Shown here: piece by piece, positions 1-64,000 of the stretch
Layout: each line of letters starts with the position of its first letter
Position numbering within the stretch: position 1 is the first letter of the stretch
Assembly (NCBI GenBank): GCA_038496445.1
Contig: JALMLS010000585.1
Location: forward strand, 372,001 to 436,000
Direction: 5' to 3'
DNA length: 64,000 nucleotides
From: Trichosphaerium sp. ATCC 40318
Taxonomy: Eukaryota; Protista; Tubulinea
Notes under the pieces: generated by a model
What the model saw: only the letters and a program-made list of their open reading frames with translations
What the model was told of the DNA's origin: nothing
Database searches by the model: none
Position numbers and translations under genes: made by a program

Positions 1-357
1 TTGGGGTTATTAGCCCCTTTGCTGGTTTGTAACTTCTCTAATTATTGGTGCTTGTAAAATTTTTCACAGTGCTAAAGTAGGTCACGTGATAATGAAACCA
101 CAACGGATGCTTACGTACTCAACAAAAGTCAATTAAAATCTCACGTACATGCTTACTGAAATACGGACAACGAAAGGTGGGGGAAGCCTAGCAGCGTCAA
201 TGTCCGCAATGAGCGTAGATTAACACGTCTTCTGAGCTTTCAGATCGCGAGGTATCACTAGAAGTGCATTTGTAAACAGATTTCTGAATTGTAAAAAAAC
301 GAGATGACTGTAGCATTTAAAGCACTTTGTCTGCTGATATGTTTATTCGTGATTGAG

Positions 358-1253
358 TTACAAAGAGTCTAACATTGCCTTCATTCTATCACTTTGGATT
401 ATCAATACTTGATGCATGACAATTGGAAGTTGACTGAGCTCCAAGACTTTCTTCATTTCGTCCATAACAAACTCTTTGTCATGAATCTTTCTTGCTTTTT
501 TCAACATTCCACCAATTATCTTCTGAGCAGATTGAAGATCGTCCTTATCAAGCAATGCTTGTAATTCCGTAGAAGATGAAGCAATCTCGGCGACATATGA
601 GTCATGCTTAGCTGTTAAACGCTACAGAAAAGTAAGAAAAAAAACAGATTTCAAAACGTACTTTTAAGGCCTCAGCTTTCTTCTTCTGCTGCTTTTCAGA
701 AAGTTTAATTTCGTCAACCACAGATTCCATAGCTTTACAAAAAGCGTTCAAAGCTCCAACAGAACTCTTATTATCCTGGACATACTTCGCAATAGCAATG
801 AAAATGATTACCTAGTGCGAAGTGTGAAAACCAACAAGTTTACAAAGTTTGAAGCCACACGTACACGTTGTTTGGTGTTGAACACATTTTGGACCTCTTC
901 CATTGCTTGTTTCCTTCTAGATTCTATTTGCTATATTTTCATTAGCAAACAAGACCACATGTGAGAGTATTTAAACGTACATCACGAGCTTTGTCCAACG
1001 ACAATTTTCTTTTGCCCATCTTAACTTGCCAGCCGACTTTCTTAGCATCCACAATAGCTTTCATCTCTACATCACAAAGTTAGTACTAAGGTACAAGCGA
1101 AGAGATTTAACCTTCGACAAGCTTGAAAACTGCTGGTAGACGGTCAGTTACATCAGTTAAAACACTGCTCATGATAGATTTAATTTGTAGTTTTTGATCT
1201 TCCGTTACTTCGGCAGATGCCGCTACATCTTTTAATACTGTGATGATATCCAT
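358..1253 (-). CDS. Hypothetical alpha-helical/coiled-coil protein, about 5 exons
   Basis: ATG at 1253 (MDIITVLKDVAAS...). Exons joined by short GT-AG introns lead to the terminal exon ...LLDKDDLQSAQKIIGG...AMLDSL* (stop at 358). No recognisable domain. Confidence 0.6.
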
Positions 1254-1974
1254 TGAAGTAATTGGTTGTTAAAGGAGCTGTTGCGATCTGTATTTGAGTA
1301 TTGAGATTATATTTGAACAAGGAACTTGTTTTCTTAAATTATTCTTCCGCTGGCTAAAATAATCTACCGGCTGAAGTTTTTATGGAAAATACCATCAATC
1401 GCAGTATATATACAGGCACGGGTTAAATATCCTTGATGGCAGGCAAAAAGAGTTACCATTACTCAAAACTACAAAACTGCAATATTTTTCTTCGGTTACG
1501 TGAAAATCCTTTGTTTGTTTTGTAAAGCGCTACAACCTAAAAAGCAAAACAAACAGGTGATTTAGGTTCGTGTGCATTAAATCAAAAGCGTGTTAGAGCC
1601 AGCGTACATCTAGTGTTTTCAAAGTCAGATAGAACCAACCACGTGGGTATTTATTCCAACAAACCTAGACGGATTCAAGCATTGGTAAAACAAAATTGTT
1701 GTGGGCAGTATTAAACTTGGTTGTCGTATAACCTGACTATGTTTTCTGCTATCGATTTGCTGTTAGACAAAAGGTTGCTTCAATTGTTTGCAAAACAATC
1801 AACGTCCATATGTTGTCGTGTTGTTCCTTAAAATTCCATGCTTTTAGTAAAACAGTGCCGCAGTGGTTCCTAGTTCTTCAGTTAACCGGCTTAATTCTCT
1901 ATGGCGCGTGTAATACACGCTCCTAGAAGCTAGAATTGTTTACAAAAAAACACGATCAACTCTAACCACGGACT

Positions 1975-3220
1975 ATGTTGTTTTCAATCCGTTTAATACT
2001 CACAATTGCATGTACATACGCGGTGTTTGCTGTTTGGACAAATCCGTTGCGGGTTATAACAGAAAATGGTCCTGTTATTGGTAAATATGACGGCTACGGA
2101 TCTAGAGCCTTCTTGGGAACTCCATATGCAGCTCCTCCGGTAAACGAGCTACGCTGCGGCGTCCACCTAAATCAGTGGAAGACTGGTAATTGCTCTAGAT
2201 TTTAATGAATACACGCCTTATAACCCAATAGGGAAGATGAACTTGTTGCAACCGAATATCAGTATTGTTGTCCTCAACTAGAAACTACACCTGGAGCGCC
2301 TGTTCAATCAGGAGTTCCTGCTGACTCACAAGACGAGGATTGTTTGTATCTAAATATATGGACACCACGTGGCGCAGTTTCGAATCGACCTGTAATGTTA
2401 TGGATCCATGGCGGCGCTATTGAAGTATTGTTTTCCGAAGCTCATTTATTACTCACTCAACACCTTTACGCACTTAACTTGGTTAAATTGTTTATCAGTT
2501 TGTTGTAGGCACTGTTTTCTTAGACGGCTTTTTGCCTGTTTCTTTGAGCGAAGAGATTATATCAAGTGGATATAGCAAGTTCGAGAATGATACTATTTCT
2601 GCTGGTATTCTTGAAGAGTATCCCTGCTCCTCATATGACCCAACAGATTGTTTCTTTGCTCAAGCTGAAGTACTTGGGGACTACTTATTCGTTTGTCCTA
2701 CAATGCTTGCCACAGATGCTATCTCCAAAGGTAAATAGCTGCTCCTATATAATGGTTAACTGTTTAACAGTTCAAAGAAACACTCATACTTGTTCTTACA
2801 AGAAGTGTCATACAATGATATATTTCCTAAACTTGGTGCATTTCACGGTACAGAGTTGCCGTTCGTTTTCTCAACACTTGATACAACTCCAGCTTTTACT
2901 GAAGACAAACAAATACTAGTTTACAACATTTTCCGAAAGAAAAAACTGTACATCTTGCACGTGCTTATGTTTTTTTAGAAATGACATGTCCAACTTATGG
3001 GCAAACTTTGGTAGGTGTAGCTCACCTAACCATTGTAGATACAGCCTACCCACCATGTGCTCTAACTCTCCACATTTTAAGAAAATGTACAAAAAACATT
3101 AAATGGCCAAGGTGCAGAGGTTGACAGCAAACAGAAGTGTTATTGTAAGAAATTAGAAAAACGCGAGTGTGACTTTGGGAGACAGAGTACCCTTACATTG
3201 TTATTACAAGCATCTAATAT
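1975..3220 (+). pseudogene. Type-B carboxylesterase, probably disrupted
   Basis: Signal peptide plus [31 protein letters not shown] and C-terminal GAFHGTELPFVF motifs. A frameshift near 2155 disrupts the expected LRWRPP. The catalytic GxSAG region is absent between WIHGG and the C-terminal part. Confidence 0.75.
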
Positions 3221-3653
3221 ATTCGAATATCCTCCTGTCATATTCCTAGTTGCATTCATGATGAGTTGTATTAAAAAAGGAAGTTCGTTAATAATACTAC
3301 TCATAAGCGACATGTACAGCCAATGCTAAAGGTATTTATAAACTACATGTAGGAGTAACACTATAATACTAAAATTAGATTATACCTAAGATAAACATAT
3401 CTAGATTGTTTTGAATATACTAGCGCCAATTTTTGTACTAATTAATCATATGTATCGACACTTGATTATTTAGTTTACCACGGTCGTGCTAATCTGTATG
3501 CTCCCTATTTTTCTTGCTTAAAGTGAATGAAGCAACTTAATCTAAACGTTAAGCTTTTAGTTTGACCTACACCTGTGAATGGGCACACGTGACATTTTGA
3601 TCTTTCAGAGTATCAATATCCAATAACGCAATAAAATAACCTTTTTTATTTAG

Positions 3654-5248
3654 CTACCTGCTGTAGGTAAATATACAATAGCATAGAAGCAGAGCCAACG
3701 AGAATAATGTTAACATAATTTGCGAAAATGAAAGAGTTTTTTCACTAATTGCACGCATTGCCAAAAGCTTCTTCATTTCATCCTCAAGAGACTTTTCAGC
3801 TGTTGTGAGTTTAATATCAAAGTCCCTTTAAATACATAATAAGTGAACACATGAGGAACTTAGTGTGCGAGTTGCCTTGTACCTTTTTAATTTTGCATTT
3901 GTGAGAATTGTATCACCAAATAATTGTGCAATTAAGTGTGCTTTACCTCCACCCCATGAGAAGTATGTAAAAAGATCCAATACTATTTTAGGTATGGCGA
4001 GTGTACTCGTGTGTAATTTGGGAAACTTTTTTCGGATAATACGTGCCATATCAAGCGGAGATAGGTTCTCTTCTGAAGCAAGCAAATAACGACCTATTTT
4101 AATGTTAAGTTAGTGTTAACACAACGCTATATAACTTGCCTTCATACTGCTCTTGGAGTGCCATTACATGTATTTTTGCGCAATCCCTTACGTCTATGGT
4201 GTTAAATGGCCATTCTAGTTGTGCTGGAAGCATAGTTGCTATTCTGTTCGAAAACAATCAGACTAACTTTTTTGTGAGCATGTATATGTAGTTGTACCCA
4301 ATCATGCCTTGAACAGGCGCAGTTAATGAATATCCACACGGAGGACCAATTATAAAAGAAGGGCATAGGGTGACAACTTTGAAAGATATGTCATCTGCAG
4401 AGGCAAAGCGAATAGCCTAAAGAAAACTAAGCGAAACCAAAAACCGTCTGAAAAAGTTGTTTCGTACATATTGTTCAGTTATTGTCTTCATGTAATTGTA
4501 AGGAAAAAGATTCTTATCAACTTCGCTCCAGTTATCTTCTGTATGGATTCCCTCTGGCGGATTATGATAATCAAGACGTCCTGTCTGTTATCGTCAATAG
4601 AAAGTTCATGTAAAAATAAAAAGACCTAAAAGGCTTTTAGTTGTTGCTAACACTTCTTGTACATACAACATACTACAGCGGCGGCTGATGACGTTATAAC
4701 AACCTAATAAATTAGTGTTAATAAACAAGGATTCAACGTATCAAGCTATGAAGGATATGAGCTAGCTTAAAACCCTGCTCAAAAAACAAACCTTCTTTAT
4801 AGTTTTACATCCTTTGCAAGCATCCATCAATCGTTTCATCCCTTCCGCGCTACAAACAATGTATTACATACAAAAGGGTTCACTCATCTTTGTTGAGATA
4901 CCCAACGGCAATTGCATCAACATTAAACAGCTCAACTGGTGCTGCAGTATGAACAACAAATTGAGTGCCTTTCAATAACTTATTGAAGTCTCCTGTTTCA
5001 AGATCGAACTCTAACGGAGTCAAACGATTACCACGACATTATACGGTTTCCATACTATGTATTGAAAGCTTCCCAGGATGCTCATCTTGTTGTTCTTGTA
5101 GAAAAAGCATTTTTTTTCTGTTTCCCAGATTTCTTGCTGTAGCACGCACGTGATAACCGCTTTTAAGAAGCTGATGAACTACATGGCTTCCCAAATAACC
5201 GGTAGCACCTGTTACTACAACAGTGTTGTGTTTCGCTTCGGTTTCCAT
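3654..5248 (-). CDS. NAD(P)-dependent epimerase/dehydratase (extended SDR, dihydroflavonol/aldehyde reductase-like) with C-terminal membrane anchor
   Basis: VVVTGATGYLGSHVV Rossmann motif, VVHTAAP and EGRYL motifs. Multi-exon, ending in the hydrophobic tail IMLTLFSLALLLCYCIFTYSR*. Confidence 0.85.
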
Positions 5249-6448
5249 AACTTTTTAGCTAAAACGCTCTACCACGCCACGTTAGCGTATATTCAACGTT
5301 TATTGTGTTAATAAGCGAGTTTGAGATAACTTGAGCATAATAAACGTCTAAATGTATCGAACTCTTTTAAATATGTACCTAAACAACGATATCTTATCCT
5401 TGATACACAGGCTCTCAAACCTAGCCGCACAGAAATAAAACAAATCCTTCACTTACATAGTCAACAGCAGTCTATTCACTTAGGTAGCAAAAAAAATTGC
5501 GTATTTGTTTAATATGTGTCAGTATGGAGGTTTTGTTTACCCGACTCAATAAATCCAATGAAAGTGCTTAACATTTGTAGATGCATCCACTAATTCGCTT
5601 TTGCACGTTGGTAGAAAACTCACATGTTTTGCATCCCACTACGCGCATAGAGTACTATTGTAATAATTTGAGCGCCAGCAGTGGAGTTTAAGCAAAAGGG
5701 GAAATAAGAACTTGTCAGCGAGTTTTCTGTGCTGCTTTATCCCACACGCGAGGTTTTTCAACGTTTATAGCTTACGTTAGATTGGACAACGTTGTCAATA
5801 TAAGGGAGACGCGCTTGGGAGGAAAGACGCTCAGTCTTTGGTGGCTCTAGCGTAGCCGCACGAGCGGATTTATTCTACATTTAAGAACACTCGTGTGAAT
5901 TGCAAATGTGTTTGAAGGAAAAATAAAGAAATAATTTTTACAAGAAAAAGAAAAAGGATTTTAGGGAGGGTGAGGGGATGTTTTGATTGCTACTCGCCAT
6001 TGTTGTTGTTGTTGCCTATTGTGTCCTTTGATATTGACAGTCTTGTTCAGTCCAACCAAACGCTTGAAATGTTCCACATCTTCATTCATAAGGTAGAAAA
6101 CTCGCACAAAAGTTTGTTTATCCTTTTCGGTTCTCTTGTGAAACTGGACATTGACACTAAGAGTATCTGATATCTGACAGTTTTCTTACAAATAAGGTGC
6201 CCAAGTTTCCTTTTTGAAACGTTTCTCAACTCGGAATTTTTCCAAACTTAAGTTAGGCCCTTAAAGCTATTGTTTTTTAACACCAGGCAAGAGCTTTGTA
6301 ATCAGTTTATACGTGCTCATAGACCTCTCATACTCAACAGTTCTTTTTGGTCATATCCACACTTAACAGCCTCATTTATCTGAATAACTGAAGCGTGGGC
6401 AAATATTTGGCTGGCGAAGAAAACAGCGAGTAAACAAAAAACAAAAAA

Positions 6449-7206
6449 TGTCCATGGTGAACAATCTCCGTGGTTTTCTTTGTACTATGCTGTGCAACAA
6501 TGGTAGCCTCACAAGGTTACATGGCCAAAGATGGAGACCCATTCAGTGGGCATACATGGGAGGCAAAAACAGCTAAAGAAAAGTTAAACACACTGTACTC
6601 TTCTATTGTCAGCGATACTGCGCCATTAGAGTGGTATAAAGCTGCACTGGTAGAAATTCTCGTAGAGAACATGAATACATCATTCGACGCCATTGCTGAT
6701 GATTTACCAAAACAAGGTACACACAATGCAAATACAACTTCAGCCTCAAACGATCATTTTCAAAAAGACAATCCCAACCAATCTACAATGTACCGTTTTA
6801 ACCTTGTGCACTAGGTCTTCTACAAACACGTAGAAAGAAACTTATTCATACAGTTGGTGGTATTGCTAAATGTCGTTGGGACAGTGTAGGAGCGCATAAC
6901 TACACTGGAATGTTCAAAGGAGCTGATTTTGCTCTTTGTCGGATGTCTACTGCTTTAAAACCTGGCCTTGTAGATTTCACACCTGCTTTGCGTATCAAAC
7001 TATTGGTTGACGGAATGCCTTCTGTCAATACTTTCGGAATGTACACTCTAGGAGGTCAGGATTCTTACAACTTCTTTAAACATGATCTCACAAACCATGT
7101 ACCAGTTCTTGGTACCTCAGGAAAGGCTGCTCTCCGCGCTCTTCTGAAGAGGTTCGAAATGGCTACCTTCGTAAATATTGACTCAAAAGGGAGTTCGCTT
7201 ACTTAA
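6449..7206 (+). pseudogene. Secreted catalase-like-fold protein, apparently frameshifted and truncated
   Basis: RKKLIHTVGGIAKCRW, YTGMFKGAD and NFFKHDLTNH resemble catalase-related proteins. ATG 6449 is out of frame with the signal-peptide-like VVFFVLCCA. No convincing C-terminal exon follows about 7170. Confidence 0.5.
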
Positions 7207-7391
7207 GGCTACACCTAAGGATTGGGACAAGTTGTTGCTTTCTCCATAAGAGTACAACCTTCTCACTCCTCCGCCTATAGCACCAAACTAGAAAACTGAT
7301 CGTTTACTACTGTCTTTTTTTGCTTAAATACTTTTCTGTGAAAAGTTGTTTTTAGTTCAATCCATTTTGTTACATCTTTGTTCCAGCCTGT

Positions 7392-8318
7392 ATGAGTACA
7401 AAACAATTTAAAGTGGTCATAGTCGGGCCTCCTGGAGTTGGAAAATCATCAGCAACTACCCAGTTCGTTTATAACCAATTCAGAAGCGATATAGACGCGA
7501 CAATAGAGGATTCGTACGGAAACACTCACCAATAAGTCCATAATCTAATCTGTAAGCTTATATACCTCTAGGTACCTGAGAAAAGCTACTATAGATGGAG
7601 AATCTGTTGAAATTGACATTCTCGACACACCCGGTTTTTCAGAGGCCAAACTACGTGATGCGGTACATACGCGTATTGAAACCCTTTCTGACACTCATCT
7701 AGTACATTCGCGATGGTGAAGGCTTTATTTTAATGTACAGCGTAACTGACTGAAAATCATTTGAAGAAATACAGAGTTTTTTTACTGCTATTTACCGGTA
7801 AGCAAGAGAATCCAGATGTAGAAGCTTTTTTTTTTCAATTTGACATTTTTTTGGTTTTTTTGAAATTTCGTAAAAATTGAGCCTTTTGAGGCTGCTCAGG
7901 TCCAAATGTTATTACAATTGTACACGCCAATATGCTTGGGATTTACAACGTTTAGTTTCCAGTTTGCAAAGAGCGTAAAGCCAAATATTTATGAAACAAA
8001 ACAAATCATTGCAGGCGCTACTTTTACATGCTAAATGGTTTTCATAGTGTAAAAGATTTAGATGATGATGGCTTGAATCCTATTATACTTGTCGGAAATA
8101 AAATAGATTTAAAACGAGATAGACAAGTAACCACTGAAGAAGGACAACAACTTGCAGAAGAACATAAGAGTGTATTTTTAGAATCATCTGCAAAAACATA
8201 TGTCAATGTAGATGAAATGTTTTATGAAGCTGTCAGAGAAATAAGAAAATACGAAGAAATACAAAACACTCCTACTGAACAACAAAAAAAAACAACAAAG
8301 CCATGTAAGGTGATGTAG
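7392..8318 (+). pseudogene. Ras-family small GTPase (copy A) with an in-frame TGA
   Basis: Four exons with GPPGVGKS, TIEDSY, DILDTPG, VGNKIDL, ESSAK and CAAX box CKVM. TGA at 7751-7753 lies in YSVTD*KSFEE, where the paralogue has Arg (AGA). Confidence 0.8.
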
Positions 8319-8506
8319 CAATAAAAAACTTTCAAGAAAATCCAACCTGTATCCAGTATCAAACATCTTCAAATGCGATTTATGAACAATGATGGAACAG
8401 CGGGTATATATTCTAATACTACCGCTATTTATGAACATAGCTAGCTTTTCTAGCAATGAGCAAGAGTTGGAAACAAATACAATTAATGATTCAAGCAATT
8501 TAACTG

Positions 8507-10068
8507 TTATTTTTGAATACTTTTTTGGCTGTTTTGCGTTTTGTACAATGCAAAGACAAGTAAAGAGACGCCAGCGATTACAATAATTATTACAAAGATT
8601 ACAAGGAATGAAACCAACCCTTTGGATACAGTAGTTTCACATCCTGATACTTGAAACAATATTGATAATGATTTACTGTTGTATTCCTCTGTACCTTTTT
8701 GTTTGAGGAAAAATTATGTTAACACGTGACAAATTGTACAATTTGTTTTACGTAAATTCTTGTACCTATAACTTCTTTACATGGGTCATCATTGTGATGT
8801 ACGTTTATGTCATGGAGACCATAGTTAGAGCACTCAAAAGAAGCAAAGAAAACAACATCGTCTAAATAAGCGGATGAGTGAAAAAAAAAAAGACTCCAAA
8901 AGAAAACATGAGATACGTACTGTGTTTAACTTTATCCACAAACACATTAATTGATGCATTTGACAGTACAGTATAGCATCCTTTTACAGTTATATTAACT
9001 TCGTTCCTCATGTTAATCTCTACGTTCTCCATTATGACACTTGTATTCTGAAAGTAGAATTAGGTTCCATTGTATTTATAAACAATTCCTTACCACTACT
9101 GTACTTGAAATTACGTCAACCATAACACTTCCATACTCTTGATAGGAACAGCTTACCGACTGGGAATTACACAATGATATGTTAGCATTGAAAGTGTCCG
9201 TTTCTAAAGTCTATTACACCTTTGACATACTAAAAAACTTACGACAAAGAGCACCACGTCGTTTAGCACAATCTTCGTCATTCAGTTTCCTCAGGAACAT
9301 TGAACCGCAATACTCTTGGCCAGTTTCATTTGGGTAAAAAGCTGAAGGGTTTGCTGGTGCCCAATGATCTTGAATAAACTTATTTAAACTTGCATCGTTG
9401 TTGGCACTTCACAACAAAAGTAAGTATTTTAGAAAACCAACAAAGTCATACACATCATTATCCGTGTATAGTGGTGTATCTACCAATCTAAGATTACTCC
9501 GTCTCCAATAAAACTGTGAAAGTAGATCTCTACATGCTGTACATTTTTCAGCATTGTCAATACACTCGCAGCTACTATCAATTAACCTCCAACCATTTGG
9601 AGTTGTGGGTCTGCAGAATGTTAGAAGAAAAGAAACAAAATAAGGCTGGCACATAATACACCAAGAACATACCTTGGATATCTATTAAAAGGAGATCGCA
9701 CACGCTCAAGATCTATCCAATACCTGTTAGATTGGGGTCTTAACGCCAAGATAGCACCAGCCTCCACTATGTCTTCGAAAGTCCAAATTTCTGCCAACTT
9801 TTGGCCTCTTTATCAAATAATTAAACCGTTATTGCTTCGATCACGTGAAGACGGTACCTTGAGATGCATAAATCACCTGCTTCCTCAAAGGTGTAATTTC
9901 CCTCAACGAGTGTATATTTATTCGCCTTAAAAAAGCCACAAATAAGAAAATATCACGTGGATGACCTAGAAAACAGGTTCCGAACGTTTTTTATTTTTTG
10001 AAAAAATAGCGTACTAGTATTGCTGTATAATAATAAAATAAGACAATCAGAATGATCGAGAGATGCAT
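8507..10068 (-). CDS. C-type lectin-like domain type I membrane protein (copy A)
   Basis: Signal peptide, CTLD motifs (FEEAGDLC..RGQKLAEI, YWIDLER, W-P-E-C...LNDEDC...LC), Cys-containing stalk and a single TM helix. Matches the 10981-12592 gene exon for exon. Confidence 0.75.
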
Positions 10069-10399
10069 ACCTACACGTTTAGGAGTTTGGATAAATATCC
10101 TGCGCTTTGAATTGATTAGGAAAATAATCCAAAAAAAAAAAGCAGGAAACATACTATTTTCCACCAGAATAACGAGTGGATTTTGATACTAGCACATATT
10201 AACCTGTGCTGCCATACCCACCAATGGATGACATTTTGTGAGTGAAGGTCGGATCCGACTGAAAGCGAACAGTGCTCTATATTAGCTTGCATTTGCTGGC
10301 CCATACTCGAATAGTGTTAACCCAAACTGGAATACAAATAATCCACTTGAGTGGATTTTGGTCCATATTTTTGTGGAAAATGTGTCGTCTGCAAAAAGC

Positions 10400-10461
10400 C
10401 AGTTTAAAGTTAAGTGTAGACATACCTTATCTCTTTGGCTTTCCTTGAAATAAATCAATAT
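10400..10461 (-). repeat. About 62-bp dispersed repeat; second copy at 60461-60522 (+)
   Basis: Shared sequence atattga.ttatttcaaggaaagccaaagagataagg.......acacttaactttaaactg. Confidence 0.7.
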
Positions 10462-10980
10462 AATTCCCCCGCACCAATGCTTTGATTCTTCTATAATTGA
10501 ATGCCTAGCACATAAGTCCAAAGCACCTTCCAATGCTTTTAAACTGCATCGTTTGTAAATGAACAATTACTTTCGGAAACAAGCCAATGCTTTAGCCCTC
10601 GTCTGCATTGAAATGCATAAATGAAGCATAGAATATGTACACATTATAGTGATTTGATACCTCTGTTAGTGGAGAGAATAGTAATTGAGGTCAGGTTACA
10701 TCAGTTACAAAAATAGCTTTTTATTGACTTATAGGCAAAAAAAAAGCACAAAAAAAGGGGGGAGAAAGTAACGCAGTATTTTCGCACCTTTTTTGTGGAG
10801 TTGTAGTGACGTAACGGGCGTTAACCAGATGCCAAATTTCAACTTGTTAATGTGACGTCACCGTATTAATTCCCCCCTCCCCCAAACTCCGGTTAAGACA
10901 TTTCCTCAACAAACTTCTTTTTTGGCTACCTCGCAACATAAAGAAGTGTCATAACTATTGGCCTAAACACAAAGAAGATT

Positions 10981-12592
10981 ATGCGGCTCCTTGTGATTAT
11001 TTATTCACTCTTATTTTATCTAACAGCATCGGTATGGCATTCGGAGTCTTTCGTTTACGCATGTAAATGATAATTTGAGGCTCTTGTTTCTGATTGAAGT
11101 TGTTTTACAGGCAAACAAATACACAGCCATTGATGGGAATTATACAATTGAAGAAGCGCGTAATTTATGTAAATCAAGGTAATATCACCACGTGATCAAA
11201 ACCAATAACAAGTTCCTAACTATTTGATAAAGAGGCCAAAAGTTGGCAGAAATTTGGACTGTCGAAGACAGACTGGAGGCTGCCAGCGCTATAAGCAAAT
11301 TTAGAACTCCATATTGGATAGATCTAGAGCGTCATCATATCCCCTTCAGTAGATTTCCAGAGTAAGCCGATCTCGCCGCATAAATATAACATCCTGTAAG
11401 GCGCAAAACGTCAAATTCTGGAAAGTTGTATGAAAGTAGTTGCGAGTGTGTTGACCATGAACGATGTGCAGCATGTCGAGAACTACTCTCACAATTTGTT
11501 TGGAGACGAAGTAATCTTTGTTTGGCAGATACACCATTGTACACTGATAACAATAATGTGTACGTCTTGTATTCTATCATGAAGATTTCGAAGAACGCTT
11601 ACTTTTTTTGTTTAACAGTACAACAAACGATTCAAGTCTGATCACGTTTATTGAAAATAATTGGACCAGAGGGAACCCTTCAGCGTATTCTCCAAATGAA
11701 ACTGTTCAAGAGTATTGCGTTAACATGTTAAATAACAAAATGAATGACAATAGATGCGATGCTCGAACTGGCGTTCTGTGTGGTAAGTCAAAAGACTCCA
11801 GCATATTAAAAACTCTAACAGACTCCAGAAACGGATACATTCACTGCAGAAAATTCAGTGTGCAATTCCGGTGCTTGTAATTGCTCCTTCGTAAATGGCT
11901 ATACAGTGGCCGATGTGTATTCGAGTATAGTAGTGGTAATAATTGTGTTCAAAACAAATGAGTGCTAACACTACCCAGAATACAAGTGTAGTACTAGAGA
12001 ACGTAGAGCTTAGCATGAGCAACAAAGTTAATATAACTGTAAAAGGATGCTATAACGTACTCGCAAATGTATCAATCAACTTGTTTGTAGACAAGGGTAA
12101 ACACAGTACGTATCTCCCTTTTGTCTACTTTTTGAATTGTAACAACTTTCCTAGATGATGTTATTTTCCTTGCTTCGTTTGACTGCTCTAACTTTGGTTC
12201 TCAAAACATAACAATACATCATAATTATGACAAGTGCACAAACGTTACAGGTATTCATTTTGCATGAAACTAAATCACGTGCTATGCTAAGTGCTAACAT
12301 ACTTTGTCTCAAACAAATAGGTATAGAGAAATACAACAGTAAATCGTTATCAGTGTTGTTACATGTATCAGGATGTGCTACAGCTGCAGTACCTGAAGCA
12401 TTAGTTTTGTTTTGTATAGTATCGGGAATCATAATCGTCCTTATTTGTGTCTCTTTACTTGTGTACATAGCATATAAGAGACTCAAACGCAAAGTGCAGA
12501 ACAAGCCATCAAAAGGCGTTGCTTCTGTGGTTGAAATGACAGCGAGAGATAGCAACTTCTTACCTAAACAATCTTCGTTCAAACGAATGTAA
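10981..12592 (+). CDS. C-type lectin-like domain type I membrane protein (copy B)
   Basis: ATG 10981 (MRLLVIIYSL...), CTLD with QEYCVNMLNNKMNDNRC, TM helix LVLFCIVSGIIIVLICVSLLVYIAY and a short basic cytoplasmic tail. Confidence 0.8.
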
Positions 12593-13230
12593 TTCTAAAT
12601 AAACACAGCTAGATTAATGTCGTATCCAGAACCCGTAAGGTCACGTGTTCAAAAGTTTGTTCCGGGTTGTATGCAATAAATTCCCTTTCTAATCTCACCA
12701 GTTATATGTACAATCGTTCTAATGTCCATCTTCATTCCATATTTTCAGTCAACGATAACCAAAAGCGGTTGCTCAGCTAGCGTCCACTATGACCATATTT
12801 TACGATTCTCCAAACCACGTGATGTATTCGAAATATCACGTGCACATTGTGCGAATAAAAAGTGGTATTTGCGGCTAATTTTGTATTGGGAATCTCACAT
12901 AGCCCACACTATTACCAGAACCAAAGAAGCCAGTTTGAATTGCAACCGTAGCTTGTAATACTTGAACTGGACATGTGATTTCAGAGTTATTTATACTTCA
13001 TGATGGTGAAAAGAAAATGAAAGATTTCCGATTTAGAGATGCACTGTTAAATACTCAAACTATGGCTTGTCGGAATGGCTCTATTTATTGTATGTTTTTC
13101 AAACCGGATTTCTCTGGTATATGTGTTTGTAGATTACCTGTATCAATTGAACCATATATTTGTAACCACTTGTACAACAATTCTATTAAATACAGTATGT
13201 CTTTTTTTTTTCTGTTGCTTTTTTTGTCTT

Positions 13231-13392
13231 TTAACGACATCTTGATATGCTTATGTTAGTAGCGCCTACCAAGGCCTTTATACCCGTATTTGTTATTTTC
13301 TTGCACTTATACAACATGATAGTGTGTACTCCTGCCAACGCCTTCAAACCTTCATCTGTAACATTTGTATGTTGCAAATTTATTGTGTTTAC
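13231..13392 (-). pseudogene. LRR fragment of the LAGVHTI-repeat family
   Basis: Translates as NVTDEGLKALAGVHTIMLYKCKKITNTGIKALVG, the same repeat as 57731-58843. No start codon or F-box. Confidence 0.7.
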
Positions 13393-13478
13393 TAACCAAA
13401 AAACTATTGTCAGTAAATCAAAAGCTAGTTTTTGTTGTTGTTAAGATCTCTTTGGAGTGGTTGAGAATACTTTATTTA

Positions 13479-14266
13479 TTATTTATGTACTACATCAGGT
13501 CTACGCACTTCTTGAGTACGCTTGCGCACCTCTCTAGTAAGTTCTTCAAATATTTCTTCTATGTTGACACGTGTTTTTGCAGATGATTCTAAAAATACCA
13601 TCTCATATTCCTTTGCAAGTTGTTGTCCTTCTTCAGTGGTCACTTGTCTATCAGCTTCCAAATCAACCTTGTTACCTACAAGTATACAAGTAAAGGTATT
13701 GTCGTGTTGTTCCTTTGCCCTAACTTTTAGTTAAAAAACGGGTAGTATGTACTACATTCGGCTTCTTCACTACAGAACTTGAGACAGGTGGTTTGAACCA
13801 TGACTCGTGAGTGCTCAAAATGTCACGTGACTTTCTTCTTACCGCGCAATACTCCCAAGAATTGACGGTATTTCTTCAAAAGATTGTCTATCTGTGATAC
13901 TGTATAGCACTATAAAGCAGTCTCCATTGCGAATACGCTATTAATAAACTGTTAGAGATTGCTTATTTGATCGCTGTTACCATATCTCGGAGAGCTTTGA
14001 AGTCTTCTCCTCCAGCTGTATCGAAAATGTTGAGACGAACTGGTTTATCATCTACAATGAATGGCTTACGGTACCTTAGCGTATAGTAAGCGTATAGCCT
14101 GGTGAAAACTTTTTTTAACGTAATTGGCTAAATTAGTTTAAACGCACAGATCTTCTATTGTTGGATCGTAATCCTCAATAAAATTACCGACAGCAAATTG
14201 TATGGCTGTTGATGACTTTCCAACTCCTGTACCGCCTAATAGCGCTACTTCTATGTCGTCTGTCAT
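13479..14266 (-). CDS. Ras-family small GTPase (copy B), no CAAX box evident
   Basis: [28 protein letters not shown] and ESSAK motifs. The three introns fall at positions equivalent to those of copy A. Confidence 0.85.
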
Positions 14267-14556
14267 AGTGGGTGCTCAGGTAATGTATTTCAGTGCTACC
14301 AAGGCAAAAACTAAAATTGGTACTTTCAGAGAACCCTATTTAAGGAAACCACACACGTGAATTGCTTGAAGCTTATGTGGCAAGTTGCAGCAATACACTG
14401 CTCATCTATGTTTCAGCAACAATTTCATTTTGTTGGTAAGGACTCCATTTGTTGAATTCTTCAATCTTTTTGTTGTTTTCGTATTACGCACCAAAGTGGG
14501 TAGATTTATAGTAGCACACAAGCAACTTAAAACAGTGCAAGTTTTTGCAAAAGACC

Positions 14557-14640
14557 TGCTTGGAGTGGGGCTCGAACCCACGCGTTGAATTCAACAAATG
14601 ATCTTAAGTCACTCCCCTTAACCAACTCGGGCATCCAAGC
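14557..14640 (-). tRNA. tRNA-Leu (UAA)
   Basis: GCTTGGA...TCCAAGC-A acceptor stem, anticodon loop CT-TAA-GA, long variable arm, GGTTCGAGCCC T-arm and downstream TTTT. Confidence 0.95.
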
Positions 14641-14950
14641 ATTCGTTGAGTGAAAGACGTGTTGGCCTGGAAGCGGTCACAGCCAAAAATTTATTTTGAA
14701 AAAGACACTAGCCTTAAAAGTCACTTTACCTCCATCTCACACGCTATGTCATTCAAACACGAATAGTATTCTTCATGACACGGGCACGTGACCGCCAACA
14801 ATCAACAAAGTAGCAATGGCTTGAAGATACATGACAAAGAGCAATTGAAGTCAACCTCCATACGTCTAGTGGTAAAGTCTTGTTGAAATAGTGTGACAGT
14901 TTGGAGGGTTTTTTTTTCTGAAATTCTTGACGTACTAGAACTTCGAACCA

Positions 14951-15418
14951 ATGGCAGCAGTCCGTTTAGTATTTCTTTTTATCGCAATATTTGCTCTTGC
15001 AGCATGTATAGACGTAAGAACATTCGCTTCAATGACGACAAGACTTATAAGGAGCGGTAAATTCCTAAAAACAATAGATAGCGTTTACTGCCCAAGGTAC
15101 AGGCATAAAACAACAACAATAATGGAAATTTGCGATGCTGCAAGTAAAAGAGACAAAAAAGCGTTTATTAACGCAGCATACAAGCTACAAAGAGATATGC
15201 GAGGCTCTTTAATCGAAAACTTCTCAAAAAAGGTTGCACGGTACATACGTGCACACTCCAGAACAGCTAAGCGTTCTACTGATGATTTGGTTGATTCTCT
15301 GGCACTACAAACGATAGACACGCAAGTCAGCAAGCGCGGAATACCTCCGTTTTTACTGTTCTTCTTTGCATTCTGTATTCTCATTCCTTGGATTGACGAG
15401 ATGTTCTATAGCGACTGA
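14951..15418 (+). CDS. Intronless secreted/membrane protein of unknown function (155 aa)
   Basis: N-terminal signal peptide, KR dibasic sites, hydrophobic C-terminal segment and downstream AATAAA. Confidence 0.7.
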   Translation: MAAVRLVFLFIAIFALAACIDVRTFASMTTRLIRSGKFLKTIDSVYCPRYRHKTTTIMEICDAASKRDKKAFINAAYKLQRDMRGSLIENFSKKVARYIRAHSRTAKRSTDDLVDSLALQTIDTQVSKRGIPPFLLFFFAFCILIPWIDEMFYSD

Positions 15419-16004
15419 GACAATAACCTCGGAAGATACAATCGAAGAAAATCGATTTAAAACCATCTTTGTGTACTTATTTATGACCTCAATAAAATAA
15501 CGTTATACTATATTGTTCCTCAAGTGTACAGCTTTAATTGCATTGTATATAACAGCCGAGTAATACAAACTGTATACCGATATGTTTGTGGAATCACGTG
15601 GGAAAATGCCGTCTCCTTCCTACAACACAAGTTGCACAGCACCCTCCCAACTACAAGCACTACAATATGCTAAGTTACCATTGACCAAAATACTGTGCAG
15701 TTATGAACTGGAGACTACTACTGAGCGTTGCTAAATTGAAGAAGTTAGACTTTTATCTATTTCACTGCCAGTCAAAATATCAATGGGTTTACCAATATAG
15801 TGAAAGCCTATGACCAGCTTCGAAAGACACCTTATTTCAAAGGCTAACGTTCCACCTAACAGAGCTACATAGTTGTGATTGTATCACAATTACCTTATAT
15901 TGAAAAGTCACAAAAGAGCGTGGGCGTGAAGCAGAATTAGTTGAAAGTGGTTTATTACGGTTTACACTCTTGTGGCGTTGTAGAATAGCTTATTTTTGTG
16001 CAGA

Positions 16005-17243
16005 TTAGATGATGGGGCATATAGTTTCCATTAAAAAGATTGCCAGAAGTACATCATTGGACCATATTTTTGTAGCGGCGGTAGTTTCACATAAGCTTCG
16101 TGGTAGCTGTAGGATACTTGACTTTTCCTTGAGCTCATCTTCCCATCCGATTTTAAGCATTGGTGTATTATTGAGAGACTTTAAGTCGTCTGCTATTGAA
16201 ATGAGGTTACAAACCTCCAAGCAATTTGCTCCTTGGTTTTGCAGCGCTAAAGCAAAGGCATAGTCTTCTTTTGATAGGATGTAACGGCGATACAATTCCT
16301 CATTTATTACCTTGTCATGATATTTGTTGACATACTTTAACAGTCTTGGGGGACAGTATGCAAACTCTTTTGTTAGTGCTATCTATTGAACGGAATCAGA
16401 AACAAAAAAACAAGAAAAAAACAAGAAAAAAACAGGAGCAACGAGAAGACGTACATTGTGCATCACACAACTTTTCAGTTTATAACTGTGCTTAAGAAAG
16501 GTATCTCCATTCTTTTTTTCCCTTGATGGAGCAATGAGGGCTGCATCATGAAGATTTGCAAGGCCATGGAGACAAGAAATAGTAGCCATAAAATCAGCCA
16601 CAAAGCTACCTTCCTCACTTTTCATTTGTGTATGTACTTCTGTGGCTCCAATAACCTTATCATCAAGCATTATGTAATATTTACATCTTCCATATGTCAT
16701 GTGGCATATCATAGCATGTGCAGCTTGGCGAACAACAGCTCTCGGCAAAACTTTTGGACCATGAAGCTTAACATAGTAAACGTGTTTCCGGCCTTGTTGC
16801 CTGCTATAAAAATTGCTCTCCTCGTTTGGTGGTGCCACTATGAACACAGGCGATTGATAGAACGGTTTGAAACTTACCAGAAGAGGCAAGGTATCTTCAG
16901 TAAATCGATCACATTGTGTTGTACAAATAACAATAGGTATTGCTAGTGCTGTTATGCAAATTTGATTGAATTCTTTTGAATACTGAATTCTTCCTTCTTC
17001 ATTGATTGATATACTGAACGCATTTCTATCTTCTACTTCCTCCACAGACCATTCGCTCATTTTAAAACCATCATGGTAGCCTCCCACACAGCTATTATCT
17101 CGTATTTTATCACTGTTGTTCCAAAATACGTTTATGTTATCGTCACAGTTATGTAGCTTTATTTGTGTAACAGGGCTGGTTTCAGTTTCGCGTTCCAGGC
17201 CGTAATGACATCTTTTTATGTCGTTTAAGTAAAAAAACATCAT
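16005..17243 (-). CDS. GT-A fold glycosyltransferase, GREB1-C/TAGT (TET-associated glycosyltransferase)-like; start uncertain
   Basis: Ordered motifs PIVICTT, VFIVAPPNEESNFY, RAVVRQAA, YYIMLDDKV, SCVMHN and KEDYAFALALQNQG. One GT-AG intron (16383-16454) joins the two ORFs in frame. Confidence 0.6.
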
Positions 17244-17499
17244 TTTTGCTGTTGCTGAAGTGATTGTACGAAAATGTGGTTTTATTCCTTAAGCTATGTT
17301 TACTTAGTTACTCATTCTAAATCAATCAGTTGGGTTTTTTGGACGGGCTTATTCAACAATGACGGAACTATTTTCATTTCAGCATATTCTCCCATAATAT
17401 GTGGGTTGTGACTTCACTTTAGCTCACTAATAGGTATCTTGAAACGTACACCACATGGCAACAAAAAAGATAGACAAACTGTTGCTACAGCTTATTCAA

Positions 17500-17592
17500 C
17501 TAATACTCGCCTTAAGACTACACGATTTTGAAGTAGAACCTCTTGGTTTTACATGGATTAGTATGTCAACTAATAGCTAGTAAGCTGACAAG
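17500..17592 (-). pseudogene. Degenerate F-box relic
   Basis: Nucleotide similarity to the 5' end of the F-box gene at 59200 (cttgt.agctt...agctattagt.gacatact...aatcgtg). Confidence 0.5.
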
Positions 17593-17858
17593 TTATTTGA
17601 GTTTCTGGACTGTATTCCAGCCGCTCTCGGATATGTTATTCCCTCGCTATGAGCAATATTGCCATTTCTGTGTGAGACGGCAACGTGATTGGTTTTCTAT
17701 ACTTCCTCTTTTTCAGTAAACTCTTCGCATTTACTCAAACAAACGGTTAATGTCAAAGAGTAGTAATTGCATTTGTTGGCATGAAATCGGGACATAGGTA
17801 CAAGACAAGTAACGTTTTATTTACTGTTTACTATTTTTTTGGATAGCAGTTCAAAGCA

Positions 17859-20430
17859 TCACGTGTCATGATCATACTCACACTTTTCATATCCAGTTAA
17901 ATCCAAAGGATATCCATGACGCATATCAGCAGCTGTTTTAGTTGTAAGTAGTTCTTTAATAGCAATAGTTATCCTTGCAGCATTTGTTTGAGATAAATCG
18001 ACTTTAGCTTCAACTGATGAAGGTATTTGAAGTCCAAGATCAGTACATAGAATATAGAAATCATTAATAAGATCAAGGGACTCTGTAAAGTTATTTTTAT
18101 CCTTTTCAGTGGATGGCATATTGTTTATTAGGCTCCTTATTGTATCTGATATTGTACGGAATGCAAAAAGGGGGACCTATGAGGAAGCAAGTAAGTGATC
18201 AAAAGCGAAACTAATTAAGTAAAACAAATAAAATTAAACATGTTTCAGTAGCTCAAAGTGACTGGTACTACTTCTGTCACGTGTCTATATGAAACGCTCT
18301 AATAATATCATGGTAACTTGCCTTAGCTATTGTTTGCTCTCCATCCTGAGACTCAATCTTTTCCTCATTAATAGCATCATACCTTCCTGAAAGTACAGCG
18401 TTCATAACGTCTTTACGACAACTTAGTATACAGTGATCTTTTCCATCAACCTTGTGATAACCATAATATAAACGGAACTCTGGAGTTCGTATACAATCGA
18501 CGACACTACCTAATAACATCACTAAACAACGCACACTGAAAATGTATAAGAAATAAAACAACTGCGTACCGTTTTCTAACGTATCTTTCTCAAACGCCAT
18601 CTTATCATTTTTGCGATTGAACCATTTGGTGGCCCTTACTAGCAAGTCAAATGTCCAACGCCGTTTGATATCCATAGAAACAACAAAAGGCAATAATCTA
18701 GCAACTTGCCAGAATAAAACTGTGGAAGGTGGGACCTTTTCTGGAACTACTATTGGTCGCGGAGCCAATGAAACAGTAAGGCACTTGCCTACGCAGGTTA
18801 GATAAGCGATAGAATAGAAGAAAAAAAAGCAAAAGTTTAATTTGTCTTTCCCTGGAATCGAACCAGGATCTCCTCGGCCACAACGAGGTGTACTAGCCAG
18901 TATACTAGAAGGACATTTGTTGTGTCTGAAAATGGAAAAACAATGTACTGTTTGCTAATGCAAGGTAACAACACTGGTGAAACTCTTTTTTTGAATAAAA
19001 ATCAATGTCAGCGTACCAAAACCCAATACCCAACCAATAAAAGCTTGAAAAGTATTTCTATCGCCAATCACAGCAAAATATTCAAGTGGGAATGTAACAT
19101 GTGCATCCATATTTTGGTGCAGCTATCGCAGTCAGTAACAACCACAACGTGTTTCGTACCCAATCTGGCATTTCTGTTTTAATATTTAGTGTCCTATTTA
19201 CTCTTGTATCTGTCTCAAGCGCCACATTTACGCCATCTCGCACTCCCCACTGTGCCCAAGTTTCTTTAGCACCTTTTTTGATATAATGTAAGAATAGATG
19301 AAGTTCACTTCTATCAAAATCATTTAACCGAGCTTGAATGCTTTGTAACTTCTCAATAATTCCGTCATCTTCTTTTTTCTCATCACCTCTCAAAAAAAAC
19401 CTTTAAACAAAGAGCGTTAGCCACTATAAACACTTTATAAATGATATACAACCAAACAAGATTAATGACCTTACCATAATTGTTTATCAACATCTACACT
19501 ATTATTTGCCATTCTGTATCCAGACTTAGCATCGAGTTGCAATAAATCCAATATAATCTCTAACATTGCATGATAGCTTTGTAGAGTAGTTGAACGGTTT
19601 AATGGTGTACACCAAAATACGTCAAGAGGTACTTCAGTAGTAGCCGATTGAACGAAACCAAAATCTTTGGTTGTTGTGAGGTAGTCAACTAGCAAAAAGC
19701 TGTTAGTTAAATCGTTTCTGTACAAAAAAAAAAGTAACATCTTTTGGTGTCAAAAAAACAAACACGTGATCAACTCGATTCTTGTGCTTACTTATTTTAG
19801 GAAGTAGCTTTGCTAACTTAGTTGTTTTTTCTTTAAATTTCTCATCATCAGCTTTAATCTCAGCTGGTAGAAGTTCAAACTTTCCATGAAGCTTTGCTTG
19901 TTCTATTGCATGTTGACGTTTTGGGTTATTATCCTTTAGCTTCCTTGCACGTTCTGCCAAAGCACTGTAACGTGCGTACGCATCTTCTGCAAGTAGCTTG
20001 TTCTTGAAATACGTAACTAGCTTGCGAGAAGGGCCGGAGAAGGCGACATCCTGAACAAGTTTAGTAACGAAAATGAAGTAACAATTTAATAGCAATCAAC
20101 GACACTCAGATTGCTGTAAAACGTAAAAGGGCATAAGGCTTGTTATACACAGCGATTTAGTTGGTGTTAAGGATACGTACCACTTTTGCCCGCTTCCTAC
20201 GCCTACGCTTTCGCTTGTACTCTGAATAGCGCTGTTCAAACTCTTTTTGTTTTTCTTCCTTCTCTTTTTGTGCGTCTGATGCTTTATTGTCGTCCAGTAC
20301 ATATTTAGAGGTGGAGAATTGACAATGTGATAGTCTGTTCCGTTTTAGCGGCTAAAATGAGTTAATTACTCTAATTATTGCTGCGCGAGCGTACACGATA
20401 TGCTCTCAGTGTTGTCGCTCTAAGTAACAT
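17859..20430 (-). CDS. Multi-exon hypothetical protein with mitochondrial-presequence-like N-terminus
   Basis: Starts MLLRATTLRAYRPLKRNRLSHCQFSTSK. About 9 exons join in frame, including a 37-nt intron at 19123-19159 and a GC-AG intron at 18177-18321. TGA at 17859 is followed by AATAAA. Confidence 0.65.
18843..18914 (-). tRNA. tRNA-His (GUG), intronic
   Basis: GTCCTTC...GAAAGAC-A acceptor stem, anticodon arm CCTCG-TTGTGGC-CGAGG, GGTTCGATTCC T-arm and a downstream T-run terminator. Confidence 0.93.
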
Positions 20431-20691
20431 TATGCTACGCCTCCGTATGTATTAAACAATCAATAGCACTGTTAAACCTAACGGCAGGCTGGTGCGACCT
20501 TTCAATTCAATGCTAGTTAATGAAAATGAATTTGACAGTTAAAAACTGCTTCAATGTTGACAGCATGAACCTCAATTTATTTACATCTGACAGGCGCCAT
20601 TACACAATCTAATCAACGCTACAATAGCTTTGAAGTTGTTTATACCAAAAAGTTTACCAACGGAGATTTTACGATGCTCGTAAACTGTGTA

Positions 20692-21215
20692 CTATTGCGT
20701 AGGCACTCCAGTATTAACGTTTAGAGCATGAACTTCAGCGATTTCCTCCTTTAAAACTCTGTGTACCTATAAATGATTGTAAATATCACCACAATCGCGT
20801 GAACTACAATACCATGCGGTTTTGTTCCAACGTAGATTTGCCTTGAAACAAGCGAGACTCAACGCTTACAGTTAGCTTAGATTTGCTTCCTGCATGATGT
20901 TACGACGCGTCAAAGCTATTGAGCAGTAACTTTACCTTCAATATCAACGTATGTTGCCTCAAGTCCATCTTTTAGCTTTTTCTCAATATCTGCATACCAT
21001 GCCGCCACCTTTGGGTCATGAAACTCTACAAGTGGAATCTCCAAGCTCTTACTCTCTGAATACCACCTCACTTGCACTGGTAGGCGCTTTTGTACCGTAA
21101 CGCGCTGCGTCAATCTGATTTGCGATGTTTTAGTGCTCACTTGCGCTTTAACGGCGCAACCGCTATGTAATCGTGATCCTCCGCGCGCAACCATCATCTG
21201 CGCTCGTAGTAGCAT
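20692..21215 (-). CDS. Mitochondrial BolA-family protein
   Basis: Three exons. Presequence followed by IEKKLKDGLEAT...VESRLFQGKSTLEQNRMVHRVLKEEIAEVHALNVNT. Confidence 0.85.
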
Positions 21216-21455
21216 TGTTGTATGAGTTTTAGCTTATACAGTACACGTGTTTTGTTGATTGCCTTATTGCGCGCCCAGAAATTTGCGCTCATTTGGTATT
21301 CTTTGTTAGTACACAATTTGTACAATTAAAATCTAGAAAGTGCTCGCGTGGAGGATCTATAACTCTACGGTGCGCAATTGCCAAATTAGAGACAGTGTTG
21401 TAATTTACCGCAGTATTTCATTATTTAGTCCTCTCCTTCATCACAACGGGTCACA

Positions 21456-24400
21456 GTGGACAATATAGGCGGATTAGACGGCGGTGACGGCCTAACCGGT
21501 AGTTCTGACAAGAATGTTGGTCTGGCAACCGATTTTTTCCTCTTCTTAGCTTTTATACAACAAGTATTGCTCGTTTGGATCTTTTTTTGGGAGAAGCCAA
21601 CTGATTTGGCCAACCCACGCAGCTACCGCGTTTCGGGCATAGACACGCCACCACGACGAAGGAAAAGGTCTAGCAGCAATGATGACGCAATTAAAGCCAA
21701 AACAGAAGATCAAGAAAGCTTTGGGGTTGTAGAGACCTCAATCGCGGTTGTATCCGACAAGATTCAAGATATCGACAATAGGCTAAATGTTCTGCAAGGT
21801 GACTTCCCTACGGACACTTTGAAAGGAAGCCTTCGCCGTTGCGTATCTAAAATCACCGACATTTTGGCCAAACTAGACGATTGGGAATCAAACAAGCAAG
21901 AAGAAGAACCTCAAGTCAAGCGTTTATTCGAAAAACGCGAGGACTTACTTGTATGGCGTAAGAGCCTTGAAGAACGCCTATTTTCGAAACGTAGACCGGT
22001 CGCAGGTACTGCAATCGCATCCGGACCTCCGCAATATAGCAGACCTATCAACGAGGTACGTACAGTGCTTTACAGCAATACTAACGCGTAGTTTTTTTTC
22101 ACAATTATTGTTTTGACACTTACATGTTTTAGAAACAAGATGAACCATTATCAGGAAGTGTTGAGAACTTCAAAAAATCAATTGGCCGCAAGGTAAGCGT
22201 TTTAATAATTTTTCGTTAAAAATTGTTTTGCGAAACAATACTCACAAAAACACTAGCGTTCGTCATGGGAGATGCGTGGGAAGGATTCTGCTGAAAAACT
22301 AGATAAAGCAACGAAGCGAAGGTCTTTTAAAGATTCTTCGGCTATTTCTGACTTCTTTAATCCTCCGGAGGAAGTACAGGACCCAATCGACGATAGGTAA
22401 CGTTTTTTTTAGTCGTTTGTGTGATTGTGAACCAAAAAAATCTAAACGTGTTCATTTTGTTGTTTTTGTTCAAATGTCGCTGTGTGGCTTCCTTGCGGTG
22501 CTTGGTATTTTCTCAAGGACTACTAGGGAAACTAAAAAGCCACGGAACGAGCCTTACGATGAACCAGTCGGAAAGATTCAGCTCAAAAAGAAGGGTAGAG
22601 GCAATGTTATGTCTCTTTTCCAACCTGCAAAACCTGCTTCTCCTAAAACACGTGTACCAAGCTTTATGTCAATGTTTGACGCAAAGAAAGAACTTGCTGA
22701 ACTCGATGATGTTCAATTCGAAACTGATGATTCGTATACATCCTCACAACCACAATTATCTCAAGAGGAGATGGATAAAGCCATAGGCGCTCTAGCAAAT
22801 TTTGGTGCACCTCCTGAAGAAGAAGACGAGGAAGAAGCTTCTGATAGTTACGAAGATGAAGATGAAGATGAGGATGAAGATGAAGATGAAGATGATGATG
22901 CGAAGAAGAAGACGATGAAGAAGGCGATGAAGCCAGCAGTGAACAATTTGATGATTTGAGCTTACCTTCTCAAGATGACCTCGCTGCTCAAGTACGCCAA
23001 CGAAATCAATTTTTTTGGTTTTTTTTGAGGACACAGATACAATGGTTTTTGTCTATTTTCTTACTCGCTTTGTAGCTTGAAATGATGGACGCCCTAAAGG
23101 ATTTACAAACACGTGTTATAGAGGATACTGAAACTGTAGAATCTGAGGACTCTGAGGAGTATGAGTCAGGTGATGAAGACGAAGATGATTCTGAGGAAGA
23201 AGGAGAAGATAGTGAAGAAAACGATGATGAATCTGAATCACAAAATGATGACGACTTGTTACAAAATGATATGGACTCACAAGACTTATTCAAAGCGTTG
23301 AATAGATTTACACATGAAGAACCTCCTTCAACACCTGAAGAGATAAGGCCAAGGAAGAAAAGTAAATCTGATCTTGGGATTAAACCTGAATTATTTGACC
23401 CAAGCTTACTTGATAGTTTACCTGAACTTACTGAGGTATCACAAGAAAAAGAAGGGGTACGTTACACAATAATTTTTTGATCAAAATGTCATTCTAACAC
23501 TCTTAAATAGTCTCATAAGGAACTTATTAAAGAGGTGCGTGTATTAGAATTAAGAACAAGCAAGGACATGACCCAAAAAAACGCGTTTATTTTTGAAATG
23601 AAAATATTCTTTTGAAAATGCATTTTGCTAAAAAACGTTCTTAGATGGGCGGTTTTGGTAATATAAACAAAGCTGGTTTAAAACGCGGTAAGAAGTTTAT
23701 GCAAATGGAGGACGCTCATACACTTTGTTATCCATACTGTGGCGATAAGGTATTTTTTTTGACATCTATTTTTTTTTCTCTCTATACAAGAAGCTCATCA
23801 TGATTAGTGTCTTGTTGTTGTTCTTGATGGTCACGCAGGAAAAGCGTGTGCTGAAGAGGCTGCTGTAATTATTCCTCCAGCGCTTGAAAACATCCTATCT
23901 AATACGCCACCAAATACAACAGACTTGACAGAGGTTTGGCTACAGGTAATTAAAAAAAAAAAGCGAAACCTTACAAAAATTATTTATTTACTCTTTCTAG
24001 CTCTACAAAGAAGTCGATCAGAAACTCATATCACACACATACGAGGGTGCTACATGCACTACTGTATTAATATGGCGTGTTGGAAATGATAGATACCTAC
24101 AAGCAGCAAATGTCGGTGACTCAACTGCATATCTCATGTACGTTTCATAAATGAGTTTTTATTCGCACTTGAACTCACACGTTTATATTTAGTCGCAATG
24201 GTAAAGCTGTATGTTTAACAATTGATCATAATCCAACCAAAGACTATGAAAGAAAGCGTATCGCTGTTGAGGTAAGTTAAAAAAAAAAAAAAACTGCGTC
24301 TACGCAAATTACTCTAAATCTGACACGCTTTTAAGGGTGTTGAACTAAATCCAGGACAAACAAGGCTTAACGGTATTGCCGTTAGCAGAGCTCTTGGTGA

Positions 24401-24722
24401 TCATTTCCCAAAGGAACTCAATATTGGTCTTAGTGGAACACCTGACATTTCAGAAACTATCAAACTCGAACCTACTGATACTCATCTTATTGTTGCCAGT
24501 GACGGAGTACGTCATGATTGTTTTATACATTACATTTACCTACAACTTCTTCGTACTTACACGCAACTATAGCTATGGGACGTAATCAATTGTCAACGCG
24601 CATACGAAGTTATAAAGGAAATGGATGAATCAGCCGAAGAGCAAGCTACATACTTAGCTAAACAGGCTGCTAGATCTAGAAAATGCAATGACAACGTTAC
24701 AGTGACTGTCACGCTGTTATAA
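21456..24722 (+). CDS. Protein phosphatase 2C with long coiled-coil/acidic N-terminal extension (start uncertain)
   Basis: MEDAH, VLDGHAG, AANVGDS, LAVSRALGDH, LIVASDG(L)WDV and DNVTV motifs across many exons, plus Asp/Glu-rich tracts. Confidence 0.88.
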
Positions 24723-25206
24723 ACGCGAGGTTATTAGCAAAAACCACGAAATGTAAAAAGGATAAAGAGAAATGACGATAGTACAACAACACGCGAGTGG
24801 CTGTTCGCGTGTTAACCTATCACACAGTGTACAATAAAAAAAGTAAAACAGGGAATCCGTTATCGTTTCGTGCAAAAACGTCACAAAGAGCGTTATGCCA
24901 CTCACCTACGCCCAGGACTAACTCTACGCGTAGCACAGCAACTAAAGCTGCGTGACGAATTCTTGTTGCTCAACGTAGTCTACAATATACTACGGAGATA
25001 AAAGCGGTGTTATTAATTATACTCAGCATACCGACATTGAGTAAAGGGACTGAGGAAAGCTCTAACGAACAGCTACGAAAATGTAGCGAATTTTCATAAA
25101 TAGAGTACTAAATTTTTGCACCAATAACATTCGAGCATTTTGAAAAAAATGAAATTTCTGTAATTGTATCCTAGCAAAAGTTAACATAAAGTAAACAACA
25201 ACCATC

Positions 25207-25629
25207 ATGTCTAAAAAATCATCTTCTGAAGCTCGCGCAGGAAAAGGCAGAAAGGCCGGTGACAAATCACGCTCATTCAAAGCCGGTTTGACTTTCCCAG
25301 TTGGCCGTCTCCACAGGCAACTCAAACAAGGTCAATTCGCCAAACGTGTAGGTATTGGTGCTCCAGTATACCTCGCCGCTGTTTTGGAATATTTGACCGC
25401 CGAAGTCCTCGAACTCGCTGGTAACGCTGCTCGCGACAACAAGAAAGTCCGTATTGTGCCAAGACACATCATGCTTGCTGTCCGTAACGACGAAGAACTC
25501 AACAAGCTTCTCGGTAAAGTAACGATCTCAAGCGGTGGTGTTATCCCTAACATTCACACCAACTTGTTGCCTGACAAACAAAAGAAGGCTGCTTTGTTGG
25601 AATCTGGCGGTGACTCCCAAGTTTACTAA
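25207..25629 (+). CDS. H2AX: Histone H2A, H2A.X-type (C-terminal SQVY)
   Basis: [34 protein letters not shown] and NDEELNKLL motifs. Intronless, with a terminal SQ-x-Y motif. Confidence 0.97.
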
Positions 25630-25650
25630 ACTATTACGAGTTTTCTAAAT

Positions 25651-25666
25651 GGCTTTTTTTAAAGCC
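25651..25666 (+). promoter_or_regulatory. Histone 3' UTR stem-loop
   Basis: GGCTTT-TTTT-AAAGCC: 6-bp stem and 4-nt loop, 21 nt after the stop codon, matching the canonical GGYYYU-UYUN-ARRRCC geometry. Confidence 0.85.
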
Positions 25667-25942
25667 CCTTAAACTGCTGTTTAAACCACTTGTCTTATTT
25701 CCCAGTATTTAACGTTTTTTTAACTCAGTACTATTTTTTCTATCTTGATCATTTTTTACCGCCAATTTTGATCCGTCCATGTTATTTCTTTGTCGCTATA
25801 TTATTCAGTATGTAAATGTATGCGCTTATTGTGGTAGCTAGGTTGCTGTTGTTATTTACTATTGTGTAATCGCTTGTTTCAGATACACGTGTTTTGTTAT
25901 CTGCACTTTTCTATATTCATCCAAACGTTATTGCAGAGCAAA

Positions 25943-28107
25943 ATGTCGCTAAGTCGCCTTCACTTTTTTAGTGTCAGGTGATGGTAAGAGCTACTATATG
26001 CGCGTAGTTTGTTTAGGATACCGCAAGGGTTATTCCTCTACGCGTCAGCGTGTGCAGCAGCGTAGATACGTTTGGTGGAGTCCCAAAAAACCTGTAGAAC
26101 AAAAAGATACCTCTGTTGGCCAAACTGAGGTAGTTGTTGAAGAGCCAGAGTATAATTACTATGATCCAGTCACTATGGTACCCAAGGATATAGATATACT
26201 CAAGCAGTCGTTAAAAGGCGTCAGTGACCGAGATATACCAGCTAAAGGTTCTGACGCGCGAAATTTATTGCGTGGGCTTCGTGGCTTTATTAATTATCAG
26301 TATTGGTGCGTATACGCATAGAAAACATTTAGAAATGCTTTTTACGCGTTTTTATCTAATTTTGTGAAGGTACATACCATCACAACCAACACATGACGGA
26401 CCGCCAGTAATATCATTCATAAAGTCAGAGCGGGGTACGGCGTCTTTTTTAGCGTTTTTATAAAAAAATGATTTCACGTTTTTCTGACGCACAAATGTCT
26501 CAACGTCTCTCGTTTGCAATGGGTTGCTATGGTATGTGCTAACTATTTGTAGATGCAAGCACTATACCCAGGAACCAAGACAACGCACCTTTTTGGAAAC
26601 GCGCTGCTTCTTCTTTCACTGGCGCGTTAGCTGCTCAGTGGAACCGTTCTCCGCAGTTGACACTACCCATCTTTTCTACTATTGAGCATTTTGAGGCATA
26701 CAAGCAGAGGTCTACTATTGATGTCATGCAGACTGCAACGCCTATGCGGATTGATGGTACTTTATTTTTTGATTTTTTGTTTTCCATCCTTTTTGCGCTT
26801 GAAAATGGCTTTTAAGAGCCTATTGTTGTTGGATATTGTTGATTAGTAATGTGTATACTCATAGGTTCTCAGTTGGTTAATGTTATAGTTTCTGAAGTGC
26901 TTGGTGTTAGAGGCAACCGTGAAAAATTCAACAGATTTCAGATTAATCCTGTGGACATCAATGGAGGGACATCTGTTAATGTTGATCACGTTCCTTTAAT
27001 GCTTCAACTACAGACAATACTCACGACAGAGACATTGCTTAAAAAATTGTTCCAGTTCGAGGTTTGTGTTCACGTGTTCTGGTTTTGTTTTTTCTTTGCT
27101 TGAAGCTTACTTTTTGTTTTTATTGTAGGGTGATTTAGGGCGATTGATTAAGAGTGATGCTGTTGAAATGATGGATCTTGTAAAGAGTTTGGAAGAACCT
27201 ACTAAGCGTACAGCTCCTGGAATATTGACAAGCTCTAGTGTTCGGGAAATAATGAATAGTCCACAGACTAATAAGACGGTGTGTTTTTTTTTAACTCCTT
27301 TTTTTTTTTGGGTTTATTTCGCCTTCATGGATCTTTTGTACTGATTTATATTTGTCCTAGCTTAAGCATTTTTTAACTCTCATAAATAATGTAATCATTT
27401 CAACAAGTCGTAAAGGCAAGAGTATCGGTATAGACAAAGATGGTAAGATTTCTTTCCGTGAAGTTGAAAAATTAAAAAAAAATTAAAGCTAGCGAATGTC
27501 ACTTACTGACATCGTTGTTTAGGTAATCTTTTATGTTGGACTGATTTTATTGAGTATAAAGAGTTTACCTCAAATCAGAAGGGTATAAATCACAGTAGAG
27601 AGAAGGCTACTTTGGCCTTAGGAGAAGTTATCCGCTTGCATCGTCAGTTTGAATGTAAAGACCTGATAGTTAATCCTGGATCTCCATTAGAGGTACCTCT
27701 TTAAATGCAAACTTGCCTTAGCAATGAAGAATTACTACATTACATTGTGTTGTTGAGTTTTCTTGATGAAAAAGAACAATGAAAAATGAGCAACTTGTGT
27801 TGCATTGAAACACTGTTTTTTCGTTTGTTTGACTTTTTTCCAGGTCCGATTTTTGCAGTCTCACGTGGATCTTACTCAAGAATATTTGGATGAATACGAG
27901 TGGTTACCAGATACTATAGAATTATCAGAGCGAATAGGTGATCCACCACGTGTCAACCCTATTTTCAAAGTGAAAGAACAAGATCTTATTGATGTTGGAT
28001 TTTTACCTAAAAAACCTAACCTCAACTTTAAAAAAGGAAAAAAGGAGGAACAGCAGAAATCGTCATCATCAAATAACGAGGGAAATACTGACTTCAAGGA
28101 ACTGTAA
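25943..28107 (+). CDS. Multi-exon hypothetical protein, probably mitochondrial
   Basis: Arg/Ser-rich N-terminus (MSLSRL...QRVQQRRY). About 8 exons end in ...NTDFKEL* followed by AATAAA. No domain recognised. Confidence 0.6.
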
Positions 28108-28984
28108 AAAAAAATAAAATATCAATAATAAGTAGGGAGAAACCTCACTCACTGAGTTTTGGCTTGATAAGTACTTAACACTACCAAACATTGTAAATTA
28201 TTTTCGTTGGAAAAAAAATCTTTTTTTTTTTCAGTTATTTAATAATCGTACAACTGTAGTGATGCTACACTGTAGGACAAAGATCTCAGGTGCTGACCCT
28301 GACGCCACAGTATTGAGTTTTTTTCCAAATCATTACAATTTTGTTACTGTCGTAATTTACATACATTGTACTGTGCTTCAAGAACTTAGAAGCCTGATTA
28401 AATAATCTAGTGGTATCCTAGAGGCACCTGGACGCAGTAAAATAGTCTGGTTGTTATAGAGACTCTGGAATTGACCTTGAATTACCTATCGATGATCGCG
28501 TTTCTCCAGTATTTTACTCTTATTATCCACAAAGATATGTTTGTTGTTTGGTTTATTTTGATTAAGCAAAGCCTACTCTGGCGCATATTTCGTTACATTA
28601 TATAGTACAACACAAGCTCTCCATAGAACCTGGAATGCCCCTTACCACAACGATATGTGCTAACAATGAACAAGTATTGTTTTGTTGTAAATTTACTTTG
28701 TCAGTCAAAAATAGCGGTGATGGTCCAGCTCAGTGAGCTTGAAAATAAGATTAGCCGCACTATTTTTTGGTTTGTACAGATTAAATAGGCAAAATGGATG
28801 GTGGTATACACAAAGTGCTTTCACCCATTCGAAAACCAAGTTTTGAAGAAAATAATGTCAAGTTAATAGTATTCACTGAAACACTTTAATGTTACAAAAA
28901 CGTAATCAAGGCAAACATAACTTACAAACCAAAACAACAACAAACGCAACTCATAAACATATTATACACGCAAAATAAACTAAT

Positions 28985-30410
28985 ATGCAGACATCTAAAG
29001 CAAATATACCTTTTACAATCGAAGATGTCGCTAAAGTAAATATATACTTGGCGGAGTACTTTAAACAACTAAACATGCATCCAACAAGAACATCTACCGG
29101 TAAAGAAAAGCAAACAGTAAGTCAACAACTGATAAAACTACAAAACTCTAATAATACACCAAGGATAGTGACGTTCGTCGTATGAACGAAATCGAAGGCG
29201 GTGTTGATGACATTGACATGCACGGACATTTGGGCAAACAAAAAGGCTGGAAGGCTCCTATCTTACGTACTTTTTGCGATGTGGAAGCAAGAAAAGGTTA
29301 CGACTCGATGAAAGCACATGAATACAGTGAAGACCCAGAAACTTTAAAAATCAAAGTGAAGGAACTTGCAAGACTCATTAAAGCTTCTAAGCATTGTGTC
29401 GCATACACAGGCGCTGGTATATCTACTGCAAGTGGTATAAACGACTATGCATCTCAATCAAAGGATTCTATGGCAACAGGAACTAAAGCAAAAGGACGTG
29501 CTAAGAAACGATCTGGTTTGGATGCTGAACCTACGTTCTCGCATTATACACTTGCTGCTCTTTCAAAGGAAGGATATCTTAAGCACTGGATACAACAAAA
29601 TCATGATGGCTTGCCACAAAAGGTAATTAATTTGTTCACAAACACGTGTTTTTTTTTGTTATCGTACTTGCTTTGATTTTCGTTTCTGACTGGTTTCTTC
29701 AGGCTGGGTTCCCACAAGAAGACATAAATGAGATACACGGCGCTTGGTTCAATCCATCAAATCCTGTAGTACCAATGTCTGGTAGTCTCAGAGACGACTT
29801 GTTTGACTGGATGTTGGAAGAAGAGCAAAAAGCTGACTTGGTTCTTACACTTGGAACAAGTCTGTGTGGTATGAACGCCGACCGTGTCGTCAAGACAGCT
29901 GGAAAGAAATATGTAAGAAAAGGAAAAGGTCTAGGATCTGTCATCATTGGTTTCCAAAGAACAATACTTGATCCTTTGGCTTCACTTCGCATTTTTGCAA
30001 GCATTGATGAAGTTATGCTTCATCTGGCCATTGAGATGAAACTCCCATACAATCCAGTCCCATACACACCCTCAATCCCAGAAGAAGCGAAAACAAAGCG
30101 CAAAAATGTATACAGAGTACCTTATGACCCAAAGACTGGGTTGAAAAGTGACACGAAAACAATGGAATGGGATTTGAGAAAAGGCTCATTGATAAAGTTG
30201 ACAGGTGGCCCAGGTGTAGGATTTAGTGGAAAAGTACTACTTACGCCAGAGCATGCTAAGCGTAGAATAGCGTATAGAGTACAATTCCCATTCACAAGAG
30301 AAGGAAGCAAAGATTTTGGCAAAGTACTTAAATGTTACAGCCTTGGTACATGGTTTATTGAAGGCGCTTGCAAAGGCACTCTCAAGCAACTACCTTTTAT
30401 TAATGAGTAG
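28985..30410 (+). CDS. Sir2/sirtuin family protein (class IV-like) lacking the Zn ribbon; start uncertain
   Basis: YTGAGISTASGI, QQNHDGLPQK|AG, EIHG and LGTSL motifs. Intron 29623-29702. Confidence 0.9.
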
Positions 30411-30864
30411 AATGAATTCGTGTATTTAAATTAAAACCATTTGTAAATAAAACATTGTGCATAATCTATCACGTGTTCATTGTACAACTTAATCATGTTT
30501 GAATGACAAAAAAAAACCAAAATAAGTTCTTAGGAAACCTTCTCAACCCTCCTCTAGAATGCTCTTGAAAGAGACTCTTAGTAAGGGCTGCTGGCTATAG
30601 ATATAAGGTAGTTACTTTCAAAGTTCTGTTAAAGATTGCAAGGACAAATGACATTACACAGTATATTGTATTAATACCATTTATTTTTTAGGCCGGAAAA
30701 TGTACTTCAAAACACCACATGATCTTTCGCCATAAAATGATCTTGCCAGCGTTAAAATACTGGAGGTTGTAAACAACAATAGCTCTAATTGCAAAGTACA
30801 ACACGGCGAGTGTTTAGGTTAAGTTTCAGCTTTAGTTCAGTGATAGTAAAAAAAGTGGTAAACA

Positions 30865-32252
30865 ATGGCGGAAGTACGTGTTTAAAGAATACCACAATGA
30901 GTGAGGTTGTCTAGGCACTACTTTTAGCGGTTTGAGGTATAACGTTTTCTTTAGATGTTCCTGAGGTCCTCAGGGAAGCATGGGTTTAAACTGTTGTCTT
31001 CTGTGGAGACACACGAGTCAAATCAGCGTATTCCTAAGGAAAAATTACTGGAGATGCTCAAAGCCGAGGTTACAATGCGTTGTTCCAAGGAAGTACGCGT
31101 ATGGTACAGATAAACTAATTAATAATTAAATTTAGTACCAAACGCTCTACACGCAGCAAGATACAGCTGAATGGTTGTTAGAAGTTGAAACTAAGCTCCA
31201 GAAGCAGTTGCTAATAGATTTCGACATGACTGAATGCTCTGTTAGCAAGTACAGATCTCAACGCGGTTTGTATAAAGATGACAACGATATAAGAGGTACG
31301 CTTGAGTATCTTTGTCGATTTGTTATCTAACTGACGTCTTTAAAGACGCTGCTATATACATTAAATACGATAGAAGCTTCAGTGGAGTACTTAGTGTTGG
31401 CGACATAGCTCCTGATGTCGGTCTAGTTACCCTTGAAGAGAAAAAAGTACGAATAAAAAAACCAAATCCTGGCTTTAGTCAGCATCAATGTCAACCATCT
31501 GATCAACCTGTTAGGTTACCTTGTATGAGCTGATGCGCCTTGAGGAGGAAAAACCATGTGTTATTATTGCAGGTACAAGTGAATATAAAGAGAAAAGTAA
31601 TAGTATGTTAGAAACGTTTAAAGCTTTTTTAGGCTCTCACACGTGACCCCCAATGAGAAACGCATTGCCTACTTTTATGAAGATGGCAGAGCGTTTTGCT
31701 GAGAAATGCAATTTTGTTATGGTGTATCTCATGGAAGCCCACGCAGCTGATGAATGGCCTCTTGGCACAAAAGTACATTATCTTATTCTGTAATGATTCT
31801 TACTTGTGCTAACAAATATAGGTGACAATAAACCAGCACAAGACTAATAAAGAAAGAATAGATGCAGCGACAGATCTCAAAGAAAAATACAAAATCAACT
31901 TTCCTTTAGTTGTACGCTCTCAATTTTTTTGTGTACTGAACTTCCAAAGTCATTTTTTTTTATCTTTCTCGTTTTTTTCTTGGATTAGTAGCTATGTTGT
32001 ACCATTTTTCCTCGTTTTGATTTAGTTAATTTTAGGTTGATGGTATTGAAAATACTTTCCATAAAACGTATGCAGCTTGGCCTGAGCGTTACTTTATTGT
32101 AGACAAAGCAGGAAAACTCGCACATATTGTACACAACAATACAATCATTTTTATTCTTATTCTTTTTAAAACAGGCTGTACCTGGTCCTATGGGATACAC
32201 AAGCGCTCATATTGACCAAGTTCAAGAATGGTTAGAGAATAGATGCCTATAA
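30865..32252 (+). CDS. Iodothyronine deiodinase-like selenoprotein (Sec UGA at 31644-31646); first exon(s) uncertain
   Basis: Spliced product GDIAPD...PCVIIAGSHT(U)PPM...VYLMEAHAADEWP...YAAWPERYFIV. The UGA aligns with the deiodinase SxTUPP selenocysteine, and a SECIS lies downstream. Confidence 0.9.
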
Positions 32253-32294
32253 TACAGTTCAAGAGGGCTGTGAAGATGTTGTTTCCGTCTGGTA

Positions 32295-32358
32295 AATCGA
32301 ATGATAGTACAACAGTAAAACCTTGAAAGAAGCTTGTTGTAACTTGACAATACTCGTA
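32295..32358 (+). promoter_or_regulatory. SECIS element (type II-like)
   Basis: AUGAU core at 32301, helix AGUACAACAG / CUUGUUGUAACU, unpaired AAAA, apical mini-stem CUU/AAG and closing UGAC. It lies about 50 nt after the stop and upstream of AATAAA. Confidence 0.85.
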
Positions 32359-33453
32359 TGTTTATCGGTGTAAATAAATGTATTAGGCTTTATTTAATCT
32401 ACACTTCAAGATATGGATGTAAACTAGTGAGTGCTCTTTAACATTGTTGTATATTGATAAATGAGTACACGTGCAATTCTTCAATACTTTTTTTTTCTAT
32501 GATTATGCCTGCACTAGTGTGGCAGCGCAGTACATTGCCAACAAATAATAAGTAATTCGTACCTCTCTGATCTCATTCAGGTCCTACGGACGCTTCGTTG
32601 GCGAGTGTAGTATTTACAAGCGCTACTTGAAATACTGCAGTAGTCTTGATACCTGATGTGAAATAGCAATTTTATTCTTGCACAAGTAAGGTGCTTTCTC
32701 TCGTGTTGTGGAATGTGATATTTTCACTCCTTCCACGTTTTTGCAAGATCCTACACTTTGATACTTCGCCCAAACGTGTTGCAAACTTGAATGACACGGA
32801 CAATATTGAGATTATTCTACGTATATTTCGGTCGTTGAAAGCAACTATTAGGTGTTCGAGTTGAAACAACTAAGTTAATGCAAAAAAAACCGCTAAAAAT
32901 TCAAAGGATCCTTAAACAAATGGTGTGTAGGCATCCTTTGTAGGTGGCTTGTTTACCTCACAATGCCGTTTTGAAACATGAGATTCCTCAATACACTCAT
33001 CAATACTACCCGCAACAATGTTATAGCACGTGCTTATTTATTAGGTCTCTTCCTCTGATCTTTGTTGTAAACGAGCTACAAAGTTATTTCGATAAACGTA
33101 TAGCGTGCGATCTCATCTGGTTCATATTTTTCATGGTGCATGAATGATAAACAAGGCATGGGAATATCTATTTGACATAGAGATGGTTTTAAAATGGTGA
33201 GTGTTCCTCGTGTTCCTCGTGTAGTTTCGTGTCGTAGTTTGGGATTCATGCTCAAGATACAAGCATTGGATTAATCTCTATCCTGGAGCAATAGCCTACT
33301 TCACAACACTTACGCTCCGTGTAGTCATGTTTTAGTAGTACTAATAGTTACGTGAAATCGGATATTCATCGGACAAACTATAAGTATTGGACAAACAACA
33401 CTATGAACAAAAATTTACGAGTTTTCATTTAGAAAATAAGGATTACACTCACA

Positions 33454-33851
33454 ATGAACGCCTTTTCTCCAACGACTATGATATCACTGACCACTATTTT
33501 TGTTGTCTTGATGTTTGTATGCTCAGTAACAGGACATGACGAAGAGGAAGAATCATGTGTTGGTAAATGGTGCTCAAGACTCTACACAAAGAAAAATGGT
33601 GACCCTGGAACTTTTTGTGCTGATGTATGGGGTTCATGCCCAGATAACACTTATGATTATGTACGTGCTAGGAAGCAAGTTTACAACCTACGAATTCCAC
33701 TTCTAATAGTGATTAGCACGTTCGAATTGAAAACAAAAAAAAGTGTAGACGATGCAATCAGAGAACACCTAGCGCTGGAAGATGTAACCATAATGCTGGT
33801 AACATGTGGTCAAAAGGCTTTATTAGGCATTCCTGCTATGAATGCAAATAA
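33454..33851 (+). CDS. Small secreted cysteine-rich protein (2 exons)
   Basis: Signal peptide. Intron 33661-33717 gives ...HVRIENKKKCRRCNQ...HSCYECK*. Confidence 0.65.
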
Positions 33852-34573
33852 GCGATGCGTGTTGGTATGTTATAGAAGAGGGAACCCCGGTGATATTTGT
33901 TCTCAGACAACTATAATAAAGTATCTCTTTTCTATTCCAAACATCAGAAAAAATCACGTGGAGTTTTTTCAATTTAAGTACTGTCATTTATGCTTGTTTT
34001 TGTCAAGTTGTATGTGGTGTACTGCGCTTAGCCATGGTATTTTTTTCATTGACGGCATTGTGGTGCGGTAGTTTAGCGATGAACTATCACTTGGGTCTCT
34101 GAAAACAAAATTGAAAATGAACTAATTAGTTAGAAACGTTTTATTACACTGGCACTTCAATGATGTATGAAAGTCTTCAACTTTTCAGAGCACCAATACA
34201 ATCACTTAAGCCTTTGTGGGTGACCAAACATATTGGGTCGTTTGCGCTCCTATTACTCCGCATCTTTGCCGGCATTAGTATAAACCACTTTAGACATGTG
34301 GATCGCTTCCGATAAGTTTTTGCGATGTGCTCCGATGCCCACACAGAGACTGTGCTTGTGATGCATGTAGGCGACTTCCGAAGCTCTAGTGATCAGCGTG
34401 GCAGGTGAGCAAGAGCGTGGCAGTTTGTTGTAGCCCAAACGGTTAATGTTCACTGAAAAAATCTTATTTCACGTGTACTCGAGACAACACTGTCTCATTC
34501 TCAAATTACTCGTGAATACGTTTGTATCAACTTGCAAACATAATCTTTCACTCCAAAGACCAAAACAACAACA

Positions 34574-35239
34574 ATGGCATACAAAGCTGTAATCAAAACA
34601 ATGCTAGTGTTACTCTGTATTCTTGCATGTGTGCATGGATCCGAGCAAGGATTAGGCACTTCACGTCCATCTATACCTGTGTGTGAAGGTGATACTATCG
34701 CTCACGAGATTTACACAGTGTCAAGAACTGGAGGAAATGGCAATGGTATTTCTGATACTATTGTGTATAACATGGGCTTCTACAATGACCCAAGGATCAT
34801 TGGACGTCTTACTTTTGGTGATGCTAGTGCAGACTGTTCTTCATCCACTACCGATGTTTGTTGCAATGCTGAACAATCTATTTGTCTCAGACCTGTATGT
34901 AACTTGTTTAATTCGTAATTACAAACTCACTTTACAATAGCATGCCTCTGCACCTTATCTCGCCTTTGCCATTCCAACGAACACTACAACATGTACTGTT
35001 TACCATTACGAAACAGATTCATTCACAAGCACTCGTGGATTATTGTTTGCAACTGATGACGGTGTATGTCTTTGTTTTTCTTTAGACATTGCAATTTGAT
35101 AACCTCTCTTTAGAATACTGGATGTAATGTTAACGGTGGATGGCCCTGCTTCATGATTGGTAGTTCAGATATCCAACCGATACCTATGGGCACTTACAGT
35201 AACTACGTCATAGATTGCATCAAACCGTGTGCTTCATAG
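34574..35239 (+). CDS. Secreted cysteine-containing protein (3 exons)
   Basis: Signal peptide MAYKAVIKTMLVLLCILACVHG, in-frame splicing to ...DCIKPCAS*, and AATAAA downstream. Confidence 0.7.
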
Positions 35240-35736
35240 ATAAACAAAAATAAATTCCAAAAATATCGTTCCCTTAGTAGTATGTACATACTTACGTAAT
35301 TTGAGATTTGAATAGTAAACTAACGTTATGGAAATAGTAGTCACCATGTATGAGTTGCCTTCTTTTTTGAAGGGTTGTTAGTCCTGCCAACAATTGTAAA
35401 TTTAGTGAAGTTGTTAGAGTAATACGAAAATATGTGGAAATACAAAAGACTCCTGAGCAACCGTAAGGTGATGTAAGCTACCAACGATATAATTTTTTTT
35501 TATTCAAATCATAAAGGTACTCCTCGATCTGTACCCATTACTTTAGAAAATATGATTGATGGAACAGGTAAGGATTCTAGTATTTCTTTAATTATGACGT
35601 ATACGTGGCATGGTTTTAGTATATGTTGACCATTATCGTGCTATATCATGAAATCAAGCCCTCACTAGAAAACATACCACAAGAAGAAGAGATTGAACAT
35701 GTAACATAAATACAAAACATAGTCAGCTGGCTGTAC

Positions 35737-35866
35737 ATGTACCACGACAAGTGGTTTGACAAGAGCTGGGACTAAGGGCATGGATGCCAACTACGTTGCC
35801 TGCTTAAGCCAGACTGCAAATGGAGCTCAATGAAAACCCTTGAAACAAGACGACCACGAAAAGTAG
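35737..35866 (+). repeat. About 130-bp dispersed repeat, copy 1 (possible transposase relic)
   Basis: Shares gacaagtggtttgacaag, gttgcctgctt, aagccagact.caaatggagctcaatgaaa and gaccacgaaaa with 45664-45800. Confidence 0.75.
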
Positions 35867-35881
35867 GAATAAATCCCTAGA

Positions 35882-37210
35882 ATGGAAGCAGGTGTTGAAG
35901 AACTTGTTCAAGTGCTTAGAAATGGTTGTGAGCATGATGGTAAGTTTTGCTTGTTTTAAGATTATCTTCATACGTATTAACACATTCGCACAGAAGCTAT
36001 TAGAAAGCTAGACGAGCTTAACAGCATGGAAACAGTACGACAACCAATATCACGTGAATCAACCAAAAACATGTTTAACTTCACTGCGTACCCTCTAAGT
36101 CTACATTCTTTTGTTTATTTTGTCTTTTGTGGCGATAATGACGTTATTACTGCAAACGGCTTCATTTCTGTCTTTTAAAAAAATCACGTGATAGTTTTAA
36201 AATATTGTTACTTTGCTACACGTTGAACAATATGCCTTAGTTACCACGCCTTATAGGGAGTTGTTCTGAAAACTTTTCTACAGTTACGAAGGAATTTCGA
36301 CTTACCTCTACAAGTATCTAAGGCTTGTTTAGTTCACTTCAAGAACGCTCTTGTACGATCTTCAAGTGTGTACTTTAAGGTTTAAACAACCATACTTAGA
36401 TCAAATGGCACGAACTAGATCAGAGTGTCAAGGATGATATCAAAAAAACTGTACTTGTTTTGATTGTTTTCAAATACACAATCCACTAATTAGGTCATTC
36501 TCTAGGTGCTTGATCATTATAGACTGTCTCCTTATAATTTTCTGAGGTCAAAATCAGAACCATTAGAAGCTGTTGCAAGGGTTGTATTCTCAAGTGGCAG
36601 CTGGCCAGAGTTTTTTGATGTTGTTCTAGCAGAGTTATATAAGTCATGTGATGAGGGTGCTTGCTCATATGAGCAAGAATCAGGAATGAGTTTACTTGAT
36701 ACTATTGTTGACGTATGTCCATACCTTTGTAATACTGTTTGCAAAAGCTGTATTGTGCTGTAGTCCAATGATTTTTTGAGATTCTTTTAGTTGTATCAGA
36801 CACTAGCTTTACAGTATGCTGGAAGAATTATGAGAGTTTCAAGATATATACTATCTCATGGTAGCGATGAACGTGCCAGATACTCTGCTTTAGTGATGAT
36901 TAACAAGAAATGTTTCAGGCAAGTTTTTTCAAATTTTCTTTTTATTTTTGTCTACAAATGAGTTTGTATCTGTACTGCTTAATAATGTGGTTCAATAATC
37001 TAAGTGTTTTTAAGACCATATTTGAAAAAGGAAGCGAAACAACGGCGTTACATAAGGAACAGTATCGCTATGTATTGTCACGAGAAAAAAGAAGAAGAAG
37101 AGCGTGATTTTGGAGAAAAATATGATGATGATTCTCCAACATTTGATTGTGATATTAGACATATCTATGCTAACCTACTATACGATTATCTTGAAGACAT
37201 GAGTGTTTAA
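35882..37210 (+). CDS. Short importin-beta N-terminal/HEAT-like protein (paralogue A)
   Basis: MEAGVEELVQVL...KWHELDQSVKDDIKK...AVARVVFSSGSWPEFF. Exon structure is shared with 60548-62093. Confidence 0.6.
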
Positions 37211-37615
37211 ATAAACAATTTCTCATTCACTTGAGCATATAAGCATCTTGGAAGCTCCAGCAATTTCATGTAATGTCGTAACCTGTTATGAATGAATATA
37301 GCATTGCAGGGGCGTGAACTAAGCGGACCGGCTCTATTCTATTCTCTCATCTACAACGATAGTAACACAATCAGTATAATGGCTAGCAGGATGAGGTGAA
37401 GGATATGTTCTAACTTAGTTTACACCTTGCTCAAGTAGATTCCAACGTAGAGTTGAGATATCCGTCATTTTGAACTGATTTTTTATGGTATGAAGGACAA
37501 ACAAGAGAACCATTGCTATTTAATATCTAGTTCTCTTGATTACAAGGATCAGTTATGGTTAGTTGTAATTTTGCTTTATTGCTTTCATGTTGTCACATTA
37601 GTAAGACACGTGAGT

Positions 37616-38592
37616 CTAGAAAAAGCCTAGCAAGTTTATGGCCAATTTACATGATAACACCAATAAACCTAGCATGGAAGGGGCTATAAATGCAACTCCT
37701 CTGAGCCTTTTTTTTGGATCTACAAAAATGGTGTTAAAAATGGTTGGGGCTTTGTTCTTACCTCCTGATTGGTAACTTATAGCGTAAATAATACGTCCTA
37801 GACTCCACAAACCGCCGAGAGATGCTGCCCACACCTGAAAAAAGAATGAGAAAAGTCTGTAAATCGATGCAAGGCGTACAGGGTGCTGTAAGCCTGCAAA
37901 ACAAAGCAACGCAATAAATTGATAATGTGATTCAAGCCTGTAGAAGTGGGTTAGCCAGATGAGGTATCATTAATATTTAGGCATTATACGATGTTTTTAT
38001 GGGTAGCATTTTGCGAGCATACAATTGCCAGAAAATAATGAGGGTGGCAGAAATTCCAAAAATTTCGCGAGAACAGGCTGGATCTCATGGCAATTTGAAA
38101 ATCGTATTTTCTCATCAAGACATAGCATTATGGCTAGCCATAAGCTTTAACACATGAACAGATTGTAGAGTGATAATGACGTTTAACAGAAATTTGAAGT
38201 AAACGATTTTTTGTGGCGCACGTGTTCTCGGTCATTTTCTTCATTTTTACTCGCTGGCACGCTCATAAATTGTTTAAAAGCGCGTGGCGATACGTACATG
38301 TTTTGATGACCACGCTGATAACAATTAAATATCTCTTTGGTCTTATCGGTTGTGTAAAGCGTAGGATACTAGGATTAACGGTTAGAATGAGTTCATTAAA
38401 TTTTTTGACATAAAATGACATACAGCCACTCCAAACTTTTTTCTTGCGCCAGCTACCATACCTCCAATCACTGTGGCGGTTATAATCGAGCCTACTGCGC
38501 TCAAAATTACCTAAATTCACTTTAATACAGAAACACTGCTTGCAGTGTACCCATCCGTGTTCAGGTTGTATTGTGAATGCAACACCGCTCAT
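37616..38592 (-). CDS. MGST3: MAPEG family / microsomal glutathione S-transferase 3-like
   Basis: ARKKFGVAYPTLY, FNCYQRGHQN, GLQHP and GRIIYAISYQSGDPKKRLRG motifs. Confidence 0.9.
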
Positions 38593-38840
38593 GTTGTGTT
38601 TAGTGGTTTCAAAATTTTTTCTGTATTTGCTTTGACTTTTTGACACTTCCGCTGGTTTCCCCGACGCAATAATTAATTAGCCGCACGGCCAATTTATTGC
38701 GAAAAAATGCCCGTGCAATTAAATCCAAAAATGACCCACGTCTAATAATCTTTTATGGATGCAATAAGTACAGCTGAAGGTACAAAAATCATAGCACTAT
38801 TAGGTAGTTTTCAATTAGTTGTTTACAGAGTACATAGTAA

Positions 38841-40673
38841 TTAGTTTGTTTGTGGGCGATTTGATCGTTTCGAATTTGATATGGAACCTGAGCTAGTGCT
38901 TTTAGAACTCTTAATTGGTCGTATTAGCCATAGCTGAACCTATATAACGTGCTTAGATCTACTAATGTTTAAAACTATTGAGTGAAGCGTACTGCATCAA
39001 GGCATGTGCTGAAGGTAAAGTACAAGTACCAAAAAATCACATAGCCTTTAGGCTTTGTCAAAAGTGAAGTCCGACTTAATGCTGTGAACACCACAACAAA
39101 AAACAAGGCGAGTAAAAGCCCCACCATTCGAACGAGAATCTATTCGGGTACTTGTGTTAGTACAAAGTCTATTACAGTATTATAAGTAAGAAGAACATGC
39201 CTTTTTAGTTATTTTTCGGTTTTCATCATCGTCACCTGAACCTCGTTGAACTCTTATCAATACGGTACATGTAATCACAATACTGTATACAAGGGTAACG
39301 CAAATTATAATTATCTGTTTCAAAGATAAGTAAGAGACCATAGCGATGAGTGAGCACCTGTAATGCCACTGAAAGATACTGTAATATCACGATTTCAGAA
39401 AGGAATCTTCCGAAAAGAACAAATAGCAGTGATATCAAAAACAATACAATGTATATGTAGAATACATATTGAAGCTTCTCTAAACAGTTACGGACTTTTA
39501 AATCCTTCTTGGTTAGTGCTTGATGCCAGAATAACGCAACAAGCAACGAACACGAAAAACTACGAAAAAAATAAGAAACTACTCAATTTCTGGTGTTTGT
39601 ATGAACGCACGTGAAAGCGTTGCTAACAAATATAGCCATTCCAGTTATATAATATGGATAAACCTTCAAGTATCCAACAGGATCAATTGCTGTAAGTGAG
39701 TTCTAAGTCAGAATAGAGTATAAAACTTGATAGAACTCCGTACCATGAAACCCAAGTCTAGTCGTAATGGCCATAAACTCTAGCCACAATACCACATTTA
39801 CTATATTCAAACCGCAAAGACTACCATTTTCTAAGGCCACTGTGTATAACCTGCATAAAAATAATGTCAGCACATATAGTTACTTTAAACCCAAAACTGC
39901 ACCTGTAAAGCGCGAATATCAGAACAGCTATATTTAGTCCGAGTATTGATACTTGCCAAATAATCATCCAACTGCTTGAGAAAGTATCTCTCCACATATT
40001 CGAATCTGGTGACGCTATCACATCAACAATTCCAGCTGAAACTAAGTCTTGATAATTAAAGTCGTCTTCGTCTATATCAGCGACTGGCACCTAATATTAT
40101 AAGTACATGGCATGATGCTGTAGAACGAGCCACTTCTTTTATATCAACCACGTGTTGTAACGTTACTATCCAAAAAAGAAATAAAAAGCAAAAACTGCAC
40201 CAAAAATAAACTCCTAAAACAATAATCACGTGCCTTCACATTGCCTGTTAAACTATTCAAATATTCTTTACGTCCAGGAGAAGCTTCAATAAAAAACACG
40301 CCAATAGCTCCCATATCTTGAAAATCGACGATTTGTTGCGAAACTCTAACACTGGCTTCTTCAACAAGCACAATATTACCTAATTTTGAGGTAAATTAAC
40401 GATGCCAAACTTGGCTTTTTTTTCATAATTTGCGTCTGACGTAAATTCGTTCGAGGCTCAAAAAACCGTACCTGACACGTTTTTAGATGACTCTGGCACG
40501 AGTTTTACATTATGGAAATTCCATGTTATAGTATTTACTCCAATTTTGATGCCTATTAGTGGTACTGATATTGTATTTCCATTCAAAGTTGTTTGAAGCG
40601 TTCCATGAGTTTGGGAAATACACAACAAAAAACAAGCCAAAACTAGCAAAGTAGGAGTATTGTTGACTCTCAT
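38841..40673 (-). CDS. PA-domain-like ectodomain plus multi-pass membrane protein
   Basis: Signal peptide, GNIVLV...FQDMGAIGVFF...VPVADI (protease-associated domain pattern), several hydrophobic helices and a Ser-rich tail. Confidence 0.6.
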
Positions 40674-40892
40674 GTAAGTCTCTGTAAGTTCCGGAGTTGC
40701 TGGATGTATTAGGAGCTTAATGTGTTAACAAACAACCACAAAGATTGCCTAAGTTATCCCTGAGATCCTCATATCCGGAGTGTGCGACTGTTGTTGACTA
40801 AGTGGCTTTTTTTATTGTTCAACTCACGTGTTAGAAAACGCTTGCTCATTGAAACTCTGTATCAAAGTCGCTGCAAATGGATTACAAACTGT

Positions 40893-43313
40893 TTAACAAA
40901 GTTTTGCTTTTGCATCAAGCAGTACAGCAAAACCGTAACTTGATGGATTCGCTACAATTGGTATGGCATCACTGCTTTTATGACCGGATAGATCAGGTAG
41001 TTTCCCATCTTTAAACTCAAGTATTTTACCATTAAGCATTGTTTTCTTCGACCTTATGTTACCTCCAGGAGCGCCGAACCAATACTCCACACGTGGTGTA
41101 AAAGCTTAAAAAACAGTAAGCAAAGAAGAAGTTCTCTCTTCAAAGATTTTTTTTCGACTTTTTCTTCTCACCTTCTACGCCTTCAATGTGGAATTCAAAA
41201 GTTTCAGTTTCACTCAAATTAATGATAGCCAGTGCTACCTAAAACAAGTATATGAGTTATATCAGAAGCGGAGGTTAAGGCTACAACGTACTTGACCATT
41301 TCCATCAGAAGAACAATGTGCGTATATCCTAACATCTTGAGATGTATTGTATGTCACAGAGAGGACATTATCACCCATCAAATGCTTCCAAAGGTATGCC
41401 GTATAATAATCTATTATAAATTAATTAACATACCAAATACATAATTCACAACTTACCTGGGTTGGGTTCAAACGTCGTTTTATTGAGAAGCTCATACCTT
41501 AACAAGGAAAAAACTTAACAAACTTGTTTTTGGTTGTGTTCAGCGTACCATCCTCCAACAAGTGTCTGACGACAAAATCCTGTATGTCCATTACTCGCTA
41601 AAGCGCCAAGGGCATTCAGATAGTAGAATCCTGAAGAAAACGTGTTTGTTGTGTTATCTTGACCGCTTGAAAAAAAGGGTCAAATACAAAATATAAAGCT
41701 GAAGTTTTCTGGACACAAACATATTCTGTGTACCTATCATATGCTGCAGCACCTTCTCCAAGCCAAACTTGTGCTTTTTTATCGTATTGGCGTATCAAAG
41801 AATATACTTGTTGAGCAGTATCATTCGATTTGTCTACAAAACTGGCTGTATGAATTTCATTGTGCAAGTTTGGATTTCCACCAGCTCCCTTATTCAATTG
41901 TTATTTACAAGTTTGAGACTATATTTACAATTGATTAAAGTGGTTCTTACGTTATATTTATGGTACGTGTAAACATCAGTGATACCGACAGTAAGTTTCA
42001 CATACTCTTCCAACCTAGAAAAAACAAAACAAATCAGAAGAAGGGAAACAAACTAAAACCAGTGAGAGTTTGCAACAGAATAGAAATCCTAGTGACGCCC
42101 TCCGTATGATGATGTAGTGTAATCGTAGTGGTAAAATATTGCGTACCAAGGCTGGTCGAAACCATCATCGGGAGCAATGATCAATGGCCTAAAATAGTCA
42201 ATCGGTTTGCTCTAAGAAATAATGGTTCACCTTGTACTTTCTTCTGGCCAATACTTCGCAAGAAGACCTGATGTTTTTTATTAGTTTACTACTCTTTTCG
42301 AGAATAGTTTTTGAGCTTGCCTTTTAATGCTTTTGCGTCCGCGGCACAATCTTGTGGTGTCAGGTCATGGTTTAATTCGTTTCCAATCTCAAACCCTTGA
42401 TAGTGTATCAACACTTTTGAGTTTTCTATTAAACCTTGTACCATAAATTGTATCGAAGTGTTGAGCTGCTGTGTAGTTAAGAAAAGCTTCAGCATTACTT
42501 GTATCCCAAGGTTCGCCAGATTTCCGATTGTTATACGCGACAAGCAGCTTTTGCAAAGTCATTCACTTGATGCCAACGCGTCATATTAAAGCAATGACCT
42601 TCGCAAGAAATCAACGAAGATAACTCCAAACAGCATTCTCTTTGAGAAAAAAACAAAAACAAGAAACAATCACGTGATCGCCTTGTTTACAACTCACGAG
42701 GATAAAATACGTACCAGCTGTACATTTCTCGTGGTTATCACCTACTTCGTAGATAATAAAGTCGGAGAGACTTCCTCCTATGTAGACGCGCTGGGGATAG
42801 GTTTTTTGCTAAAAGATTCAAATTTGGGTTGTTCAAGTCTATATTCAGCAATCCAGCGTTTCCCCATCCAGGCTACAAGCTTAGTGTTTTAGTGAAATGA
42901 ACACGTGAGTAAGGGGGAAAAGCTTCTTTTAGTCACGTAAGGTTCGCTTTCGGCAGTGTTGTTTAATACGCGACAAGTGCTATGAAAAAAAAAAAGACGA
43001 TTTGAGTTACAACACGTGTTTGAAAAGTTTTCGTGGTTTTCTTTTTTGTTTTGGCGTTACAACGCTTATTTGTGAAATAACAAGGAGCCTTTTACGTACG
43101 TCACCACGAGGCCACCAATCAAAGTTAAATGATAAGAAAGATTTTGATATCTGGTACGCTACACTACCTACTGTATCAATTTTGAGAACAACCTAATTTG
43201 AAACGTTAGTGAATGTGGTTTAAATCGATTTAAAAAAAAGATGACACTCTTACTGGTGTATAACTGAGGACATATACACAAAAGCATAACAACAAGATGC
43301 TTCGCACAGTCAT
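40893..43313 (-). CDS. Glycoside hydrolase family 79 (heparanase / beta-glucuronidase-like)
   Basis: Signal peptide plus SFNFDWWP, FEIGNEL (acid/base), VWLGEGAAAY (nucleophile), FCRQTLVGG, PNPDYY and YAHC motifs. Confidence 0.9.
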
Positions 43314-43552
43314 TTTTCGAAACCATGACAAAAAGTATCCAAAGTCAAGATAATTAAACAGTATCGAAGTTTTATTATGATCTTTGTGACTTAGACCTTG
43401 GACTATTTATATGTGATTTTACCGAGTGTTTAGTTAATAACCAACCAAACGCTCACTATGTACATTCCAGTGTACTTGTAAGACAGCTGAAGTACCTACA
43501 AAGACTTAACGAAGTTCCTCCAAGGAACACTTAATTTGTATTAACAATAGTA

Positions 43553-44139
43553 ATGGAACCACCACAACTACCAGAAGGTTGGAGAGTCATCTACAAAGAA
43601 GACGACCAAGCAGAAATAGCTGGCTACATGGATGAAAACAATGTTTTTAGAAAAACCTTACCAGAAATGCAAAGGCTACAGTATCGTGTTAAGTTACTGG
43701 AGGAAAGACTAAACAAGATAGAACAACAAAACTTGTTATCATCGTGGAAAACTCACAAGCAGGACTTTCCTATACCTAATGGAACTACTGCAACATACGA
43801 CATGTCAGGCACGTGATTTAGATAGGCCATAAAACACCTTTCAAACTTATGATGTTAGGCATTCCAGAGCATGCCAAGGAAGTGCTAGTGTATATACGTT
43901 TCGTTTCTGGTAGTGCTGGGACTAACAATAACCCAACCTTTAAAGTGTATACTAAGCATGGAAATAAGGAATATTCGTTCACGATGGGTTGTAAATGCTA
44001 CCCAAATCAAAACGCATGGTCCTTTAACAGCGAACATTTCTGGCTACCAATCACTCCAGATAAAAAATTGCTTATCCATTGCGACCAACCTTATTCAGGT
44101 AATTCAAGCGGTAGCGCTCATATCACTGCATATAGATAG
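43553..44139 (+). CDS. Hypothetical protein (LPxGW start, short coiled coil, beta-rich C-terminal domain)
   Basis: Two ORFs joined in frame by a 50-nt GC-AG intron at 43809-43858. Confidence 0.7.
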
Positions 44140-44297
44140 CTTCGATGTACGCGAAACTGTACAACTTTGAAAAAGTAAACAAGCTTTATTGAAAAATCCA
44201 ATACTTTATGAATTATAACCAGCTACCTCATATGTATAATGTAGAAGTTTTATAAAATACAAGCTAATGCTATAACATTCTAGACTTTACTGCGCCA

Positions 44298-45408
44298 CTA
44301 AGTTCTTTTGGTAGTTTTTTTGGTTGCCTTTTTGGTCGTCTTTTTTGTTGTCTTTTTTTTCTTTGTTGACTTTTGACTTTCTTCCCATGCTTCAACATCA
44401 TCCAAATCTTTGTCTAAAATTTTTACAGTTCCTTTGCATTGAGGATAATCTGAACAACCCCAAAACTTACCAAATTTACCATTGCGAAGCTTCATTGTCT
44501 CATCACAATTGGGACATTCAGGAGGAGAAAATCCTGTAGTTTTTGTTGTCTGTTTTTTTCTTTTCTTTTTCTTCGCTGGTTCTACATCATCTGAATTAAC
44601 CTCCCGTTTCCTCTACAAAAAATCAGTGATTACCATACAATTATAGAAGTTTGCAAACAGACCTTCGTCGTCTTTTTTTTCGCAACGGAAGATTTGTCTT
44701 GAGATGCATGAAAGTTACAGTAATCTTTACCATCCGCAAGTCTTCTTGCTGCAAGTTGGAACTTTGTAGGTTCTTCTCCTCTCTTTTCCCAATCCATAGA
44801 AGTAATTTTACATTGTGAACCCGCTTTTGTGGTTCCTTTACACTGCTTCTTCTCGATAGCTTTCGTTGACTCTGAACCAAAAAATCAACAAAAAACTTGG
44901 AATAACAATAAAATATAAGAGAAAGTCTTGAAATCACGTGATAACCACTTTGAGTACACACCGACGCAACAAGACGCGCAATATACGTACTTTTTGCTTT
45001 TTCTACCTTTTCTTGTAAGCCAACAGGCAAATCGTCCCAACCTTCAAAATCCTCAACGTCTATATCTTCGTGACCTTTATGCTGTTTTTGTTTTCGGGAA
45101 AAATCAGTAAACTTATCCTTAACCATCTAAAAGTTAACGTACAAGCCAAAAACAGCGTGAATGGAACCATGCATATCCAGCAAAGTGATCTAGAATCGCT
45201 TTAATAAACAAACAGCTATTTTTTTTGTTTACATCACCTGAATCCCATCCCTTGCCTAATCTTACGCCTTTACAAACCTCTTTACATATTCTACACTTCG
45301 CTCTACCACCGCCACCCTCAATCTAAACGTTTGTTAGCCACGCAAGTCACTAGCGCATTTGACCTTAAGACTCTCTGCTTCATGTTCCCACCATGCAGTG
45401 TAGCTCAT
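44298..45408 (-). CDS. PARP-type zinc finger + Lys-rich linker + topoisomerase-type C4 zinc ribbon protein
   Basis: GRAKCRICK...WFHSRCF...EGWDDL (zf-PARP) and CPNCDETMKLRNGKFGKFWGCSDYPQC (TopA-type ribbon). Confidence 0.8.
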
Positions 45409-45663
45409 GATGTATTGTGTTTTGAATAAACAACGCGGGAAACTGACTTTTGTTGTACACTTTCATTGAATCTTCAAAATCTAGATGGCAAAGTCGAGTT
45501 TTTGACCAATAACACATGTAAAAACAATCTGTTCCCACACTGTCTCTACTACAAATGTAGCTGTGTCACAAAGATCCATGAGCACTAGCAATTTCATTTC
45601 AATATGCAAATTGACAGAAAGATTGTGCCGTAAAGTAATGGAATTCAATATTGATTACACACT

Positions 45664-45800
45664 ATGTACCAGACTGACAAGTGGTTTGACAAGGAGCTGG
45701 ACCCAGGGCTTGGAGACAACTATATGTTGCCTGCTTTAAGCCAGACTACAAATGGAGCTCAATGAAACAAGACTGAAATATTAATTGACCACGAAAATAG
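45664..45800 (+). repeat. About 130-bp dispersed repeat, copy 2
   Basis: Similarity to 35737-35866. Confidence 0.75.
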
Positions 45801-45854
45801 AATTTGATAGATTACTTTTGTGACTAAACTGTTTATTTGGTGTACTTGCGCTCA

Positions 45855-46609
45855 CTACAGTACTCTTTCCCATTTTAATCCCAATTGTTCAACATAGTCT
45901 TTCTGAATCTGATTAAATCCTCTAAACACTGTGATCATCACTGACGTAAGTGACGTCATGTGCTTCAAGCAATCACCTGTAAGCACTCCAGCACAAAATG
46001 TAAGTTCAAGAACCTCAAGATTTACAAAGTGTTCTAAACTTGCATCAGTGATATCACTGCAAAAATTAAGGATAAGTTGTTTGATATTCGTCAGTGATTT
46101 GAGTCCAATAGCTTTGTAAAATATAACAACAGTATGGACATTGCGAAGGTGTTTGAGAAATGATTCTGTTTCAGGGGTGATGGTGATTTTGTGAACATCT
46201 TTAAGAACTGCAGCCCATTCATCTGTTACATTACACCGAGTAATCCCAATAGTGTGTACATCTTTCAGTTCTTTTATTCCTTTAATAGTAACATGATAGC
46301 AGGAAGCAAGTTTGATTGTGAACCCTTTAACGAAACATCTGTTATGTCCCACTAAATTACTAATGCACCTGAATCGATGTTGAACTTGCAAGCCAGTCAG
46401 GTGTCATGCCATACCGCCGAAGTTTATGACAATCTGATAGAGTAATTTAAATTACCACGAATGATGTCGTTGAAGAGAGGAGATACCGCCGAAGTGATTA
46501 TACGGTCTTTTCTGCCTAAGTAACGCAAAATATGCGTTAGCGTCTCCGCTGGTAACTCATATATGTCTTGTGTAACTCCGCGTATGTGGTTTAGATGCTT
46601 TGATGACAT
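45855..46609 (-). CDS. F-box + leucine-rich repeat protein
   Basis: ELPAETLTHILRYL F-box, then LKDVHTIGITRCNVTD-type repeats. One short intron. Confidence 0.75.
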
Positions 46610-46908
46610 TAAATTCGCTTTACTAGTTTACAATGGCTACACAATTATTTCTTTTACAATCAACTAAAGTCAAGATTTTGATACTGTGTTACAGTGACAT
46701 CTTAAACGCGCCCGTAACAAGGAAAAGACGAACCAACAAGTTTGTACGGAGAGGTGGCTGTTAGAGGGTCGGTTTGGGATAAAGATAACAAGTCGTCAAT
46801 TTGTAAGTCCACGTGATTTATTTATTTAATTGGTTTGACCACTGTTACAGCAACAGTCAGGGCAACCATTGGCGCTCACAATCGCCTCTGAACTTTTTTA
46901 CGCGCTGT

Positions 46909-46975
46909 TAGAGATGGCAGAAATACCGGACCGAAACGCAAAAGACCGGTCCGTAAACGGTCCAAACGGTCCGCT
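46909..46975 (+). mobile_element. Solo hAT-like transposon terminus
   Basis: TAGAGATGGC TIR-like start followed by clustered (AAA)CGGTCC/GGACCG subterminal motifs in a locally GC-rich patch. No partner end was seen. Confidence 0.4.
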
Positions 46976-47384
46976 GTCAAAGGGAGTACTTTTTTAAGGT
47001 TCCCCCGGTGTTGAAATGATGTGACGTGAAAAATCGCTATTTTGTGTTAGCGATAGTTTTGAAGACCTCGTGCTACTCTGCTATATTAGTTTGTGTCGTA
47101 TAAGGTTCCACCTCACTTTGACAGCAAGTGTGTTAATACCTTATAATCTGCAACATTTATGCTTATTGTAAGAACATTAAGTCACGTGTTTGCTACAAAT
47201 CTGTAAAAATAAAGGGCTTCGACCAAATGAGAGCTGCCAGTATTTTCTTAATGACAACGTAGTCCCATGTACCCTGGATGTAATTTATTTTGTTTTCGTG
47301 AGGTAGACGTTTATATATCAGTGCTCTTTTTTTTATTTACAAGTGAAAATCTTTACATGTTTTTTTGTTTCTTTTCCAAATCTA

Positions 47385-49768
47385 TCACAAAGGTTCTTGA
47401 AACTTACTATAATATTGGAACCCATATAGTATAAGAAGCATTGGTTGGCCTTAATAAAAAAATTAACAAAAGCATTATTACTTTGTCCATACTACAGCTC
47501 AAAAAAAAAGTTTGTTTGACAATTGAAGAATAAATCATTCATGTACAAAAAAAAGCATTATTGGGCTTACCAAATACACAAAATGTAAGCCAGAACATTA
47601 TATTTCCTGTTTGAGATCCTTTATAGTACATACTAAAGTTGTATGATAGTCAGGAGCAATAAAACTCTGAAAAGTAGAACAAAAAATGTAGGCCAAGTTT
47701 CAGACTTCGTACTCGCTAATGATTATGAACGGCACTTGGAAGAGCATCCCCAAGAAGAACCATGTATTCATTTTACCTAAGGGTACACTAACAAGCAACT
47801 TGTTATCAAAAGAATTAGTATGAAGAATTGACAACAGTATAATAAAACTAGGATGGTACCTCATGGAAAATCGCCGAAATTAAAAAAACAGAAAGGCTCG
47901 CAACCAATCGACTGTACCTGAGCAATCATAAGTACGACTACTAAACAACCTTCAACAATACCCTTTTTTAAGCATCATTTTAAACACATGGCGTCTGAGC
48001 CAGTGATGAACTGGTAAGTTCCATTTCTTCCTAAACGTGAAAAAAGTAAGAAAAATATCGAAAGGCAAACTCGTTTTGTCTGTGCGAATATGTTGATGAA
48101 TAATTATCATACCAGTACTCCCCCATTGTTGTACTATTCCACCAATCGCTGTAAAACATTCTATCACCAAAAAAGAGTAACTCTCCGAGTACATTCGGTA
48201 ATAAATGAAACAGGATATAAAACATCAGTAGCCAAGAGTAAACACTTGGAATCTTGAGAAAAAAAATAAGTCACGTGATCAACAACAATGAATGAAAGTA
48301 ATTGAACGTTAATAGTACCACTAATGTGAAGTAATCTTGTATGGCACTTGTATATTTTCTTTGATGTACGCTAGCAACACAATGTTCAATGGTTGGAAGC
48401 AAATATTGATGTGCCATAATCACAAGAAGAATTAAAAAGAACACCTAGAGGTTGACATTAACACGTGTCATAATATACATTGCTTACCAATTGAGCAACC
48501 TTACCAAGAAGCCATGACCTACGTAGAAAAAATAATAAGCCTCTTAAATGTCATTTCAAAATAAGAAGCTGCGAAATGTCACAATGTGTCACTCGACATT
48601 TGACAATTTGGTTTATTTAGACGTACCATCGTCTTTTTTTAACCATAGGAAATTTTTCCTGGTAAGTGAGTGTAGGCACAAGAAGAAAGTAAGCCAGATC
48701 TTAAGCATGTCAGACAATAAGAAACCAACAATTAAAAATAAAAAGACGTACTTTGCACAGTAATATTTTTGGGATATTCTGTAGGCTCATTCACAGGTTT
48801 CTTCTTATCTATCCAGTTAATTAAATATTTTCACAATACAAACACTTCCATACCTTGATACTCTCTCTTTAACCGTAGTTCACTATTAACCAAAACATAG
48901 CTACCAACAGATGTCAACAAAAAAGAAAGAAATTCAAAAAAACTCAAAAAAAGCAAAAGCTTTAAAGCCACGCGCTGCTACTATAACCGTTGTAAACAAA
49001 CGTGACTTTGAACAAGTATTGAAAATCTCGTTATATTTGTTGACAACAAAATAATACACCACGTGTTCAGGATATACCACCAAATGAAGAAGTTTTTCTT
49101 TTTTTTTCGTACCTTACTAATTTCATTTGCAAGACAACACAGTTTGAAATACAAAGAAAACTCGACAGTGGTAAGCATTTAGGATCTGCTTGATTTGATG
49201 CAGGACAAGTACGGGTTAATATGAGAATAACACTTAACGCTAGAGTGCATATAAAGTTCGTATAGTGAAGAAACATCCCAAATCTAAGCGAAACGGTTAT
49301 TTGTTAATTTTTGTCAAATTTCTCTTTTAAACGAACCCAGGATCGCATTGTTTTCGTGCCATAGCGCGTTCAATTGTATACGTAAGCACTAGACATACTG
49401 CAAGCACTATTTAAGTGAGATTGATTGGAATTTTTATCAATAAAGTCAGGATGTACCTCCAAACCCTTTAGATAGAACCATAGTATCGAAATACTGAAGA
49501 TAGTCGTTATTAATGAACACCAAGCCATATTTATCAATATTTTCAACTACCAACCGCATATTTGACCAAATCTACGCCAAACGTTAGCTTTCGCAAGGGT
49601 TAATGTCGTTCTGTAGCGTACGAGGATTATAGCGCATAGATTAATAAAACCTCTAAAGTTCTGTTTTTTAGAAGCGCTGGTGAGTAAGGAGGGGTCTGTC
49701 CGAGTATGAACAGGCTCGCTGTGTACCCATCGGTAAACTGACGTTTTAGAACTCTTTGTACTCTCCAT
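47385..49768 (-). CDS. DGAT1: Diacylglycerol O-acyltransferase 1 / sterol O-acyltransferase (MBOAT)
   Basis: SLLTS...NFRGFINL, FGDRMFYSDWWNS, WNLPVHHWLRRH, SAIFHE and GNIMFW motifs over many exons. Confidence 0.9.
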
Positions 49769-50102
49769 TACACAAAATGCGCGTATAAATAGCGTAAATG
49801 AGTATTTACAGGATGATCGAACTAGAATTGCAGGTGCAAATAAGCAACCTTCGCTTAAACCAAGCTTAAAAGTACTTGAATATGCTCATGGTGGGTAACG
49901 CTGATAACGGTTTTTCGATCACACTTCAGCCAACGCTTAAATAACTTAGAACTGAAGCTCTTATACACTATGCGTAAATAAAGTCATACAACTCCAATCG
50001 TAAGGCAATGTTAAAATTGTTTTATGATACAAGATAAATACAACTATTTTTTTTACATTTCATAGTTTTGTAGTAGAACATATGTTCTATGACTGTTTCT
50101 TG

Positions 50103-53100
50103 TTAAACAAGAGAAGTTCTAGAAGTAGCGTTTAATGCTGCACGAACTATAGGCATCACGTGTTTTGGTTTAGGTCGATCACTAAGAAAATGAAGTCAGC
50201 AACAGGGTTTCTGAGGCAGAAAAAAAAAAAAGACGTACGTTGCACCAAAGCTGTTTTGGACTGAAGGTGCGTTTGCCCATCCATATAAAGGTACTCCATT
50301 TTTATCGATAACATATACACCAGGTTGAACAACGTATTTTTCTCCAATAGGGTTCTGTCCAGTAAGATTTTTCTGTAGAGAGAAACCTCTACTTATTTCA
50401 TGACTATCATCACCAATCAAAGGAAAATTCAAGTTCCATTTCTCTTGTGTCTTTATCATCTTATTTGTAGATTGAGAGCTAATACCAACAATAGATCCTC
50501 CTTTAAATGCAACCTAATAACACAATCAATAAAAATCACGTGCACAAAATGGAGCAGAAAAAACAAAAAATAATCATACCTCAGCCATATATTTTCTCCA
50601 TGATCTTAGGTATCGTCTGCAAAATACACACCACGACCCTCTGAAGAAAATAAGTATAGTAAAACTCTTTGTTTCCATCTCTTCATCTAGCCATTTTTTT
50701 GCATTTGACAAGTCAAGAGTGCGTGTATAAGTATCAGCATCAAAGCTAGTTCTCGAAGTTCTAAAAAACAACAATAAGAAAAACAAAAATCACCAATTTT
50801 TGTGACGTACTCGAATCCTGAAATTCCTACTATACCATCCTCTATTACTACCTTTGAATGATCTATAGAATCAGAAGAAGACTCAGAAGATAGCATTGAG
50901 TTTGGTGCTACATCAAACTCTTGAAGTGCATGAAGGTTTATGCTACAAAACGAACTTAGAGTGCTCAACAGCTTGTCATGTTGTGGAGGAATATTAGCAG
51001 CAATAGCATCACTACATAGTACGTAAGTGTTAATACTCTATAGAGTGTTTGGCATTGTTTTAAAGCATACCTATTGTAAAGAACAAAGTTCCCTAGAGTC
51101 TGATTTGCTTGAACCAATTCTTTCTTTTTCAACTTTTTGGTTTTTTGCTCTACAGCTTGTGTGGATAAAACCTTTGCAACACCTGCCATTACACGTGATC
51201 TATGTTTTTGAACATAAATAGATACTTGCTCATTATCAAATTGTGCGCTATCTAGCTCCCCAGTAATTACACGCATAGCCATGCATATCGTTGAAATATG
51301 GCGACTTGTGTCCGTATTGAACGTTAACACTATCGAAAAATAAGCCAAAAACAAAAACGACAATGCCATCTTCAATACGTACTTGAAGAAGATCTACCCA
51401 TGTTGCCACCACCAACGCACATTAGACACACAATTGGCTGTTTCAGGTAAGTTAACAAGCCACGATGAACTAAGAATGATGTTGCTGCTTTTACGAACAG
51501 ACTTTTTGGAGCGCCTTGTTTACCAAATCTTGCCATTCCTCGTTGAACAATGGCTTGAAGGCCTTCAACTACAGAAGCAGGAAGAATATCAAGGATTGCC
51601 ATAAACTCGACAACAACTTCATCTAGCAAATCAACAAGCTCTCCTTTACCTTTTGAAATATGCTCTAAAGAAATGTTAAAAACAAGAATTTATTAAGAAA
51701 ATAATCCAAATAAACAAACAACGCACCAAGTGGCTTTTTAAAGCGATGAGCGACGCTCATTAATGACAACTTTATAGAAGCACTAAGTATAAGAGATGTT
51801 GTAGATGTTTCCGTAAGTATTAAAGTCCACACATCAACAGGCGGTGAACTAAGAGGGTATTACAAAAAAAGCTGAATATTTATACAAAAAACGTACTTGT
51901 ACACGTTCGTCAATACGTTGTTCATTTGACTTGCTCGTTTTGGTGCCTTCACTTTGTACTCAAACTTTAGTAGATACTTGTACATACGACGAATTGATTT
52001 ATCTCCACGAGAAGCAACAACTTTAACAAAACTGTCGATCATACTTTGAGAAGCATCAGGTGTAAATGAAAGAGCAACGCCTTTAATAAAATGACGATCA
52101 GACATAAGTCCATGTAATGCGCTAGCGCCCATTAAATGAGATCCTCTCCATTTATTTTTGTTTGGTTGCCTAAACATGTGTAAGTATTATTTTAATTACA
52201 GTCTCAAGCTTACCAAATAAATAGTCTGGAGGAATAGTCACCATCACCTTCTGTTACGAAGTAGACATATCCTCCGTCATCAATGTGAGTCCTTCTCACT
52301 CTTGCTTTTGTATGTATCATATCAAGAGGTTTCTTTGGTTCCTATAAGATGATTAGAGAAACAGTCTGGCGAGTGAAAGAACTCTCGCTTCAAAACAAAA
52401 AAATTCTAAGCAAAAAAAGCGAACCTTGACAAGCAAGTTGTAAACAGCAAGTCCTTCCTGTGTACCAACGAAAACAAAATTATCCATTAATGCAACACTC
52501 GACACTCTTGTTGATAGCTGTTGAAAAATATTTTGAGATGAATCCCCAAGGTTAGATTGTATTCCAGAGGCGATTGAATATGCTTTTGTATCTCCAAGAC
52601 CAAATACATGGATATTGCCATGTAAATCTCCAGCAATAACAACGCTCTTTAGTAAATGGACACTGGTGAGTGCTACTGGCGTTGGTTTACTGAAAATCAG
52701 TTTGGCAGTCTACAATAAAAGTAAACAAAACAATTCTCTGAATCATCAGTGTCGTTGACTCACGGTTTTGTCCCAACAATAAATTTCATCTCGAGTAACA
52801 CCAACGACAAGATTATTATTTTGTTTTAATGATATCCATCCTTTTGATGCATTTTCTGTTTCACAACTAGATAATGTTAACTGGAGCAATAATCCAAAAA
52901 AAGGGAAAAAAAAACAATACGATTTTCGTTTTGCGCTGGTTGAACAAGCTTACCTGAATAGCAAGTTATATGTCTTCACACAATAAGCTTCAATAATATT
53001 CATAGCAGATGAATAAGTTACAAGTGCATTTCCATTAACAACAGACGACAAATGACTGATAATTTTACCATGCTTGAAAATAGGTTCATTTTGTTCATCC

Positions 53101-53995
53101 TTTGAAACTTCGTTTCCTTTAAAATCAAGATGGAACACACTCCTAGAACCAAACACACATACACCCTATAAACAAATACACATGTTAGTTTCAAAAAAAA
53201 CCTTCACAGAATGAACTTACAGTCGGTTGAATGAAAACACCTTGAAGATAATCGTTTTCTCCAAAAATGGCATCGTAGCGGAATGTCTCATCTTCTTGAA
53301 CATCATGGATTTGTACGTTATGTATCAACGCATCGTCAGATCCATATGTATGGACAGATACAATATGAGTACCCTCAGCACGTATGATACGAACTTCGTG
53401 CTTGTTTTTAATATGACGTTGTTTCTTAAGCTGTGGGTGTGCTACTATTATATCCCTAAAGGTAAAAAGCGGACAATAAGAATCTAAGGATAGAAAACAG
53501 TTTTGGAGGTCAAGCCTCATTTAAACCTACCCAGTGTTCATATACGATGCAGCCATCCAACCTCGTGCACCAAATACTACTGTTTGGCGTTTGTTCGGTT
53601 TAGAATTGAGAAACGATGGAAGGACATCATTAAGGCCAAAGCTGATAGAGTGTCGTTAGAGAAAGTGTATTGTAGCGTACAAGATTAAACAACGAACCTG
53701 AGAACGTTTTTGTGAGCACGATAGCTTTTTTTCTTTTTCGTTTGTCGCTTCGAGAGCTAATACGTATAGCGTTAGTTGATGAAAATGCGTTGTAGTTGCA
53801 AAAACTACGAGTTTTAAAAAACCGCCAATTATACGTTCGTTTGCATTAAAATTCAAATTAGGAGCGGCCCCGAAACCTCAGAGGCTGTTTTTCACTTTTT
53901 GCGTTAGAAATATTCCAATTTTGTCTGTACAATTATTTACGCACTGAATCTGTCCTAGACACCCTTGTACTTGTTTCGGGACCACCTCTTGGCAT
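50103..53995 (-). CDS. Putative fusion: beta-propeller (WD40-like) + degenerate RasGAP-like domain + AhpC/TSA (peroxiredoxin-like) CxxC domain; start uncertain
   Basis: Consensus GT-AG introns link the propeller exons (IAGDLHGNIHVF, VFVGTQEGLAVY), the RasGAP-like helical exons and FFRGSWCVFCRRYL...QPGVYVID in one frame, with no intervening stop, poly(A) signal or intergenic gap. Confidence 0.65.
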
Positions 53996-54740
53996 TTTTT
54001 CTTAAAGGTGCTTGCAATATAAACAATAAACGTTGTGTAGGCGTTTTATAGCGTGATTTGTTACTTTTTGACAATAACTAATTTATAGGAGGCGTTGCCA
54101 ATTAGAAATTGCAGAATTTACACAAAGTGGACCAAATTGCGGAGGTGAAGTTTTTTTCCATCAATTCTATGTAGCATGCAAAGTATGAGCGTCTTAACAT
54201 GAGACAGTAGGCACCTTTGAAAAGAAATACTTCCGAGGAATGTTGGCTTATTTTTCAGAAAAACGGTTTTCAGTGCCAAGTCTTAGTAACATCGTCTTTT
54301 ATACACCATTATATTGTAGTACATTGAAGTTGCGGTTAAAATAATTTGCACGAGTCTAAAAAGTGTTCTACAATCACTACTCATATAATTTATGGCGCAT
54401 TGATCATAAATACAACTGAATTACGATAAACCCAAATGACACCATTTCGGACAAACGATTGTCCACCCTTCCTCATTAACTGAACGCAATTACTTCAACT
54501 TCATGCAACGTTATGTCAACTTATTGTTGTCACCTAAAAATATAGAACCATACTTTACCGTTAAGGATAAGTTTAAGAACTCTCAATCTTGTTTCAAGCT
54601 CACAACAAACGAAGAAAATTACAACTCTTTTTTTTTTTTTTTTTTTTTTTTAATGTCAGGTATGTACAATACAAGGCTTGTTTTACATTTAATTTTTTTT
54701 CTTTCTTTTTTAAACTGGTGTATCATGGTATATAGGCAAA

Positions 54741-55793
54741 TCACAACAAAGTTGTAGGAAGGAAACCATCGGAATCTTTAAATCAAAAGAAATGAGTTCA
54801 ATTTTTTTCTTTCATTTGCAGTTCATTGCTACAATCAAATACCTCTCTGTATATTATTATTCGCATTTCCCATGGCATAAGGCTCCGCCTCTATTGTATG
54901 TACACTCATATTATCGCTATCAAAGGGATCTATTTGCATTGTACCGCTAAAACAAATCAACAAAGCAAAGCAAAGCAAAAAAAAATAAATTGAACGTGTC
55001 AACTGCAAATAAATTGATGACGACTGTCACTATTAAAATACCACAACCAAATACCTCACTTTTCATAAAAGCACAGAGAATAAAAGATGATTTGAAGCTC
55101 ACAAAAAATAAAAAGGGAAAAACGTCATCATTTTCTTGAGTGGTTAACTGAATTTTAACGTTAACGTTCGTGAGCTACAGTGAAAACAAGACTGAAAAAT
55201 ATTACCTGTCAGCTGATGCTGCTAAGCCATCTGATGCTACTGTAGCTGCTGACGAACGTGCGCCAAGTCGCAGTCTGTCAACTCTTCCATCAGTGCGCGG
55301 ATAGTCGCACATTACATTACTATCTCTTAAATCGCTCTCGCGCAGGCTTTGAGTTCGGTATAATTCTACCAAGTACGTTAGTTACGAAACAACGTAAAAA
55401 TGAGTTAAAACGCCTTTAATCGCGTAGAATTAAGCACCAAGCGGTACCTTGTTTTAATCCGTCACATTCAGTCTCAAGTCGATTACGTTCGCCTTCTAAG
55501 TCTTGTAGGGTATGTTCAAGCTGTTCAATTCTTAATTGATCGGTATGGGGGTCTCGTAGGACCTTTCCTGAAGCGATTATGCGTTGTAAAGTCTGTAACG
55601 CTAAAATTCCATTTTGGCTTTTTTCAACTGAGATAGCGTCTGCCAAGGTTCGTAGCCATGTGTCACGAAATACACCATCAACGTAGCATTGACGCAAGAA
55701 TGGCTCAAATTGAGATGTATCTACTGACGTAGCTTGGTAATACTGCCCTGGTAGGTTATTTGGCGTTGGCTGCTTCGCCTGTTGCTGACCCAT
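54741..55793 (-). CDS. Hypothetical coiled-coil protein, possible N-myristoylation (MGQQQAK)
   Basis: 125-codon first exon with a coiled coil. Further exons run to ...FLPTTLL*. Confidence 0.55.
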
Positions 55794-56796
55794 ATTTTTG
55801 TTTCTATACCCTTAAATAATTATTAACTTGCGCGTGGGTTGCGTTGCCAGGTAGTTTTAATCAAATTTTCTACATATATTTTACCAAACCAGAACTTTTC
55901 GTGCGTTAAAATGTAGTCTAGAAAAAAAAAGCAGTAAACACGCTTATAATATCGTTCATTGGTTCGGTTTTGTACCAGGTAAATTGGTAATTGTGATAAG
56001 AGCACGACGTTCAAAAAAAGAGTCTAATTTTACTCAACCAGACGAGGAATGTGTCATGCCTGATCAAAAGAAGGCTGTGAAACCTTTGAGTCACGATTTG
56101 CTTTGTTCTTCGGCAGCCTGCGCTTGCTGTCCCCAATCTCTCCCAATGACCCGAAGGAATGCATGCCTGAAGCAATCATTTCAATCTTGCTTCTATGTAA
56201 GCCTCTACACTGTCAACTCATTCAAGGGCTTTCACATGAATCAACAAGTTCACAGAAAAAGAAAAGTACATATCGACCTTGCAAATCCTCATAGTAATTA
56301 CGTTGACATTGCTTGTAGGCTAAACTTCATGACTACAAGTGCAAGTGTGTCTTGACTTTGAAATATTATGTGAATAAGGCGCGTGCCTTGTTGCATGTTA
56401 CCCGATTCACTCGTCTCGTCAGAAGTTTATTACTTCTTTTGCCCAGATCTTGAGCGCCTTGGTACATTAAATCGCTTTAGTGAGCTTTGTCATTCATGTT
56501 TGTAAAAGACACGTTTTGGGTTTGAGGATGGTGAGTGTTGGATAATTACGCAGCTCTGAAATTTTATTTCAGTAAGGTCCATTCTCCGAATATTTGTCGC
56601 AAGCTGTCGAAATGCACAAAAGACTTACACTACTTATTCTTTAGAAAACAACAAAGCAGCTTTATTTCCTACTCATTATTAATAACACGGTGATACTAGC
56701 AAGTAGAAGATGTTTCACGTGACATATTTTTGCTGAAAATAGAAAATTATTAATTTTTCATCTTCTCATAAAAGATAGCTTCACACCGAGGATACA

Positions 56797-57508
56797 ATGC
56801 GTCTTACACTTGTTTTCATCTTCTGTCTCTTTTATACTACACTTTTTGCTTGCGTTTGCCTTCGCAGAAGCGACGAGCAAAGGTTCTGCGATGCTGATGC
56901 TGTACTCAGAGTAAAGATTATTGTTAATTGGCGAACAACTGAAGACAGAAGAGTATTTCTAGCCGAAGTAAAGAGAGTTTATAAATACCCAACAGAGGAA
57001 CATGACCCATGGGTTAACATTGTCACAGGGTATCCGACTATTATCGTATTTCAAAAGCAGCTGTGTTCTTTCTAACAAACAATCACAGGAGAAGTTGGCT
57101 TACAGACTGCGGCTTTTACTTCGAAGAGCAAAAAGTTCGAATGAACAAAACCAAAATAGTTTTCTTACATGTCTTTAGGAGTATCTAATAGCTGGACGTT
57201 CTGATGCCTCTGAACAAGTTGCTTTCTATGTGAACAGATGCGATATGGACAATTTTTGTTCACCTCCTGCACCCAATGTTATTCGCCTCTGTGATAGGCC
57301 AGCTGGACCACCGCCATGTGTTGATTCTTGTCCAAACCAACTAATGTGCTCGTTTCCAACTTGCACATCTTGTTTGTTTATTCCAGGATCTTGTAATACA
57401 TGTGCTTCATCTAAATGCTGCACGAATGTCTTTTGTCCAGAAGTTGATACTTGTACCGAAGGCTGTGTTCCATCTAATTGTTGCGGAACGCAATGTGTAC
57501 CTGCTTGA
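56797..57508 (+). CDS. Secreted TIMP/NTR-domain protein with Cys-rich tail
   Basis: Signal peptide, then CVC...EQRFCDADAVLRVKI...DCGFYF...EYLIAG...VNRCD. Three exons. Confidence 0.75.
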
Positions 57509-57730
57509 AATAAATATGACCACGTCATTCCCTTATTCTCTGTAGTAACCAGTTTTTTACAATTTCACCAGCCTAGCGCTATTTTTCCGCCACAAGTCAA
57601 ACATAGTCGAATTGCGTTAAAAGCGAAAACAAAGCAGCAATTACTTTGTAGCTCTAACAAAAAGTATTCTACGCACATCACACTCATTTTTTATATTTCA
57701 GTGGTATTCTACAAACACGTGTACACAAAA

Positions 57731-58843
57731 ATGAACTCAAACAGCGCATTCTTTGATGAGATCCCTGTGGAAATCATTCTTCACATTCTACAGTATGTTT
57801 CTGTTTTATCTATGCCCGCAGTAGTGTATACATCCAAGATATTACGCAATGTCGCCGTACAGCTTTTGAAGTACGTCGACAGGAGAACTATAACAATAAG
57901 AACAAGGAAAGAACTAAAAAAACTATTCAAGAAAGCTCCACATCTAATATCGATACATACTATTAACCTTTGCTTTGTCATCACACAGAAAGACTTAAAG
58001 TATCTACAATGGGCTTACGCACTAATTCTGAAGGGAATAAAGCGAGTTGATTTTACAGGTTTTTTTGTAATTAATGGTATTGACTTTAGTAACTGTCACA
58101 AGACAACAACCGTGACTGATGATCATCTTAAACAACTTGCTGGCATTCACAATATTAATTTAACAAGCTGTCATCTTGTTACAGATGATGGTGTTAAGTC
58201 ATTGGCTGGTATTCATACAATTGCTTTACTCTATTGTGATACTATAACTGACAAAGGTGTGAAGGCTTTAGCAGGAGTTCATACTATTAGTTTATACTAT
58301 TGTGATAGAGTAACAAATTATGGTGTTAAAGCACTTGCTGGCGTTCATAAGATTGACTTAACCGGGTGTAACAAAATTGATGATGAGGGAATTAAGGCAT
58401 TGGCTGGTGTACATACCATTAATATTAATCACTTTTGTAAAGTTACAGATGATGCTATTAAAGCACTAGCAGGTGTTCATACTATTGACATAAGTAATTG
58501 TTATGCAATAACAGATGATGGTATTAAAGCATTAGCTGGAGTTTATAAAATTAACTTAAGCTTTTGTAATGTTACAGACGATGGTATTAAAGCACTTGCT
58601 GGAGTTCATACAATTGATTTAAGCTTTTGTGAAGGTGTAACAGATGATGGCGTTAAAGCACTTGCTGGAGTTCATGCGATTAACTTAGCTAATTGTAAAG
58701 GTGTAACAAGTGAAGGAATATTAGCTTTGGTTGGTGTGTTACACATCATCACATCTGTTACAAAAAACGGCCTTGAAGCTTTAGGTGATGTGTATATCGA
58801 CAACTGCCATTATGATCCTACCTTTTTGATATCTCACTACTGA
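57731..58843 (+). CDS. Intronless F-box + LRR protein (about 9 LAGVHTIxLxxCxxVTDDGVKA repeats)
   Basis: EIPVEIILHILQYV F-box followed by tandem 21-22-aa repeats. Confidence 0.9.
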   Translation: MNSNSAFFDEIPVEIILHILQYVSVLSMPAVVYTSKILRNVAVQLLKYVDRRTITIRTRKELKKLFKKAPHLISIHTINLCFVITQKDLKYLQWAYALILKGIKRVDFTGFFVINGIDFSNCHKTTTVTDDHLKQLAGIHNINLTSCHLVTDDGVKSLAGIHTIALLYCDTITDKGVKALAGVHTISLYYCDRVTNYGVKALAGVHKIDLTGCNKIDDEGIKALAGVHTININHFCKVTDDAIKALAGVHTIDISNCYAITDDGIKALAGVYKINLSFCNVTDDGIKALAGVHTIDLSFCEGVTDDGVKALAGVHAINLANCKGVTSEGILALVGVLHIITSVTKNGLEALGDVYIDNCHYDPTFLISHY

Positions 58844-59199
58844 AAAAAAAACAATGTGTTTCATTGTGTTGACCTGTTTTATCAATAAAAAGACTAATAA
58901 TAATTCCATTTCTTTGTGTTATTACTCATTACCCAAGCAATCCTTTGTTTACCATGACTATACAAGGAAACGCTAGAAAGATATTTGTGTATCGTTCATT
59001 GGCTCCTACCAATAACAACAATCTGATTGAACGAGAACATATCTCTAGGCTTGACCAAACAGCCAGCGCAGATAAGAGTTAAGCAAGGCAATCCAGAGAT
59101 TTTTTTTCAGAGAAATAGTTGGTCAATCTATTTATTTTTTGGTAGGACGACTTTTTAAGTAATTGTCTTGTACTAAAAACAGCAACACAAACAACACAA

Positions 59200-59907
59200 A
59201 TGTCACTTGTAAGCTTACCAACTGAGCTATTAGTAGACATACTTAGCCGTGTCAAAAAAAGGGGTCCTGTAACACAATCGTGTGTAGCCTTGGCAAATAT
59301 CGTCCAGCAACTCTCGTAGGATTTACATCACTTTAATTAACCATATCGTGTACATTCAAACGAGGATATGCCGTTACATCTGGCCTAATTTTATAGGCAT
59401 TTTGCGGAAGTACGCGCATAGAAGTCGGTTATAAGGTTACAGACGTTAAGGTATTAAGCATTTGGTCAGGTAACGATCTCAGCATATTATTCTAGTCTGC
59501 ACGGAAAGTTTTATAGACGTTTTGGCGTCAGTAGCTCGTTGCAGGAGTAAAACAAATCAAACTTAAATTGGTGCGAAAAGGTTTTCACATTGATGATAGG
59601 ATTAAAGAGTTATAAGCAGGTGTACAATCTGATTTTTAGTTTTGTGTATGCAAACAGACAATTTACAGACGAAGGCATCAAAGCTTTAGTAGGAGTTAGT
59701 ACCATTTGTTTATCGTGTACATCCGCTGGAGATGACAGTGTCGTGCCTCTAATCGAAGCAGGAGCGAGAGATATTGATTTGAGCTGGACGAAGATTACTG
59801 ATCTTACAATAAATGCGCTTATGGCTAGCAAAGTGCATAGCGCTAAAATATCTGGTTGTCAAGGTGTATCTGAAAACGGCATAAAAACTTTTAACTTGTA
59901 CTCGTGA
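59200..59907 (+). pseudogene. Degenerate F-box + LRR paralogue
   Basis: MSLVSLPTELLVDIL F-box, stops and frameshifts in the middle, then FTDEGIKALVGV repeats. Confidence 0.65.
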
Positions 59908-60269
59908 TTAGTCCGTATTTGTGCCGGGATTATCGATCAATAAGAAAAGCGATCATTTCTTATTTTTTACTTATAACTTAAACTTTTTCCATGCACCTTA
60001 TATTCTGTATAGCACGTGCTAGCATGTTAATAAAATATTTAAGATTGCAAATTACACATTTTAAGGTTCATCACTATGATCACTAACATATGTAACACAT
60101 AAAGATCTTGTGGGACTATTTAGAAATGTGACAGTAAGTTTGGCTTTATTCTTATTACATCAATATCATTAGTCTGATGAAGGACACTAGATGAAGTCTC
60201 GGGGTTGAGAGTTTTATACTTCCTTTGTACCAGGGAGTATTTTGTGAACCTTACATGAAGCTCTAGTAG

Positions 60270-60425
60270 CTATCGTCAACATACGCACCAACAAGCTCTT
60301 TAATACCTTCATCTGTTACTTGCATAACCCACCACTTAAATGTATTGCATGAACACCATCAAGGTATTTAATACCATCATTCGTTATCTTCGCATGGCCC
60401 AAACAAATCTAATGAACGCTTTTCA
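60270..60425 (-). pseudogene. LRR relic
   Basis: KITNDGIKYLDGVHAIHLS and VTDEGIKELVG, with a stop and a frameshift. Confidence 0.6.
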
Positions 60426-60460
60426 GTGGCTGTTGCTATTGACCTTGATACGGTTCAATA

Positions 60461-60522
60461 ATATTGAGTTATTTCAAGGAAAGCCAAAGAGATAAGGCGT
60501 ACCCACACTTAACTTTAAACTG
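60461..60522 (+). repeat. Second copy of the about 62-bp repeat at 10400-10461
   Basis: Direct nucleotide match to the reverse complement of 10400-10461. Confidence 0.7.
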
Positions 60523-60547
60523 ACATTTTTTAGTTTTGTGTACAAGA

Positions 60548-62093
60548 ATGGAAGTACGCGATGAACAGCTTATTAATATACTTGATGGTTGTATGAAAGC
60601 AGGTACATGGCATTGCCGGATGTTTTAGATGATAATCTTGTAATAAGAACCCTACATACGTGAACAGGCAATGAGAGAGCTGAAAGAGTTCCAAAACAAA
60701 GAATTGGTACGATTAAAACCGCTAAAAGTTGAAAGTAACCTATAAACTGTCTGTGACGCCGTTTTGTTGCTTCAACAAGTCGCACATATCTTTCATTTGT
60801 ACTAAAGTGTTTGTGACCATAACATGACTCAAGTTCTCTTATTGTGGTTGGATCCTTGTCTTTGTAGAAATCACGTGTTTTGCTGCAGTGTTTCAAGACG
60901 AAGCAATTTTTTATCGACAAAACAAAGATGCTTTTTGAACTCGTTCATTCGATTGCTTTGCTTACTTCTTTGTCCAAGGGAATGGGTTTAACAGCGCTTC
61001 TACGCTTAGCAATGAACAACAGTTTACCCCAACAAATTTGTGTGATGTCCTCTATCGCTTTCAAGACTACTATTATGCAAGCTGCGGTACACTTTAAAAA
61101 TTACAACACATGTTGGTCGGATTAAGGAAAGTTAAATAGATCAAATGGCACATGCTTGATCAGGAGGTCAGGGAAGATATTAAAAAAAAGTAAACGTTTG
61201 CTTCTTTTCCTTTTATCAACATGCAATGCTGACACTCCAATTAAAAGACTGTTGATCTATACTTATGGAATTACGATAAAAATTATATGAGATCAAAATC
61301 TATGCCATTACTAGCTGTTGCAAGTGTTGAATTAGCAAATGGAAAATGGCCAGAGTTCTTTGGTATAGTTATCCCAGAGTGTTTTAAGACATGCATGAAC
61401 AAGGACACTCGAGGACAACAACAAGCTATCGATTTAATACAATGTGGTGTTGAGGTACATTCTTCATACAGCAGAATATTAGACGCTAGTTAACCATTTA
61501 TGGTGGTGTTAAAATTTTGTCTTTAGGCATCCCAAACGCTGGCAATTAAGCATGCAAGCAGTATTATCTGTGTCATAAAATATGTACTATCGAATAGTGA
61601 TCACGATATAGTTAGCCTTACTGCTCTAGAAACATTACTGTCCATAGACTGTTTCAGGCAAGTGCTTTTTTGGAGCAAAACAGTTTCTGTCGTTTTTACA
61701 TTGAGACGTTCACACTAGCATTGTGAAAACTCATATACCTTTGAAAAGATAATTACAACATGTGAACCCTGAACATGTTTTTAAAGTTACAAATCCGCTT
61801 CTTCTTGGGGACATTCCTGACGTTTTTTTGACAAATACTTCATCCCATTGTTGGTTAGATAGCTAATCTCACTGGTTTTTTACAGATCATATTTGAAAGA
61901 GCAACCAAAGCAAAGGCGTTACATATCAAATAGTATTGTTATCTTGCTAGAAGAAAAAAAAAGACAGAAAGAACTTGAGTGTGCTGAAACAAATGGTTAT
62001 GTTTTGGATAGTGATTCTTTTGGTGTTCAGCATTACATTAACGTTGCACAGAAAGTATACAATTGTCTACAAAGTATGAATGTAGGATGGTGA
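60548..62093 (+). CDS. Short importin-beta N-terminal/HEAT-like protein (paralogue B)
   Basis: EPYIREQAMRELKEF...KWHMLDQEVREDIKK...VELANGKWPEFF. Same exon layout as paralogue A. Confidence 0.6.
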
Positions 62094-62630
62094 TTGCAAT
62101 GGCTTTTTAATAAGCCAGACAAGAATGATAGATGGCTATAGGGTTCACACAAATAAAGTAATAAAACTAAAGTGTACATGTACTACAAGCCATCGTTCAC
62201 TTCAAAAATTTGACAATGCTGCTGAACTTCTATTGTTTCAACCTGAAGGATACCTTCCAGAGTTGCACTTCACAAACCATCCTGAAATATCAGGCTCAGC
62301 GCTAATAAAATAGCGTTATTTCAGGCCAAATCTGCGCAGAAATACTTGGCATATTGTCTGTATCATTCAAGTTTGCAACAGGTTTGGCAGAAGTATCAAA
62401 GTGTAAGATCTTGCAAGAACTAACAATATCTTTCAGAAGTTGCGCAAACTTGAATGATACGGACAATAGCCATTACACGAAAAGGGTTATAACACCACAA
62501 TTGAAGTGGAAGTAAGGACATAAGGAGCTTAACTACTTTGGACTATAAACTGTATTTATTTCTGTAGTTGTCAACTACAAGCGATCACACTAGTTTTCAC
62601 TTGTTTTTAACATTGGGCTGATATTACCGT

Positions 62631-64000
62631 TTACAATATACCACCGTCAATAACATGATGTTTTGGTGTGCCACTCCATTTGAATTGTGAATACTTGAAC
62701 TCTGTCGAAAAAATATCTGTAACAATATAATCTGTCCATATACCTTCAATAATACCCTCTCCGTTCATACCAGGGTTATCTATTACTAACACAGGCTTTC
62801 CAGCAGTTTGTCCAAGAACACCTAAGATCATAACATTAGGCTTTTAACAGTTATTTGTTGGCAAAACAAAGTGCATGTTTTTAACTTCCAGTGCATGTTT
62901 TGTCGTACCGTGTGGTTGTGTTTCTACAACCATACCGTGGCTGGCAGGCGATGTATATTTTGTACGCATGTTAAGGTGACACGTGCTATGTCTTGATGAA
63001 GAAAATCGTACAGACAAGCGATAATTATCTGTCAATACAACAAGCCTTGTTTTGTTTGATCTTGATACTTTAACAACTCCAAAAGGAAGTCTATGAACAT
63101 CTCCAGGATTTAATGGTGCGTAATTAAGTTCCATGCGATGAGTTAAGTTATTTCTATCACATGATATGAATATACGATCATTACCTAAGGAGAGATGTGA
63201 GCGCTTTGCTTTGTTTTCTTGAGCTTGTATGTTTTCAAAAAGTCAGTACCAAGAAGAATTCCTACTTGTCCCAGGTATGTCTTTCCTCCTTTGTACCGGA
63301 GATCAGCATCAACAAATAAAGCATTTATCTCAATCTTTTCATCGCTTACTAGAGCATAATATTTATCAGCTTCGCCATGAAAATCTACATACAAGATTAG
63401 AACCAACACGTTTTTTCATCTAGAAATCTCACCAAACTTTTGGCTGTTTAGACCTATGAAGTGTGGGTCTCCTGATATCCCAGATTGCCTTTGAAAGCTT
63501 ATAGCTGCGACTCCAAATGGTAGGATAGGTAATGATAGTAGAACTCCTGTACTCATAGCAGTTGGAATATCGATTGTTATGAATTGAGTTTGTAAGCAAC
63601 TTGCCACTAGCGTTGAACTAGAAATAGACGATAAACCTATTCAACGATTACAATACAGTGCATTTAATGTTGTAAAAAGCCGGAGAATCAGAACAACAAG
63701 AGAAATGTACTGTTGTATTGTCTATTAGTAGAAAACGCACTTGCCTGATACAGTGCAACCTGGTACGGCCAAAAAAGTGGATGACATACAACCACCAGCA
63801 AGGAAGTTTGGTATTTGTACTATTTGACTTGGTGTCCTTTGGTTATAGTACATTGTTCCATCCAAGAAATGAACTGAAAGAACAAGTCAAACAAAAATAA
63901 ACAACCTATTTCTTACGTCCTGCTGCTGAAGTTACAGTACATATTGGAGCGCTCTGTGCGCAAGTATCAAGGTTTATCTCAACAATGTCTCTATTTAAAT
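62631..64000 (-). CDS. Secreted-type protein with GDPH / VWD-like (root-cap/LEA-related) domain; 5' end beyond the window
   Basis: ISGDPHFIGLNSQKF|DFHGEADKYYALVSD...INALF, GVLGQT and IIEG...DYIVTDIFSTEFKYSQF motifs. Confidence 0.75.

Follow-up and report, generated by a model that had tools for sequence, protein, structure and literature searches.

We conclude, with a probability of about 50%, that the gene at 53556..50103 on the minus strand encodes a lineage-restricted protein of three parts, namely a beta-rich head, a very diverged RasGAP-related helical middle without an arginine finger, and a CxxC redoxin tail. Positions refer to the window, i.e., the whole stretch of 64,000 nucleotides that was analyzed. 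The gene itself is real and expressed, and its parts are probably fused in one protein. The component folds are known and the combination of domains is new; no account of a RasGAP-redoxin fusion turned up when the literature was searched for such combinations.

The gene model was built by translating the minus-strand frames and placing the introns. It comprises 14 exons (approximately 886 codons by summed exon lengths), and the reading frame is unbroken from the ATG at 53556 to the TAA at 50105-50103, with a final phase of 0 at the stop. All 13 introns have GT..AG ends and are 44–87 nt long; donor sites follow the GTAAGT/GTACGT pattern, and TAG is the acceptor in every case. RNA evidence came from two small runs of one sample, whose contigs represent spliced cDNA with the SMART adapter. 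These contigs span 53631..51991, ending inside exon 7, with no coverage over 51990-50083. Six introns are seen spliced in the cDNA (53456-53530, 53166-53220, 52867-52953, 52710-52763, 52342-52424 and 52170-52213). The last of these had been proposed as a junction in a preliminary description of this DNA, there placed at 52170-52214, and its exact extent is now given by the cDNA.

Exon 1 (53531..53631) holds a short 5′ UTR and the start ATG 53556-53554 (MAASYMNT..), placed by the cDNA 5′ end, the adapter and the first in-frame ATG. The N-terminal domain, which is predicted to be beta-rich, occupies exon 2 (53221..53455; both flanking introns seen spliced in cDNA), exon 3 (52954..53165), exon 4 (52764..52866), exon 5 (52425..52709), which carries the WD-like stretch ..VVIAGDLHGNIHVF.., and exon 6 (52214..52341), with the joints of exons 3 to 6 likewise taken from cDNA. 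Exon 7 (51897..52169) contains the end of this domain and the start of the helical middle; it is covered by cDNA to 51991, and its donor, GTACGT at 51896, is predicted. Predicted boundaries also define exon 8 (51727..51848, GT..AG), exon 9 (51383..51664) and exon 10 (51071..51329), the latter comprising the end of the helical middle and a Lys-rich linker. A predicted intron of 59 nt (51012..51070, GTATGC..ATGTAG) separates exon 10 from exon 11 (50811..51011), a Ser-rich linker. The first part of the AhpC/TSA domain lies in exon 12 (50580..50760) and its core in exon 13 (50239..50513), whereafter exon 14 (50103..50181) supplies the C-terminal tail DRPKPKHVMPIVRAAL.. and the stop codon.

The preliminary description had proposed that splicing of the 59-nt intron connects the helical region with the redoxin domain. 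Indeed, removal of 51070..51012 joins ...GNFVLYN and DAIAAN... in frame via a split Ser codon, and this splice, which lies beyond the cDNA end at 51991, is predicted to be used as judged from the sequence. A single fused reading frame is very probably the best gene model, because the frame fits, exon 11 has no earlier ATG and the codons before its Met are exon-like. As had been noted, the sole Met codon of exon 11 lies mid-exon, at 50896, and no ATG is present in exon 11 5′ of it. The 38 codons 5′ of this Met are free of stops in the frame dictated by exon 10, for which the chance is approximately 0.10 at 0.0575 stops per codon, the frequency in the window. With codon-usage scores trained on the remaining exons, the same 38 codons reach +0.25 bit/codon, compared to −0.07 to +0.36 for known exons in a leave-one-out analysis, −0.7 for the other two frames of exon 11 and an average of −0.44 bit/codon for introns.

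Alternatively, the region might contain two adjacent genes, a propeller-helical gene ending, with 51070-51012 left unspliced, at the stop 50968-50966, and a redoxin gene beginning at ATG 50896. Such an arrangement would fit a compact genome, in which the cDNA 5′ end of the next gene (~49823-49921) is found approximately 180–280 nt from the stop of the fusion gene, and the cDNA contigs do not reach the 51012-51070 junction. However, only approximately 70 nt (stop 50968 to ATG 50896) would then be left to hold the 3′ UTR of one gene together with the promoter and 5′ UTR of the next. Moreover, the codons before ATG 50896 contain no stop and show exon-like usage in the very frame that exon 10 sets, and the 51012-51070 intron has canonical ends, as in the cDNA-confirmed introns. 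We thus consider two separate genes improbable.

Judged by its sequence, the tail belongs to the AhpC/TSA family as a thioredoxin-fold redoxin of the CxxC type and is no canonical peroxidase. AhpC/TSA CxxC domains are thiol-redox modules. Exon 13 matches the Pfam profile AhpC-TSA (PF00578) at profile positions 58–120 with 35.4 bits (cut-off 26; E-value 1.1e-8), and its closest solved structure is the archaeal peroxiredoxin Bcp-4 (PDB 3hjp; E-value 2.7e-5). Exon 12 matches positions 24–54 of PF00578, collinear with exon 13 across the intron 50579-50514. It additionally matches the NCBIfam SelL-related redox protein (E-value 0.0018) and, among PDB entries, resembles the WCxxC sites of thioredoxin and PDI. 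The string FFRGSWCVFC, quoted in the preliminary description, is present at 50648-50619. In the active site RGSWCVFC, Arg replaces the peroxiredoxin Pro and Cys replaces Thr, so that it departs from PxxxTxxC; the conserved Arg is absent as well, as KRSVFVID of Bcp-4 aligns to QPGVYVID in exon 13. With these three peroxiredoxin residues exchanged, we read the tail as a redoxin of the thiol-disulfide kind and not as a peroxidase. Of the peroxiredoxin-like AhpC/TSA domain proposed before, family membership therefore stands, given the Pfam match above the cut-off and the similarity to Bcp-4; the tail is not a canonical peroxiredoxin. A word search that started from the open frame of the AhpC part found no close relative of 58–184 aa, and the 64-kb window contains no second WCxxC gene.

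The N-terminal domain of approximately 360 residues appears to be beta-rich and is probably a propeller, although the latter is only weakly indicated. The only propeller profile matched was Pfam Beta-prop_WDR19_2nd, by exon 5, with 17 bits (cut-off 27; E-value 0.0035), and an AF2 model of exon 5 alone shows a beta meander at a pLDDT of 47. The WD40-like propeller of the preliminary description is consistent with this sub-threshold match, the low-confidence meander and the WD-like strings, but no profile match exceeds the cut-off.

For the helical middle, the evidence tips somewhat toward RasGAP ancestry. The strings from which such an origin had been proposed are all present, FVKVVASRG...LLKFEY in exon 7, ILDILPASV...RF and the FLR-like stretch SFLVHRGLLTYLKQP (51479-51435) in exon 9, and RHISTICMAMRVI in exon 10. 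They were compared by eye with p120GAP motifs, which provides a lead. TLFRATTLAS..LM in p120GAP resembles TSLILSAS..LM here, with Leu at the position of the finger Arg, and ILPPTLR...KWP in p120GAP resembles ILPASV...ARFG. Similarly, F, R and P of the p120GAP stretch FVFLRLICPAILNP are retained in SFLVHRGLLTYLKQP, and SRHISTICMAMRVI resembles ARTLILVAKSVQNL of p120GAP, with Met in place of the Lys. In this by-eye comparison, the distance from the finger to the FLR motif is about 27 residues shorter here than in p120GAP. Set against the PROSITE-type RasGAP signature, which ends in Pro, SFLVHRGLLTYLKQP has these three residues correctly spaced and differs at about half of the positions. Compared in this way, the four motif-like stretches are ordered and spaced as in RasGAP domains. 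Exon 8 reads TSLILSAS at 51799-51776, and the earlier observation that no Arg occupies the expected finger position is thus reproduced in the by-eye alignment against p120GAP. If RasGAP ancestry holds and this alignment is right, the middle is likely catalytically dead.

Database searches with the individual exons gave a divided picture. In an Atlas language-model look-up with exon 9, 24 of the 30 nearest clusters belong to RasGAP (PF00616); the best score is 0.93, and 195 of 256 features are in common. The recognition value, 1975, falls below the reliability line of 2300, under which a high score counts as weak evidence according to the tool’s own warning. Exon 10 has no match in Atlas, Pfam or PDB. 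PF00616 does not match exons 7–10 at E ≤ 1, each exon having been scanned singly, which lowers power, and phmmer searches of PDB with single exons produced no RasGAP match. An exhaustive phmmer search of exon 9 against 1.84e9 representative proteins likewise yielded no RasGAP, and the protein of this genome itself is not among the matches either. The three matches of this search were rejected as spurious, two of them having TPR repeats and the third being a repeat protein of low complexity. Exons 5 and 9 had no match in metagenome scans. AF2 predicts exon 9 alone to be helical (pLDDT 57), and structure searches with this low-confidence model, by Foldseek in PDB and by shape in Atlas, retrieved unrelated proteins only. 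Hence, the earlier RasGAP assignment agrees with the language-model neighbors of exon 9, as weak evidence, but not with any significant profile or sequence-search match of exons taken singly.

Two other readings of the middle have to be weighed against a catalytically dead RasGAP relative. Solenoids often follow propellers in trafficking or scaffold proteins, and the middle might be a lineage-specific helical domain of this or another kind, unrelated to RasGAP; the fusion would then be real, and the protein would be a propeller-helical scaffold with a CxxC redoxin and no link to Ras. The failure of every alignment-based method to detect RasGAP points in this direction, as do the missing Atlas neighbor of exon 10, the sub-threshold recognition of exon 9 and a RasGAP signature motif that is mostly unmatched. 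On the other hand, a domain unrelated to RasGAP would have to account for the overwhelmingly RasGAP language-model neighbors of exon 9 with their high shared-feature count, and for four motif-like stretches in RasGAP order and spacing, as far as the by-eye comparison goes. We therefore regard an unrelated domain as the less probable reading, but one with a sizeable minority chance. An active GAP is far less likely. Here, the catalytic residue would come from another position, or the domain would act on nearby Ras paralogs with unusual P-loops, and the redoxin domain would regulate it. An FLR-type Arg is kept in SFLVHR, and the window encodes, in agreement with the preliminary description, Ras proteins with unusual substitutions, namely two Ras-like genes with altered P-loops (GPPGVGKS at ~7425 on the plus strand and GGTGVGKS at ~14236 on the minus strand; positions 11/12). 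Nevertheless, the finger-equivalent TSLILSAS contains no Arg and, in the by-eye alignment, the conserved Lys of the next helix appears to be Met, both of which speak against catalysis.

Several known systems share parts of the architecture. IQGAP-type GAP-related domains without the arginine finger bind GTPases and do not stimulate hydrolysis. The GRD of IQGAP1 and Dictyostelium DGAP1/GAPA would be comparable to the candidate middle as RasGAP-like helical domains lacking the arginine finger. In contrast to the IQGAP type, the gene described here has no CH, IQ or RasGAP_C modules, PF00616 is silent at the exon level, and the middle is framed by the beta-rich N-terminal part and the redoxin domain. 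A propeller and a RasGAP-type domain, the candidate combination here, also occur in one protein in plexins (Sema propeller) and in Dictyostelium RGBARG (RCC1 propeller); however, these proteins are much larger, carry TM, PSI and IPT or RhoGEF and BAR modules, have competent GAP domains and lack a redoxin. With regard to the tail, the PRX_like2/SelL-related CxxC members of AhpC/TSA (PF00578; NF040769) have the same thioredoxin fold, with WCxxC replacing the peroxiredoxin TxxC. Unlike these, the redoxin here sits at the C-terminus of a polypeptide of approximately 886 residues, and QPG stands where Bcp-4 has KRS with the peroxiredoxin Arg. NHLRC2 combines a thioredoxin-like domain with an NHL beta-propeller (PMC6107167) and thus unites a thioredoxin fold and a propeller in one eukaryotic polypeptide, as is probable here; its domain order is reversed, and it has no helical GAP-like middle. 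Sequence similarity between NHLRC2 and the protein described here was not detected.

From these domains, the most likely function is that of a scaffold. The helical middle (approximately 300 residues) would associate with a Ras-family protein in its GTP-loaded form and not accelerate hydrolysis, similar to IQGAP-type GAP-related domains, and the N-terminal beta domain would provide localization or partner binding. The CxxC tail, following the Ser/Lys-rich linker, might sense the thiol redox state or act on cysteines of bound partners. In the most far-reaching version, the gene would represent a family of pseudo-RasGAP scaffolds that is specific to an amoebozoan lineage and has a built-in CxxC redoxin. 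Binding of Ras-GTP, perhaps of the nearby P-loop variants, would then be redox-coupled, or the redoxin would have cysteines of the bound GTPase as its target. We hold this version to be speculative and rather unlikely as a whole, and the redox-gated Ras regulator of the preliminary description, i.e., a coupling of thiol redox state to Ras binding, is a guess. A collinear paralog near 6400-7900, suggested by tblastn of all exons against the window, was rejected, as the frames there are non-coding. The redox control known for Ras is mainly direct chemistry at cysteines of the GTPase itself. If the proposal were true, a protein joining a GAP-dead Ras-binding module to a thiol-redox module would offer a genetically tractable handle in a phagocytic amoeba. 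Even without a link to Ras, an expressed three-domain protein whose helical exon 9 has no recognizable relative among 1.84 billion representatives would be a candidate for a new family.

Finally, the 5′ end of the gene differs from that described previously, where the start had been assigned to an ATG at 53995. The mRNA 5′ end lies near 53631, where the cDNA contig ends, and an end tagged with the SMART adapter is found at 53550. An in-frame stop is located upstream, at 53658-53656, the first in-frame ATG is at 53556, and no donor downstream of ATG 53995 fits the phase of the next exon. Based on the cDNA 5′ end, the in-frame stop and the lack of a phase-compatible donor, the start at 53995 was discarded, and the coding sequence most likely extends over 53556..50103. 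Two out-of-frame ATGs, at 53630 and 53627, are present at the extreme 5′ end of the mRNA.

The introns of the gene studied (within 53530-50182) end uniformly in TAG, which was found at 13 of 13 acceptors, CAG being found at none, and this looks like a splice signature typical of the lineage. Upstream of the gene, a separate cDNA contig of 341 nt (54017-54357) was found, which is not joined to it in the cDNA contigs and overlaps part of the stretch that the preliminary description had supposed to hold 5′ exons. On the 3′ side, cDNA contigs support a downstream minus-strand gene (49600-49921), which carries a 74-nt intron (49653-49726) and whose 5′ end, tagged by an adapter, maps to approx. 49823. 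The gap between the stop codon of the gene studied and the 5′ end of this neighbor is just approx. 180-280 nt; the genome is very compact.

GAP-stimulated hydrolysis is generally blocked by substitutions at position 12 of Ras. The earlier claim that the window encodes Ras proteins with substitutions of a GAP-resistant type is borne out at the level of predicted sequence by two Ras-like genes with non-canonical P-loops, altered at position 11/12: GPPGVGKS at approx. 7425 (plus strand), where residues 11 and 12 are both Pro, and GGTGVGKS at approx. 14236 (minus strand), where residue 12 is Thr.

Further open frames lie on the plus strand. A single-exon ORF of 370 codons (57731-58840) has an F-box-like start followed by approx. 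12 tandem leucine-rich repeats (..GVKALAGVHTI..); an exact-protein look-up in the public gene-position index returned no record of it. Just 5′ of this ORF, a Cys/Pro-rich open frame (57179-57505) reads ..CPNQLMCSFPTCTSC..CCGTQCVPA.
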